Under the pieces are notes generated by a model, which did no database searches, had not been told where the DNA came from, and worked only from the letters and a program-made list of their open reading frames with translations. Shown here piece after piece: positions 1-54,206 of a stretch of DNA of 54,206 nucleotides. The DNA is from a virus (lineage: Duplodnaviria > Caudoviricetes), in the IMG/VR virus record IMGVR_UViG_3300023174_000215, positions 1-54,206 of that record. One strand, 5' to 3'. The translations under genes and the position numbers were made by a program. How positions within the stretch are numbered: the stretch's first letter is position 1; each line of letters starts with the position of its first letter.

Positions 1-73
1 TACAGAGACAGCTATATAAGCTTAAAGATAAATATCAACTGTCCAACACAAACTCCCTGCCCGTGTCAAATCC

Positions 74-93
74 TGTGGATAAAGTTATCCACA
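74..93. promoter_or_regulatory. Inverted pair of consensus DnaA boxes
   Basis: TGTGGATAA (74-82) + AG + TTATCCACA (85-93); both are perfect TTATCCACA boxes. Confidence 0.75.
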
Positions 94-360
94 GCCCATT
101 TGCGAGCGCAAATGTCGATAAATCGCTATGTCGGCAAGAGAGTTCGGCTACTGTCACAGCCTGTACTAGCCTGAGTAGAGATACGCCCAGCTTTACAGAG
201 TTGCTTGGTTGGTGGTATGCGATACGAAGAGAGAGCCTGATAGGGCTAGAGAGAGCCTATGAAGAGAGACCTCACCTTTTATCTATCCCTCTCCTCTCTT
301 CCTCTCTCTATTAGTACTAAGAAGGGAGATTGTTTCGCCCGAAAAATTACAGGGGGGGGG

Positions 361-380
361 TGTGGATAACTTTGTCCACA
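361..380. promoter_or_regulatory. Second inverted pair of DnaA boxes
   Basis: TGTGGATAA (361-369) + CT + TTGTCCACA (372-380, actinobacterial-type box); same 2-bp spacing as the first pair. Confidence 0.75.
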
Positions 381-384
381 GGTA

Positions 385-414
385 TTGAATAGGGGGTAGC
401 GGGGTGGTTACGCT
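385..414 (+). promoter_or_regulatory. SigA/sigma70-type promoter for the early operon
   Basis: TTGAAT (385-390), 18 bp, TACGCT (409-414); RBS GAAAGG at 432-437 before ATG 444. Confidence 0.55.
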
Positions 415-443
415 TAGGGAACACCTACTACGAAAGGCACACA

Positions 444-638
444 ATGAAGACTTACCGCATTAGTTACTATGAAGAAGATAGTGGCTATATTTACTTTGAC
501 GCCCCAAATCTATCAGATGCAGAGGGCTTGCTAGAACAGTTGCAGAACGGCGAGATTGACTATGAAGAACTCACCAACGCCTTTAGAAAATCTCGCAACG
601 GACAGAACGAGTTCGACTCATTAGAGGAGGTCAAATAA
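444..638 (+). CDS. Small acidic early protein
   Basis: ORF with RBS GAAAGG; first gene of a tightly packed run. Confidence 0.8.
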   Translation: MKTYRISYYEEDSGYIYFDAPNLSDAEGLLEQLQNGEIDYEELTNAFRKSRNGQNEFDSLEEVK

Positions 639-639
639 A

Positions 640-765
640 ATGAATAGCGTTTGCTGTAACTATCAACAAAGCGAAGCATTTTGCGTGATACACAAGACCA
701 AGCCCTGCATTGGAGTTACTTGTAACTTTTGCGGTGCGACTACATGGACGGAAGAAGGTTACTAA
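640..765 (+). CDS. Cys-rich 41-aa protein (not in ORF track)
   Basis: MNSVCCNYQQ...CNFCGATTWTEEGY; RBS GGAGG; fills the gap between neighbours. Confidence 0.6.
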   Translation: MNSVCCNYQQSEAFCVIHKTKPCIGVTCNFCGATTWTEEGY

Positions 766-766
766 G

Positions 767-1168
767 ATGGGTTACTCACATTATTACCAGCAGGGTTCTA
801 TCCCCAGCCAAGCTTTGTTCAATAACTTTACCTCTCATGTTTCAGAGATTATAGAGATGGCTTGGGATATTGAATTAGATGTATCTATCTCCCCCGATTT
901 TTTAGATATTAATGGGGTTGGCGCAGAGTCACATGAGAACTTCATTATCAACAGGCAAGACCTTTCATGGAACTTTTGCAAGACTAACTTCAAGCCATAT
1001 GACGCAGTTGTAACGGCTGTACTCATCTTGGCACGGTACACCTTCCCTGACTTTCACCTATCCTCAGATGGGGATTGGAAAGAGTGGGAAGACGGGCAGG
1101 ATTTATTCTCCCGCGTTATGTTCCTTGAACCCGCAGAGGCAACCGTCTTTGGCATGGCAACAGTATGA
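767..1168 (+). CDS. Phage hypothetical protein (MGYSHY...FCKT..KPYD..SSDG type)
   Basis: Start moved to ATG 767 after GAAGG; motif pattern recalled from phage hypotheticals. Confidence 0.75.
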   Translation: MGYSHYYQQGSIPSQALFNNFTSHVSEIIEMAWDIELDVSISPDFLDINGVGAESHENFIINRQDLSWNFCKTNFKPYDAVVTAVLILARYTFPDFHLSSDGDWKEWEDGQDLFSRVMFLEPAEATVFGMATV

Positions 1169-1270
1169 CCACCTATGAGTGTGCCTATTGTGGGTGGACA
1201 GATACTTCTGACTTCTTTTGGTATCACGCAGGGCATAACTATTGCTCCCTTCACAAGGAGGGCAAGACAC

Positions 1271-1411
1271 ATGAGCAGTAAAAAGCTTGAAATCAGATTA
1301 GTTGATATTGAGACTGGACAGGTCATGGCTCAATATGTCGGCACGAACGCGAGTGCTAAACGCATGATTAAAGAGTACGCAATATACGGATACTACTTGG
1401 AGGCACGATGA
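1271..1411 (+). CDS. Small hypothetical protein
   Basis: AAGGAGG precedes ATG 1271 (MSSKKLEI); ATGA overlap with next gene. Confidence 0.7.
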   Translation: MSSKKLEIRLVDIETGQVMAQYVGTNASAKRMIKEYAIYGYYLEAR

Positions 1412-1695
1412 ACATTAAAGAGTTACATGCAGAGATTACCACCTATACCAAGACTAGTAATAGGGTTGGCTTTGTAGACCTTATTGCTTATGACTACTTA
1501 GTTGAGTTCTTAAATGAACCTGAGAGTTATGGCAAAGTTATTAAGCCCGAAATCTCAATAGATGAGGTGTGGGCTCGGGTCATTGAGACCAGCGCACCTT
1601 TTAGTATGGAGTGGGGCTATGACGCATTAAATGAGTACATACAAGACTGGCTCACCGCACAGAAACTTTGGTCAGAGGAGGGTGAAGATGAATAA
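1408..1695 (+). CDS. Hypothetical acidic protein
   Basis: RBS GGAGG, overlapping start/stop. Confidence 0.8.
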   Translation: MNIKELHAEITTYTKTSNRVGFVDLIAYDYLVEFLNEPESYGKVIKPEISIDEVWARVIETSAPFSMEWGYDALNEYIQDWLTAQKLWSEEGEDE

Positions 1696-1837
1696 GTTAT
1701 ACACCATAGATGAGTTAGTTACTGCTATTTATGAAGACAACCTTAAACACTTTGACGGAAATTGGGAAGCCTCCGAAGATTGTGACTGCCATATTCATAC
1801 CACTATTAAAACTATCATAAAGTATTGGGGCGAATAA
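1688..1837 (+). CDS. Small hypothetical protein
   Basis: Start moved to ATG 1688 (MNKLYTIDE) after GAGGAGG. Confidence 0.7.
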   Translation: MNKLYTIDELVTAIYEDNLKHFDGNWEASEDCDCHIHTTIKTIIKYWGE

Positions 1838-1959
1838 AATGACACACAAGCATAGTTTTACCTACGGAGATGTTCCCGCGCTTGGAGAGTGTAAATGTGG
1901 GGCGTACAGAGTATGGCATAGACAAACTCAAACCTACCAAGAATATGAGGCAGAATAAG

Positions 1960-2244
1960 ATGAGTAATGACCCTTGCTTAGATTGTGGTAATCCTACTTT
2001 AGGAGTTATGACTATGGCTGACGGCTCAACCGTAGGCGTAGGCATTAACAGGCTTAGCTGTGATGATGGCTGGCGTTGTGGAGAGTGCGCTGGATATGAG
2101 TGTGATGGGTGTGAAAAGAATATCTACTTAGATGAAGAGATAACGATTGACATGGGTGAGTTTGGAAACAACCGCTATCACTATGAGTGCTTAACACCTG
2201 AACTAAAACTACTAGCGATTAAACAGGGAGAGATTGATGAGTAA
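1960..2244 (+). CDS. Cys-rich putative Zn-binding protein
   Basis: Three CxxC plus HYEC; probable start ATG 1960 after GAGG. Confidence 0.7.
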   Translation: MSNDPCLDCGNPTLGVMTMADGSTVGVGINRLSCDDGWRCGECAGYECDGCEKNIYLDEEITIDMGEFGNNRYHYECLTPELKLLAIKQGEIDE

Positions 2245-2398
2245 GTATTTTTTTACAGCAGATGGAACTTTTGGGTCAGCGTGTGCAGGTGACTTTGAGG
2301 TCATTGACACTACTCATTGGACGGAAGCGGATTGGCAAACTATTGAGGAAGCGGGAGATAACGACCGCTTAGACCTAGCAAGGGAGTTAATTAAATGA
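2237..2398 (+). CDS. Acidic 53-aa protein (not in ORF track)
   Basis: MSKYFFTADGTFGS...LARELIK; RBS GGGAG; overlaps both neighbours. Confidence 0.7.
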   Translation: MSKYFFTADGTFGSACAGDFEVIDTTHWTEADWQTIEEAGDNDRLDLARELIK

Positions 2399-2649
2399 GT
2401 GAATACATAGCAGTAAAAGGATTGGGCGACACCATTACTTGTGATGAGTGCAACGACATAGCTGAGGATTGGTTCACGGGTGACTCTCGCGCTATATGCC
2501 AAGCTTGTTACAGTCAAATGCCTATGAGTTGGTCAGAGGTTGCAGACCTCACTCATGTTACGCAGGTTGAACGCTTTGGTTGGTGCAGTTGCGAAGATGC
2601 AGAGCCACACGAATACCCATACGCGGATTGTATTAAGGAGAATATGTAA
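2395..2649 (+). CDS. Cys-rich hypothetical protein
   Basis: CxxC x2, CSC; ATGA coupling. Confidence 0.75.
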   Translation: MSEYIAVKGLGDTITCDECNDIAEDWFTGDSRAICQACYSQMPMSWSEVADLTHVTQVERFGWCSCEDAEPHEYPYADCIKENM

Positions 2650-2855
2650 TGGCACAAGGATATAAAGGTAGTTTGTCGTTTAATGAGTTATGCCAGTACA
2701 TATATGAAGGCTTTGGTCAATGGGCTGTGTACAGCTTAGTAGCAGACAGACAAAGAGAAGGTTATCTATCTGATGTTGAGTGGAGAGATTGCTTAGGGTG
2801 CGAAGACCGCACTCCTCATCATGCAAACTCATGTTTAATATGCGGAGGAAACTGA
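2649..2855 (+). CDS. Hypothetical protein with C-terminal Zn ribbon
   Basis: AAGGAG RBS, TAATG coupling, CxxC..CxxC. Confidence 0.75.
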   Translation: MAQGYKGSLSFNELCQYIYEGFGQWAVYSLVADRQREGYLSDVEWRDCLGCEDRTPHHANSCLICGGN

Positions 2856-3064
2856 TGAATAAGCTTCCTACACGAATAAATGTAATGAGAGTTGTTAGTT
2901 ATAGTGTGCCTGACATCATTGAAGATATAAAAGAAAATGAACCTGATGCTGAGATTACTACTGAGTCTATTTTAGATTACATACAGGATTGGGTGGCTGA
3001 TGATTTTGGAGTGGGTTTTACTAAAACGCTTATTTATCAAGATGAAAATGGAGAAGATTTATGA
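2855..3064 (+). CDS. Acidic hypothetical protein
   Basis: TGATG coupling at 2855 (MNKLPTRIN), RBS GGAGG. Confidence 0.75.
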   Translation: MNKLPTRINVMRVVSYSVPDIIEDIKENEPDAEITTESILDYIQDWVADDFGVGFTKTLIYQDENGEDL

Positions 3065-3144
3065 GTAAAAAGTTGATATGCCCATGGTGCTTAGACAATA
3101 CTAAGTCTTGTAATGCTTGTGATGATAGTTATGAGGGAGAATAA
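3061..3144 (+). CDS. 27-aa CxxC..CxxC peptide (not in ORF track)
   Basis: MSKKLICPWCLDNTKSCNACDDSYEGE; coupled to both neighbours. Confidence 0.55.
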   Translation: MSKKLICPWCLDNTKSCNACDDSYEGE

Positions 3145-3341
3145 TGGGTAATTTAGGAGAAGTTTTACAAGAAGAACATGACGGCTGGAAATGTGAGAGT
3201 TGTGGCTCGGATTGGATTAGGTATGAGCACTTAGATTACAAAGACTGTGATGAGTTTAATTGTGAAGACCCATGCTTAGAGCGTTGCTGTAACGAAGAGA
3301 ACTGTGCGGGCGTGGCTATATACAAAGGAGAAGGATTATGA
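3144..3341 (+). CDS. Cys-rich acidic hypothetical protein
   Basis: TAATG coupling, RBS GAGGGAG. Confidence 0.7.
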   Translation: MGNLGEVLQEEHDGWKCESCGSDWIRYEHLDYKDCDEFNCEDPCLERCCNEENCAGVAIYKGEGL

Positions 3342-3457
3342 AGTACACAATAACAGCTGAGGTAGACCAACAATGGTTTGATATCTTGGGTCAGATTACT
3401 AAGCACCAAGACGGTTTTGTATGGATAGAAGTAAAAGAGGGGGAGAGTAATGAATAA
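3338..3457 (+). CDS. 39-aa protein (not in ORF track)
   Basis: MKYTITAEVDQQWFD...; AAGGAG upstream, ATGA overlap. Confidence 0.6.
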   Translation: MKYTITAEVDQQWFDILGQITKHQDGFVWIEVKEGESNE

Positions 3458-3656
3458 AGAATTGCATTATGTAGTTAAGTACAACTTAGAGTCTAAAAGT
3501 TGGGAAATTGATTGGGATAGCATGGAGGTTCGTTTTACTGAGGGTAATTATTATGATGGTAATAGTGGCTGGTTTACTCTTCCCCCCGAATTAGAGGACA
3601 CAGTTATCCAAGAGTTAAATCAAAAGCTTGCCAACACAAACGCGGTGAGCGCATGA
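3450..3656 (+). CDS. Hypothetical protein
   Basis: RBS GAGGGGGAG; coupled ORF. Confidence 0.75.
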   Translation: MNKELHYVVKYNLESKSWEIDWDSMEVRFTEGNYYDGNSGWFTLPPELEDTVIQELNQKLANTNAVSA

Positions 3657-3898
3657 CAGTTATTAAGCCTATTGGTGTAACAGCTGTACTCAGATGGTTT
3701 GATATGCCTGAGGACTTAGTGTTTGAGGAGTACATCTCTTTTGGCAAGTACAACCCTGATGAAGAAAAAGATGGGCTTGGAGTGAACGATTTTGAGATAT
3801 TTGCTTATGCAGATAGTATCGAACACTTAGAGCAGATGAAGTACACGAACGATTATGATTGGCGTCTAGTAGAAATAAAAGAGGTTCACTATGAGTAA
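3653..3898 (+). CDS. Hypothetical acidic protein
   Basis: ATGA overlap. Confidence 0.75.
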   Translation: MTVIKPIGVTAVLRWFDMPEDLVFEEYISFGKYNPDEEKDGLGVNDFEIFAYADSIEHLEQMKYTNDYDWRLVEIKEVHYE

Positions 3899-4070
3899 AG
3901 CAGAAGACATGGCAGAGAAAGAAAAACGGTTGTTCTTGGCTAGTGTTGAGCAAGTACGAAGCTTGTTAGTAAAGAAGAAAGCAACAGATTTAGAAGATAT
4001 GTTGCTGGGTGGATTTGAGAACGGCATACTATTTGCATCATTACCCGCACACTTAAACGGAAGAGGATAA
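3891..4070 (+). CDS. 59-aa protein (not in ORF track)
   Basis: MSKAEDMAEKEKRLF...; RBS GAGG; stops just before the protease start. Confidence 0.7.
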   Translation: MSKAEDMAEKEKRLFLASVEQVRSLLVKKKATDLEDMLLGGFENGILFASLPAHLNGRG

Positions 4071-4071
4071 A

Positions 4072-4968
4072 GTGAAGAGAGTTCTAATTGCATTACTATC
4101 AGTCTTAGTATTGGGCATTACTCCAGTACACGCAGAGACACCACCAACCTTAGTTCTTATTGATAACGGGGTTAATACAAGTCTTTTCCCCAATATCGTC
4201 TATGAAGTCTGTACAGTAGAGGGAGGTGCTGGCGTATGTCCTAATAAGAAGAGTTTTATGGAAGGTACTGGCTCAGCTAACCTACCCGCAACTAAGAACG
4301 CTGCCTTTAGTCATGGTACTCAGATGTTATCTATCATTACTAAGGTCAGTCCAAGCGCAAAAGTTATTCCTATTAGAATTGTGGGCATGACAGATGCGGG
4401 CAACCCGTATATCTATTCTCTTGATGCAGTTAAGTCTGCACTAGACTGGGTAGTGGCTAACCGAGTTAAGTTCAACATCTCAGTAGTCAGCTTATCTCAG
4501 GGAAGAGTCTTTGCTAATTGTAAGATGCCTGACGGCATGGCAACACTTCTTGCAACTCTTAAAGCCAACAATGTACAGGTTGTAGCATCAACGGGTAACG
4601 ATAGCAATAGAACGGCTATGTTCTCCCCTGCATGTTCACCTGATGTTATCTCTGTTGGTGGAACAGATAACCCTGCGGTTAAAGCTGGTGTAGCGTGGGA
4701 TAGTACTGCGACACCTTATATTGCCCGATACAGCAACGGTAATGCTCAGACTACACTTTATGCTAACGCTCGTTGGTTTGTAACTAACCTTGACGGCTCA
4801 ACTAAGTTTATGGTTGGTACTTCTAATGCAACAGCATCAGTAGCAAGTTGGGTGTTCTCAAATAAAAAAGGAGATTGGAACGCTACATATACTAATCTGA
4901 TTACAGCAGCATCAGGCACGGCAAGTAACGCGTGGTTGTCAGGTCGCTATCTCTTTATTGACAACTAA
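4072..4968 (+). CDS. Secreted subtilisin-like serine protease (S8/S53)
   Basis: Signal peptide ending VHA-E; triad motifs LIDNG, HGTQM, GTSNA; oxyanion STGND. Confidence 0.88.
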   Translation: MKRVLIALLSVLVLGITPVHAETPPTLVLIDNGVNTSLFPNIVYEVCTVEGGAGVCPNKKSFMEGTGSANLPATKNAAFSHGTQMLSIITKVSPSAKVIPIRIVGMTDAGNPYIYSLDAVKSALDWVVANRVKFNISVVSLSQGRVFANCKMPDGMATLLATLKANNVQVVASTGNDSNRTAMFSPACSPDVISVGGTDNPAVKAGVAWDSTATPYIARYSNGNAQTTLYANARWFVTNLDGSTKFMVGTSNATASVASWVFSNKKGDWNATYTNLITAASGTASNAWLSGRYLFIDN

Positions 4969-5014
4969 AGATTATCCATTAAACTAAATACACCTATAAA
5001 CAAGGAGCAAGTAG

Positions 5015-5311
5015 ATGGTAAAAAAAGTAAGCAAAGTCTTCAAGGCACACTTAACGAAGGCTGATATTAAAGGAGCAGCGTGGTCTGCGGTCACTCAGAC
5101 TTTCTTTGTAATGGCTGATAATGAATTAGCTTTAGACGAAGAGACCTACTCAGCATGGTCTAATGCCTCGGCTGGTAAGCGTGCTATTAAAGAAGAAGTA
5201 ATCAAATCAACTCCCCGCAAATCTGTGAAGATGGTTGCAGGAGAGAACCTTGATGCAAAAGGCAAGCCACTATCGTTCTACGGTGAGCTTAGTTACAAGG
5301 CAGAAGCATAA
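5015..5311 (+). CDS. Hypothetical basic protein
   Basis: AAGGAG RBS. Confidence 0.8.
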   Translation: MVKKVSKVFKAHLTKADIKGAAWSAVTQTFFVMADNELALDEETYSAWSNASAGKRAIKEEVIKSTPRKSVKMVAGENLDAKGKPLSFYGELSYKAEA

Positions 5312-5445
5312 TGGCTGGGTTCACAGGAGATATTATTCCGTCACCTGATTGGAACCCCAACAACGACCCAACTGCTATTCCCTATGAAGATGATGATGAT
5401 GAAGATGAAATCATTGAAGTAGATGACGAAGAGGAGTGGGACTAA
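5311..5445 (+). CDS. 44-aa very acidic protein (not in ORF track)
   Basis: MAGFTGDIIPSPDW...EDDDDEDEIIEVDDEEEWD; TAATG coupling. Confidence 0.65.
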   Translation: MAGFTGDIIPSPDWNPNNDPTAIPYEDDDDEDEIIEVDDEEEWD

Positions 5446-5449
5446 GTTT

Positions 5450-5556
5450 AGTTAAGAGGCGTCAAAGCGGGTTTTTTAATCGGGTAATCTCACTTTTCTC
5501 CCGCCAAGTTTGGTCATGATGGAGCCTTTCCCTAGCCAATACTGCGTCTCTTAACT
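5450..5556 (+). ncRNA. Candidate structured small RNA / 3-prime UTR element
   Basis: 13-bp closing stem AGTTAAGAGGCGT / GCGTCTCTTAACT with two G-U pairs; inner helices GCGGG/CCCGC and TTGGT/GCCAA. Confidence 0.4.
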
Positions 5557-5561
5557 TAAAT

Positions 5562-5597
5562 AAAGAAGCCCCTAGCTAATTAGCTAGGGGCTCTTTT
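5562..5597. terminator. Bidirectional intrinsic terminator at the strand-convergence point
   Basis: Perfect palindrome AGCCCCTAGCTA-AT-TAGCTAGGGGCT with A-rich and T-rich flanks. Confidence 0.85.
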
Positions 5598-5605
5598 ATG
5601 TAGTT

Positions 5606-7639
5606 TTATATGTTGTCTTTAATTAGTTTTACTTCACAGTAATCTGTGGTGCAGTATTGTTCTCCGATTGCATCACTAGCCATACCAGCATAGACACCAG
5701 CAAAGTCGATAGGGAAGAGAGTCATCTTGTACTCTTCATACTCTTCTTGAGTAATCTGAGTGTAGGGCATCTGAGGATAAACATGATTGCCTGACGGAAG
5801 AAACGAAACAGTCTTTAGCTGACCGTCGTACATATGAAGAGCGGTTCCAACATCTTTGCTTTCAGTCTCAGTATTAAATGAGATTGTTACAGAGACAGAG
5901 TTATCTGACCAGTAGCGTTGTGCTGTTGCAGCAAGCGCCATTTTTTCATAGATAGAAACTTCTTTCTCTGAACGAACAGCGTTGGACTCAACAGGAAAGA
6001 ACACTACTAAGGTTGTCTCAGGTGACTCACTCGCTGGTTCTACACGATAGTTAGCCATCTTAAAGAGAGGGAGCATTGGGTCAGAGTTAGCAAAACGAAT
6101 AGCACGAAGGAAGTGCTTACCGCCAACAGGCCAATGAACTCCAGGAGACTCTCCAGCTAAGATAGATACTGTGCCTGAAGGCTTAACAGTAGTCATTTTA
6201 ATAGACTCACGGATACCAAGCCACTCTGAATAAGACTTATCATAAGAGTTGATAGTTGCATATCCCTCGTCCATCCACTTACGAAGAACTGGTAATCCCT
6301 TATTATCTGCAAAGTTTGCAACGCCCGAAATTGATGTACCAATACGGCGGTTGCGTTGCATGATTGCGTTTGTCTCTTCCCAATGGGTAGGCAAGAGAGT
6401 AACAGTCTTAGCATAGAGATAAGCAAACTTGAGAGTGCGCTTGAAGTCATCTAAATTGTCATGACGATTGAGGTAAGTCTCTACCAATGTGCAGCACTCA
6501 AAGCTTTCTAATGATTGCTCAGCACATGGGTTGTATCCTGCAATACGCCAATCCTTGTTGTTCTCAGGGTCAGCAAGGCGACCATACTTCTTAGATACAT
6601 CCATCCAAATAACTCCTGGCTCACCATTACGGGCGATTCCATCCACGATTGCAGATAGGTCATCGCCCACATTTACTGATACAGAGTTGTTACTCATCCA
6701 AGCCCAACCTGGGCTCTTAGCATCATATGAATTACGGGCGGGAAATCTTTCAGGGTTCTTTAGATTAAGGAAGTCTTGGTCATCCAAGCGACCCATTAAG
6801 AGTTCAGCAGAACGACGAACGTTGCCACTAACGACGCACACACCGATAAGATTACCGAGGTCAGCAATATCCACACGACTAAGCTTTTCACCTGCACGTC
6901 CTCCAAAGATTCTATTAACATGACCGTGTAAACGGATTAAAGGTTCTGCTCCTGCTGCTGTACCACCAAATGTTTTGATTGGTTCGCCCGCTGGACGGAT
7001 TCCTTTGTAATCAAATACTGGAGCTTTCGTATCTGGTCTGAGGTAGGAATTGATGAGGGCTGCGGTGCTCTCGACCCAGCCTTCTCGGGTGTCGGGGATG
7101 ACATATGGTTCTCCTTGTAATGGTTCATAAATATTAAAATCTTTATCGGCGCCTTTATCGTCAAAGCCAACTCCCACGCCAAGCATGGAGGCTTCCATTA
7201 AGAAAGCAAAAGGCTTAGCTGGGTCAGTCTTGGTCATAGAACCCGTCGACACAAACGCACAGTTCTGCAAAGCAGCAGAGTTCTTCTGCTCATTTACTAG
7301 GGGCGTTCCCATTACCCATAGACCTCTACCTGGTGGTGTCCACTTTAACTGGAACAAACGGTCAAAAGCTTCTTTAGCTGAGGCTTGAGCCTTGGCATCA
7401 TTCCACGGAAGTCGGTTGGATTTAGCGTGGTCTTTCTGCAACGAGTACATGCCATTGATGACCCGCTCACATACATCGACCCAAGTCTCCTTGGTTCCAT
7501 CTTCTTTAAGTCTTGAATAGGTACGAAGGAAGGTTATCTCCCCCACCGAATTACCTGCCGCATCTTGATATCCCCAAGGAACTTTCTTCTCTCGATATGT
7601 GCTAAGAAAGTCTTCTGCCAAACGAAACGACAAGGCCAT
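5606..7639 (-). CDS. nrdJ: Class II (adenosylcobalamin-dependent) ribonucleotide reductase, RTPR-like
   Basis: PPGRGLW, LQNCAF, SGNVRRSA, NPCAEQ, KPSGTVS, C-terminal CxxxxC; no beta subunit adjacent. Confidence 0.95.
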   Translation of the reverse strand: MALSFRLAEDFLSTYREKKVPWGYQDAAGNSVGEITFLRTYSRLKEDGTKETWVDVCERVINGMYSLQKDHAKSNRLPWNDAKAQASAKEAFDRLFQLKWTPPGRGLWVMGTPLVNEQKNSAALQNCAFVSTGSMTKTDPAKPFAFLMEASMLGVGVGFDDKGADKDFNIYEPLQGEPYVIPDTREGWVESTAALINSYLRPDTKAPVFDYKGIRPAGEPIKTFGGTAAGAEPLIRLHGHVNRIFGGRAGEKLSRVDIADLGNLIGVCVVSGNVRRSAELLMGRLDDQDFLNLKNPERFPARNSYDAKSPGWAWMSNNSVSVNVGDDLSAIVDGIARNGEPGVIWMDVSKKYGRLADPENNKDWRIAGYNPCAEQSLESFECCTLVETYLNRHDNLDDFKRTLKFAYLYAKTVTLLPTHWEETNAIMQRNRRIGTSISGVANFADNKGLPVLRKWMDEGYATINSYDKSYSEWLGIRESIKMTTVKPSGTVSILAGESPGVHWPVGGKHFLRAIRFANSDPMLPLFKMANYRVEPASESPETTLVVFFPVESNAVRSEKEVSIYEKMALAATAQRYWSDNSVSVTISFNTETESKDVGTALHMYDGQLKTVSFLPSGNHVYPQMPYTQITQEEYEEYKMTLFPIDFAGVYAGMASDAIGEQYCTTDYCEVKLIKDNI

Positions 7640-7755
7640 TTTTCCTTCTCTCTATTAAATAATCGTCTCCAAAAATCGGAGAGGTTGATAGTGTAACTGA
7701 CCTGACCCTAATCTACAGGCCCACCACTTTGCAACTCTAGGGAGTACACCTGTTC

Positions 7756-7782
7756 ATGCGATAAATCACACTCTTATCGCAT
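7756..7782. promoter_or_regulatory. 9-bp inverted repeat upstream of nrdJ (operator or weak terminator)
   Basis: ATGCGATAA-N9-TTATCGCAT. Confidence 0.4.
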
Positions 7783-7792
7783 ACAAGTTTTG

Positions 7793-9274
7793 TTACTGGT
7801 CTTCTATAGATTGTTGAATAATACGAGTTGTTTGTTCTTCATTTAACCCGTTATCTGGTAGCTCGCGGAGTGCTTGTGCCTTGTCTCCAAAGATAGAACT
7901 AAGTACTCCAGCACCGCCTTGGCGTTCAACTGTCATGCGAATAAACTCTCGTGAATCATCTAATTCTTTAGTAGTTTTAATTAACTTAAACAGTCGGTCA
8001 ATCTCCTGCGAAACATTGGGGTCTGCGTATCCACCGTTCATTTCTTCGGTAAAACGCATGAAAGCAACGCGTTGTCCCTGCATTTCAATGATTGCGTTAA
8101 TCAAACTCTTTAGTTGGTCTTTAGTCTTTACTTCAATAGGAAGCTTGAATGCACATACACTTTGGGGTTTAAATGCAGGGCAGTTAGAAGCTACAAAACA
8201 TGTATCGCATTGACGTAAACTAGTGTCTTGTGACTGCACAACAGATACATCTTTAATGACATCATTACCTGTTTCATCTTGCTCTACAACTGACTTATAG
8301 GTGTATCCAAAGACGGGTAAATTGCCCATTTCTTCTGGATTTCGGGGTTCAAGTTTCCGCATCCCACCCCCCTTGTTATCGTTATGTGCAGGAGTAGTTT
8401 CCCCACTTTGCTCCACTTCACTCCACTCGTTGTTATCGTGTAACAGTGCGTCATCTTCGTTACCGTGCATGTTGTTTAACCTCGCTTCAAGTTGTTCAAA
8501 TGACCATACTGCTAATCGACACACCTCTTGTGGGTCGTCTTCCATAATCAAGTCATAGCTTAGACCAGCTTTATCATAGATAGCGCTGTACCTAACTCGG
8601 GCTTGTTCTTTCATCTTCTTGGGGTATCGAACTAATCTTGTTCCGTCCCAGATAATAGTTTCACCGTGCAACATGGGTGCTATCCACGACAGGCTACTAG
8701 CTGATTCAACCTTGACCTGCCTGAGGTTGTCAGGCTTAGCGGTATTGATAGCGTGGAACCTGGTGCCGTATTTATTAAAATAAGTCTTGGTTACTGAGGA
8801 TAGTTGGGTCTCGTATTCAATATCATCGCCCATAATTCCTATGTCCAGGTAGGACTCAACCATAGCCTTGAGGCCTTCAGGGCCCGTCTGGGACTGCCAG
8901 ATAGGTTGGAACTTACCTGGAGGTACCTCGGCCCAACAAGTACGCCGTTGCTCCTCTACGAAGGCTGGGTCAAGTGTTGGATGGGTTACTTCATTAAAGG
9001 TAGTAAGGCGGTCAATGTTATTAGCAACGAACTCTTCATATCCTGCTGCAAACTCTTCAAATTCATTTGGCCCCAGTTTTTCAACTTTGGGAATACCAGC
9101 ATGGACATAGATGTGGGTGTCTTTGCTGAAGTAGTTTTCTAATAGATAGACCTTAGTCTTAGGCAACCCGCGTTTAACAAGGCGCCAATAGCTCACGCCA
9201 ACGTGGTTGGCTGTGGTTGTCTCAAGGAGGGTGCGGTTAGAAGGAACCTCAGCACCCAGATATATCAGTTTCAA
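7793..9274 (-). CDS. Large hypothetical protein: possible degenerate TGT/DpdA-like barrel, Cys4 cluster and helical C-terminus
   Basis: ORF is secure; fold inferred from VSYW, YVHAG, RFHAI, SASSLSW..HG and CDTC-x5-C-x8-C. Confidence 0.45.
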   Translation of the reverse strand: MKLIYLGAEVPSNRTLLETTTANHVGVSYWRLVKRGLPKTKVYLLENYFSKDTHIYVHAGIPKVEKLGPNEFEEFAAGYEEFVANNIDRLTTFNEVTHPTLDPAFVEEQRRTCWAEVPPGKFQPIWQSQTGPEGLKAMVESYLDIGIMGDDIEYETQLSSVTKTYFNKYGTRFHAINTAKPDNLRQVKVESASSLSWIAPMLHGETIIWDGTRLVRYPKKMKEQARVRYSAIYDKAGLSYDLIMEDDPQEVCRLAVWSFEQLEARLNNMHGNEDDALLHDNNEWSEVEQSGETTPAHNDNKGGGMRKLEPRNPEEMGNLPVFGYTYKSVVEQDETGNDVIKDVSVVQSQDTSLRQCDTCFVASNCPAFKPQSVCAFKLPIEVKTKDQLKSLINAIIEMQGQRVAFMRFTEEMNGGYADPNVSQEIDRLFKLIKTTKELDDSREFIRMTVERQGGAGVLSSIFGDKAQALRELPDNGLNEEQTTRIIQQSIEDQ

Positions 9275-9726
9275 ACCCGTGGGTCTTCCTTTAGCATTTC
9301 CATCTGCTTATCCATCTCTTCTTCGATGGCTTTCCAACTACGAACGCCTTGGCGTCCATCTGGACGAAATTCTGGGCGCAAATAATTAGGGTGTAGAAAC
9401 AGTAAGGTGTCTATGCCTTGCTCTAGTAATTCTTTGGCAAGTTCAACATTGGCTGTAACTACTAGTTCTACTTTACCTTGTGAGCGACAGTACTTAACCT
9501 GTTCTAGCTCTGGGTTTTCTAAAATACCTGGTGCGGTGTTATCTACCAAGTCATCATAAGTATTTACTTTGTGCTCTAATAACCAGCGGTGTGTTTTTTC
9601 TTTTTCTTCTGATAGTAAAACTACACGCATATCTTCGCTGAACATGCGGTATAGCGCCATGCCCGCATAGATAGGGGAGTTGGAATTATGGCGTAATACG
9701 CCATCGACAAACATTACAATTGCCAC
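9271..9726 (-). CDS. HAD-like protein with degenerate motif I
   Basis: N-terminal IVMFVDGVL resembles DxDGVL; VVLLS motif II-like strand. Confidence 0.55.
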   Translation of the reverse strand: MAIVMFVDGVLRHNSNSPIYAGMALYRMFSEDMRVVLLSEEKEKTHRWLLEHKVNTYDDLVDNTAPGILENPELEQVKYCRSQGKVELVVTANVELAKELLEQGIDTLLFLHPNYLRPEFRPDGRQGVRSWKAIEEEMDKQMEMLKEDPRV

Positions 9727-9753
9727 AATGTATTTCTCCGTATAGTTAGTTTA

Positions 9754-10662
9754 CTATTTAGATGATATTGCTCTGCGAATCAGAACCCTAGCATCTGGAA
9801 GTTCCATACCGTAGGTCTGGGACTCAAACTCTTGACGTGTCTTTTTAGACAAATCTTTTAACTGTTTTAGTGCTTGTACAACTCCTGATGACTTACCTGC
9901 CTGCCAACGGTAGTTAGAGTAGTCTAAATAACCCTGTCCGCTTTGGCTAAACGCAGCATTTCTTCCATGATGTATATCTTCAAACAAAGCCGCGCCTTGT
10001 TCAATAGATAGTTTAAGTGCAGCTTCAGCGTTGCGTCGTGCAGCATCTGTTGTTGCTGTACCAATCTTAGATAACGCTTCTGAATAACGGGTCAGAATTT
10101 CAACCGCCATATTTTCATCGCGGGTTACTTTGCGTTCCCAATCTCTACCAACTGTTACTGTTAGATTCTGTGGTTCAACAGTCCAATCATCATCAGTTAA
10201 TGAATATGCAGCGTAAGGTTTGATGTTACGGATATCCGTCTGAACATTGACATAGAATGTAAGCTCAAATGCGCCCATGAACTCTTCAGTTTTTGGGTGC
10301 AGGTCTTCACGGAAATTTTCATTAAACATATCCGCAATCTCTTTATCACTAAAGCCCGCATATTTTGTATTCGATTGGCGGAAGCGAATGTAATCAACTC
10401 CTACAAGACAATCTAAATCTGCTGGACTACGATTAGCGGCCCATTGAAACGATACGCCTGAACCCGCTATCCAAGCGTGAACGTAAGCTTCAGGGTTGTA
10501 ATAGTTGTTGCGAAGGTGTTCAAATAAAATACGAAGGATGCCATCACGGACGCTACCAACCATTTGGTTATCACGGAATAGGCGTGGGTCTAACCCAGCT
10601 TGGGGGTTACTAAAGTAGGAGGTTTCTGAAGGCTCTACTGTTACAGCCTCATATAAACTCAT
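9754..10662 (-). CDS. Pol-beta superfamily nucleotidyltransferase
   Basis: IAGS...ADLDCLV signature; third acidic residue in FELTFY; helical C-terminal domain. Confidence 0.8.
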   Translation of the reverse strand: MSLYEAVTVEPSETSYFSNPQAGLDPRLFRDNQMVGSVRDGILRILFEHLRNNYYNPEAYVHAWIAGSGVSFQWAANRSPADLDCLVGVDYIRFRQSNTKYAGFSDKEIADMFNENFREDLHPKTEEFMGAFELTFYVNVQTDIRNIKPYAAYSLTDDDWTVEPQNLTVTVGRDWERKVTRDENMAVEILTRYSEALSKIGTATTDAARRNAEAALKLSIEQGAALFEDIHHGRNAAFSQSGQGYLDYSNYRWQAGKSSGVVQALKQLKDLSKKTRQEFESQTYGMELPDARVLIRRAISSK

Positions 10663-10669
10663 TTAGTTA

Positions 10670-10888
10670 TTATAGTTCTTTTTCTTTCTTTTCCTTGTAC
10701 ATAATGTCAGATTCAAACTCAAATTTGCGATGCTTTTCTGGAGCATCGACAGCAGTTTTTGTCATAAAACCACACGCTTGATGTGCACCAACAAATTGTT
10801 GCGCCCATAAAACAGCCAGCGTTTCGTTTTCCTCAACATCAATTTGAAAAGATGCCATGCACGTGCAAGACATTTCGATGAACGCCAT
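10670..10888 (-). CDS. Small putative metal-binding protein
   Basis: CxC...HxxC. Confidence 0.65.
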   Translation of the reverse strand: MAFIEMSCTCMASFQIDVEENETLAVLWAQQFVGAHQACGFMTKTAVDAPEKHRKFEFESDIMYKEKKEKEL

Positions 10889-10912
10889 AGGAGGCCACCC
10901 TTCACTGTGTAG

Positions 10913-11197
10913 TTACAGTATACCCCTGTCAGATAGGGCTTGAAGTATTGAACTGGCCGTGGCTTTCTCGTTTGGGGTCGCTGCGGCAATCATTTCGGCA
11001 ACAATAATGTTGCTTAATTCTGAGTTTTTAACCACCTCTAGGATGTCTTGACACCCGTGCTTTACGTCCGCATTTGTCGCTTTACGCCCAATTTTTAAGG
11101 GCGCATCCATACTGGTAGTGGCATAAAACGACCCATCTGGGCGCTTTACGATTAAAAAGGCTGTTTCAACCTCTTCAGGTTCTTTAGCCTTAGCCAT
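10913..11197 (-). CDS. Hypothetical protein
   Basis: TAATG coupling to upstream gene. Confidence 0.75.
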   Translation of the reverse strand: MAKAKEPEEVETAFLIVKRPDGSFYATTSMDAPLKIGRKATNADVKHGCQDILEVVKNSELSNIIVAEMIAAATPNEKATASSILQALSDRGIL

Positions 11198-11763
11198 TAG
11201 CTATACAGACCCTGTTGCTTAAAGGCTTTCTCTTGGACTACGGACTTAACTGGGCAGTAATCACAAAGGTAGACCTTTGGTCCGCTACTTTCCTTTTCTA
11301 ACCCTGCATCTAAACGCTCTTTGGCTGTATCAGCTTTAAGAAGCTTTTTATCACTTTTGTAATCGCCACAATCTTTAGTTTGCTTGTGTGCAATCCAACA
11401 AGTCATTGCATCTGCTGTAAAATTCTCTTTAGTTGCATAGAAATTGGTACCAAAAATATCTAAACCCTGGGCACCTTCTTGAATCTGCTTCATAATGCCT
11501 TCTTTTACCTTTGGAATAATCCAAAAACGAACAGGCAAATAATAGATAACGCGGTCATCGCGGTTGGTGCACCCTTTATCAATGTGCTGGTCTACAAAGA
11601 AACGTAGGGCCTCATCAAATTCAACGGTGTTCTCTCCGCCTTCTGGGCCAGAGTAACCAGGGATTTCATCAATAGTCTTGCACTTAAGGCACTTCATCAA
11701 GCGCATCATTGGTTCATTAGGGTCGACTTTTGCGCTCTTTAAAGTGGAAAGGTCAAGTGTCAT
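11197..11763 (-). CDS. Cys-rich hypothetical protein
   Basis: AAGGAG RBS; CxxC at both ends plus CxxxH. Confidence 0.8.
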   Translation of the reverse strand: MTLDLSTLKSAKVDPNEPMMRLMKCLKCKTIDEIPGYSGPEGGENTVEFDEALRFFVDQHIDKGCTNRDDRVIYYLPVRFWIIPKVKEGIMKQIQEGAQGLDIFGTNFYATKENFTADAMTCWIAHKQTKDCGDYKSDKKLLKADTAKERLDAGLEKESSGPKVYLCDYCPVKSVVQEKAFKQQGLYS

Positions 11764-11803
11764 AGTTGCTCCTTGTAGTAGACCGAGTTAATCTTATCAC
11801 AGA

Positions 11804-12244
11804 TTATTTGGCTGGTTTTTCCCCGCGCTTTTTTAATGCTGCTGCAATCTTTGCTTGGCGTGCAGCGGCATCAGCTTTTGCAGCCTCTTTGTCTACACGA
11901 GGCTTACTATAGATAGACCCTGCATCTTTAGGTGTTTCCATAGATGGAGCATCAGTCTTAATAATTGGCTTTGGCTTTGGTAATTTAATTCTATCTTTTG
12001 CGGGAACTACATACCCTGCGTTTTCTTCGTTGGTCATATGGCGACCTGAAAGTTTAGGTTCTACTTCCATGCCTGGTGCAACTGGCATAGTAATCTTGTC
12101 TGGACGTGCATCAATATGGGCATTGACGGGAGCACCACGATGTAGGTGTTGTCTGTTTAATAACCCTTTATGAACAGGATTAGATGGGTCATAGTTACTT
12201 ACACGAAGTGAACTAGGACCACGGTCTTCTGGCAAATCAGACAC
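11804..12244 (-). CDS. Pro/Lys-rich protein with PxDR leader
   Basis: TAGTG coupling; N-terminus MSDLPEDRGPSSLRVSN. Confidence 0.75.
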   Translation of the reverse strand: MSDLPEDRGPSSLRVSNYDPSNPVHKGLLNRQHLHRGAPVNAHIDARPDKITMPVAPGMEVEPKLSGRHMTNEENAGYVVPAKDRIKLPKPKPIIKTDAPSMETPKDAGSIYSKPRVDKEAAKADAAARQAKIAAALKKRGEKPAK

Positions 12245-12375
12245 TACTTATCCTTTTTCTTTTCTTCTTTAGAAAAGTGCTGTGACATTTCATCCATAGA
12301 TTCTGGGGTTAAATAATCCCAACCTTCAGGACGGTCATCAGATGGCTCTGGAAACTGTGGTGTTGTTGGCTTCAT
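12244..12375 (-). CDS. 43-aa protein (not in ORF track)
   Basis: MKPTTPQFPEPSDDRPEGWDYL...; coupled at both ends. Confidence 0.65.
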   Translation of the reverse strand: MKPTTPQFPEPSDDRPEGWDYLTPESMDEMSQHFSKEEKKKDK

Positions 12376-12533
12376 TAGAGTCGCTTATTTGCTTCGTCAT
12401 ACTCAGCTTCGTGAGTATCAGGCTGTGGGTTTGCTAATTCATATCCAAATTTACGGCCGAAATAATCATTGCGGTCTTCTTCGTGATTTGATACACGACC
12501 AGAATCGTTTGCTCTATCTTTTGGAGTAGGCAT
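12375..12533 (-). CDS. 52-aa protein with PxDRAND leader (not in ORF track)
   Basis: MPTPKDRANDSGRVSNHEED...; TAATG coupling. Confidence 0.7.
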   Translation of the reverse strand: MPTPKDRANDSGRVSNHEEDRNDYFGRKFGYELANPQPDTHEAEYDEANKRL

Positions 12534-12536
12534 TAT

Positions 12537-12749
12537 TTAAAACCCCAAATCTGAAGCACAAGACTCACACACACGGCCTTGACCTGCGTAATCTTGTGCA
12601 CCTTTGTTACCGCAATTGTCACATTTCCATTTTGGATTGTCATTTCCTGTGACAGTTTCGTTTTCCCAAGTTTTCATGGCTGTTTTAGACAAAGAAGTAT
12701 GGGGAGCACGTTTTGTATCGTTAGCACGGTCTGGAACTAAATTAGCCAT
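12537..12749 (-). CDS. Small Zn-ribbon protein with DRAND leader
   Basis: MANLVPDRANDTKR; CxxC..CxxC. Confidence 0.75.
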   Translation of the reverse strand: MANLVPDRANDTKRAPHTSLSKTAMKTWENETVTGNDNPKWKCDNCGNKGAQDYAGQGRVCESCASDLGF

Positions 12750-12751
12750 AA

Positions 12752-12958
12752 TTAACCTACGGGATTTACTTTAGATGGCTCTTCTGAGTTGATGAAACCA
12801 TAGTTCATATATGGATGTAGTCCAGCGCGATTCTTTACAACATCTTGGTCACCCATACCTGGGATTACTGTTGTATTTGGACGGCGCTTGCGATATTTGC
12901 CATCTGTTGCGCCTTCTAAAAGCGATGCGTTCTGTGAACGTGATGCGTTTACTGTCAT
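12752..12958 (-). CDS. Hypothetical protein
   Basis: Start moved to ATG 12958 (MTVNASRS) after AAGGAA. Confidence 0.75.
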   Translation of the reverse strand: MTVNASRSQNASLLEGATDGKYRKRRPNTTVIPGMGDQDVVKNRAGLHPYMNYGFINSEEPSKVNPVG

Positions 12959-12968
12959 GTGGGTTCCT

Positions 12969-13166
12969 TTACCAAGTTCCTGTGTTAAATGTTGCTTGTG
13001 ATTCGGCTGCTTTTTGTCCAGCAGTAGGACTCCAATCAACATTACGTCCAGGAGCAAAGGCTCCTGCATCGTGTCCTGCTTGAATCTGTGACCACTTGTT
13101 GTTCTCTACTGCTTTGGCGGCACCTTTGGCAACACGTCGGTCATTAAATGATTTAAGTAGATGCAT
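12969..13166 (-). CDS. Small hypothetical protein
   Basis: AAGGA RBS. Confidence 0.7.
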   Translation of the reverse strand: MHLLKSFNDRRVAKGAAKAVENNKWSQIQAGHDAGAFAPGRNVDWSPTAGQKAAESQATFNTGTW

Positions 13167-13175
13167 TATTTGTCC

Positions 13176-13361
13176 TTACCAAACACTTGAATCGTTTTTA
13201 CGAACAGGTTGTTCGCTTGAAAGATTGTTTGCGCTAAAAGAGGTTTTTCCTTTGTTAAACGCAGCAGTACGAGCTTCTCGTGCGTTGTTGTTTTGGCTTT
13301 TAGTAACGGCATTGTTAGTAAGCCGAGATAAACCAGCATCTAATTTTTTAAAAACGCCCAT
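13176..13361 (-). CDS. Small basic hypothetical protein
   Basis: Start moved to ATG 13361 (MGVFKKL), TAATG coupling. Confidence 0.7.
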   Translation of the reverse strand: MGVFKKLDAGLSRLTNNAVTKSQNNNAREARTAAFNKGKTSFSANNLSSEQPVRKNDSSVW

Positions 13362-13588
13362 TATGCCATCCGTCCTTTGAGTAGCTTTGCTGACTTCCTG
13401 CGTAAACAGGTTGAGCAGAGTTCTGCGTGTAATGATTGTACTGGATTTAGTAGTGTTCCACACTCAATACATGGCTTAGAACCGTTGTATTGGGTCTTTA
13501 ATTCGCGCTGAGTAGATAGGCGGACGTCTTCTGCCCCTGCCATACCTTCTCCAGTTGAGTCGGTAAATAGCCCTGGGTCATTCTTCAT
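13361..13588 (-). CDS. Small Zn-finger protein
   Basis: Start ATG 13588 (MKNDPGL); CxxC..CxxC. Confidence 0.7.
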   Translation of the reverse strand: MKNDPGLFTDSTGEGMAGAEDVRLSTQRELKTQYNGSKPCIECGTLLNPVQSLHAELCSTCLRRKSAKLLKGRMA

Positions 13589-13712
13589 TTTTTGACGCCT
13601 TTTCTTTTGCTTCAACAGCCTCTGTCATAGGAACCCATTTTTTAGGGTCTTTTATATCAGGAAACCGATTAACAATAATATCGTTATGAAAATCTTTTTT
13701 ATTACGTCCCAT
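13578..13712 (-). CDS. 44-aa protein (not in ORF track)
   Basis: MGRNKKDFHNDIIVNRFP...; TAATG coupling. Confidence 0.6.
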   Translation of the reverse strand: MGRNKKDFHNDIIVNRFPDIKDPKKWVPMTEAVEAKEKASKNEE

Positions 13713-14020
13713 TATCGCCCCTCAAATAACTTTCCCTCAGAGCTAGCTTTAATAAAAGCTGCTGCTCTTGACTCTGCTTTACCCATATTTTGTTTAAACT
13801 TACTAAGTTTTCCTTTAATTGGAAAAGTACGAATTTCTCCTGTGCTGTCAGCTTGGCCTTCAACTACTGCTTTAGGAACAGTAGTACCTTTATCAGTATA
13901 GTGCTCAGTTGATACAACAGTTTGTCCGTTACCAGATGGCTTAAGTTTTCCGCCAATTTTTTCTGCTTTTTTTACCGCTTTACGTGCTCCAGCAGAAAGC
14001 GTTGTTGATTTTTTTGACAT
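13712..14020 (-). CDS. Lys-rich basic protein
   Basis: AGGAGGAG RBS, TAATG coupling. Confidence 0.75.
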   Translation of the reverse strand: MSKKSTTLSAGARKAVKKAEKIGGKLKPSGNGQTVVSTEHYTDKGTTVPKAVVEGQADSTGEIRTFPIKGKLSKFKQNMGKAESRAAAFIKASSEGKLFEGR

Positions 14021-14376
14021 TAGACGGCTCCTCCTAAGGCGTTACGACTTGAACTCTGCGGTGTGTTAGGGCTTTGGCTAAAGTCAGACTCTACACGCTG
14101 TTGTGAGCGTCCTGGTAGCTCAATTATGTCTTCAATACTTATTTCAGTATCGGTGTAACCATACTTCTCTGGAAATAGTTTAATCTGAGGCATAGGTGGG
14201 CGTACATATTGTTGGATTTCTTCGCCCGACATTGAGTTAACGGCCAATGATTGGCTGAGTAGACGTTCTTGATTAGATTGAAATGGCCCAATGTATGCCT
14301 GTGGTGGGTAAGCAGCCTCTGGAGGTGCTTGCCATGGTTTGCGGGAGTAAACACCGTCTGCGCTTCTACCTGGCAT
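14020..14376 (-). CDS. Pro/Gln-rich hypothetical protein
   Basis: Abuts upstream gene. Confidence 0.75.
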   Translation of the reverse strand: MPGRSADGVYSRKPWQAPPEAAYPPQAYIGPFQSNQERLLSQSLAVNSMSGEEIQQYVRPPMPQIKLFPEKYGYTDTEISIEDIIELPGRSQQRVESDFSQSPNTPQSSSRNALGGAV

Positions 14377-14916
14377 TTATTTCCAATTCGGTGATAGTGA
14401 ACTAAGTCGCTTAGCTCGGTTGAGGTTAACGCCCATAGGTGAGTCACTCTTTGCAGCAGGACCTGCTTTACCGTCGTTAGGTAAGTGTGGAGCTGGTGCT
14501 AGATGTTGTGCATCTGCATTTCTCTTTGATAGGTATACATTACCTTCTTGAACAGATTTCATTTGGCGCCGAATTCCACGAGCATTATCTAATCCTTCTG
14601 GATAGTAATAACTTGATTGGTCAATGCGCTCGCCTTTGTGAACACCGCGTTGGTAACCGCGTTGTCCAATACGAATTTTAAGTGAATCTAAAACATTTTC
14701 TGATGTAGAACCTGGACGACCACGGTCATCACGACGAGTTCTAATTGTTCCGAGATAGCCATCTGGATACTCTGCGGAAGGTTGGCGTCCAACACCAAGA
14801 CGAAGGAAATCTAATTCGCTTCGTGCAACAGGAACACCGCCACCACCATAATTGGTATTGGTTCCATACATCCCAGCAGCGCCGAGATTTTGAATGTTTT
14901 GATGTGGTCCTGGCAT
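14377..14916 (-). CDS. Gly/Arg-rich hypothetical protein, probably leaderless
   Basis: TATAAT lies 6 nt before ATG, no SD. Confidence 0.8.
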   Translation of the reverse strand: MPGPHQNIQNLGAAGMYGTNTNYGGGGVPVARSELDFLRLGVGRQPSAEYPDGYLGTIRTRRDDRGRPGSTSENVLDSLKIRIGQRGYQRGVHKGERIDQSSYYYPEGLDNARGIRRQMKSVQEGNVYLSKRNADAQHLAPAPHLPNDGKAGPAAKSDSPMGVNLNRAKRLSSLSPNWK

Positions 14917-14930
14917 GACTACATTATAGG

Positions 14931-16103
14931 CTAGCGAAACCCACCTAGTACTACTAACTCACGACGGGCATCAAATCCTTCACCAACTACTAAAGATGTG
15001 ATTCCTGGATGAGATTCAAGGCCTGATTTATCTCTAAACCAAGCTGACCCGTTATCCATTGCAGGGTTCTGGATGAACAATCGCATACCAACGCTTTGAA
15101 CATCGTAATGGTGCAAGTGTCCAACATTGAGTATGTCAGCGTTTGCTACTGAACAACGACCCATTACCTGACCTGACCACCACTTCACCATATCTCGTGC
15201 TTGGTGTCCGTGTGCCATTCCGTACAGAGTTCCACTCAAGTTAACGGCAAGGGTGCTGTCATCTTTGGCTGGATATCTAAACTCAACTCTGTCTTTAAGG
15301 AACTCATTTTCTAAACACGCATCTTCTACAGCGCGAACAATCTCAATCTGCCAGGAATCTTCTGGGCGAGATACCAAGAAACGCTGGACTTCATCGTGGT
15401 TACCTGGAACCACGGGAACAATAATCTTTGATGCAAACGGTGCCATAGCTTTAATTTGATTCATAAGGATACGGCGTCCTACTTGTACTTGTTGGGCTAC
15501 GCCAATATCGTGACGCCCCATAACTTTACCTTTTTGGCTTGTCATACCTTCAATGCAATCACCCAATTGGGGTAGTGCAATCTGCCCAATTTTATATTTA
15601 CTTTGTAAAAACTTATGGTGCTCTACTGCTTCTGCAAAGGAACGCAGCACTCTATCTACAATAGCTGGCGTGTCATCTTTACCGTACTGGGTATCTCCAA
15701 GGCTGTATACAGCTGTTAAGTCTCCCTCAAAATCTATTGAACTTTCTGGGCGCCAATTCATCATTGATTCAATAAGTTTTTCCGCATCAAAATCATTTTC
15801 TATTGAAGACTTAACGGGAACAACGTTAATTTTAAATGATTCTAGCCATTCTCCGTCATATCGTTGCCAACGTGAGCGCCTATGTGATGTAACTGCCCAC
15901 TCATTAGGGTCTAAATTTGCTTCTCTAATAATCTCTTCTGCACCTGGAGTGTTGCCATCAGGTCGTGGTGTTGAAACAATAAATCCGCCATCATTACCAA
16001 TTTCAGAACGTGGTCTCCACGCATCTGGAATGTCTTTCATAATATTGTCGGAACCTTCTTGGCCCGCTTTTGTAAAATCATTAAATTCATCTTTTATGGA
16101 CAT
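14931..16103 (-). CDS. Calcineurin-like metallophosphoesterase
   Basis: GDTQ, LGDCIEG, PGNHDE, HGHQ, GHLHH motifs; ATG 16103 preferred over TTG/ATG alternatives at 16112. Confidence 0.88.
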   Translation of the reverse strand: MSIKDEFNDFTKAGQEGSDNIMKDIPDAWRPRSEIGNDGGFIVSTPRPDGNTPGAEEIIREANLDPNEWAVTSHRRSRWQRYDGEWLESFKINVVPVKSSIENDFDAEKLIESMMNWRPESSIDFEGDLTAVYSLGDTQYGKDDTPAIVDRVLRSFAEAVEHHKFLQSKYKIGQIALPQLGDCIEGMTSQKGKVMGRHDIGVAQQVQVGRRILMNQIKAMAPFASKIIVPVVPGNHDEVQRFLVSRPEDSWQIEIVRAVEDACLENEFLKDRVEFRYPAKDDSTLAVNLSGTLYGMAHGHQARDMVKWWSGQVMGRCSVANADILNVGHLHHYDVQSVGMRLFIQNPAMDNGSAWFRDKSGLESHPGITSLVVGEGFDARRELVVLGGFR

Positions 16104-16312
16104 GAGCACCATCGTTTTCTGTGGCTTTTAAATGCGGTAAGTCCGCAATTTAGGTCTTCAAATTTTTTGTTAAAAAATCTGTGTAAACTAGCAGTTGATG
16201 CATTACTGTTTAAAAGCTCAATGATTTCACTCTTTGATGGTTCTTCTTGTTCTGATACCCATAATCCCAAAAGACAATAGTTTTTTTGATTGGAATACAT
16301 GAGGTTCTTCAC
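16094..16312 (-). CDS. Small helical protein ending HRKRWCSCP
   Basis: Overlaps the phosphoesterase start; HRxxxCxC end. Confidence 0.6.
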   Translation of the reverse strand: MKNLMYSNQKNYCLLGLWVSEQEEPSKSEIIELLNSNASTASLHRFFNKKFEDLNCGLTAFKSHRKRWCSCP

Positions 16313-16361
16313 ACAGGTATTTAACCATAGTTACACAAATCACGCAATAAAGACACAACGC

Positions 16362-16389
16362 AAAAAGCCCCCCAATTTCTTGGAGGGCC
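16362..16389 (-). terminator. Intrinsic terminator
   Basis: Minus strand GCCCTCCAA-GAAA-TTGGGGGGC-TTTTT. Confidence 0.85.
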
Positions 16390-16402
16390 GTTGCTTATTT
16401 AA

Positions 16403-16738
16403 TTATTCTGCCATACCATCATTAAAGTTTGGACGTGAGCGGTTAACGGCTGCTTTAATAATGCGACCATTTCCCTGTGTTGCTGCTGCTTCTGGTGCGG
16501 TTGACTTTTGGAAGCCAACTCGAATACCGTAGCGAGCACCTGCACGTTCAACCATTACTTTGGTACGTGACGGCTTAGCTTGCTTGTATGGGTCTGTGCC
16601 ACCCTTAGCATTGCCAGTCTTTTTCATAAGCTTGCCTTTTTCAGGCATAGCAATGCGTGGTTTTGAACCTGCAGCGTTTGATGGCTCGGCTGATGTCGGA
16701 GCAATCGGTGCTGGGTTCTTCTTTGAATCTGATTTCAT
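16403..16738 (-). CDS. Basic low-complexity protein
   Basis: AAAGGA RBS; own terminator downstream. Confidence 0.75.
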   Translation of the reverse strand: MKSDSKKNPAPIAPTSAEPSNAAGSKPRIAMPEKGKLMKKTGNAKGGTDPYKQAKPSRTKVMVERAGARYGIRVGFQKSTAPEAAATQGNGRIIKAAVNRSRPNFNDGMAE

Positions 16739-16797
16739 TTGGTTTCCTTTGCAAAGGGGTTTATTAAAGATAAGGCATTTTGGCGCGAAATAACTGC

Positions 16798-17082
16798 TTA
16801 ACCTGTCACGGTTACAACAAATACAATGGCTGAAATGTCACCATCGTGGCTTTTGATACTTGCAAAGCCTGGGATACAACTTAAATCTAAACCTCTAGGG
16901 GCGCAATAACCACGGGCAATTGCGATTGCTTTGACGGCTTGATTAACGGCTCCAGCACCTACGGCACGGATTTTGCAACCACGAGTCTCATAAATACTAT
17001 GGGCGATTGCTGATGCTACGGCTTGTGGATTTGACCCTGCTGAAACACGCAGGATATTTTCTTCTGATACTGCTTCTGACAT
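16798..17082 (-). CDS. spoVS: SpoVS family (Alba-like fold) protein
   Basis: LRVSAGSNPQAVASAIA...IRAVGAGAVNQAVKAIAIARG...IPGF...ISAIVF matches the SpoVS consensus. Confidence 0.93.
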   Translation of the reverse strand: MSEAVSEENILRVSAGSNPQAVASAIAHSIYETRGCKIRAVGAGAVNQAVKAIAIARGYCAPRGLDLSCIPGFASIKSHDGDISAIVFVVTVTG

Positions 17083-17146
17083 TGTTATACCTCATTATGC
17101 TCGGATTAGTGTTACCCCCAAATTATGGGTACACGAGCATGTAATA

Positions 17147-17524
17147 TCAGGCTAAACTCTTATCAAAAATCATATGGCAAGAAGTGCACCTAGCCTCATA
17201 ATGCTCTAAATGTACGCAATAAGGGTTTAAATTAGGCCTATCTTTCCTAGCAACTCCATACAATACATTTGAACAACTGTTATTCCAAGTCCAATCATTT
17301 GCAGGAGTTCCACAATCAATGCATTGGTGTTTAGAGGCGCTTCCTTTATTTACTTTTAAACGACCGTGCATTCCCCAATAAGAAACTACATCTTTACGTG
17401 GCCTGCCACCTTTGGTATAACTACGGTTTTCTTTGGGTTGGCTTATCCACCAAGCTTGATAATGGGTGTTACACAAGTTTTTAGCTTTTCCTGGCCTACT
17501 ACAGGCTTCTATAATGCAGTTCAT
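17147..17524 (-). CDS. HNH-family endonuclease-like protein
   Basis: CxxxxC...CxxHY N-domain, YxxxHxR, CIDCG, RCTSCH; start moved to ATG 17524 (ATGA overlap). Confidence 0.7.
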   Translation of the reverse strand: MNCIIEACSRPGKAKNLCNTHYQAWWISQPKENRSYTKGGRPRKDVVSYWGMHGRLKVNKGSASKHQCIDCGTPANDWTWNNSCSNVLYGVARKDRPNLNPYCVHLEHYEARCTSCHMIFDKSLA

Positions 17525-17718
17525 ACGTCTAATGGGGTGGGGGCTGTGGCAAGGCTGCCACATAGGGCGCATTCCATATCTAACATATATAAGGATATCT
17601 GCCCTTCTTCAAACTGAGCTTTTACATTCCACAAAGTGGACCCGCAAGCGCAGACGTGAAGTGGCCTATCCTTATCCCTGAGGTCTAGCACCGAAATCTG
17701 CAAGTACGTGATAGGCAA
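17521..17718 (-). CDS. Zn-ribbon protein
   Basis: CACGS...CALCGS. Confidence 0.75.
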   Translation of the reverse strand: MPITYLQISVLDLRDKDRPLHVCACGSTLWNVKAQFEEGQISLYMLDMECALCGSLATAPTPLDV

Positions 17719-17923
17719 CCTCTATATAAATAGCTGCATTAGATATTAAATCTTCTGGGTGATGTAGTGATTTTTTATCTATTACGCCCCAATTTTTACT
17801 AAGGTACTCTTTAAGACCTGGGGTTAGCTTAGTAACAAATTCCTCAGTAGTCATATAGCCCTCTTTACGGAGTTCTTTATTTGTTGGCATAGGACGTTTA
17901 GGTGAGTTCGATTTTTTGCTCAT
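17672..17923 (-). CDS. Hypothetical protein
   Basis: GAAAGGA RBS. Confidence 0.7.
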   Translation of the reverse strand: MSKKSNSPKRPMPTNKELRKEGYMTTEEFVTKLTPGLKEYLSKNWGVIDKKSLHHPEDLISNAAIYIEVAYHVLADFGARPQG

Positions 17924-18122
17924 TTTGTCCTTTCATAATTTTAGGGGCAACAAAAAACAGTACTTCGCGGAAATAACAAACGTTACAACCACAATAAGGC
18001 TCACCCGATAACGTCTCTATCTCTTCATTCTCATCAACACTATCTTGACAAACCATTAAGTACTCTTCAAGACCTTCTTGTAGTTTTTCTGCCCACTTCT
18101 CATCTTTAACAATAAAACTCAT
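17898..18122 (-). CDS. Hypothetical protein (CGCxxC)
   Basis: Start ATG 18122 with ATGA overlap and GGGGAG RBS. Confidence 0.7.
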   Translation of the reverse strand: MSFIVKDEKWAEKLQEGLEEYLMVCQDSVDENEEIETLSGEPYCGCNVCYFREVLFFVAPKIMKGQNEQKIELT

Positions 18123-18286
18123 TTTGCTCCCCATCCTCCGCCTTTAAAATGAACTGCTGGCGGTGTCCATACTTTAGTTAGAAAGTTTCCGCATTTATCG
18201 CATGTAGGACGGTGCACATCGTCAAACCCAATATGCATCTCTACTGTTGTGTCACATGGTATACAAGTAAAATCATACTTTGGCAT
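18119..18286 (-). CDS. FmdB-like Zn-ribbon protein (not in ORF track)
   Basis: MPKYDFTCIPC...PTCDKCG...FKGGGW. Confidence 0.85.
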   Translation of the reverse strand: MPKYDFTCIPCDTTVEMHIGFDDVHRPTCDKCGNFLTKVWTPPAVHFKGGGWGAK

Positions 18287-18633
18287 TAATTTTTATCTCC
18301 GTACCCTGCTTCTCGTAGTAAATGTACGAAGTCTTCAAGTCTGAGTAGTGTAACCCATTCTCCGATACCCGCTTCACCTTGACCGTTAAGGCGTAAGACC
18401 GCAACTGGTAAATCTTTTCCATTGTGTCTCTCCTTTAGCTGTTTGATAGCTGCACTTGGATTAAAGCCTGTACGGGATTTTACTTCCCAATCTATACCTA
18501 CCGTGCCTGTGACATCACTACCGCTACGACCTGCCCCCGCGCTTTCTGCAAAGGGAAAGCCGTGCTCAGCTAAGTACATAGCTAGTACCTTCTGGCTTCG
18601 ATAGCCTCTATGTTTGCGTGATTGGCTTGGCAT
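18286..18633 (-). CDS. PD-(D/E)XK nuclease, Holliday junction resolvase-like
   Basis: RKHRG...GSDV...WEVK. Confidence 0.7.
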   Translation of the reverse strand: MPSQSRKHRGYRSQKVLAMYLAEHGFPFAESAGAGRSGSDVTGTVGIDWEVKSRTGFNPSAAIKQLKERHNGKDLPVAVLRLNGQGEAGIGEWVTLLRLEDFVHLLREAGYGDKN

Positions 18634-19130
18634 TATGCGCTGAACTTATTGGTTCTCATACGGTCACTAGATGTACGGCGAGTGAGCTCACGGCTGGCTA
18701 GGTTGTAGTAACGCTCTAAGTTATCTTGCGTGGTCTCTAACAGTTTACGGTAGGCGTAAGCGTAGTTCTTTACTTTTAATTTACCTTGTATGTCTTCTTG
18801 TACTAAAACAGAGGCCTTTAGTAAGCCCGCTTTTTCAGTAGTTTTACCTGTTGATAGTTTTAATAGAGCCTGTGCTTCACAGAAATCGTAATCGTTTTCT
18901 GCTTCAAGCTCTGCAATCTGGGCGCATGAAACCTGTGTGCGAACCATGTTGTAGTTCTCCATATATTTAGAGGCTAAAACCATAAGGTCTTGGTCATCTA
19001 CTAACGTGACATCATCTGGGAAGTTAGGTATGGACATATCTAATGTCTGACGCATAGGTAACCCTTGGCGCTCTAAAATATCAATAATGTCTTCGGTGAT
19101 ACCTGTGGTTACCAACTTAATCATTGTCAT
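18633..19130 (-). CDS. Coiled-coil protein, possibly UvsY-like recombination mediator
   Basis: Long helical sequence ending SRELTRR inside the recombination cluster. Confidence 0.45.
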   Translation of the reverse strand: MTMIKLVTTGITEDIIDILERQGLPMRQTLDMSIPNFPDDVTLVDDQDLMVLASKYMENYNMVRTQVSCAQIAELEAENDYDFCEAQALLKLSTGKTTEKAGLLKASVLVQEDIQGKLKVKNYAYAYRKLLETTQDNLERYYNLASRELTRRTSSDRMRTNKFSA

Positions 19131-19998
19131 ACCCCTTGCACTGGTAGCAACCCTCGTTAGGGCTTATATTACAAGTAGGTGGCATACCTTTGTCAACTGC
19201 CTCTACAATTGATGCAGCAGCCTCTAATAACGGGGCTATACCAAAGTCACTCTTGGCAACTACAAACTCTTTTACTTCTTGCGTAGACTTATTCTCATAC
19301 AGGAACAACGCTTCTTGTGGTTGGTGTTTAAGTCCTATTAACTCAGCTAACTTCATGTACATTTGAGCCTGCATTATGTGGCTCATAAATGGGGCGCTCA
19401 TTGCCTTCCACATCTTGTCAATCTCGCCGTTGTGCTCATAGGTCATCTCTGGAGCTTCAAATCTAAATGTTCCTGCGCCTAATGATTTAATCTCTAACAT
19501 CAATGGCTCACCAAAACCAAGAAGGATTCCATCTGCATGGCCCGAAATTCTTAATGGCTCGTAATGGAGTGAAACTTCTTTGTAACTAAACTTAGTACAG
19601 TCGCATACAGGGCATTTAATATCTGCCATTCCCCACTCTTTTAGCCCGCATCTATTGCACTCATAGATGCCGTACAAGGTACCCATCTCTTGAAAAATGG
19701 ATTGCCAACCTGCATGAATATCGTGACCTGTCTGGAACACACGCTTTTGTTTTAGGGATACCCGATACTTGCTAGGTGGTGGTGGAAAACCTAATAACTG
19801 AAAATAAGATGAACGGTGGCACCAATCTGCTTTAACCATTGCTGATGGATGCAATACATCTGAGCGTCTATCACTTGGCGCTTCTTTTGCAATGTAGTGG
19901 CGCTCTACGGAAGCAAGTACTCTGCTGTCTTTTTTACCCGCATCTACAAACTTCTTTAATGCTCCTGTGGCTTTAAACCCGCTTGCCTTTGACGCCAT
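19117..19998 (-). CDS. Cas4-like PD-(D/E)XK exonuclease
   Basis: HPS..WCHR, GHDIH, GHADG, EIKS, QAQMYM, C-terminal CxxxxxxxCxxC. Confidence 0.85.
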   Translation of the reverse strand: MASKASGFKATGALKKFVDAGKKDSRVLASVERHYIAKEAPSDRRSDVLHPSAMVKADWCHRSSYFQLLGFPPPPSKYRVSLKQKRVFQTGHDIHAGWQSIFQEMGTLYGIYECNRCGLKEWGMADIKCPVCDCTKFSYKEVSLHYEPLRISGHADGILLGFGEPLMLEIKSLGAGTFRFEAPEMTYEHNGEIDKMWKAMSAPFMSHIMQAQMYMKLAELIGLKHQPQEALFLYENKSTQEVKEFVVAKSDFGIAPLLEAAASIVEAVDKGMPPTCNISPNEGCYQCKGYDND

Positions 19999-20314
19999 TT
20001 TTAATTACCCATTCTTCCAATGTAAGCCCTACCTTAGCAGCTTTTCTCTTCAATGCATTTCGTTCACGATGTGAAAGTCCGCCCCAAATACCGTGTTGTT
20101 CATCCATCTTCTCTGAGTAGAGTAGACATTGAATTCTTACGGGACACTCTGGTGCGCCATCTCGTCCAAAACAGACGGCTTTAGATTTATCAGCAATGTT
20201 TTTATATTTTTCTTTGTCTCGTGGTGGGTACCAAATTTCAGTATCCATACCCCGACATTTAGCGGAGTAACGCCAGTCTTCTACGTTACCTGAACCTTCG
20301 TATGACAAGTGCAC
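19973..20314 (-). CDS. whiB: WhiB-family Fe-S transcription factor
   Basis: WRYSAKCRG...KAVC...CPVRIQCL...GIWGGLS..ER. Confidence 0.93.
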   Translation of the reverse strand: MHLSYEGSGNVEDWRYSAKCRGMDTEIWYPPRDKEKYKNIADKSKAVCFGRDGAPECPVRIQCLLYSEKMDEQHGIWGGLSHRERNALKRKAAKVGLTLEEWVIKNGVKGKRV

Positions 20315-20625
20315 TCCATGAGGGTTTGGCGCATTTCTAGAAAATCATCCTCAAGTAAAAGCACATAATTATTCTCGTTAAGACTTACGCCTAATACAGG
20401 CATTCGACTATCAAGAATTGCTTCATTGACAATTTTTTCCAAAACTGCAGCTTTAACAGTAAAGGAGGTTTTGCCCGTCCACTTATGTTCTATTAAAAGT
20501 TCATCAGTCCGAACATCGCCTTTACGATTCCAAAAAGCTCCACTGGCTGCTGTTCGCTTGCCATCAAACTTTTTTGCTAATCGTGCCTCATGCTTCTTAG
20601 ACTGTCTTTGTCCCTCACTCCTCAT
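20281..20625 (-). CDS. PD-(D/E)XK nuclease, resolvase-like
   Basis: E..LA...ASGA...KGDV...IEHK. Confidence 0.7.
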   Translation of the reverse strand: MRSEGQRQSKKHEARLAKKFDGKRTAASGAFWNRKGDVRTDELLIEHKWTGKTSFTVKAAVLEKIVNEAILDSRMPVLGVSLNENNYVLLLEDDFLEMRQTLMECTCHTKVQVT

Positions 20626-21688
20626 CGGAGTCTTCGGCTATGAACTTAGACCCAGCTTTAATGGAGTCCAGCACATCCCGTTCAAGGGCTTCTTTCAGGT
20701 CTAACTCTTCCCGTATTGAGCTAAGCATAGCATCTGCACCCTGCCATTGCCGATTCTCGCCCTTAAACTCGTAACGGTAATATGCACCTGCTCGGGTAAT
20801 AACTTTGTTAATAATACCCATAGCAACAACTTCCTTGGCAAAATCATAATTGCCACGGTCTACAGAACCACCATTGGCAAAATAGAAATCCATAAACGCG
20901 GTTTGAGATGGTGGGGCAGACTTGTTCTTCATAGTACGAATTTTGATTGTCTGTCCTACACGGGTCTTTTCTTGGCCCGTACCTTCTTCAATCCAATCAT
21001 CGCGCTTTACCTCTACTCGTGTAAAGAAAGCGTAGTTCTTGCCCTTGCCCCCAGGAGTAGTACGAGGGTCACCATACATAACGCCAACCTTGTCGCGCCA
21101 TTGGTTAATTAAAATACCAATAAATGGGCGCTCCTCAACTACAAGACTTCGCTTGGATGCCTTGCCTACCTTGCGGAAAAACTTATTAGTTAAGAGTGCT
21201 CCTCGTCCAACGGTGAATTCATCCATATCCTTTTCGTCTTCAGCACTAGGAATAAGGGCAGGAAGGCTATCAATAATGACGCAATCCACAGCTTTACTTT
21301 CAACCAACTCAATAACTGCTTCATATGCTTCCTCCATAATATTTGTAGAAATTACATACACACGAGATAAATCAACCCCGCACATTTCAGCATAAGAAGG
21401 AACCCATTCTTCTGCTGCTACCCACACAGTTGTAAACTCTGGGTCACGGTCTTGATTAGCTGCAACTGTCTTTAACGCTACAGCAGTTTTACCATTTGAT
21501 TCTTCACCAATTAGTTCGTGCCATTGATTAACGGGCCATCCACCACCTAATGCAACATCAAATGAAAGTGAGCCTGTTGTAAAACGACCAATTGTGTTCT
21601 GAATGTTCTCGCCCAAAATGATGGTATCGGCACCCATCTTTTTGTTAATCTTATTAATTACTTTTAATAGTTCTGCGTTAACTGCCAT
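20615..21688 (-). CDS. recA: RecA recombinase
   Basis: TGSLSFDVALGGG, GEESNGKT, IIDS, INQWR, TPGGK. Confidence 0.95.
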   Translation of the reverse strand: MAVNAELLKVINKINKKMGADTIILGENIQNTIGRFTTGSLSFDVALGGGWPVNQWHELIGEESNGKTAVALKTVAANQDRDPEFTTVWVAAEEWVPSYAEMCGVDLSRVYVISTNIMEEAYEAVIELVESKAVDCVIIDSLPALIPSAEDEKDMDEFTVGRGALLTNKFFRKVGKASKRSLVVEERPFIGILINQWRDKVGVMYGDPRTTPGGKGKNYAFFTRVEVKRDDWIEEGTGQEKTRVGQTIKIRTMKNKSAPPSQTAFMDFYFANGGSVDRGNYDFAKEVVAMGIINKVITRAGAYYRYEFKGENRQWQGADAMLSSIREELDLKEALERDVLDSIKAGSKFIAEDSDEE

Positions 21689-22056
21689 TAAATATGTCCA
21701 ATGATTGTCTGTGGGTTGAATCCGCCTGACTCTACTTGACGTGCAGGCTGAGCTGGACCAGCGGCCTGTGGCCCACTAGTAACTCCTTTGCCCATACCAG
21801 AACCTGATTGCTGAATTGGATAACCACAGTCATAGCAACGAGCACGTGATGCGTGGTCTGCTGAACCATAGTTCCCACTACCGCAACCAGGACAACGTGC
21901 AGCGTTAGTTGCTGATTGTGGCAATCGTTGTTGGTTTACTTCAGGTGGGTAGTACGGAGGTTGCGGAGTTGTTGGAGGAAGCTGCTGTTGATATGTCTGC
22001 GGAACAGACACTGAAGGATTTGCGCCAATTTTTTGTGCCCACCAGTTATTGCTCAT
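21688..22056 (-). CDS. Pro/Gln-rich Zn-ribbon protein
   Basis: CPGCGS...CYDCGY; AAGGAG RBS before MSNNWW. Confidence 0.75.
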   Translation of the reverse strand: MSNNWWAQKIGANPSVSVPQTYQQQLPPTTPQPPYYPPEVNQQRLPQSATNAARCPGCGSGNYGSADHASRARCYDCGYPIQQSGSGMGKGVTSGPQAAGPAQPARQVESGGFNPQTIIGHI

Positions 22057-22522
22057 CATCGTACTCCTTAAAGAAAGACCCAACGTTAACTGCGTTGGGG
22101 TAGATAATACCTAATTCTATTGCAGAAGAGAAGGCAGATATAAGTGCTGAAAAACCTACTGCATGGTACAAATCACGCATGAGCCTAACATCATTTTCCA
22201 TCTCTTGGTCAATTTCTTTTTCTTTGCCTAGCTCATAAAGTTGCGATGTAGTAATAATCTTAGCGTTGAGCTCGCTAATAATGTCTAAATAAGGAATCAA
22301 AGTGTCAAGGCTAGCAAGACGAAGTTCGCTGTCTTCCTCTTCTTTTTCGTGTCCTTCATCGCTGACTGGATTTAATCCAAGGGCTACAGCAATATCATTT
22401 GTATCTGGAATACTCATGTCGTAGAGATACCAACGTGTTAATGTACTAAATGGAATTTCATTTTTAATAATGTCATACTCTTCACCGCTACCGCGATTAA
22501 AGAACCTTTTCATCCAACTCAT
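22046..22522 (-). CDS. Hypothetical protein
   Basis: ATGA overlap with polA stop. Confidence 0.8.
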   Translation of the reverse strand: MSWMKRFFNRGSGEEYDIIKNEIPFSTLTRWYLYDMSIPDTNDIAVALGLNPVSDEGHEKEEEDSELRLASLDTLIPYLDIISELNAKIITTSQLYELGKEKEIDQEMENDVRLMRDLYHAVGFSALISAFSSAIELGIIYPNAVNVGSFFKEYDDEQ

Positions 22523-24492
22523 TTAGCCTCGCCCCACTTCTGTACAATTTTAACGTCAGCAATAAGGGGGACATTTAGAAGGTCAATACCTTCCATAGCC
22601 GCTCTGATGGCTTCTGCAGTCTCTTCTGCAATACTGTCTGGTGCCACTGTCACAATTTCATCGTGAATAGTAAGGATTAGTCTAGCCTCATTTGGAATCA
22701 TCTTATATGCGCGAATCATGGCAAGTTTAATAATGTCGGCTGCAGAACCCTGAATACGAGTATTGAACGCTTGACGCTCAGCGGATGACTTAAATCCAAA
22801 GTCTCTTGAGTTAATATCGGGCAGGTATCTTCTTCGCCCCAAAATTGTAGAGACATAGCCTTTAACTCTTGTTCCTCCTACAACACGCAAACGATACTTG
22901 TTGACTGAATTAAACTTAGCTGAGAAGTCATTAAGTAGTTTTTTAGCCTCAGTAACGCTACATCCAATCTGACTTGCAATTTTGTCAGGGCCTACGCCGT
23001 AAGCCATAGCCAATACAAGTACCTTGCCAGCCTTGCGGTCTACTCCCATAGTGTTACCCACGGTTGTATAAATATCTCCACCCTTTAAATAGTTGTCCAT
23101 CATAATTGGGTCTTGTGACATAGATGCAATCACTCTAGGTTCAATCTGAGAATAGTCAGCCACTACTAGTTTGTATCCTGGTGGTGCATAAAACAAGTTA
23201 CGAATTGCCTTACCGTGGGCGGTGTGTGGTGCTGGAACATTTTGTAAGTTGGGGTTACGGCTAGAAAAACGACCAGTCTCTGCTCCGTGCTGTACAAAGT
23301 CACAATGAATCTTGCCGTTAATCAAAAGAGTTTCTTTATGCTCAATTTTAGATTTACCGTTGCTGGTGCGGGTCACATCTCCACCCAAATAGGGCACTAC
23401 ATAAGTAGTCAACAACTTATTTAAATCTGAATACTCCAACAGTGCTTTAACTAAAGGGTTGGCCTCTCGATACATCTCTAGCGCATCTGCTGCAACTGAG
23501 TAATCGGTTGACTCTAGCGGAATCTTTTCTTCGTGTTTCTTTTTACCGCCCGTAGTTAGAAGCTTTGGCTTTATGCCTTGGCCCCCGTCCTCCTTCTTCC
23601 CGTAGAGAACTTCTTGCTTATCAGCGTTTGAATTGATGTTAAACACCCGACCAGCAATTCTATAAATCTCCGAACGTGCTTTTTCAATATCTTCTTCTAA
23701 CTGAGTATGCAGGGCTATTAGTTGTTCAGTATCAATCGGTGCACCCGATAATTTCATAGCGCATAAAACTTCAAGGACACCCATCTCAAGGTTCATTACC
23801 TTAGTAAGTTGTCCCTCTTCAAGTTTTGGTAGCAAAGCTTTATAAAGCATAAATGTGTACTTAGCGTCTAAATATGCATATTTAGCAACAGTATCAAAGG
23901 AATACTTCTCAACTTCTTTACCTACGCCTTTAACCATATGGTAGTTAAACTCTCGCGCCAAACAATCATCTAAACCGCATTTATTCTTGTTCTTGTTGTC
24001 ATAGAGGAAAGAGGCAATCATCGTGTCAAAGTAAGGCCCAACAGGGACTTTACCGCCATAGTATTTAGCTACTGAAGTTAAATCAAAAACAAGGTTGTGA
24101 CCAATCAGTAGTCGGTCTTTACCAAACATTAAAGGTTCAAGAGCGGCAAATACTTCTGCAGGAAATAACTGTGGTGGGGGTGGACCAAAACTAACTGTTG
24201 CTTTTTTCTTATCTCGTGAGTAATCAGCTTCTCGTGCAGGTAATCCCGCAGCAACTCTTTTTTCGCCTTGACCTGTTAAAGGAAAAACTTCAGATTCAAA
24301 CTCTCCGTTTGGGTGGCCTAAAGGAATAACATCTCCACGACCATATGTAGATAAAGAAATCCACAGCACTTCATTAACGACTGTTACGCCTCGTTGTGGC
24401 CCTACTGTTTCTACATCGTAGGCAAAAGTATCTTGCTTAAGATAGTAAGTAACCATCTCATCAAGTTGTTCTTTTGTTGTAATGATATTCAT
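22519..24492 (-). CDS. polA: Family A DNA polymerase with 3-prime to 5-prime exonuclease domain
   Basis: DVET, GHNLVFD, YAYLDA, TGRFSS, DYSQIE, KVLVLAMAYG, IHDE. Confidence 0.96.
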   Translation of the reverse strand: MNIITTKEQLDEMVTYYLKQDTFAYDVETVGPQRGVTVVNEVLWISLSTYGRGDVIPLGHPNGEFESEVFPLTGQGEKRVAAGLPAREADYSRDKKKATVSFGPPPPQLFPAEVFAALEPLMFGKDRLLIGHNLVFDLTSVAKYYGGKVPVGPYFDTMIASFLYDNKNKNKCGLDDCLAREFNYHMVKGVGKEVEKYSFDTVAKYAYLDAKYTFMLYKALLPKLEEGQLTKVMNLEMGVLEVLCAMKLSGAPIDTEQLIALHTQLEEDIEKARSEIYRIAGRVFNINSNADKQEVLYGKKEDGGQGIKPKLLTTGGKKKHEEKIPLESTDYSVAADALEMYREANPLVKALLEYSDLNKLLTTYVVPYLGGDVTRTSNGKSKIEHKETLLINGKIHCDFVQHGAETGRFSSRNPNLQNVPAPHTAHGKAIRNLFYAPPGYKLVVADYSQIEPRVIASMSQDPIMMDNYLKGGDIYTTVGNTMGVDRKAGKVLVLAMAYGVGPDKIASQIGCSVTEAKKLLNDFSAKFNSVNKYRLRVVGGTRVKGYVSTILGRRRYLPDINSRDFGFKSSAERQAFNTRIQGSAADIIKLAMIRAYKMIPNEARLILTIHDEIVTVAPDSIAEETAEAIRAAMEGIDLLNVPLIADVKIVQKWGEAK

Positions 24493-24501
24493 GGGTCCCC
24501 T

Positions 24502-24546
24502 AAAAGCAGAAGGGCTAAGCCAGGGGATGGGCGGCCTAGCCCTTCT
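24502..24546 (-). terminator. 14-bp hairpin between SSB and polA (terminator/attenuator)
   Basis: Minus strand AGAAGGGCTAGGCC-N11-GGCTTAGCCCTTCT followed by GCTTTT. Confidence 0.7.
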
Positions 24547-24557
24547 ACATCTGTTAG

Positions 24558-25226
24558 TTAAGCTAGGTCGTTAGCAATTTCAGTTAGTTCAGCAACTGAG
24601 TTTTCATAGATTGCTGAACGTGGATACGCTTCTAGCGTTGCTAGGACGGATTCAACCTTTGCTTCGTCAATTGACCAATCTTCATTGAGGTCACGACCCT
24701 TGACAGAATTTAGAGAATAAACAGTTTGCTGCATCTTACCTGTGCGAGAAATCGCCCAATAGTTCTTTGTTAGAGGACCCTGTGGTGAGAAGTGTGCAGC
24801 GTGTAGTGTCTTATAAAGACGTGGTGTTGCAGTAAGAATCATGCGTGTTGCAGAATCTGCAGTAAGCACAGCCACAGTAAATGCGTGCTTGCTTTCTGGC
24901 TTGTGATTCAACTTAAGGCACAATGGGCAACCATTTCCCAAGCAAACGTATGAACGCTTGCCCTCAGTTTTTTGCTGTAGGAAGTGTTGCTTGTAGATTG
25001 CAAACGGACCGTCTTGGTCTAAGAACTTAATTACTTGAAATTCCTCATTCAACTTTAAATCAGTTGGGAATTCCTTTGACTTCATAGTCATTTCATCGCC
25101 TGCGCCCCAGCCTGCTTGGACTGCAGTTGATGTTGATGCTTCTGGACGAGCATCTACGTCATTTGTATTTTCAATTGAGAATTCATCCGTTACTGGAACA
25201 AATTCATCTGTACTTTGAACTGCCAT
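24558..25226 (-). CDS. Single-stranded DNA-binding protein, gp32-like
   Basis: IKFL...QHF...YVC..CPLC pattern; next to polA; AAGGAG RBS. Confidence 0.65.
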   Translation of the reverse strand: MAVQSTDEFVPVTDEFSIENTNDVDARPEASTSTAVQAGWGAGDEMTMKSKEFPTDLKLNEEFQVIKFLDQDGPFAIYKQHFLQQKTEGKRSYVCLGNGCPLCLKLNHKPESKHAFTVAVLTADSATRMILTATPRLYKTLHAAHFSPQGPLTKNYWAISRTGKMQQTVYSLNSVKGRDLNEDWSIDEAKVESVLATLEAYPRSAIYENSVAELTEIANDLA

Positions 25227-25712
25227 TTATTTATCTCCTTGAGTTTCTTGGTTTTTAGTTTCTTGTGCAAGGATGTTAGTCCATGCCTCAGCTAGCTCTT
25301 TTACAAGCTTCTGGTGTAGAGACCATTCTATACGCTTGACATGTAAAAGTCCAGCTTTGTTAAATAGTTCTACAGCCGTTTCAATCATGGCTCGGCTATA
25401 AAGGCGTCTGCCCTTATGGTCTTCCCCATTTTTGTTTTGTGTAGTTGGTAAGCGGTAAGGGCAAGAGGGCAAGTAACCCTCTTCATTCCATTTTCTGATG
25501 GTGATAAATGGGCGCCCTAGCGCCTTAGCGAGTGCACCTACCGTAAACATCTCAACCTCCATGCCGTTAGGCAGGGTCTTGAGGTACGGACGGGAATCCC
25601 ATAGTTCTTTTGTTTGAACTTCGGGAACCGTGGTCTCACGTCGCTTTCTTTTACTGCCTGGATAAAAAACATCCAAGTCGGCAAAAGAAGATTCAATGAA
25701 GTCGTCTGACAT
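25227..25712 (-). CDS. MerR-like HTH DNA-binding protein
   Basis: TVGALAKALGR..TIRKWNEEGYLP...GRRLYS. Confidence 0.75.
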   Translation of the reverse strand: MSDDFIESSFADLDVFYPGSKRKRRETTVPEVQTKELWDSRPYLKTLPNGMEVEMFTVGALAKALGRPFITIRKWNEEGYLPSCPYRLPTTQNKNGEDHKGRRLYSRAMIETAVELFNKAGLLHVKRIEWSLHQKLVKELAEAWTNILAQETKNQETQGDK

Positions 25713-25714
25713 TT

Positions 25715-26113
25715 TTATCCTTTAATAATAAATGCGTATGAAATTTTTGGTGGCAACATCTCATCAATGTCGCTTTCTGTGAGAAGCCCTTTGTAAACGG
25801 CAGCCATAACAGCGTCTTGGTCAATCTGGCGGACCTTAGGTGCACACTCATCAAGCAAATCTTTTTCAGTAAGAATTTGCATAGCAACTTCTGTATTTAA
25901 TGGGTTAGATACTTTTCTTTGCTTTATAAGTTTAGCGTCACCAAATTCAAAAACAATATGGCCTTTGCTATCTACTTCACCATAAGACTCTGTGGCATCA
26001 TTTAAACGCTTTTTTAATTCAGCTTGTCTTTCAGAAAGCATATCTATCTGTTCTTTAAGAGATAGATATTGTTGAAGCGTTTGTTCAACATCTTTAATGT
26101 CTGGATTAGACAT
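25715..26113 (-). CDS. Coiled-coil hypothetical protein
   Basis: AGGGGG RBS before ATG 26113; N-terminal coiled coil. Confidence 0.75.
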   Translation of the reverse strand: MSNPDIKDVEQTLQQYLSLKEQIDMLSERQAELKKRLNDATESYGEVDSKGHIVFEFGDAKLIKQRKVSNPLNTEVAMQILTEKDLLDECAPKVRQIDQDAVMAAVYKGLLTESDIDEMLPPKISYAFIIKG

Positions 26114-26137
26114 AGGCACCCCCTAGTGTTGAGGGCA

Positions 26138-26166
26138 ACGATATTGTGCTATTTAATCCTTGTCAA
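26138..26166 (-). promoter_or_regulatory. SigA-type promoter
   Basis: TTGACA-17 bp-TATCGT on the minus strand; -35 lies in the last codons of the RHH gene. Confidence 0.75.
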
Positions 26167-26299
26167 GATAGGTTTGCAGGGCGCCAATAATCACACTAGT
26201 AACGGTGACTTCTTCTTCTGCAGCCTTTTTCTGGACAGCTTTCCACAGGTCATCTGGCACACGGATAGTGCGTGTGGGGGTTTTAGGTGCGTTAGGCAT
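26153..26299 (-). CDS. Ribbon-helix-helix DNA-binding protein (not in ORF track), leaderless
   Basis: MPNAPKTPTRTIRVPDDLWKAVQKKA...TVTSVIIGALQTYL; TAAAAT 6 nt before ATG. Confidence 0.8.
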   Translation of the reverse strand: MPNAPKTPTRTIRVPDDLWKAVQKKAAEEEVTVTSVIIGALQTYLDKD

Positions 26300-26316
26300 T
26301 ACACAATTTTAGCAGG

Positions 26317-27906
26317 TTACACCGTTGAAAGAGATAAGAAAGCTCTCAAACTACCTACATTTAAAGGAACTCCACCTTTATCGTCAATGCCTTCTCCGTC
26401 AATAATAGCGTTTGCAATTGAAGATTTCTGTTGTAGAGCATCGTATTGGCGCTCTTCAATAGAACCACCAATCAAAATATCTTGAATAACTATTGTCTGC
26501 CATGTTGACGAAGCTCGTTTAATTCTTCCGTTTCTTTGAATGGCAGCGCCAGAACTCCACGGAAGGTCATAATTAATAAGAAGGTTAGCGGCAGGTAAAT
26601 CAACTCCATACCCACCAGCGTCAGAGCTAATAAGAACGCGAATGTTAGGCTCTGTATTGAAGGCAATTTTGTTCTCCTCTTTAGTCTTAGCATCTAATTG
26701 ACCTGAGTAAAGTCGACATTGTTCTGGCCCCAAATTTTGAGCAATCATATCTAGCATGTCTACAAAAGTAGCAAAGATAACTACTTTGTTTTCTGGGCTT
26801 TGGTCTAAGAAGTCATTGACATACTCTAGAAGGGTATCCAACTTAACTGAGTTAACTACGCCATCTAAATGTCCCGCAGCTACAAGTTCTGCAGCGTAAG
26901 CGGAGCCTTGTCCATTTTGGTCATTAAACTTCTTAGCGCTGGTTCGTATTAAATTTGGGTGGGAACATAATTGTTTAAGCGCACCAATCTTGGACATAAT
27001 CTTGCCACGCATTTCATCTTCTTTACCGCCACGAGAGTTGTCGTAACCGTAATGAGCCAAGATATTAAAAGAGGTGCCAAACATGCTTTGTGCTTCATCT
27101 AAGTCATGGAGTAAATCGCCTTGAATGCGGTCGTACAACTTTGCAGACTTGCGGTCAAAGGTAATGAGGATGGGGTCTTTATGAATTGAGTCTGGCAAAA
27201 ACGGAGCAACGTCTGCATCTTTTTGGGCTTTACGAACTGACGCCTCTTTCATCTTCTCGTGTAGTACTGGAAGATTACGGTATCTATCTACCCCACCCCA
27301 AGAATTGCGAACAATAAAAGCTGAATCAAAGATGTCAAAGCGCCCTAATACCTCTGAGTCAACAAACTGCATGATGCTATAGAGCTCTTCTGGTTTTCCA
27401 TTTTCAATAGGAGTTCCAGTAAGCGCAAATTTATATGGGGAGTTAGTTAATTTTTTTGTGTACTTTGACCGTTTAGATTTGAAGGATTTAATGGCGGTTG
27501 CTTCGTCAATGACGACAAATCCTCTGGGAAGCTTCTTGACGGAATCCCAGTCGTTAACAACTTGCTCGTAGTTAAGGATGATGTAATCAACCTTTGTAGT
27601 GCGCCAGTTGTATGCGTCTTCGTATTGAAGTGCCCGTTTCTTCGGCGTTCCATCAATAACCAAAGCTTTAGAAGTGCCACTTGTAAATTTCTCAATCTGA
27701 TTAGCCCACTGGTATTTAAGTGAGGATAAACAGATTACCAAACCTGGCTCAGTAATTTTGCCCGAATCCATGAGACGTTCTACAGCGGCAATAGTGAGGA
27801 CTGTCTTGCCTAGACCAAGGTCATAGGCCACCAACATCTTCTGCCTTTCACACATGCGGTTAACAGCCTCAGGCTGGTAAGGCAGTAGCGTTCCCGTAAA
27901 AGTCAT
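26317..27906 (-). CDS. SNF2-family helicase/ATPase
   Basis: LGLGKT, DEAT, LTGTPIEN, QRNGRIKR. Confidence 0.92.
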   Translation of the reverse strand: MTFTGTLLPYQPEAVNRMCERQKMLVAYDLGLGKTVLTIAAVERLMDSGKITEPGLVICLSSLKYQWANQIEKFTSGTSKALVIDGTPKKRALQYEDAYNWRTTKVDYIILNYEQVVNDWDSVKKLPRGFVVIDEATAIKSFKSKRSKYTKKLTNSPYKFALTGTPIENGKPEELYSIMQFVDSEVLGRFDIFDSAFIVRNSWGGVDRYRNLPVLHEKMKEASVRKAQKDADVAPFLPDSIHKDPILITFDRKSAKLYDRIQGDLLHDLDEAQSMFGTSFNILAHYGYDNSRGGKEDEMRGKIMSKIGALKQLCSHPNLIRTSAKKFNDQNGQGSAYAAELVAAGHLDGVVNSVKLDTLLEYVNDFLDQSPENKVVIFATFVDMLDMIAQNLGPEQCRLYSGQLDAKTKEENKIAFNTEPNIRVLISSDAGGYGVDLPAANLLINYDLPWSSGAAIQRNGRIKRASSTWQTIVIQDILIGGSIEERQYDALQQKSSIANAIIDGEGIDDKGGVPLNVGSLRAFLSLSTV

Positions 27907-27910
27907 AGTC

Positions 27911-28456
27911 CTACCCTAACAGAACCTTAATCTTCTCCATTAGTTCTGGCATATCACTATTGTTTTCAATAACCGCATCAAAATGCCAATTATCTAAATC
28001 GTGCTCCGATATGTGGTCATTTACGGCTTCAACATTAGGACGGTTAATCCGCCAAATTTGACCGCCTTTACTTTTAATAGCTTTTGCTTCGTTGATAAAC
28101 CTAACGTCTGTTATAACAACGTTTTTATCATATCCCCACCAAGCGTTTCCAAATTGGTTTGTTACTTGGTTTACCCAAAATGCATCTCCAAAAAGTTTTC
28201 TTGCGCCTACTCCAAGGTCTTGAAGAAGACGGCGAACTTCTGGAAATTCGGTCTTTGCTACTTCCCAAGTTTTAGAATCAACAATGTCTTGTAGTCTAAA
28301 ATCCATATAATTGTGCATAACAAGTGGGTCCATCTCATAAAGAAGTTCACGAATTTTGTCAGCAAATGCAGCTTGTTCATAACCGTGAAGCCCCATAAGC
28401 ATTCCTGCAACAGTGTCTTTTCCACTGCGTGCGTATCCTGATAAACCAATAATCAT
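27911..28456 (-). CDS. Deoxynucleoside monophosphate kinase
   Basis: GYARSGKDT, FADK, RRLLQ.LG, TDVRF.NE, HISE. Confidence 0.9.
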   Translation of the reverse strand: MIIGLSGYARSGKDTVAGMLMGLHGYEQAAFADKIRELLYEMDPLVMHNYMDFRLQDIVDSKTWEVAKTEFPEVRRLLQDLGVGARKLFGDAFWVNQVTNQFGNAWWGYDKNVVITDVRFINEAKAIKSKGGQIWRINRPNVEAVNDHISEHDLDNWHFDAVIENNSDMPELMEKIKVLLG

Positions 28457-29382
28457 AGGAAAGCCTTTCGTCCGTGTATTGAGTGCTTTGCGTTGTCTAA
28501 GCCGTACATTATCTCAGCCTTGCTCATTCCGCCAACATCTTTCATCTCTGTATTAGAATAGTTAAAGAACCAACATTCCATGCCCATAGCCTTAGCGTAA
28601 TCAAGTAAAGCTTGGGAAGAGACACGACCAGCCTCGTCATTGTCCATAGCAAATACAATCCGCTCAGCAGAACGTATTAGTTTTAATTGAGAGTTAGATA
28701 CCGCAGAACCGTAGGTACTGATTCCACCAAATACTCCAACGGATGCAAGTCTTGCTACATCTAATGGTGATTCAACAACAATCATTTCCCCGCCATTAAA
28801 TTGCTGATAGCCAAAGAGTGTAGAACTTTTGTTAACACCTGTTGGATAGTTGCGGAAATAGCGCCCTCTATAACCCTTTTCTTGCCACCCTAATAACTTG
28901 TTGGTGTACGGGTCTCTAATAACCGTAATCCAATTTTCTTTGCGGTTATCCCACAAAATTTCATAGTAGTTAGCGGCCACTTCTGTAATGCCACGAGACT
29001 TCAATGCATCGGATGGTGGGCTATCAAATGCACTTAACATTGACTCTGTAACAGGATTACTTTCTACCTCTAATGGTGCGGGAGTCATCATGCGTTCAAA
29101 AGCTTTAGATAAATTAATATCGCTTGTATTAATCCAAGCTTTGGCTTCTTCAAACCCAATGCCTTGGCAGTACTCAATCAAAGAGGCAAGGCTCCCACGG
29201 AACTTACAGGAGAAACAGTTGTGTGCCCCTGTCTCTGCATTAATAGACCACGAAGGGTTGTTGTCTATCTTTCCTGTACGACTAAAGTGAGCGGGGCAGT
29301 GGCCCTTAACTTCTGAGCCAGTAACGCTAATTACTTCTATACCTAATCGGTCTAGTACGTCTTCCATCTCTTCATTAGTCAT
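28453..29382 (-). CDS. dnaG: DNA primase (Zn finger + Toprim)
   Basis: CPAH...CFSC; VES.LD; DNDEAG. Confidence 0.9.
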   Translation of the reverse strand: MTNEEMEDVLDRLGIEVISVTGSEVKGHCPAHFSRTGKIDNNPSWSINAETGAHNCFSCKFRGSLASLIEYCQGIGFEEAKAWINTSDINLSKAFERMMTPAPLEVESNPVTESMLSAFDSPPSDALKSRGITEVAANYYEILWDNRKENWITVIRDPYTNKLLGWQEKGYRGRYFRNYPTGVNKSSTLFGYQQFNGGEMIVVESPLDVARLASVGVFGGISTYGSAVSNSQLKLIRSAERIVFAMDNDEAGRVSSQALLDYAKAMGMECWFFNYSNTEMKDVGGMSKAEIMYGLDNAKHSIHGRKAFL

Positions 29383-30608
29383 CAGTAGTCCGTCGCTTCA
29401 ATCTCTCGAAATTGTCCTGTGTTCCAATCCCACAATAAGGATACTTCTGCGGGGCCAGAGTTACGACTAGCAATAATCTTTAATAATCGTGTGTCATCTA
29501 CATTCTCGTCTTCTCGTTGAAGCCCGAAAATAACATCTGCGTCTTGATGGAAGGAGGATGAATAACCAATTGCATCAGCGGTTACTTGTCCATTACGCAT
29601 CTTGTTATTAAGCACCTGAGTAGAGATAACAATTGGTTTGTTAACCCGTTGAGCTAAGCGTTTAAGTGAACGAGTAATGTTAGTAAGAGCCTGCGGGGTA
29701 TTGGCCTCACCAGTCTGCTCATCAATCATTAGATAAGTACCGTCAATAAAAACAATGTCAGGTTGCAAAGTTTGAATCTTGCTAGCAATACCTGAAACGG
29801 TAGAACCCTGTGCGGAGTCAATTAACCAAAAATTCTCACGCATTCTTTCAATACCTTGGAGGATGCGCTTGTACCGTGCTTCTTCTTCTGCCGTTAAAGA
29901 GCCAGTTTGCAAACGAGTATGGGAAACACGAGAGCGCATTGCGTCATATCTAGAAAGCTGTTCTACGTTGCTCATTTCAAAAGACTGAAACATAGGAACC
30001 TTGCCTGACATATGCACGTTCTGTGCAATCTGTAATGCAAGTGTTGACTTACCAGTTTTTGGTGGAGCCACAATAACAATTAACTGACCGTTTTGTAATC
30101 CACCAGTTGCGGTATCCATTGTTGGAAAACCTGTAGGAACTCCTAAAAGTCCTGGGTTATCTTTGCGCCATAAGTAATCGTCCCAACGTTTTAATGGGTC
30201 TTCTTTAACGTTAACATCAGATGTCTGTGACAAGCCATCTTCATCAAGTTTAACGATGCCACGTTGAAGAGAAAGCAACGCGGACTCGTGGTCCTTGTGT
30301 TTTTCAATGAACTCAATTGCATCACCAATCATAGAAACTGTAGAAGCTTTTCTACGACTAGAAACTAATGAATCCAAAATGTATTCGACGCTATCGGTTA
30401 CTTCCATAACCTTGTAGGAAGGGAAGTTATCTTGTATTACTTCAACGCTTGGGCACTCCCCGTACTTAGTAAAGTGGGTGCGAAGAAGGTTCCAAACTTT
30501 ACGGTCTTCATTATCTAAAAACCAAGAGTCATTTACTTTGCGAGTAAACAAAGGAGTTAAGTCGCGGTCACTAATAACTTTGCTAAGTAGCTGCGTCTCT
30601 TTGTTCAT
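29382..30608 (-). CDS. dnaB: Replicative DnaB-like helicase
   Basis: PTGF, APPKTGKS, FEMS, FIDG, QDAD. Confidence 0.92.
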   Translation of the reverse strand: MNKETQLLSKVISDRDLTPLFTRKVNDSWFLDNEDRKVWNLLRTHFTKYGECPSVEVIQDNFPSYKVMEVTDSVEYILDSLVSSRRKASTVSMIGDAIEFIEKHKDHESALLSLQRGIVKLDEDGLSQTSDVNVKEDPLKRWDDYLWRKDNPGLLGVPTGFPTMDTATGGLQNGQLIVIVAPPKTGKSTLALQIAQNVHMSGKVPMFQSFEMSNVEQLSRYDAMRSRVSHTRLQTGSLTAEEEARYKRILQGIERMRENFWLIDSAQGSTVSGIASKIQTLQPDIVFIDGTYLMIDEQTGEANTPQALTNITRSLKRLAQRVNKPIVISTQVLNNKMRNGQVTADAIGYSSSFHQDADVIFGLQREDENVDDTRLLKIIASRNSGPAEVSLLWDWNTGQFREIEATDY

Positions 30609-31012
30609 AGCTGTTTGAAGTCCAATCCCCAGTGACCGTATCTCATAAGGCGAGTGGGCAAATCTAGCACCCCAATTACTTCTGGTCTATAGGGAAGTTC
30701 ATTAATCAAATGGTCTATAGATTCATAAACTGTAAAGTAGCGAAAAGGATTGGTACCCATATGGTCTAACTTATCCACAACTAAACTGAGCTCTTCTTCG
30801 TTTAATGTAAAGGAGGCTAGCTCCATTGTGTAACCAATGTTTTGGGCAAAGACGTATAAACGGCTTAGTAGTGTTCTATTAAAAGTAGCTTTCTTATCTT
30901 TTACTGGAATAACTTTTAATCTTTTTTTAACCGTTACTTCATACTCAATGAAAGTATCAGAGATAACAATAACTCTTTTTGGTAGTTCGTTACTTATATC
31001 CCCTTTACGCAT
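30605..31012 (-). CDS. Hypothetical protein
   Basis: ATGA overlap with dnaB. Confidence 0.75.
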   Translation of the reverse strand: MRKGDISNELPKRVIVISDTFIEYEVTVKKRLKVIPVKDKKATFNRTLLSRLYVFAQNIGYTMELASFTLNEEELSLVVDKLDHMGTNPFRYFTVYESIDHLINELPYRPEVIGVLDLPTRLMRYGHWGLDFKQL

Positions 31013-31016
31013 TTTT

Positions 31017-31328
31017 TTACACGACCTCTATTTTCCCAAACTTTAGTACGAACTCTCTAAACTCTTTGTTAGAGGTTTGCGCTTTCTCTGCATCTTCTGA
31101 AGTTGCTCTGTAAGTAATCTCCAAAGGATAAGTGCCGTTATTGCTTTCAATTCTTGCGTAAACAAACTTAACGTGTTTGCAAGTCATTCTGCCCCTAAAC
31201 CCTGGGCAAGTGCAAACCAGCTTGTTGTTTGAGTCTTGACTTACTTCATAAACGCTAGGACCAGGGACGTTTCCCTGTGTAAGAAACACTTGTATAAGTT
31301 TCAAATCCTCGTTCACGTTTGCCTCCAT
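31017..31328 (-). CDS. SWIM Zn-finger protein
   Basis: YEV...CTCPGF....CKHV. Confidence 0.85.
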   Translation of the reverse strand: MEANVNEDLKLIQVFLTQGNVPGPSVYEVSQDSNNKLVCTCPGFRGRMTCKHVKFVYARIESNNGTYPLEITYRATSEDAEKAQTSNKEFREFVLKFGKIEVV

Positions 31329-32011
31329 CAGCGTAGGTCTCGTTCGCCGTCAATTGGAAGATACACGAACGCTTCTTTGGCAAAACTACCAGTTGCATCC
31401 CCGTATGTCGCGGTCCAGTTGTCACGAGATATATTAGTTGTAACAATAGTAGGCAAGCCGTTGTTAAACCGTGTTCTCAACACATGGTGCAACATGTTTT
31501 TCTGCCAACCAGAAAGACTGGAGTGTTCTTTACCCACATCATCAATGATTAACACACGGATGTTGTAGGCATCATCACGGCAATCACCCAACATGCCTGA
31601 GTATAAAATTTCTTCGGATTCAGTTGGGTTATCCATTAACTTGCCCTTGAGGTCTAATACATCGTTAAAAGTTGCAAAATAACAAGGGCGGATAAGAACT
31701 TTGCCCTCTGACGGGGCAAAAGCTTCTAGAGGAAAGTGCAACAGCATCTCTTGAATTGCCGCTAAGGCAAGAGTGGTTTTACCCCTACCTGGCTGTCCAT
31801 ACAAAAGGATTCCTCGGCCACAGGCGGGACTTCCAGCCTTGAGGATAATCTTTCCCTCCAGGGCTCCCACAATCCAGCGTCTAATGCCCGCCAGTGCCTC
31901 CTGAGGGGCATCGTTACAGTCTTCCAACGTCCAACCAAGACGGGCTTTTGGTATAGAAGCGGTTTGAACCCAAGCACGGCGCCTGACTTTTAATTCTGCT
32001 AACTGAAACAT
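31328..32011 (-). CDS. DnaC/IstB-like AAA+ helicase loader
   Basis: GQPGRGKT, IIDDVGKE, R...LPTIVTTN; start moved to ATG 32011 (TAATG). Confidence 0.88.
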   Translation of the reverse strand: MFQLAELKVRRRAWVQTASIPKARLGWTLEDCNDAPQEALAGIRRWIVGALEGKIILKAGSPACGRGILLYGQPGRGKTTLALAAIQEMLLHFPLEAFAPSEGKVLIRPCYFATFNDVLDLKGKLMDNPTESEEILYSGMLGDCRDDAYNIRVLIIDDVGKEHSSLSGWQKNMLHHVLRTRFNNGLPTIVTTNISRDNWTATYGDATGSFAKEAFVYLPIDGERDLR

Positions 32012-32853
32012 TAAAGCCCCTTCCAAGAATCTTCGGCTTGAACCTTAGCTGTGGCTAAGTCATCTGGGGTATTGATACGGACTCTTGCCTGGGCCGCTAA
32101 CTCTGAATAACGGCTAATAAAAATTTTCCACAAGGCATCAGCATCTTCGTACTTGCTAAAGTCCATTGAGTCAAAAAACAGGTTCATCATCTCTAACTCA
32201 ACCTGACCATCGGTATCAAACTTTTTGCGGTTCTGACCTAAAGCCTGAGTAAAGCGAGTACGGGTAACCTGCCAAGGTTTGATGTGCCAAATTTTGTGAA
32301 CGCGGTTTGAAAACTCAAACGCAACATCTGTACAAGACCAGTCTTTTGGTTGGCGGTTTTTGCGTTCAGTAAAACGCTTTTTCTGGTCAGCCTCTTTGAG
32401 GCTTTGATACTCAGCCTTCTTGTCGGCTTGGGCTTTTGCTCGCTCGTTACGGACTTCATCATCTTCGCTTGAGGTCTTATCAAAAAATTCATAACCCATT
32501 TTTAATCCCCCCTCACGAACTTCGTTTGTGGATTCGTAAAATATTATAGCTGAATTAGCATATTGGGTTATATGGCTATTCTGCTCAATGGGCTGTATCA
32601 GAGGACGGCTTTTCCGTCCCCAGGAGCTAATCTTCTTAAACCCTGTTTCAGTTACATATGAGACCGTTGTTATCCGATTTCCTACCCGTTCTTTACGGGT
32701 GACGATATATCCAGCATCGCGTAGTTCTTTTAATGCTGACCTCATTGCATCTCTGCCTTCGGAGAATCTCCGAGATAATTCTTTGGCGCTAACTGTGGCA
32801 TCGCTGTCCGCCAGATAGGCCAATGCACCCCAAGCTCTAAGGGATAACGTCAC
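32011..32853 (-). CDS. Replication initiator-like protein (N-terminal winged HTH)
   Basis: LSLRAWG...EGRDAMRSALKELRDAGYI; directly upstream of the loader. Confidence 0.7.
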   Translation of the reverse strand: MTLSLRAWGALAYLADSDATVSAKELSRRFSEGRDAMRSALKELRDAGYIVTRKERVGNRITTVSYVTETGFKKISSWGRKSRPLIQPIEQNSHITQYANSAIIFYESTNEVREGGLKMGYEFFDKTSSEDDEVRNERAKAQADKKAEYQSLKEADQKKRFTERKNRQPKDWSCTDVAFEFSNRVHKIWHIKPWQVTRTRFTQALGQNRKKFDTDGQVELEMMNLFFDSMDFSKYEDADALWKIFISRYSELAAQARVRINTPDDLATAKVQAEDSWKGL

Positions 32854-33515
32854 TTCTTACCTTTTGGCTTAACATCAAAGTCTTCTGCTAGTTGTTCTAT
32901 AACAGTAGCAGCAATCATCCGCGCCAAGCTATACATAGCGTCCATGATGGTTTCCTCAAAGTCTTCTTCTTCGTCCTCCTCTGCTTCATCCTCCTCTTCG
33001 TCCACATCTGGAACGTAGTCAGGGATAAATGGGATTGAGTCTGAAGTCGTTGCTTCAATTTCTGGCATAACAACCTTGACACTCTTTGTTGTAGGAGCGC
33101 CTAGTTTTAGTAATCCGTCAGTTAAATCAAAGCAAGGGATATTGTCTTCTGTGCAAAACTCAAGAAGTTCTAGAGTTTTTTCATCATCATCATTCCATAG
33201 AAGGAATGCGGCATTTGTCTTGCCCTCAATTAATTCAAGGGCGTGAACAACTGGGTTTTCAACCCGATTAAATTGTGCGGTATTAGTAATTGCATTTGTT
33301 TCTGAATCAGGTGTACAAAACACCGTAATGTTCTTTGCTTTATCTTTTGCAAACTGGGCTGCGTAAACTTGGCCCTGGCTAGGTCTTCCTTCAAAAGCTA
33401 AGACAAGTGTTCCAGCAGCTCCATTTGCATAGTAGTGGTCATCCATAAGAGCTTCTACATTTGCTCTACTGGTTTCACCGCTACCCGCGACCAAAACGTA
33501 ATATGGGTCGGACAT
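32850..33515 (-). CDS. Rossmann/SLOG-like protein with acidic tail
   Basis: VLVAGSG start; AAGGAGG RBS; fold inferred. Confidence 0.45.
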   Translation of the reverse strand: MSDPYYVLVAGSGETSRANVEALMDDHYYANGAAGTLVLAFEGRPSQGQVYAAQFAKDKAKNITVFCTPDSETNAITNTAQFNRVENPVVHALELIEGKTNAAFLLWNDDDEKTLELLEFCTEDNIPCFDLTDGLLKLGAPTTKSVKVVMPEIEATTSDSIPFIPDYVPDVDEEEDEAEEDEEEDFEETIMDAMYSLARMIAATVIEQLAEDFDVKPKGKK

Positions 33516-33553
33516 AGTTCCTCCTTGTTAGTGGAGGCTTAGCATACACAGAT

Positions 33554-33817
33554 TTAGCGTTCTGGCCCAACTGCCCGAACTACGGCGGGTTGGTAGGTAT
33601 TTAAACGTTCTGCAACTACTACTAGGGTTGTTCCTATGAAAGCTCCTGATAAAGAATAAAGAATAAAATTGCCCACGCCCGAAATATTTGCTAGGTAAGT
33701 GCCCAAAATAGATGAGAGCAGAGCCACTGTTAGTTTAAGTAGGGGCATAGACAAGAACGTATTAATAAGGGCTATAAAAAATGCGGCGCTAAAAGATATA
33801 AGGACTAAGGTCAGCAT
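33554..33817 (-). CDS. Small membrane protein (about 3 TM), possible holin
   Basis: Three hydrophobic segments; TACGAT 6 nt before ATG. Confidence 0.55.
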   Translation of the reverse strand: MLTLVLISFSAAFFIALINTFLSMPLLKLTVALLSSILGTYLANISGVGNFILYSLSGAFIGTTLVVVAERLNTYQPAVVRAVGPER

Positions 33818-33832
33818 TGACCTATCGTACTA

Positions 33833-35845
33833 CTAATCAGGTTGAGCAAACAACAGCTCAAATGTGCTGCCGTAAGTAGTCCATTCAGGAAGGGTAGCAA
33901 TTAATCGGCTTTGAACGGCAAAACGGTTGCGGTAATAATGGCTTCTACCAGCATTAGCAGCATCGCCTTCCCAAAAAAGGTCAGTAAGACTTGCTACTCC
34001 ATGGCTACCATCAAAGAAAGAGTTTACAAAAGAAGATTTTTCAAATAAAGCTGAATCTAAAGTTATTTTATTTCCTATTCCAACCGCCGTCCAATTAACT
34101 CCTACTACAGCAGAAACAGCACCAGCAGGGGCGGCTGCCGTTACAAAAGGACGAACAAATAAATTTGTAACTCCTGTTTGCGCTCCATTAACTGTGCTTA
34201 TCAATACATTGCTGCTGTTATACCATTTAATAAATGGGGTTAACGGACGGGTAACACCTGTTTGAGAAGTTGCAACATAAATGCTAAATGTGTAGTCATT
34301 TCCTGCAAGAACAGCAACTGGGTCTGAAGATATTCTTACATTTCCCGTTGCTAAAGATGTTGATTCTGCTGCCCCGTTACTAAGTGTTGTTACAGAGCTG
34401 TTTTGTGGAAGACCTGCTACATCTGTAATAATACTAAGAGTAGCATTTAGGGGCGTCCAATACGTTGTGCTGCCTTCAAAGTTAGGGTTTAATAACTCAT
34501 TAACTCTTGTAGCTTTCAAATTAATAATTATCTGTCGTGCATCTTGAAAATAAGTTGCAGAACTTCCTAATTCAAATTGAATTGCATCAAAATAATGAAT
34601 TTCACTAGAGGAAGCACTAGTAATTTTAAAATGTGGAACAGCATAATACGCTGTGGCAGGCGCAGTAGCTGTTTTAACTGAGCGTTTCCATTCGGTTGTA
34701 CTATTAGTTACACCAGTTCCAAACGTAGAAGTAGATATTAAGGTTCCAGTTCTTGTGTACCAAGCAATTGCAGCACTTACACTTCTTGTTGCAGAGTTTG
34801 CTCTAGAATACCCAGTAAGAGTATAAGAAGAACCTGCCGTTACTGGAATGCCGTATTGGCGTGCAGTTGTTCCGTCTAAAGCTATCTCTACCGTTGCGCT
34901 AGCTGTAGCAGTTACTCTAAGAATGCCTTTTTGTAAATTTGGAAAGTTTGTTTGTGATAATACTTCACTGTATCCAGGAACCGCACTATCTTGGTTAACA
35001 GATAGTTTAAGTAAGGTAGCATTAGAAACAGATGCCCAAGAACCTATTGTTTCTTCAAAAGAAGAGTCATTTTTATCAAGCATAAGGTTTTTACCTTGAG
35101 TTACAGTATTGTCATACCCAGCGTATGCTTTAACATACTCTTCAATACCAAGTTTGCTTCCTTTGTTCTTATACAAAGTCATAATGTTTCTAAGAAGGAT
35201 GCGTGATTGACGCATTCCCAATTCAGGTTCGTAATTAACTCCAAATTGTTTCATAAATACTGGAATAAGGGACCCGTTTAAATTTGAAACATCATAAAGG
35301 TTTAAGACGTTTTCTGCTTGTGTTTTATACAGGTCGTGGTTTAAAGCAAAAAGATTTAAAAAACGCTTAAGTACATCATTGTCTTGTTCAACTGATGTGT
35401 CGTAAGGAACTTGTGAAGTAAGAATAATTGGAAGGTAGTTATACATATTAGTTGCAGTATTAAAATCTTTAACCGATATTCCAATAGCAAGTCCAGCAAC
35501 CTGCCAGGTAGAGTATGTAGTTTCTCTAACAAAAAGGCTATAGTAATAAGCAACACTTTCTTTTAGACCAATGTTGCTTGGGGTCTGTCCTTCATCAAAA
35601 TAAGAGGTTCTTGATGTTGCACTAGCGTCTTCAAATAAAATGTCTCCATCATCTGCGGCTATTGGAAACCCAATTGGATTGCGAACAAGGCGCAAGTAGT
35701 CCCAAGTTCCTGTAGGAGTTGTCCAACTAAGTAATATTTTAGAATAACCGTAGGGTGTAGCAATAAAAGGGGAGGCGTTAAACTCTACAAGTGTAGTTGC
35801 CCCATAATACGAGGCACCATAGTAATCAATGCCATACTTTGACAA
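33833..35845 (-). CDS. Baseplate wedge/tail protein with carbohydrate-binding-like repeats
   Basis: LYKNKGS..GI motif of P2 gpI-like proteins; two N..FE...W beta-sandwich repeats; follows baseplate J. Confidence 0.75.
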   Translation of the reverse strand: MSKYGIDYYGASYYGATTLVEFNASPFIATPYGYSKILLSWTTPTGTWDYLRLVRNPIGFPIAADDGDILFEDASATSRTSYFDEGQTPSNIGLKESVAYYYSLFVRETTYSTWQVAGLAIGISVKDFNTATNMYNYLPIILTSQVPYDTSVEQDNDVLKRFLNLFALNHDLYKTQAENVLNLYDVSNLNGSLIPVFMKQFGVNYEPELGMRQSRILLRNIMTLYKNKGSKLGIEEYVKAYAGYDNTVTQGKNLMLDKNDSSFEETIGSWASVSNATLLKLSVNQDSAVPGYSEVLSQTNFPNLQKGILRVTATASATVEIALDGTTARQYGIPVTAGSSYTLTGYSRANSATRSVSAAIAWYTRTGTLISTSTFGTGVTNSTTEWKRSVKTATAPATAYYAVPHFKITSASSSEIHYFDAIQFELGSSATYFQDARQIIINLKATRVNELLNPNFEGSTTYWTPLNATLSIITDVAGLPQNSSVTTLSNGAAESTSLATGNVRISSDPVAVLAGNDYTFSIYVATSQTGVTRPLTPFIKWYNSSNVLISTVNGAQTGVTNLFVRPFVTAAAPAGAVSAVVGVNWTAVGIGNKITLDSALFEKSSFVNSFFDGSHGVASLTDLFWEGDAANAGRSHYYRNRFAVQSRLIATLPEWTTYGSTFELLFAQPD

Positions 35846-36322
35846 TTACATACCGCCCATAAGAAACGTAGCGGTGAAATCTGTACCAGAACCTACCTGT
35901 CCCCCAGCAGCATAAAGGATTCCGTCAGGGCCAACTCTAGTTACTACAGTTCCAGAAGAGTCTTTCCACTGCATAAGGTCTGCACTCTGACTTGTAGCTG
36001 CTCTAATTGCTAACCCAACTACTGCAGCAGAGCTAATAATGATGTCGCTTCCGCCCACTTTTTTAACATATTGAGTATGGGTATCTGCAACAATACCCTT
36101 TTCAATGTTAGCAAGGCGTGCCTTAATAGTTACATAGTCAGTTGCTGTATTAGCCCAGTCTGTAGCAACAGCAGCAGTAGCAACTGTAGGTGCGGTACCT
36201 AGTACAGACTCAATAGCAACAACTTCTTCTTGCAAAGAGTTAGGGTGCGATGCTTGAATAATATCAACTACGTTTACCTTAGTGGTAAACGAGCGAACTG
36301 ACGTTGGGTATGAGGCTGCCAT
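35846..36322 (-). CDS. Virion/baseplate-associated protein
   Basis: Position; N-terminus ASYPT...HPNSLQEEVVAIES.LG; HTH motif. Confidence 0.6.
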   Translation of the reverse strand: MAASYPTSVRSFTTKVNVVDIIQASHPNSLQEEVVAIESVLGTAPTVATAAVATDWANTATDYVTIKARLANIEKGIVADTHTQYVKKVGGSDIIISSAAVVGLAIRAATSQSADLMQWKDSSGTVVTRVGPDGILYAAGGQVGSGTDFTATFLMGGM

Positions 36323-36330
36323 ATCTGTCC

Positions 36331-38022
36331 TTAGATTGTAATTCCGCCAACTGGATTAACCGTAATGGTTCCAGCTTTAGGGATTTCGTTGGTTGCACAT
36401 GCAATTGTATTAACGCCGATTACTTTTAATGCAGCGCCAGTTGTTGTAGAACTTCCTCCACAATTAGCGGAAAGGGTAATTGTTCCCGCCCCTGTATTTA
36501 TAGCCGAAATAGTTGTCCCAGTAGGGATTGTTACTGTTCCCCCAGTTACCGCAATTTTTTGTCCTACTTCAAGGTAGGTAAAATCAGATACGTTGCTAAT
36601 AGTGGCACTTGATGCCGCAATATTTCCAGTAAAAGTAGCGTCAGCACGAGATAGTAAAGTTACATCTGCGTAAGAAACACCTCCAACATTTAATATTGAC
36701 GATAATACATATTGAAGTACGTATTCTTCCGCAAAAATTACGTTTGAAAAGTCAAGTGATTCAATAAGAGCTGCATATACCGCATCAGAAACTGTTTGTT
36801 GACGATACTGGGGAAGAACATTCACAGTTAAAGTAATGTTAATTGGTACATACTTTGGAGGAAGTACGGTAATAGTGGTAGTGGCTGGTGCTTTATCTGT
36901 TAAAAACGTTAATAAAGTATCCGCCGTGTTATCAAAAATAGTGTTAGGGTCACCATTAATATCAACTCCTGGAGTTCCTAAACTGACGTCTCCGTAAGGT
37001 GCCATATAAATAGTTATATTGTTAAAAGAAGTTGCATCAGCAACAGCTTTTCCTACAGAACTTACTTGAATAGCTAACGCTGCGTAGTCTTGCAGAGAAA
37101 CGGCTCTATTTAATGCAGTTAAAGAATAAGGAGCATTAAAACGAATTGTGTCAGTTGACTCTGGGTCAGAGCCACCAGTTGCTGCTTCTTGGTTGTTAAC
37201 TGTTAAACCAGAAACTACATTTGTTAACAAATAAGTAAGGGTGCTAGGTCCAACGTTACCTGATGTTCCCCCACCAATACGGTAAGTTACATAGATAGAG
37301 CCTTGGGGTGGTATGCGACCACTGATATTATCGCCAAAGTTAATGTAAGAAACATTATTAGCATCAGTGTTCACTGTATAAATAGGGTCGTTATAGTTAG
37401 CGTCAATTAAGTAATCTACTTTAGTGTAGGCAACGTCATTTGCATACACTTCTGTACTTCCGCTAATTAAAGGTGTTCGGGCTAGACTAAATTTTTGGTA
37501 AGAAGTTCCATTTGAATCGCCAATGTATTCTTCAACAATAGTAAAACCTTGAGTTGCGGTTACGTTTGCAGAACCTCGAGTTGCTCCTACTGCAACAGGA
37601 ACTGTTATTTGAGCATTTGTTTCAAAAATAATTTGAGTTGTTACACCGTTAACTGTTGTTGTAGTTGCAACTTGAGTACCCGCTGGTACTGTAATGGTAG
37701 AGGCAGTTGAGTTTTGAAAAGTCAAAGTTACTGTTGCGGGAGTTCCAGTACTTGGGGTGTAGCCCAAAAGGCTGGCAATAGAAAGCACAGAAGCACGTTG
37801 AGTAGCGGTAGTTATAAAGCTCTCATTGGCAGAACGGTCAATGTAATAATTGAGCATATCTCCCATGTAAGCAAACAACTCAATAAGAGTGATTCCAAAA
37901 TCAGAGGCATCGGTGGTTGTCCACTCAGGCAAAAAGGTAGGGATAAGCGCAATCATGTCATCGCGGATAGCCGCGTAATCACGAGAGGTGTAATCTACTT
38001 GCGGGATGTAGTTAGATGCCAT
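36331..38022 (-). CDS. Baseplate J-like wedge protein
   Basis: DYTSRDY, FGD...GRIP, ATGGSDPES, RAVS..DY. Confidence 0.92.
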   Translation of the reverse strand: MASNYIPQVDYTSRDYAAIRDDMIALIPTFLPEWTTTDASDFGITLIELFAYMGDMLNYYIDRSANESFITTATQRASVLSIASLLGYTPSTGTPATVTLTFQNSTASTITVPAGTQVATTTTVNGVTTQIIFETNAQITVPVAVGATRGSANVTATQGFTIVEEYIGDSNGTSYQKFSLARTPLISGSTEVYANDVAYTKVDYLIDANYNDPIYTVNTDANNVSYINFGDNISGRIPPQGSIYVTYRIGGGTSGNVGPSTLTYLLTNVVSGLTVNNQEAATGGSDPESTDTIRFNAPYSLTALNRAVSLQDYAALAIQVSSVGKAVADATSFNNITIYMAPYGDVSLGTPGVDINGDPNTIFDNTADTLLTFLTDKAPATTTITVLPPKYVPINITLTVNVLPQYRQQTVSDAVYAALIESLDFSNVIFAEEYVLQYVLSSILNVGGVSYADVTLLSRADATFTGNIAASSATISNVSDFTYLEVGQKIAVTGGTVTIPTGTTISAINTGAGTITLSANCGGSSTTTGAALKVIGVNTIACATNEIPKAGTITVNPVGGITI

Positions 38023-38417
38023 TAGTACTCCTGAATAACATCGCCAGAACGGCTTAGAGTGGCTGTTCTGACTGTCACTTCGTCTTTATCGCCATTTGGC
38101 AATGCATAATAAATTGTAACGTCTAAGATGCCCAATTCATAGTCCATAACTGTCTCAACATTGCTTAAAACTAGTTTTGGCAAGAAAGAAGAGAACACAG
38201 AACGGACCGTTCCTCTTACAATATCCCCTGCGGTATTGGCATTTTCAAAAAATGAGTCCCGTACCGTACCCCCGTAATTTAAACGGAATACGCGTTCTCC
38301 TACGTGGGTCATTACCGCTGTAATAACGCGGCTTTGCCAAATTTTTCTTTGGTCGTTAGATGAGTAGATAGAACCCGATTCATCTATAGAAAAAGGTAGG
38401 ACAATTGCTCTTTCCAT
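38022..38417 (-). CDS. gp25/GpW-like baseplate protein
   Basis: T.VGERVFR.NYG motif. Confidence 0.88.
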   Translation of the reverse strand: MERAIVLPFSIDESGSIYSSNDQRKIWQSRVITAVMTHVGERVFRLNYGGTVRDSFFENANTAGDIVRGTVRSVFSSFLPKLVLSNVETVMDYELGILDVTIYYALPNGDKDEVTVRTATLSRSGDVIQEY

Positions 38418-38923
38418 TATGCTGCTCCTGTCTTCTTAGTGTAAATACCCATCCATATTGGAAAGTTAGGGTCTCCGCCTTCAAACATTACCCAAACTCC
38501 TTGATTAACTTCTGGAACTTCTCGGTGCGGGGTGTGCTCAGTCCCATTAGTTTCTAATGGGTCTGTACTGTTTTCATGGGCGTGTGTTAATGTGCCCGAA
38601 TTTCCTGAATGAGCTGCGTGAGTGGCTGTAGTACTAAATGTATGGGTGTGGGTTCCGCTTGGGTACGAAGGCCCTGTACCAGTTGTTCCACTAATAGTAT
38701 GAGTAGCGTGAGTGTTTAATAATGCTGCTACTTGTGAAGCTAAATGAGGTAAATGGTCGGGGTGTTGAGCGTTTCCTGTAATAGGTAAACAAGGGTATGC
38801 CCAGTTAGTTACATTAGTATGTAAGACTTGAGGGACCTTAAGGCGAACTCTATTTAAGTTTTCTGGGTCGTCATTATCTACACAAACACCACGGTAAATT
38901 CCAAAAAAAGTATTACCTAACAT
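38417..38923 (-). CDS. gp5/GpV-like spike OB-fold protein with His-rich insertion
   Basis: YRGVCVDNDDP...RVRLKVP...WAYPC and P...VWVMFEGGDPNFPIWMG. Confidence 0.88.
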   Translation of the reverse strand: MLGNTFFGIYRGVCVDNDDPENLNRVRLKVPQVLHTNVTNWAYPCLPITGNAQHPDHLPHLASQVAALLNTHATHTISGTTGTGPSYPSGTHTHTFSTTATHAAHSGNSGTLTHAHENSTDPLETNGTEHTPHREVPEVNQGVWVMFEGGDPNFPIWMGIYTKKTGAA

Positions 38924-40232
38924 TCTTTGCCCCCATTTTACTTAACACTGCTGGAGGCATTTTCTTTTCTGGAATTGCCGCTTGTTTTAAGTTTCCTAGG
39001 GTACCAGACCATTTATAAGAAGGAGCAGCCGTTGTTGTTGTTTTAGATTGGTTTTTTACTTGTGAAGCGTGAGAGGATGCCCCTTTTTTAACAGATTTAC
39101 CTATTTTAACTAAAGATGTTTTTGGGGCAATATTAATTTGCCGCACCCCTGGTTTAATAACTCGTTTAACGTTTTCATCGGGTGACGAAATAGTTTTATT
39201 ATCGGTCCATTGAGCAGACAAACCAAGAGAGTCTGTTCCTACATTTAGGGTTGTTGTATATGAATGTTCACTAATAGAATGTTCTACTGAAAGTACAGTC
39301 CAAAAACCAGAATATGTTTTTCCTACTCCGTCTAAAAATACAGGAGAATCAGGTAAAACACTTGGGTTTCCTTGAACAACTACTTCCCCACGGTATGCGT
39401 ATCTATTGCGCTCATCAGCGGCATCAGATTCATATTTAGCAATTTGAAAAGACGGAGCCACAACAGAGGTGCTATAGGTATCAAATACTGGTTTGTTTGC
39501 TTTTGCCCTTGTAGTTGGAACTTCAACTTGATTAGTATTAACATGGTCAACACCAGAAGACCTGTCAACGCCACTAACCGCTGTGGTTGATTTTTGAGCA
39601 TCCAAATACGGAATAGACTCTCCAATTAAAGGGTTAAAAGAAAAAATGTCTGTAGATTTGCTTTCTAACCCAGTTAATGCAAAATACTGGGCTTGCTCTC
39701 GTAAATCAGTAAAATCTTGGGTTAAAGGTTGAAAAATTAAAGTTGTGTTATCTGCTTTAAAAGAATATCCGCATTGTTTTGCTAACTTTACAAGAAGCTC
39801 CCAATCAGTCATGTCAGCTTGAGAAATTTGGTCAAATATACGAGGGTAAGGAGTAGCTATATATGACATTCCATTTTTGTTAGCAATATCTGCAACAACT
39901 GCGTCCGCAGTTGTGTCAACCCATACTTTTTGTGACTGTTGTTTTAGCATGTATGAAGCGCCAATAACAGTTATTTCTACATAACTTTTATTTGGGGCAA
40001 GGTCAGGTGTTATATGGTGAACATATCCATTGATAGTTTTAGAGTTTTTAGCGCCAGTAAGAGTGACAGTTACTGGTGTTCCAGCGGCTATTGAGTCGTA
40101 TTGGGTGTCCCAATCTAAAAAGTAAATAGTTGCTAGCTCGTGTTCGTAACGGGCATGGCTATGCGTAAATTCATATGCGCGAAAAGGAGACGCATCTAAA
40201 GTAGGAAAATTAACGTCTAAATAACTAAACAC
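38913..40232 (-). CDS. Baseplate hub protein (GpD/gp27-like)
   Basis: QI.Q..MTDWELL..LA, GNP.V, YSG.W.V.SVEH. Confidence 0.85.
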   Translation of the reverse strand: MFSYLDVNFPTLDASPFRAYEFTHSHARYEHELATIYFLDWDTQYDSIAAGTPVTVTLTGAKNSKTINGYVHHITPDLAPNKSYVEITVIGASYMLKQQSQKVWVDTTADAVVADIANKNGMSYIATPYPRIFDQISQADMTDWELLVKLAKQCGYSFKADNTTLIFQPLTQDFTDLREQAQYFALTGLESKSTDIFSFNPLIGESIPYLDAQKSTTAVSGVDRSSGVDHVNTNQVEVPTTRAKANKPVFDTYSTSVVAPSFQIAKYESDAADERNRYAYRGEVVVQGNPSVLPDSPVFLDGVGKTYSGFWTVLSVEHSISEHSYTTTLNVGTDSLGLSAQWTDNKTISSPDENVKRVIKPGVRQINIAPKTSLVKIGKSVKKGASSHASQVKNQSKTTTTAAPSYKWSGTLGNLKQAAIPEKKMPPAVLSKMGAKNVR

Positions 40233-40503
40233 GAGGAATCCTTATTACCGTTCCTGGAACTATATTAGAAAAGTCATCAATTTCTGGATTGTATTCAGGA
40301 ATTACCCACCAGTAATCTGGGCGTTTATAATAACGTTGAGATAGTTGGTCTAAGCGCTCACCCTGCGAGTAAATGTGCTCTTCCCATGTAACAGTGCCTG
40401 GTTCATCAAATTCATAAAACACAATTGGGTATCCGTCGCCCTCATATGCAAAAGCAAGATAATCAATAAGTTGATTGTAATATCGTGAATTTTGATAAAT
40501 CAT
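40225..40503 (-). CDS. LysM/tail-X-like baseplate protein
   Basis: GERLDQLSQRYY....WWVI...NP......PG.VIRIP. Confidence 0.85.
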   Translation of the reverse strand: MIYQNSRYYNQLIDYLAFAYEGDGYPIVFYEFDEPGTVTWEEHIYSQGERLDQLSQRYYKRPDYWWVIPEYNPEIDDFSNIVPGTVIRIPRV

Positions 40504-41741
40504 CTATTAGCTCCAGGTGCACTTGAACGAGGAACACTATTGCCAATTGATTTGTTAGTGCTGTAACTTGTAAGGGCACGCAAATCTATAGAGATGTTTA
40601 CATCTGTTCTAATTGGAACCATATCTTTAGTAAATGAAATGTGGTTTAAAGATAAACTTCCAATGACGCCCAAAAACTTTTGAGGCCCTAAATCAACTCT
40701 AACAATGGTAGGGCGCAAGTATCCAATATTAGAAGTCTCTACACCAAAGCTGCTAAATCCACCACCGTTAATTGTTCGATATAAAAACTCAAGGTCTGAC
40801 ATAGTTCCATAAGTAAGCAGGTTTCTAATTTTACTTTCAATATTTTGACTAAAATCAAAGTCGCTTAAACGAGGCTTACCTTTTTGATAAAACTTAATAA
40901 ACTCTGTAACATCCTTTTGAGCGCTTACACTATTAGGTGTGGTAATTGCTTTGTATTTTAAATCGGCAGCTTTAAAGCAAGCAAAGTCATTAGTTCTATC
41001 TAATCTAATTGTAAAATCAAGGTGAGAGTTAGCTGCAAAAAATCCTGTTAAGTTTGCTAAAGCGTCTGTATCACTTGGTGTTACGTTCATATTCACAGAG
41101 GTAGTTTGATTAAAACTATCTGGGTTCCACATAAATTGAAATCCGTAATAACTATCTGAAAGGTTATTTTGAACGTAATTACCGCCTGCGTCTTTTGTAA
41201 GGCTTGGGCCAGTAAATCCTTGTGAATAAAATATTCGACCACGGCGAGTGGAGTGCACATCATTAGCAAATGGTTTTACAACATCTGGTTGTAGTTGGTC
41301 TGGCCCAAAAGGAAGGCTCCATTCATGGGGAGGTAAGTTCCATTTATACGCAGCTGTGTATTCTTCAATAGCAGGCTGTGGGGCACTGACAGGGGCAGAC
41401 GTCAGTTTTGAAGAAGCGTTCATTGAAGGATGCCCCGTAGGTTTGGCAGCTACCACAGGGCGCAAAGGAACACCAGGATTTGATTGTGAGCTTAGGTATT
41501 TCATTGTTGCCGCATCTGCTTTAAGAAGAGCTTGATGTGTTGCAACTGCAGTAGTTCTAGCAGTATTTCCAAATTGTCCTAAAGCATACGGAACTGAGTT
41601 AACAATGCTAATACCAAAGTTTGCAACATGTCGCAATATGTTTGCTCCACGGGTACCATTGGTAGATAAGTGTGAAATTCCATCTACAAGTCCTTGATAT
41701 GTTCTATCAGAAGGCTTGCTAGTAGTTGGCTTTGTTGCCAT
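40500..41741 (-). CDS. Tail tube initiator-like protein
   Basis: FQFMWNP...F...MVPIR pattern; between tape measure and LysM genes. Confidence 0.65.
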   Translation of the reverse strand: MATKPTTSKPSDRTYQGLVDGISHLSTNGTRGANILRHVANFGISIVNSVPYALGQFGNTARTTAVATHQALLKADAATMKYLSSQSNPGVPLRPVVAAKPTGHPSMNASSKLTSAPVSAPQPAIEEYTAAYKWNLPPHEWSLPFGPDQLQPDVVKPFANDVHSTRRGRIFYSQGFTGPSLTKDAGGNYVQNNLSDSYYGFQFMWNPDSFNQTTSVNMNVTPSDTDALANLTGFFAANSHLDFTIRLDRTNDFACFKAADLKYKAITTPNSVSAQKDVTEFIKFYQKGKPRLSDFDFSQNIESKIRNLLTYGTMSDLEFLYRTINGGGFSSFGVETSNIGYLRPTIVRVDLGPQKFLGVIGSLSLNHISFTKDMVPIRTDVNISIDLRALTSYSTNKSIGNSVPRSSAPGANR

Positions 41742-43954
41742 TATTTACCTACAACTTTCGCATTGATACCTAGGGATTTAAGTTCATCTCTGACCGCTTT
41801 ACCAACTTCTTTTGCTGTAAGTTGTGAGCCCTTAGTGTCAACTTGAATCGTTACTCCGCCATAGTTAATAACGCTTGCAATTCCTGAAGAGGATGCTGCT
41901 GTCTCTAGTTTACCAGTGGCAGTGTTGATATACATATAATTTTGGCCCATGCCATTTGATGAGTTAGAGATTCCAGTAGAGTCTCCAAATCCAAGACCAG
42001 AACCAGATACGGAACCGCCGCTCATAGCAGACTCTGGTGAGTATCCAATAAGGTCACTATTAGCAAATCCAGTGGTTGTGCCGCTTGCAGTGTTGCCGCT
42101 TAAATTATTTATAAATCCTGAAACATCAAATCCTGATTTAGAACCAGCAGAGTCAAGAAGGTTTGTAAGAGCAGTAGTGCCTGTAGCTCCATCTAGTACA
42201 CGAGAACACGTATCAACGCCTTCTAAATTAACAGCTACTTTTTCAACTTCCCCACCTGTACGTGGAGCTTGAACCATCATTCCACCACCCGCATAAATCG
42301 CTACGTGGTGAGCAGGCTTGCCCCAAAATAATAAATCTCCAGGTTGTGCATCTCGTGGATTAATTTGTTTTCCGCACTGCTGTTGTTGGCTAGAAATTCG
42401 TGGAAGAGCAACACCTAATTTAGACATTACAAAACGGACAAGGGAAGAACAATCAAATCCTACGGTTCTGGCGCCACGTCCAATACCTGTTGTAGGACCT
42501 TGGTTACTTCCTCCGCCCCAAGAATAGGGAACGCCTTGTTGAGTTAAAGCTACGGAAACCGCAAGACTTCCTGGAGCAAGGCCTGTTTGCATTGCAGTAT
42601 CAGGACGTAAAGAGTTTGTGTTGGAGTCATTAGATGCTTCACCAGGGCCAGTAGGCCCACTGCTATTAGAAATTTTACTTATAAGTCCAGGCAGTAAAAG
42701 ACCAGCAGTAGTTGCAGCAATTAAACCAGGAACACCGCCAAATTTTCCAACATTAGCTCCAGCAAGTGCGGAGCTAGCTCTTCCAGCAATACCTTTAACT
42801 AATGCGCTTCCGCCTAAAAATGCAAGAATAGAAGCACCAATACCTAGTGCGCCTTGTCCGCCTTTATTGTTAATTAAAGTTTCACCCTTAGCAAGTTGTT
42901 TTAATGCGTATGCAGCTTGTGCTGAGCTATCTACAATTCCAGCTAATTTGTCATTTATTTTAACAAGTGTGTTGGCAGCTTCAGTAAATCCTTCAGCCAT
43001 TGGCTTAGCAGCAGCGGAAGTCAAACCAAATTCAGAAGCGTTCATTGCGCTATTTGCGTTAAGAGCTCCAGTTAACTGGCCTGTTTTAGTTAAACTTGCT
43101 TTACTTAAGTCTCCTCCTTGAGCATATTGAAGCGCTGCTGATTGAAGAGAATTTCTTAAAGTTGAATCCCCTCCCGATACCGCATCCAGCATATTGGAAA
43201 GACCATTACCAGATTGCATACTTATAGCAATATCGGTAGGTGTTAGTTTTTTACCCGCTTGAGTTTGGGCAAATTTATAAATATCTTTAAAAATTTCTGT
43301 AGGGTTACGCATAGCGCCATTAGCATCACGTGCGTTTACGCCTATCATACGAAGGGTATTAACAGAAGAGCCTTTATTAAGCGCGGAGGCTGCTTGCATT
43401 GCACTAGTCATACTTCCAGTTAAATTAGACAACTGGGAAACTCCAGGCATAATTTGTGAACTGTAGTTTGGAAGTCCTGGAAGGATTCCGTTTGCAGTTC
43501 CCGTAGCAACTGCTTGTAGGGCATCAAAAGGACTGTTAGTGGTTCCAGCCATCATTGCGCTACGAAGTTGGGAAGTTACATTCCCTTGCATTCCAGAAAA
43601 ACGGGCTTGAGAAGTTAATAATTGATTACTTACTGCATCTTGAACTGAAGGCATCATTGTTGCCGCAGAAGATGCAACACCTAAAGCAAGGTTTCCAACC
43701 CGAGAAATTAAATTAGAGCTGCCGTTAGAAAGGCCTGCAACTCCTGTAGCTGAGCTAGTAAAGCTTGGAGTAGTAGTAAGGGAGTTTCCTGAGCCACCGC
43801 CAGCATTACCAAAAAGAGAACCATAAGCTTTGGAGGTTTTTTCGGCTTCACCACGTACATTTTTTGCAAAACCAAATAGCTTTTCCATAAGACTAATGTC
43901 TTTTTGGAGGTTGCCTGATAGCGATGCGTTACCTGGTGTTGACGGAGTATCCAC
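41741..43954 (-). CDS. Tape measure protein with NlpC/P60 peptidoglycan endopeptidase domain
   Basis: Ala/Gly/Ser-rich helical region; GVPYSWGGG...GFDCS...PGDLLF...HVAIY. Confidence 0.88.
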   Translation of the reverse strand: MDTPSTPGNASLSGNLQKDISLMEKLFGFAKNVRGEAEKTSKAYGSLFGNAGGGSGNSLTTTPSFTSSATGVAGLSNGSSNLISRVGNLALGVASSAATMMPSVQDAVSNQLLTSQARFSGMQGNVTSQLRSAMMAGTTNSPFDALQAVATGTANGILPGLPNYSSQIMPGVSQLSNLTGSMTSAMQAASALNKGSSVNTLRMIGVNARDANGAMRNPTEIFKDIYKFAQTQAGKKLTPTDIAISMQSGNGLSNMLDAVSGGDSTLRNSLQSAALQYAQGGDLSKASLTKTGQLTGALNANSAMNASEFGLTSAAAKPMAEGFTEAANTLVKINDKLAGIVDSSAQAAYALKQLAKGETLINNKGGQGALGIGASILAFLGGSALVKGIAGRASSALAGANVGKFGGVPGLIAATTAGLLLPGLISKISNSSGPTGPGEASNDSNTNSLRPDTAMQTGLAPGSLAVSVALTQQGVPYSWGGGSNQGPTTGIGRGARTVGFDCSSLVRFVMSKLGVALPRISSQQQQCGKQINPRDAQPGDLLFWGKPAHHVAIYAGGGMMVQAPRTGGEVEKVAVNLEGVDTCSRVLDGATGTTALTNLLDSAGSKSGFDVSGFINNLSGNTASGTTTGFANSDLIGYSPESAMSGGSVSGSGLGFGDSTGISNSSNGMGQNYMYINTATGKLETAASSSGIASVINYGGVTIQVDTKGSQLTAKEVGKAVRDELKSLGINAKVVGK

Positions 43955-43957
43955 TTA

Positions 43958-44110
43958 TTATCCTCTCTGGTATCTCAAAGCTCTTTCAAGCCAGTTTTTT
44001 CGTTCTCTAAAAGACAGAGAGCGGATATCGCCCAGCGTCCATCCAGAAAATGCCCGAGTTAGTGCTTCGTATTGGTCCAATAAGTTTTCGTATTCTTTCT
44101 CGCTATAGGC
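43958..44110 (-). CDS. Tail assembly chaperone C-terminal extension, probably reached by frameshift (not in ORF track)
   Basis: 50 open codons AYSEKEYENLLDQYEAL...GWTLGDIRSLSFRERKNWL; no ATG; +1 frame relative to upstream gene. Confidence 0.7.
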   Translation of the reverse strand, partial: AYSEKEYENLLDQYEALTRAFSGWTLGDIRSLSFRERKNWLERALRYQRG

Positions 44111-44897
44111 GAAACAAAGCAGTAAGACTCAATGGTGTATCCATAGGATTACCACATGCCTCACAATTCTTTGTCACCTCCCCAAGGCGTGGGCCTGGAT
44201 TGCGGATAATAATCTCTTCTACGAGACGTTCACGCTCTGCCATGCCTAGCTTGAGAACTGATTGTGCGCCAGAAGATGTTTTACCATCTATAGCTAATAC
44301 ACACCCAGATAACAAGATTGTATTTAATTCAGCGTTAGTCTTATCGGAATTCTCCATAAGTCTGCGCTGTACTTCTCCATCGGGAAGGGTAAGAATTACT
44401 TCGCCCGATTTTACTTTGACTGTCCACCGTCTATCTTTAAGCGGGTCTTCCAACTCTTTAATTGGAATATCTGCGTCAAGGTCAATGTCGACAATCTGGT
44501 CTGCTCCACAGTCTTGGCATACCGCTCTGTATTCAACTGAACTTCCAAAAGTTACTTTTCTAATCCCCAAGAGAATTGCATCTCTATCTGAGGCTAGTAA
44601 CTCATCAAGTCCATCTTTGTCTACAGTTTCTCCGCCAATACTGACTAGACCTTTTTGAAGAATTGTTTGGAGGGCTTTACCTAAAAAACCAGCCTTTGCA
44701 ATTGCTTCTTCATCTGCTCCGTTTAGTTCTCGCACCTCTGCGTACTTAGCAAGGATGCCCTCCTTGGAGACAAAGCCTCCAGGGAGAGACACCTCAGTAC
44801 TAGATGGTGCTGCAGTTTCTACAACTACGGGCTCTTCTGCAAGAACCGCAGAGATTGCTGCGTTTACTACTTTTGGGTCACTACTTAATCCAGCCAC
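44103..44897 (-). CDS. Tail assembly chaperone / T4 gp26-like protein
   Basis: RELNGADEE, DRDAILL.IR..TFG, two CxxC; between tube and tape measure. Confidence 0.8.
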   Translation of the reverse strand: MAGLSSDPKVVNAAISAVLAEEPVVVETAAPSSTEVSLPGGFVSKEGILAKYAEVRELNGADEEAIAKAGFLGKALQTILQKGLVSIGGETVDKDGLDELLASDRDAILLGIRKVTFGSSVEYRAVCQDCGADQIVDIDLDADIPIKELEDPLKDRRWTVKVKSGEVILTLPDGEVQRRLMENSDKTNAELNTILLSGCVLAIDGKTSSGAQSVLKLGMAERERLVEEIIIRNPGPRLGEVTKNCEACGNPMDTPLSLTALFRL

Positions 44898-44924
44898 GAT
44901 TTATGCTCCTTTGTATTAAAACGA

Positions 44925-45503
44925 TTATTTTACAACAGTTGTTGCATCTCCAACAAAACCAGCTGATAGGCCTTCGTGAACGAGAGTCATCTGCTCAAAC
45001 AGGATGTTCTGGTCGCCAGCATTCAAATCTGAATACTGAAGAGTTGTAATCCATGCGTTGTGAATCTTGAAGTGCATCTTTGCGTATAGAGCTAGGTCAT
45101 CCTTATCTTGGATGTTAGCTGGGTGGTCTAGAACATAAATGTCTACATCACAACGGAAGTCATTAGTGCCAAGTGCAATTCCTTCACCAGATGCTGCTGC
45201 AAAAAGACGGCGCATCCACTTAAGGCCTTTACCGTTTCCAGTAAGGGTTCCGCGTTGGAATGTGACAGGTGAGAAGGTAGTCATTCCAGGAATCTGATGA
45301 ATCGTGGTGTTGTATCCGCCTTCACGGTATGGAATAGACTGAGTATTGATAGCAAGACCAGTAACGCTGGTAAAGCCACCTTCTACTCGAGTGAGGTCAG
45401 CAATATCTGCTCCGCCTCCTGCTGTACTGAATTCTACGTAATATTTAAAGTTACGTAACGGGTCTGTCGCAATGGTTGAGAAGCGACTGATATTTGTTGC
45501 CAT
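44925..45503 (-). CDS. Tail tube protein (T4 gp19-like)
   Basis: DPLRNFK, GF..VTGL, YREGG, PG......VTFQRG, E...LVHEG. Confidence 0.93.
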   Translation of the reverse strand: MATNISRFSTIATDPLRNFKYYVEFSTAGGGADIADLTRVEGGFTSVTGLAINTQSIPYREGGYNTTIHQIPGMTTFSPVTFQRGTLTGNGKGLKWMRRLFAAASGEGIALGTNDFRCDVDIYVLDHPANIQDKDDLALYAKMHFKIHNAWITTLQYSDLNAGDQNILFEQMTLVHEGLSAGFVGDATTVVK

Positions 45504-45515
45504 ATTTGGGGCTCC

Positions 45516-47006
45516 TTACGCCACTGTGACGGTTGCGCCGCCATCGAATTGACCGATGTTAATTACTACAAACTCAGCTGGGCGTTGCAAGGCAACTCCT
45601 ACCTGAATATTTACTTGGCCTGCTTCTACAGTTGCCAATGTGTTGTTAGTGCTATCGCAGAGAACAAAGAACGCTTGCTCTGTTGAAGCTCCACGCAGTC
45701 CTCCTTGTGACCAGAAGTTGGTCAAGAAACCATTAAGGATTGCGCTAACACGACGGTATAGAACTGTATCGTTTGGCTCAAAGATTGCAAACTGTGATAG
45801 TTCAACAAGTGCTTTTTCCAAATAGATAAGTGAACGACGTACTGGGACGTACATATCTGCATATCCGCCCTTAAGTGTACGAGCACCCATAATTACAATT
45901 CCAGAACCTGGAATGAAACGGATTGCGTTCACTGGTGCTGCTGCTGAGTTAAGCGTATCAAGATTTGCGTTTGTTAATGAAGGAACAGAAACTGCTCCAG
46001 CTATACGAACGTTAAGTCCTGCTGGAGCTTTAAACACTCCACGAGACTTATCTGTTGCAGCGTACTTTCCAACAACTGCTCCACCTGGGTTTGCTGCAGC
46101 GATAACAGTTCCTGGTGTTGTGTTAGTTGGGTCATTGATTGTAATTCTTGGGTAATACACAGCTGCGTATGAGCTCTGTGTATATGTTGCAGCAAGTGTT
46201 AGCTGATTAGCAACTGTGTCGTTAATTGGGTCTACAACTACAAATGCATCCTGACGAGCTGCTGCGTATGCAATTATTGGGTTAACGCCTACTGCAGTAG
46301 TAACTCCTGGAGCATTAATAATTAATGTGTTAAGAACTGAATCAAAACCAGTAATTGCAGCTGCAATTTGAGCTTCTGTAGGGGTGCTTCCCAAAGCGCC
46401 ACCAGCTAATGCTTGAGTTGTTACCGCTGAAACATACTTGCTTGCTCCAGTAGATGCTGAAGATAAGTCTGCTACTACTACGTATTGAGACTGAGAATTA
46501 ATAACAGAAATTGCATAACGAGCATCTGTTGAATCCATTGTTAAATTAGGGAATGACTCAACTTTATATGCAGCAGTTGTTCCGCCGTAATAAATAGTAA
46601 GGTCAAAATAAGCAGCCGCACCAGGGGAGGCAGTTGTAGTAACAGCAATGCTGTTTCCCCAAGCTCCTGGGTTTACAGCAGAAATGCTAAGCGTGTCAGA
46701 ATCTCCAGCATCTTTAAGTGTACGAGTTGCAGTAGCTGGTGAACCAGCTGTTACACGTTGAATGTAAGCAGCGTTTCCGCCATTAGAAAAGAATAGGAAT
46801 ACTGCGAGAGCAAGAGTGTTATTTGAACTCCAACCGCCGTAGTAGTTAAGATACTCGCTCCATGATGTAACGAGTTTTGGTGTCAGTGGTCCACGGGCGT
46901 TAGCGCCAATGAATGCTGCCACAGAGTCAGAGTTTGCTCCGACAACAGGTGCTACGGGATTCAGGGTTTCCTGAACGTAGACGCCTGGGCGTAAATATGC
47001 AGCCAT
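45516..47006 (-). CDS. Contractile tail sheath protein
   Basis: RPGVYVQE, FFSNGG, GVFKAPAG, GARTL, YVPVRR, FEPND, PAEFV. Confidence 0.96.
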   Translation of the reverse strand: MAAYLRPGVYVQETLNPVAPVVGANSDSVAAFIGANARGPLTPKLVTSWSEYLNYYGGWSSNNTLALAVFLFFSNGGNAAYIQRVTAGSPATATRTLKDAGDSDTLSISAVNPGAWGNSIAVTTTASPGAAAYFDLTIYYGGTTAAYKVESFPNLTMDSTDARYAISVINSQSQYVVVADLSSASTGASKYVSAVTTQALAGGALGSTPTEAQIAAAITGFDSVLNTLIINAPGVTTAVGVNPIIAYAAARQDAFVVVDPINDTVANQLTLAATYTQSSYAAVYYPRITINDPTNTTPGTVIAAANPGGAVVGKYAATDKSRGVFKAPAGLNVRIAGAVSVPSLTNANLDTLNSAAAPVNAIRFIPGSGIVIMGARTLKGGYADMYVPVRRSLIYLEKALVELSQFAIFEPNDTVLYRRVSAILNGFLTNFWSQGGLRGASTEQAFFVLCDSTNNTLATVEAGQVNIQVGVALQRPAEFVVINIGQFDGGATVTVA

Positions 47007-47008
47007 CT

Positions 47009-47644
47009 TTAGTCTCCTTGAGTTAGGTGTTTAACGGGTCTGAGGCCATCTGGTATGTCATATGTAATACGATTAATTTGAACAGTTTGTACGTTGGATA
47101 GGGCGTTTTGAGCATTCAACGGTGTCATCTCGCTGACAACTCTTACTGTGAAAGCGTTTCTAAATAAACGTCTTCCTTCCTCAATCATGTCTCTTTTTAC
47201 GAAACCATCGAGAAACATATGCCGCTTAGCGGTCTCTGTATTAAGCTCATTAGGAACATCTAAGTTTCCATACTGGCTTTGAAATTTTTGTTGCAAAAGT
47301 TGGGTAATGATTGCACGGTCATGGCGTGGATGACGGCTGTATGAAGTTACTTGGTACACAAGGTCATATGGTAGCGGAGTTGAGTAGCGGTATGTAATTC
47401 CCGCTACTGCCGCTACAGTGCCTCTGTTATCAGTATCGTAAAAGATTCCATTTGATTGGCGTTCTTTTGCGGCCCGAACATCAATAAGTTCAATAGTCAT
47501 ATAAGGGTATGTTTGAGCACGAAGTTCTACATCTGGATACCCAAACCATACCTGTACAGGACGGTTAGCATTTTTTTCATCAGAGACTGTAACGCCCGAT
47601 AAAAAAGTCTTAAGAGCAGCGTCTTCTGCAAGAATAAAACTCAT
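47009..47644 (-). CDS. Tail completion/terminator protein
   Basis: YP...I.L, P.PYDL.YQV motifs; directly upstream of sheath. Confidence 0.7.
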   Translation of the reverse strand: MSFILAEDAALKTFLSGVTVSDEKNANRPVQVWFGYPDVELRAQTYPYMTIELIDVRAAKERQSNGIFYDTDNRGTVAAVAGITYRYSTPLPYDLVYQVTSYSRHPRHDRAIITQLLQQKFQSQYGNLDVPNELNTETAKRHMFLDGFVKRDMIEEGRRLFRNAFTVRVVSEMTPLNAQNALSNVQTVQINRITYDIPDGLRPVKHLTQGD

Positions 47645-47982
47645 GCGTAAGCCCCCAATTCATACAGGGTCTCTGATAATTGTTGAGAGATGATGTCGCC
47701 AATTTGTTCTTCATAGCGAAGAAGGAATGGGCGAATGACTGCGTTAGGGGCGCTGTTGTCCCCATACTCTAGGTTTTCTACTTTGGTTTTAATTGCCTCT
47801 GGGTAGTCAACTCGTAGAGTCATATCTTCAACTTTGACCTCTAGTTGAAAAACAATGTCAGAGGGCCAGTTAGCTGTAGTAGCCATATCTTTAAGAATGG
47901 GAGTTAGGCGAGCAGATACTTTACGTGCTGCTCTCTCTTTTGCTTTAGTTAGGTCGTCCACTATCGACGCCACAATTTCCAT
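47641..47982 (-). CDS. Neck protein (HK97 gp10-like)
   Basis: LEYG....P...IRP motif; real start may be GTG 47961 (TAGTG coupling). Confidence 0.6.
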   Translation of the reverse strand: MEIVASIVDDLTKAKERAARKVSARLTPILKDMATTANWPSDIVFQLEVKVEDMTLRVDYPEAIKTKVENLEYGDNSAPNAVIRPFLLRYEEQIGDIISQQLSETLYELGAYA

Positions 47983-48089
47983 AGCGCTACTGCGAGAATA
48001 CCCTTTGCCACATTATGATTATCGGGCGCAGAAGAAAATACGCCTTTAACGAATTCAGCCTTATTAGGCTTATCGACTTTATCTGTCAT
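47961..48089 (-). CDS. 42-aa protein with hydrophobic C-terminus (not in ORF track)
   Basis: MTDKVDKPNKAEFVKGVF...ILAVALWKLWRR; GGAG RBS. Confidence 0.6.
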   Translation of the reverse strand: MTDKVDKPNKAEFVKGVFSSAPDNHNVAKGILAVALWKLWRR

Positions 48090-48167
48090 GGCAGGCTCCA
48101 ATGGAGTTAAGCAAGGGTATAACGCAAGGGTCGTGCTGTGAATCCCGCATGGATTCCCCTAAAGTAT

Positions 48168-48195
48168 AAAGGGCCCCCTATTTCTAGGAGGCCCT
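48168..48195 (-). terminator. Intrinsic terminator overlapping a TATACT -10 element
   Basis: Minus strand AGGGCCTCCTA-GAAA-TAGGGGGCCCT then TTATACTTT. Confidence 0.75.
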
Positions 48196-48210
48196 AACTA
48201 CTTATTACTT

Positions 48211-48417
48211 TTACTTCTTTTTAATCTTCTTTGCTAGTGCCTTATCCATCTTCATATCTGCTTTAGCTGATGGCTTCTTCTTATCCATCTTGGCATCTTC
48301 TTTCTTAAACTTGCCCTTTTCAGCAGGGGACATTCCCTTCATGACTTTGGCATCTTGTTTCTTGTCTGCTTTCTTGCAAGTACCTTTACAACTTGGCTTT
48401 CCACATAATTTACACAT
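48211..48417 (-). CDS. Lys-rich mini-protein with N-terminal Cys cluster
   Basis: MCKLCGKPSCKGTC; TAATG coupling. Confidence 0.75.
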   Translation of the reverse strand: MCKLCGKPSCKGTCKKADKKQDAKVMKGMSPAEKGKFKKEDAKMDKKKPSAKADMKMDKALAKKIKKK

Positions 48418-48560
48418 TACATACCCTTCTTTCTATTCATAGAAGCTTTATTACCTTTTGCAGGTGCAGCCTTCTTGGCAGCAAACTTCTTGTTCGCCGC
48501 TTGTAGGGTCTTCATCCCGTGCTTGTCCTTTGGTTTCATACAACCGCAAGTCGCGCACAT
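48417..48560 (-). CDS. 47-aa Lys-rich mini-protein (not in ORF track)
   Basis: MCATCGCMKPKDKHG...; TAATG coupling at both ends. Confidence 0.75.
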   Translation of the reverse strand: MCATCGCMKPKDKHGMKTLQAANKKFAAKKAAPAKGNKASMNRKKGM

Positions 48561-48727
48561 TACTTCTTTTTCTTTCGTAGGGCAGCTAGGTCAGAAGCAT
48601 CAATCTTCTTTGGGTCTCCAGCTTTTCCAGCAATTTTCTTCTGCTTTGGTGATAGTTTCTTAGCAGTCTTCTTGCAAGCGCCGTTACAACCTGGCTTTGA
48701 ACAACCGCATCCGCATCCTTTGCACAT
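48560..48727 (-). CDS. 55-aa Lys-rich mini-protein (not in ORF track)
   Basis: MCKGCGCGCSKPGCNGAC...LSPKQKKIA...KIDASDLAALR. Confidence 0.75.
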   Translation of the reverse strand: MCKGCGCGCSKPGCNGACKKTAKKLSPKQKKIAGKAGDPKKIDASDLAALRKKKK

Positions 48728-48897
48728 TATTTTTTCTTCTTTCTTGAGGCCGCTGCGTTATCTACAAGATTAGGGTAAGGGCGACCAGCAGCCTTAGCCT
48801 TTGCTTTAGCAGATGCTTTCTGCTTCTTGCTAAGTTTACTCGTAGTTTCTGGATTTGGGTCCTTTTTATCCCAGAAAGCTTTTTTCTTTATAACCAT
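48727..48897 (-). CDS. 56-aa Lys-rich mini-protein (not in ORF track)
   Basis: ...LSKKQKASAKAKAKAAGRPYPNLVDN... Confidence 0.75.
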   Translation of the reverse strand: MVIKKKAFWDKKDPNPETTSKLSKKQKASAKAKAKAAGRPYPNLVDNAAASRKKKK

Positions 48898-49025
48898 TAT
48901 TTTTTATCTTCCTTCTTAACTTTTTTAGGAAGCTTACCCTCAGGGGTGTGCTTTTCCCATTGCTGGGCCATTTCTGGATGCTTAGCGTACATCCATTTGC
49001 GCTGTTGCTGGGATTTAAAAGGCAT
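48897..49025 (-). CDS. 42-aa basic mini-protein (not in ORF track)
   Basis: MPFKSQQQRKWMYAKHPEMAQQWEKHTP.GKLP. Confidence 0.75.
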   Translation of the reverse strand: MPFKSQQQRKWMYAKHPEMAQQWEKHTPEGKLPKKVKKEDKK

Positions 49026-49534
49026 TAATTTGCAAAGCCCAAAAATTGGCCATCATTGACAGACTCTTCAGCAGATAGCTGGATACAGTCAATAACAACA
49101 AGAGTAAAGCGCTCAGCAATAATGCCGCGCTGTTGAACATAAAAGGGGCGGTAAAGCTGATTCTTCCAAACGATACGACCACGGTTTTCTAAATCAAGGT
49201 TAGTAACAACCGTAGGGTCAATGTTATCAATATCGCGGGCGTTGACGGTTAAGTGCAAAGTATCAGTGTTATAGAAACCGCGCTCAGACTGGTCTACCTT
49301 GCCTTGTGAAATTACGGCCCGAATAATTGGAAGTTCATAAGGACCCTTCCATACACGACCAACATCAATATGACCAGTGTCATAGATAGGGTCTTTAGTA
49401 GAAAGTAATGGGTTAAAGATGTACCATTGAGCAGAGGTACCTACTGGGTTTTTTAAATCCCAGTCGTATCCGTCTTGGACTAAATCAGTCTCAAAATCGG
49501 CATCAAATTTTCCGCCTGGGTCGTAAGCTCGCAT
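49025..49534 (-). CDS. Probable head-tail adaptor/closure protein
   Basis: Position upstream of tail genes; beta-rich; RIVWKNQLY pattern. Confidence 0.55.
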   Translation of the reverse strand: MRAYDPGGKFDADFETDLVQDGYDWDLKNPVGTSAQWYIFNPLLSTKDPIYDTGHIDVGRVWKGPYELPIIRAVISQGKVDQSERGFYNTDTLHLTVNARDIDNIDPTVVTNLDLENRGRIVWKNQLYRPFYVQQRGIIAERFTLVVIDCIQLSAEESVNDGQFLGFAN

Positions 49535-49567
49535 GGTAAAGAGTATCCCCTATCTATACTAGAAATA
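49535..49567 (-). promoter_or_regulatory. Putative leaderless late promoter, copy 3
   Basis: TATTTCTAGTATAGATAGGGGATACT-N7-ATG. Confidence 0.5.
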
Positions 49568-49587
49568 AAGGATTTACTTAAAGCGCC

Positions 49588-50286
49588 TTATTTGTACTCT
49601 TTCTTAACCCACCAGAACTTCTTATAGCGGTCAAAAAACACAGTTGTAAATTTACGCATGTCTGAATTGAACTTAGTTCTTTCTTTTTCTCCCCCTAAAG
49701 AAGATGTCCACGATTCGCGCTTAAAAGGGATTATCTGTAAGAAAGGAGTCCCAGCAGGAATCATTCCCTCAAATTTAGGGTCACGTAGTTTAAGGAACAT
49801 ATTAAAGGGTAGAGAAAAATCATCAGAGTCAACAATTCCAGAGGCGCAAGAAATTGGCGCTTGCTCATGGTGTTGAGGTTCCATCACCATAATCGACCAA
49901 CCTTTAGGGGTTGTTATTGACCATGGGATTACGATACGAACCGCATAACTAATCTCTCTAGAATAAGGGTGGTTTTGAAACTGGTCCATATGTTGAAATG
50001 CAATTGCTTCATTATTGCCCCATTGAAAATACGGGCCCTCTGGAGTTTGTCTTACATAGATATCGTAAGGAGTTTCCATAATGTAACCAGCAGTCATCAT
50101 GTCCCACAAAGGCATACAACGTTTAATAGTTGCCATAGGAGTGCCGTCTAAAGTTGGTGCCTTTTTACCATCTGGTGACATATAAGATTTAGCGTCTTTA
50201 TACCATTGTGGTATGTACTCAGAAGCAGGTTTTGGTTTTTCTAATACTCCATCTGGGTTGTGCGTATCTGTAAAAATAATCTCCAT
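49588..50286 (-). CDS. Phage hypothetical protein, possible dUTPase-like beta-clip fold
   Basis: P.WYK, TIKRCMP..D....GY, PW.I.TP.G.S, GIVD.D, GTP..QIIPFKR. Confidence 0.6.
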   Translation of the reverse strand: MEIIFTDTHNPDGVLEKPKPASEYIPQWYKDAKSYMSPDGKKAPTLDGTPMATIKRCMPLWDMMTAGYIMETPYDIYVRQTPEGPYFQWGNNEAIAFQHMDQFQNHPYSREISYAVRIVIPWSITTPKGWSIMVMEPQHHEQAPISCASGIVDSDDFSLPFNMFLKLRDPKFEGMIPAGTPFLQIIPFKRESWTSSLGGEKERTKFNSDMRKFTTVFFDRYKKFWWVKKEYK

Positions 50287-50338
50287 GTAGTGCTCCTTGT
50301 GTAGGCTTTAACTCTATCATGCCCTTATAGGAAGGTTG

Positions 50339-50650
50339 TCAAACTGGAGGTGCTGGCACTACTTCCCATTGGCAAGTATCTTCATTCAAAACCCAATTGC
50401 CTTCTTCAGGTTTTGGCGCAATAAATGCATCTCTTGTAGAATCATAAGTGTCCCCTTTTCCTGCGTAATTTTTACGTAAAGGTACTCCACCTAATGCGTG
50501 AACCCCTGCATTTGTATTATAACTAGTCTTAATCCAAGTGCCACCAAGGTTATCTATTAACCATTGGTAGCCTTCATCAGGTTCGTTATTGTCACCAACA
50601 AGCACCCTAACAACTTTTTTATTTTCATCAATTTCTGCCCAATGGCTCAT
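50339..50650 (-). CDS. Small fibre-partner protein, copy 2
   Basis: Start ATG 50650 (MSHWAEIDE); TSYN...RKNYAG.G.TYD..RDAFI.PKP. Confidence 0.75.
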   Translation of the reverse strand: MSHWAEIDENKKVVRVLVGDNNEPDEGYQWLIDNLGGTWIKTSYNTNAGVHALGGVPLRKNYAGKGDTYDSTRDAFIAPKPEEGNWVLNEDTCQWEVVPAPPV

Positions 50651-52347
50651 GTTAAGTACCTCACAATTACAATACCTGAACCGCCAGTGCCACCTTCTCC
50701 TTGACGTTGAATACCCGTGTTCCAAAAAGCTCCCGCAGCACCGCCACCACTTCCAGTATTTGCTGTTGCATTACCGCCAGTACCAGGGTTTGAACACGAA
50801 CAAGCGGCACCAAAACCACCAGAGCCGCCACCGCCCGTACCACCTACACCACCGCATTGACCTCTACCACCAGCACCACCGCCACCGCCAGCATATTTAC
50901 CACCTACGCCAGTTCCAGTTGCAGATGCCCATGTTGAATAGGCACTATGACCAACACCACCATCACCACCTCTTCGCGGCAGTGATACGGGGTAACCATT
51001 ACTAAGTGCACCTCCACCGCCACCCCTAGCACAATAAGCGGTTCCGCTACATGAACCAGGTCCGTAGCCGTTGGCTGAATAACCACTACATGTTGGTGAT
51101 GATGCTGTGGTTGAACCAAAACTTGTTGCGCTTCCTACTCTGCCACCAGGAAAACTTACATTTGAAACCGCACCGCCAGCGCCAATTGTAACTGTTTGAT
51201 TAGAAGAAACTGTAGTTGTAATAAGGACTGTTTGTCCTGAACCTGCTCCTGGATAAGGACCTTGGTTACCAGCACAGGGGCCAAATCTACTTCTGCCTCC
51301 ACCCATACCGCCACCAATAATAAGTACATCACATGATTTAGAACCAGCGGTAACAGTAAAAGTTCCATTAGCAGTAAAGGTGTGGTAGGTATAACTTCCA
51401 GAGGTTGCAGTTGTTCCACCACTTACAGTAAATGGCGCAAATGGAGTTACTGAGTTAGATGCGCTGGATGCTGCAGAAGTTCCGTTAGCGTTTGTGGCAG
51501 TTACGGTAAATGTGTAAGCCGTTCCGTTAGACAAACCTGAAACTGTAATAGGAGAAGCGCCTGTACCAGTAAATCCACCAGGAGAAGAAGTTGCTGTATA
51601 TGCAGATACTGTTGCACCACCAGTGGCATTTGCTGTGTATGTAACCGTTGCACTTGCATTACCAACAGTAGCAGTTCCAATAGTTGGAGCCTGTGGAACA
51701 GAAGAAGGAGTTACAGAGTTAGAGGCAGAAGATGCTGCAGATGTTCCATTAGCATTTGTTGCTGTAACAGTATATGTACGAGCAGTTCCAGAACCTACAG
51801 TTTCAGAAACAACAATAGGACTGGAAGCACCTGTTCCAGTTAATCCTGAAGAAGAGGTAACTGTATAGCCCGTAATAGCAGAGCCACCAGTAGCGGGTGC
51901 AGTAAAAGTAACTGAAGTATTGGCAGAGCCAGAGTAGGCCTGACCAGTGGACATGGTTGCTGTACCAATAGTTGGGGCGTTTGGAACTGTTGTAGCAGTA
52001 ATAGAGTTTGAGGCGCCAGATTGAATACCAGCTACGCTAGTAGAGGTAACACCAGTGGCTTGAAAAGTATAGGCAGTAGCAGATTGTAGACCAGTAACTG
52101 TTAAAGGAGATGTTCCAGAGGCGGTAAAAGAACCTGGGCTTGAAATAACGTTATATGTAGAAGGAGTACCACCAGTTGCAGCTGCTGTAACTGTAACTGT
52201 TGCTGAACCATTGTTGTAGGCACGTGAGGTACCCACATTTGCCGCTGTTACTGATGGTGCATCTGGAAAGTCCATAATCTCAGTTAAAGCTGCGAGACCG
52301 TCGGGTGTTCCTTCGATGCGCTCATCTTGTGCTCTGCGGATAGACAT
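50647..52347 (-). CDS. Tail fibre/virion protein: FN3-like repeats + glycine-rich domain
   Basis: Three APTIGTAT...YTFTVTATN.NG.S..S..SNS-type repeats; GGxGGSG-rich C-terminus ending GIVIVRY. Confidence 0.8.
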   Translation of the reverse strand: MSIRRAQDERIEGTPDGLAALTEIMDFPDAPSVTAANVGTSRAYNNGSATVTVTAAATGGTPSTYNVISSPGSFTASGTSPLTVTGLQSATAYTFQATGVTSTSVAGIQSGASNSITATTVPNAPTIGTATMSTGQAYSGSANTSVTFTAPATGGSAITGYTVTSSSGLTGTGASSPIVVSETVGSGTARTYTVTATNANGTSAASSASNSVTPSSVPQAPTIGTATVGNASATVTYTANATGGATVSAYTATSSPGGFTGTGASPITVSGLSNGTAYTFTVTATNANGTSAASSASNSVTPFAPFTVSGGTTATSGSYTYHTFTANGTFTVTAGSKSCDVLIIGGGMGGGRSRFGPCAGNQGPYPGAGSGQTVLITTTVSSNQTVTIGAGGAVSNVSFPGGRVGSATSFGSTTASSPTCSGYSANGYGPGSCSGTAYCARGGGGGALSNGYPVSLPRRGGDGGVGHSAYSTWASATGTGVGGKYAGGGGGAGGRGQCGGVGGTGGGGSGGFGAACSCSNPGTGGNATANTGSGGGAAGAFWNTGIQRQGEGGTGGSGIVIVRYLT

Positions 52348-52380
52348 AGTGCCTAGTATCTCCTATCATTACTGGAAAAA
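52348..52380 (-). promoter_or_regulatory. Putative leaderless late promoter, copy 2
   Basis: TTTTTCCAGTAATGATAGGAGATACTAGGCACT-ATG. Confidence 0.55.
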
Positions 52381-52385
52381 AAGTA

Positions 52386-52670
52386 TTAAGGGGCGACTTC
52401 TACCCAGCGGCAAGTTGTTTCGTCTAACTCCCAATCGCCTTCTGTTGGCTTAGGAGGAATAAATGCATCACGAGTTGAATCATAGGTAAAGCCAATACCT
52501 GCATAGTTCTTACGGATGTTGCCGTGATAAGAAGTACGCTTACATACTTGACCACGGAAATTTCCATACCAAGTTTCAGTATCTAAACCTTCAATTAATT
52601 CGGTCTCATCAATGCCTGTAATAACCTCGGTTACTACATTACTCTCATCTAAGAACGCATAGTGTGCCAT
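52386..52670 (-). CDS. Small fibre-partner protein, copy 1
   Basis: Start ATG 52670 (MAHYAFLDE), TAATG coupling; paralog of 50339-50650. Confidence 0.75.
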   Translation of the reverse strand: MAHYAFLDESNVVTEVITGIDETELIEGLDTETWYGNFRGQVCKRTSYHGNIRKNYAGIGFTYDSTRDAFIPPKPTEGDWELDETTCRWVEVAP

Positions 52671-54121
52671 TATGCCCAACTCACATTTCCTGTGCCAGCA
52701 GTAATAGTTGCTCGCTTATAACCACCTGAAGCCGCACTTTCACTGCCTGTTAAACCTGCTCCAATAGTGATTGTTTTAGTATCTGGATATCTAAGGATAA
52801 CAACTCCAGAACCACCTGCTCCACCGTCATAGGTGTTTCCAGAAGAATTGTTACGGGTACCACCACCACCACCGCCACCTTTGTTTGGTGTTCCACTATC
52901 TGATGTTTGATTTTGTACAGAAGCACCGCCACCGCCTCCGCCACCACCACCTGGAGATTGATTACCAACATTTCCTACACCGCCTCCGCCACCGCCTGCA
53001 TAAGCAATAGAAGAACCAGTAATTTCAATAGAAACACCTGAACCGCCAGCGCCACCACTGCTTGCGCCGCCAGCGCCACCAACCGCTCCTGCCCCACCAC
53101 CACCACCTGATGCTCCATACCCGCTACCGCTACCCGCACCACCAGCAAATCCTTGATTAGTAGTACCAGTGCCGCCAGCATAACCGCCATTACCTCCGCC
53201 ACCGCCTGAACCACCACTAACACCAGCAGCGGTGCTTCTTGAAGCACCACCACCAGTAGATGTAATTGTACTAAATACAGAGGGATTACCATTTGTAGCG
53301 GTTGTTCCTGAAATTCCAGCACTTCCACCGCTACCAACAGTAACAGTGTAGTTAGTAGAAGGGCTAAGAGTTAATGCTGTTTCTAATGTTCCGCCACCTC
53401 CTGTTGCGGTAACTGTTGAGCGAAGTCCACCTGCGCCACCACCGCCACCAGGGCCATAAGCGCCGCCACCGCCGCCTGCAACAACAAGGTAGTCAACAGC
53501 AAATGTAAATGTAGAAGTTACTGAGTTACTTGCTGCACTTGATGCAGAGTTACCATTAGCATTAGTTGCTACAACTGTATATGTGTAAGAACCACCAACA
53601 GTCTCAGTAATAGTAATAGGTGAAGATGCGCCAGTTGCAGTAACGGCTGAAGATGATGTCACTGTGTAGCCAGTAATTGCTGAACCACCAGTAGCAGCAG
53701 ATGCAGTAAATGGTACTGAGACAACACCAGATGTACCACCAGTAGCAGTACCAATAGTAGGAGCCTGTGGAACAGTGGTCGCTGTAATGCTAGAAGATGC
53801 GCTTGAAGCAGGACCAGTAGCAGTTGTATTAGTAGCAGTAACTGCAAATGTATAAGATGTGGCGCTTTGTAGACCTGTAACAGTCAATGGAGAACCAGCA
53901 CCAGAAGAGGTAAATGAGCCAGGAGTAGAGGTAGCTGTATAAGAGGCAGGAGTACCACCAGTTGCCGCTGCTGTGAAAGCAACAGTTGCAGAGCCATTAT
54001 TATAGGCTCTAGATGTGCCTACATTTGTAGCAGCGCCAATAGTGGGTGCATCAGGTACATCAGGGATAGCCACACCGCTCTTGGTGATGCCTGATGTATT
54101 AGCACGCTTGATATTAGCCAT
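52670..54121 (-). CDS. Tail fibre/virion protein: FN3-like repeats + glycine-rich domain
   Basis: Two FN3-like repeats; VDYLVVAGGG...GGSGVVILRYP. Confidence 0.8.
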   Translation of the reverse strand: MANIKRANTSGITKSGVAIPDVPDAPTIGAATNVGTSRAYNNGSATVAFTAAATGGTPASYTATSTPGSFTSSGAGSPLTVTGLQSATSYTFAVTATNTTATGPASSASSSITATTVPQAPTIGTATGGTSGVVSVPFTASAATGGSAITGYTVTSSSAVTATGASSPITITETVGGSYTYTVVATNANGNSASSAASNSVTSTFTFAVDYLVVAGGGGGAYGPGGGGGAGGLRSTVTATGGGGTLETALTLSPSTNYTVTVGSGGSAGISGTTATNGNPSVFSTITSTGGGASRSTAAGVSGGSGGGGGNGGYAGGTGTTNQGFAGGAGSGSGYGASGGGGGAGAVGGAGGASSGGAGGSGVSIEITGSSIAYAGGGGGGVGNVGNQSPGGGGGGGGGASVQNQTSDSGTPNKGGGGGGGTRNNSSGNTYDGGAGGSGVVILRYPDTKTITIGAGLTGSESAASGGYKRATITAGTGNVSWA

Positions 54122-54154
54122 GTTGCCTATTGTCTCCTATGGTTGCTGGAAAAA
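54122..54154 (-). promoter_or_regulatory. Putative leaderless late promoter, copy 1
   Basis: TTTTTCCAGCAACCATAGGAGACAATAGGCAAC-ATG; 26/33 identical to copy 2. Confidence 0.55.
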
Positions 54155-54158
54155 TTGG

Positions 54159-54206
54159 TTAAGCGGGAATTTCTATTGTAGGAAACTTAATAAACCCATC
54201 TTCTAG
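54159..54206 (-). CDS. 3-prime end of a gene cut by the window edge
   Basis: Open frame LEDGFIKFPTIEIPA-stop. Confidence 0.35.
   Translation of the reverse strand, partial: LEDGFIKFPTIEIPA

Follow-up and report, generated by a model that had tools for sequence, protein, structure and literature searches.

What does a protein of the DpdA/TGT type do for a phage once the residues for exchanging bases are gone, and what keeps its gene beside those of an apparently intact nucleotidyltransferase and a HAD-like protein deprived of its nucleophile? The question is raised by a locus in a virus record of 54,206 bases, analysed at its full length and called the window below, which is 56% complete according to CheckV. 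The initial annotation had proposed one active nucleotidyltransferase (NTase) with two possible pseudoenzyme partners, serving a modification, RNA-repair or anti-defence function. The features of the locus are listed in Table 1.

Table 1. Features of the module and its surroundings in the window
Feature	Position	Strand	Remarks
NTase gene, Pol-beta-superfamily nucleotidyltransferase	10662..9754	minus	302 aa, ATG start; accessory module member
HAD-like gene	9726..9271	minus	151 aa, GTG start
DpdA/TGT-like gene	9274..7793	minus	493 aa, TTG start
TGT/DpdA-type TIM barrel, residues 1-270 of the 493-aa protein	8465..9274	minus	
Acidic linker, predicted disordered, residues 271-323 of the 493-aa protein	8306..8464	minus	pLDDT below 50 at 276-308 and 317-323
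C-terminal domain, residues 324-493 of the 493-aa protein	7796..8305	minus	Cys4 cluster and helices
72-aa Cys-containing protein, directly before the NTase	10670..10888	minus	52/82 loci
94-aa protein, directly 3' of U188	10913..11197	minus	present in 51/82 loci
U188, Cys-rich 188-aa protein	11197..11763	minus	present in 76/82 and 76/80 loci
Class II (B12-dependent) ribonucleotide reductase	5606..7639	minus	Pfam RNR_Alpha 4.8e-29, RNR-II_ins_dom 1.8e-15
Strong two-way terminator-like hairpin, 12-pair stem	5566..5593		closes the minus-strand gene run

The three genes first described are indeed adjacent and co-oriented. The last two had been said to be coupled by an ATGA; the 4-nt overlap is present, but its letters are TTGA, made of the TTG start and a TGA stop. 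This TTG start agrees with the N-terminus of the family, MxLYFxGAE. Among loci with both genes, the HAD-like and TGT-like reading frames overlap at stop and start by 4 nt in 48 and by 1 nt in 19, and the two genes are predicted to be translationally coupled. The ribonucleotide reductase gene directly follows the module on the same strand. It is a neighbour in 67 of 82 loci, exclusively in the clade of the window, and is located away from the module in Streptomyces phage GiJojo, with which the window shares the gene order of the replication region. The hairpin closes the minus-strand gene run that holds the module. The 94-aa protein is conserved in only part of the clade and has no family match in Pfam or PHROG, the sole family signal of the 72-aa protein is a sub-threshold Pfam match, and neither Pfam nor PHROG offers a family for eight other small genes in the block or for two inserts of the BRock type. 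None of the four module proteins matched Pfam, NCBIfam or PADLOC. A 20-kb part of the window had no megablast match among GenBank phages, and the window had none in Rfam.

The barrel of the 493-aa protein is predicted with pLDDT values of 93-98, and its best Foldseek match is Cap10 bound to a nucleotidyltransferase (9ntn, E 2.6e-5). The family aligns by hhalign with the DpdA of Bacillus phage BCD7, gp021 (99.87%, E 1.6e-31, 259 columns), and with a DpdA1 set that includes the protein of phage 9g (99.66%, E 3e-25). PDB sequence and profile searches with the 493-aa protein found no TGT or DpdA, and none of 93 family members matched Pfam TGT or DUF6610 at E values up to 0.1. The family profile gives only a local, DSG-centred alignment with E. 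coli TGT (E 0.18), against which BCD7 DpdA itself has no BLASTP match. The 493-aa protein is a true homologue of validated phage DpdA, with a TGT-type (β/α)8 barrel. The earlier assignment of this fold, with substitutions at the catalytic places, is borne out, and the motifs YVHAG (residues 56-60) and SASSLSW (191-197) are read directly as claimed.

In bacterial DpdA (bDpdA), D256 serves as the nucleophile, and activity is lost in both the D95A and the D256A mutant (PMC10164549). Position 193 of the family matches D256; by hhalign, with the column fixed on both DpdA1 and BCD7, it also aligns with D215 of DpdA1, in the DSSSW motif. Asp occupies this position in one of 93 family representatives and in none of 160 locus copies, and the window protein has S193. 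The acid/base Asp of the DSG motif (bDpdA D95) is replaced by H58 in H58-A59-G60, and the base-reading Asp after strand 4 (bDpdA D130) by T97. Q127 stands in place of His, and the His equivalent to bDpdA H181 is retained as H174. Among 68 distinct sequences of the window clade, position 58 is H in 44, Y in 18, N in 4, S in 1 and I in 1, and never Asp; positions 97 and 127 have entropies at the 83rd and 93rd percentiles of barrel sites, and H174, W197 and E205 are invariant. The DSG, D97, H127 and H174 pocket survives in most of the wider family, with D58 in 61, D97 in 78 and H174 in 80 of the 93 representatives, so that ligand binding, and perhaps chemistry, may persist in those members. Judged from the alignments, the family of about 490 residues as a whole has lost the nucleophile Asp, and the window clade has lost the guanine-reading residues as well.

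The barrel residues under retention are G7, E9, R14, H174, W197, G204-E205-T206 and R226. Position 205 is acidic (E or D) in 90 of the 93 representatives and in 153 of the 160 locus copies, whereas DpdA1 proteins carry A, S or Q there, and this residue could be a relocated catalytic group. BCD7 DpdA carries the nucleophile Asp and the Glu together, which indicates that the Glu is older than the loss of the Asp and need not substitute for it.

The region beyond the barrel is organised as was initially described, with an acidic linker (pLDDT below 50 at 276-308 and 317-323), a cysteine cluster C356-x2-C359-x5-C365-x8-C374 (nt 8153-8209) and, in the predicted structure, helices 385-412, 419-440 and 479-491. 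All four cysteines are invariant in the 93 representatives, and the long helices carry a GGYxDPN motif. The long-form DpdA of BCD7 has this tail domain too, with tblastn E values of 6e-8 to 1e-9 to BCD7 and Bacteroides phage BS162P1. Searched alone, the tail weakly matches phrog_6902, annotated as terminase small subunit, with E values of 0.0018 for the window, 0.0057 for BRock and 0.09 for BS162P1, always over profile positions of about 280-385 and hence over part of the profile only. The tail domain is also the sole, weak match to phrog_6902 (E 4e-4 to 1e-2) in BRock, one IMG/VR genome, BCD7, BS162P1 and a Streptomyces provirus. An Atlas match to a T5 small-terminase family, with a score of 0.78, is at noise level, and a sample of 401 genomes of the host class yielded no strong member of phrog_6902. 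This weak, repeated similarity to proteins annotated as small terminases is taken as a lead.

Three parts make up the NTase: an unstructured conserved N-terminal peptide (YFSxPxxGLDPxLF), a core from about residue 36 to 165, and a bundle of helices (173-300). The protein has the alpha/beta core fold of NTases and the hG[GS]x(9-13)DxD motif, in the form of AGSG (G67, S68) and DLD (D82, D84). As claimed at the outset, the catalytic motif is intact. Across 53 homologues (30-89% identity), S68, D82, D84 and E133 never vary, and A66 and G67 are nearly invariant. The motif and the succession of core and helical bundle are those of the Pol-beta NTases (MNT, HI0073, aminoglycoside NTases, CCA-adding enzymes and CD-NTases), but at family level Pfam, NCBIfam and PADLOC have no match, and no counterpart of the N-terminal peptide or of a HxGRxxAF...NYRWQ motif was found among them. 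PDB sequence and profile searches gave no NTase, and the Foldseek matches are weak (best E 0.033; CCA-adding enzymes 0.055-0.13; CdnE, CdnD and CdnG 0.09-0.3). Two BCD7 proteins, gp015 ('nucleotidyltransferase') and gp020, were considered as relatives of the NTase and rejected, as they proved unrelated on comparison.

The HAD-like protein carries MFVDGVL, which puts F6 at the place of the nucleophile (F6-V7-D8). The absence of the catalytic Asp, read directly and noted from the start, extends to all 42 aligned relatives, none of which has the first Asp of the DxD of motif I; the residue at +2 varies among D, E, N, S and W. The fold itself is indicated more faintly. The top PDB match of the profile is the HAD protein 3u26 (E 0.23 over 52 residues), Atlas features give a weak signal to two HAD clusters (score 0.88), and Pfam Hydrolase_6 matches one of the 42 members (E 0.061). 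If its fold is that of HAD proteins, the 151-aa protein would be a pseudo-HAD. It is 34% identical to BRock gp38. Complex prediction for the 493-aa and HAD-like proteins scored 0.00 against a mark of 0.32, a result that speaks neither way.

Linkage of the genes, raised initially as a point to check, is conserved among close relatives, where 78-80 of 82 loci show it and 80 of these 82 have the HAD-like gene. In distant relatives the HAD-like and TGT-like genes are each present in 79 of 80 diverse loci. U188, which matches nothing in Pfam, PHROGs, PADLOC or NCBIfam, is a homologue of BRock gp42 and a constant fourth partner that the initial annotation had not included. Its conserved CxxC, DAMxC, CxDY and LCDYCP motifs suggest that it probably binds metal. 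Of 79 diverse loci with an upstream flank, 18 have no NTase gene, which is also missing from all five complete genomes examined from NTase-less lines, the positive control finding it in five of five. The NTase is a dispensable, optional add-on and not the heart of the module, whose constant core comprises U188, the HAD-like protein lacking its catalytic Asp, and the dead DpdA homologue. The initial picture of one NTase served by two pseudoenzymes has to be abandoned, and no result of the analysis supports a role in modification, RNA repair or anti-defence, which are still guesses. The NTase is nevertheless intact and present in most lines, so that the module may have an enzymatic output.

A 7-deazaguanine precursor would be needed for the ancestral reaction, and the window had been noted to be free of preQ0 genes. 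Pfam TGT and QueC match nothing in the record. In five further records, comprising four relatives that are 100% complete by CheckV and Streptomyces phage BRock, neither QueC, PTPS (QueD), GTP cyclohydrolase I (FolE) nor Pfam TGT was detected.

Among known systems, the closest likeness is to the long-form phage DpdA, represented by BCD7 gp021 (757 aa, phrog_887) and, in split form, by phage BS162P1. The barrel, the Cys4/helical tail and the PHROG family are common to gp021 and the window protein. However, gp021 retains DSG, ELD and HG as well as the Asp nucleophile, within GDSTTW, where the window protein has HAG, EVT and SASSLSW, and it adjoins FolE, QueC, QueE and QueD, whereas the module has other neighbours. 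DpdA1 (phage 9g, Seuratvirus type) and bacterial DpdA (PDB 7UI4) have a homologous TIM barrel, and the His of their HG motif is retained as H174. Invariant in DpdA1 are D72-S73-G74, D118, H141, H196 and D215-S216-x-x-W219, and its acid/base, base-reading and nucleophile Asp have become H, T and S in the window protein. At about 300-317 aa, DpdA1 lacks the linker and the Cys4/helical tail. A TGT fold without catalysis has a precedent in QTRT2, a subunit of the eukaryotic tRNA-guanine transglycosylase that has lost activity and is the binding partner of its catalytic paralogue, but the four complete relatives and BRock encode no catalytic TGT or DpdA. Cap10 of type IV CBASS (PDB 9NTN) resembles the window protein in having a TGT fold without canonical Zn site and a gene next to that of a Pol-beta-type NTase. 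Cap10 is reported to retain D73, S74, D122 and the D248/H226 catalytic pair, to depend on the QueC-like Cap9 and to be encoded in a defence operon of the host (10.1101/2025.04.06.647259). The window protein has lost these residues, the phage has no QueC-like gene, and its NTase is dispensable and without a Gly-rich N-terminus.

The reading preferred here, tentatively and at somewhat less than an even chance, is that the module is a non-catalytic DNA-binding or scaffold unit inherited as core genes. The 493-aa protein would descend from a long-form phage DpdA, a DNA-guanine transglycosylase, and covalent base exchange would no longer be possible, because the nucleophile Asp is lost family-wide and the guanine-reading residues in the window clade. 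Selection would retain the barrel as a scaffold and the Cys4/helical tail, together with the partners U188 and the HAD-like protein. The trio would be core genes of myoviruses of Actinomycetota with genomes of about 95-116 kb, expressed at the end of the run of replication and nucleotide-metabolism genes. We infer that it binds DNA, forms a complex and acts at the stage suggested by this position. A bolder version, given a small chance, is that the dead base-exchange enzyme was domesticated by this large actinophage lineage as a DNA-handling subunit that reads sequence or structure, either the long-missing recognition factor of the small-terminase kind or a replication-coupled reader. The ancestral guanine-flipping pocket would have served recognition first and then become dispensable, with the pseudo-HAD and the zinc protein as obligate co-subunits and the NTase as an optional enzymatic arm.

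A role in packaging, as a DNA-recognition subunit of the small-terminase kind or a terminase helper, in which barrel and tail would bind DNA with the pseudo-HAD and Zn protein as co-subunits, is likewise a minor prospect. The recurrent phrog_6902 matches of the tail point that way, as does the annotation of GiJojo, with one 'terminase' and no small subunit. All these matches are weak and confined to part of the profile, though, and the T5 signal is noise. The GiJojo gene lies at about 99 kb and the terminase and portal genes at 25-31 kb, and the same tail is borne by BCD7 DpdA, within a working preQ0 cluster. Slightly better placed, but still unlikely, is an enzyme of changed chemistry, which would perform base exchange or act as a glycosylase on DNA or RNA through E/D205 or a residue of a partner, and whose incoming group the NTase might produce or activate. 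The near-constancy of the acidic residue 205, the pocket kept by most of the family and the invariant NTase motifs are consistent with this. Against it stand the coexistence of Asp and Glu in BCD7, the decay of the pocket in the window clade, the loss of the NTase from whole lines that keep the other module genes, and a HAD-like partner that is itself without catalytic residues.

It is improbable that the module serves tRNA, the dead barrel holding the molecule while the NTase repairs or extends its ends as part of a phage tRNA toolkit. The idea draws on the 29 tRNA genes of BRock (PMC7453282), on the large tRNA array of GiJojo, which includes Asp, Asn, His and Tyr tRNAs and is accompanied by two RNA ligases and a Ro-like protein, and on the CCA-adding enzymes among the weak Foldseek matches of the NTase. 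The window, however, has no tRNA gene and a complete close relative has three, the gene surroundings are those of DNA metabolism, and the closest sequence relatives are DNA-acting DpdAs, E. coli TGT being reached only at E 0.18. Least probable of all is an anti-defence decoy or sponge, which would mimic Cap10 to capture the deazaguanylated CD-NTase of type IV CBASS or soak up a base-like signal in its pocket. The Cap10 complex is the top structural match of the barrel, and the TGT pocket of Cap10 is reported to bind protein-linked 7-deazaguanine (10.1101/2025.04.06.647259). Yet the window clade is without the pocket residues that Cap10 requires, the NTase begins with MSLYEA and has no M(G/S)G(G/S)GG, and no PADLOC model matches any module member. 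The genes also differ from typical accessory anti-defence genes in behaving as a vertically inherited core whose order is fixed across 26-78% identity.

The non-catalytic reading has a bearing on how phage genomes are annotated. A protein of the 493-aa type is carried by 784 clusters at 50% identity (E up to 0.001), and GenBank, RefSeq and PHROGs label such proteins 'queuine tRNA-ribosyltransferase' or 'dpdA-like tRNA-guanine transglycosylase', a name that is misleading. DpdA has been proposed as a signature protein for 7-deazaguanine DNA (PMC10516641); under that rule, phages bearing the module would be wrongly scored as having modified DNA. No paper on a nucleophile-less DpdA family was found in the literature, although the supplementary lists of PMC6884629 and PMC10516641 may include proteins of the BCD7 or BRock type, and one of these studies says only that singleton DpdAs may have diverged functionally (PMC6884629). 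The hosts are Actinomycetota, and since BRock, GiJojo, LuckySocke, Alone3 and pSt2308 are cultured members, the function of the module is open to experiment. In these phages, two enzyme relics would form a gene module that is under selection as core genes.

The 493-aa protein has no Pfam match, and PHROGs assigns it to phrog_887, 'queuine tRNA-ribosyltransferase' (E 1.1e-48). Scanning 1.84 billion cluster representatives in full gave 784 relatives at E <= 0.001, of which 93 full-length sequences (26-77% identity) form the family alignment. In the AlphaFold model built on this alignment (mean pLDDT 81), residues 1-270 form a barrel modelled with confidence (pLDDT 93-98); an acidic, disordered linker follows, and then a tail (pLDDT about 66-90) in which long helices accompany a Cys cluster. 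Foldseek ranks Cap10, from its complex with CdnD (9ntn, E 2.6e-5), first, and TGTs and the DpdA 7ui4 next. Profile alignment matched the family to gp021 (757 aa) of Bacillus phage BCD7 (99.87%, E 1.6e-31), which directly adjoins GTP cyclohydrolase, QueC-, QueE- and QueD-like genes, and the last ~130 residues of which match the tail of the 493-aa protein. The gp021 barrel was found by tblastn to match DpdAs of phage 9g, of Seuratvirus and Nipunavirus types, and others; a six-protein DpdA set aligned with the family at 99.66% (E 3e-25). Model, Foldseek and profile matches bear out the TGT/DpdA-like barrel proposed in the initial annotation, and the protein is a true relative of DpdA, the enzyme that swaps modified guanines into DNA.

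For bacterial DpdA, PMC10164549 names Asp95 as the general acid/base, Asp130 and His181 as the base-reading residues and Asp256 as the nucleophile, and gives the D95A and D256A mutants as inactive. In the six-protein DpdA set, D72-S73-G74, D118, H141, H196 and D215-S216-x-x-W219 are invariant, and D215 aligns with family position 193 in the profile alignments. The 93 representatives have at this position S (43), A (14), G (14) or T (12) and a single Asp, in the protein P0265; of the 160 locus copies, 103 have S, 40 A, 9 H, 4 G, 3 T and 1 L, and none has Asp. The nucleophile is thus lacking in the ~490-aa family as a whole. The base pocket is kept in most members (D58 in 61/93, S59 in 60/93, D97 in 78/93, H127 in 53/93, H174 in 80/93), and the proteins of the type found in the cultured Streptomyces phage BRock have D-S-G, D97 and H174. 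Unlike most of the family, the window clade has lost this pocket. Of its 68 distinct sequences, 44 have H at position 58, 18 have Y, 4 have N, and S and I occur once each; position 59 is mainly P (50) or A (15), and positions 97 and 127 stand at the 83rd and 93rd percentiles of barrel column entropy; G60, H174, W197 and E205 are invariant. All motifs quoted in the initial annotation were found at the places given there.

The 493-aa protein is like DpdA in its working and descends from it. As it lacks three of the residues by which active members are defined, it is not classed as a DpdA or TGT enzyme. QTRT2, a non-catalytic TGT paralogue, and Cap10 are the nearest analogies, although partners and residues differ in both. 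Cap10 is presented in 10.1101/2025.04.06.647259 as a TGT fold holding a protein partner, and PMC6884629 mentions that singleton DpdAs may have diverged. The literature search, whose coverage stopped short of the supplementary lists of PMC6884629 and PMC10516641, returned no paper describing a nucleophile-less ~490-aa DpdA-like family. The search for base-supply genes covered QueC, PTPS (QueD) and GTP cyclohydrolase I, along with Pfam TGT, in BRock and in four IMG/VR relatives whose completeness is put at 100% (two carry terminal repeats). None was found in the five records; positive controls passed in named genomes. The lack of preQ0 genes reported for the window thus extends to complete relatives, and the phage encodes no 7-deazaguanine source through QueC, QueD or GTP cyclohydrolase I.

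The window is an entire virus record of 54,206 bases, 56% complete according to CheckV. It belongs to a contractile-tailed phage, with tail sheath, baseplate wedge and baseplate hub, and a replication and repair set comprising a DnaB-like helicase, a primase, a helicase, a family-A polymerase, a UvsX-like recombinase, and Cas4-type and SbcD-type exonucleases. Nearly all genes are on the minus strand, and the module lies at the end of that run. The overlap between the HAD-like and 493-aa genes, initially read as ATGA, is TTGA (TTG start, TGA stop). Two small hairpins (window 7666-7790) lie in the 153 nt that separate the 493-aa gene from the reductase; one of them, at 7682-7666, scored as a weak terminator-like site.

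Features of the module region in the window, with the number of relative loci carrying each module gene
Feature	Position	Strand	Close-relative loci	Diverse loci
Cys-rich protein, 188 aa	11763..11197	minus	76/82	76/80
Two small proteins, 94 aa and 72 aa	between Cys-rich protein and NTase genes	minus		
Nucleotidyltransferase (NTase), 302 aa	10662..9754	minus	78/82	61/80
HAD-like protein, 151 aa	9726..9271	minus	80/82	79/80
493-aa protein	9274..7793	minus	80/82	79/80
Class II ribonucleotide reductase	7639..5606	minus		
Strong two-way terminator-like hairpin (perfect 12-pair palindrome, T-runs on both strands)	5566-5593, after the reductase, at the minus/plus gene junction			

All four module proteins have homologues, in the same order, in BRock and in GiJojo, another cultured Streptomyces phage. 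Identities are 32% for the NTase (E 4e-60), 34% for the HAD-like protein and 32% for the 493-aa protein; the Cys-rich homologue is present in both phages. Endolysin and gp37 genes are inserted within their module. In BRock-type phages the endolysin lies between the Cys-rich protein and the NTase, and the HAD-like gene is separated from the DpdA-like one by an additional gene (about 300-390 aa; L002 4787-5953 and L086 5831-6970) that matches no Pfam or PHROGs family. Linkage was counted in 82 loci from close relatives and 80 more diverse ones (32-57% identity to a BRock-side query); where a gene is missing among the 82, the contig breaks off there. The stop codon of the HAD-like gene shares 4 nt with the start that follows it in 48 loci, and 1 nt in 19.

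The NTase matches no family in Pfam, PADLOC or NCBIfam. In its model (pLDDT 87) a helical bundle comes after the NTase core, and the catalytic motif is intact as first described, S68, D82 and D84, together with E133, being invariant in 53 homologues. Although the model leaves the first ~28 residues without structure, F17, L24, D25 and P26 are invariant, and this segment could be a docking peptide. The full upstream flank is present in 18 of the 19 diverse loci without NTase, and whole-genome search found none in 5/5 complete genomes of these lines, while the identical search found it in 5/5 control genomes. The NTase is dispensable to the module, and the initial picture of one active NTase with two possible pseudoenzyme partners is not supported. 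The pocket is intact in 18/18 NTase-less loci; since these are related to one another, nothing is drawn from this. Regarding the supposed degenerate HAD, loss of the nucleophile stands, Asp being found in 0/42 aligned relatives and the +2 place being likewise variable; the fold itself received weak matches (PDB 3u26, E 0.23; Atlas score 0.88; Pfam Hydrolase_6 in 1/42 members, E 0.061). The 188-aa protein has six conserved Cys, as three pairs or near-pairs.

The two constant partners, the HAD-like and Cys-rich proteins, have no recognisable catalytic residues, and the module sits at the end of a DNA-metabolism gene run. We tentatively favour, at slightly under an even chance, a binding or scaffolding role kept by the 493-aa protein from its DpdA ancestor, exerted in complex with these two proteins, with DNA as the most plausible target. 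A sharper version, in which it would be a small-terminase-like factor for packaging recognition, is unlikely: three of four tails tested match phrog_6902 weakly (E 0.0018, 0.0057 and 0.09), as do five genome searches (E 4e-4 to 1e-2, always over the identical profile stretch), but the gene is far from the terminase, and the identical tail type occurs on a DpdA within a working preQ0 cluster. Changed chemistry through the conserved E/D205 is a rather doubtful prospect. A tRNA role for the module is very improbable, and a decoy that counters defence, for instance a mimic of Cap10, still more so.

Upstream of the module, a series of small minus-strand genes (window 12537-16112; among them 14377-14916, 14020-14376 and 13712-14020) matches no Pfam or PHROG family; it includes those of the 179-aa and 118-aa proteins beside the SbcD-type exonuclease. 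Several belong to BLAST families (6, 5, 8 and 16) common to BRock-type Streptomyces phages in conserved order, so the conserved dark block extends beyond the module. A 70-aa protein (12537-12749, minus) has two CxxC pairs (CDNC...CESC) and a sub-threshold Pfam match to a transposase zinc-binding domain (E 0.015). Adjacent 566-aa and 483-aa proteins (50647-52347 and 52670-54121, minus) both match phrog_2295, of unannotated function (E 1.2e-12 and 4.1e-45), and may be paralogues in the structural region.

Among contigs taken at one genome per species, 12/13 matches belong to Actinomycetota (Streptomyces, Kitasatospora, Nonomuraea, Saccharothrix, Terracoccus, Herbidospora). The thirteenth is a 109,690-base contig in a Gemmatimonadales bin (MAG); as its size fits a whole phage genome of the lineage, the bin assignment may be wrong. 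In a complete, terminally repetitive relative of 95.7 kb the tRNA genes number only three (Leu-TAG, Met-CAT and Asn-GTT), situated at the extreme record ends (L184 70-222; L188 15493-15566); BRock and GiJojo have about 29 or more. Several actinomycete matches are within contigs that range from hundreds of kb up to 7.6 Mb, and some members of the lineage may integrate into their hosts or persist there. One relative is found 4.39 Mb into a Streptomyces contig of 7.6 Mb (L170), and an IMG/VR relative has been classified as a provirus. BRock, by contrast, is described as virulent, a myovirus of 112.5 kb whose terminal repeat measures 221 bp (PMC7453282). In GiJojo the replication genes come in the order seen in the window: DnaB, primase, helicase, PolA, recombinase and Cas4 exonuclease, with the module after them. 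From this shared order, the coupling of the module genes and the myovirus nature of BRock, it follows that the module is old and has been inherited vertically within one large phage lineage.
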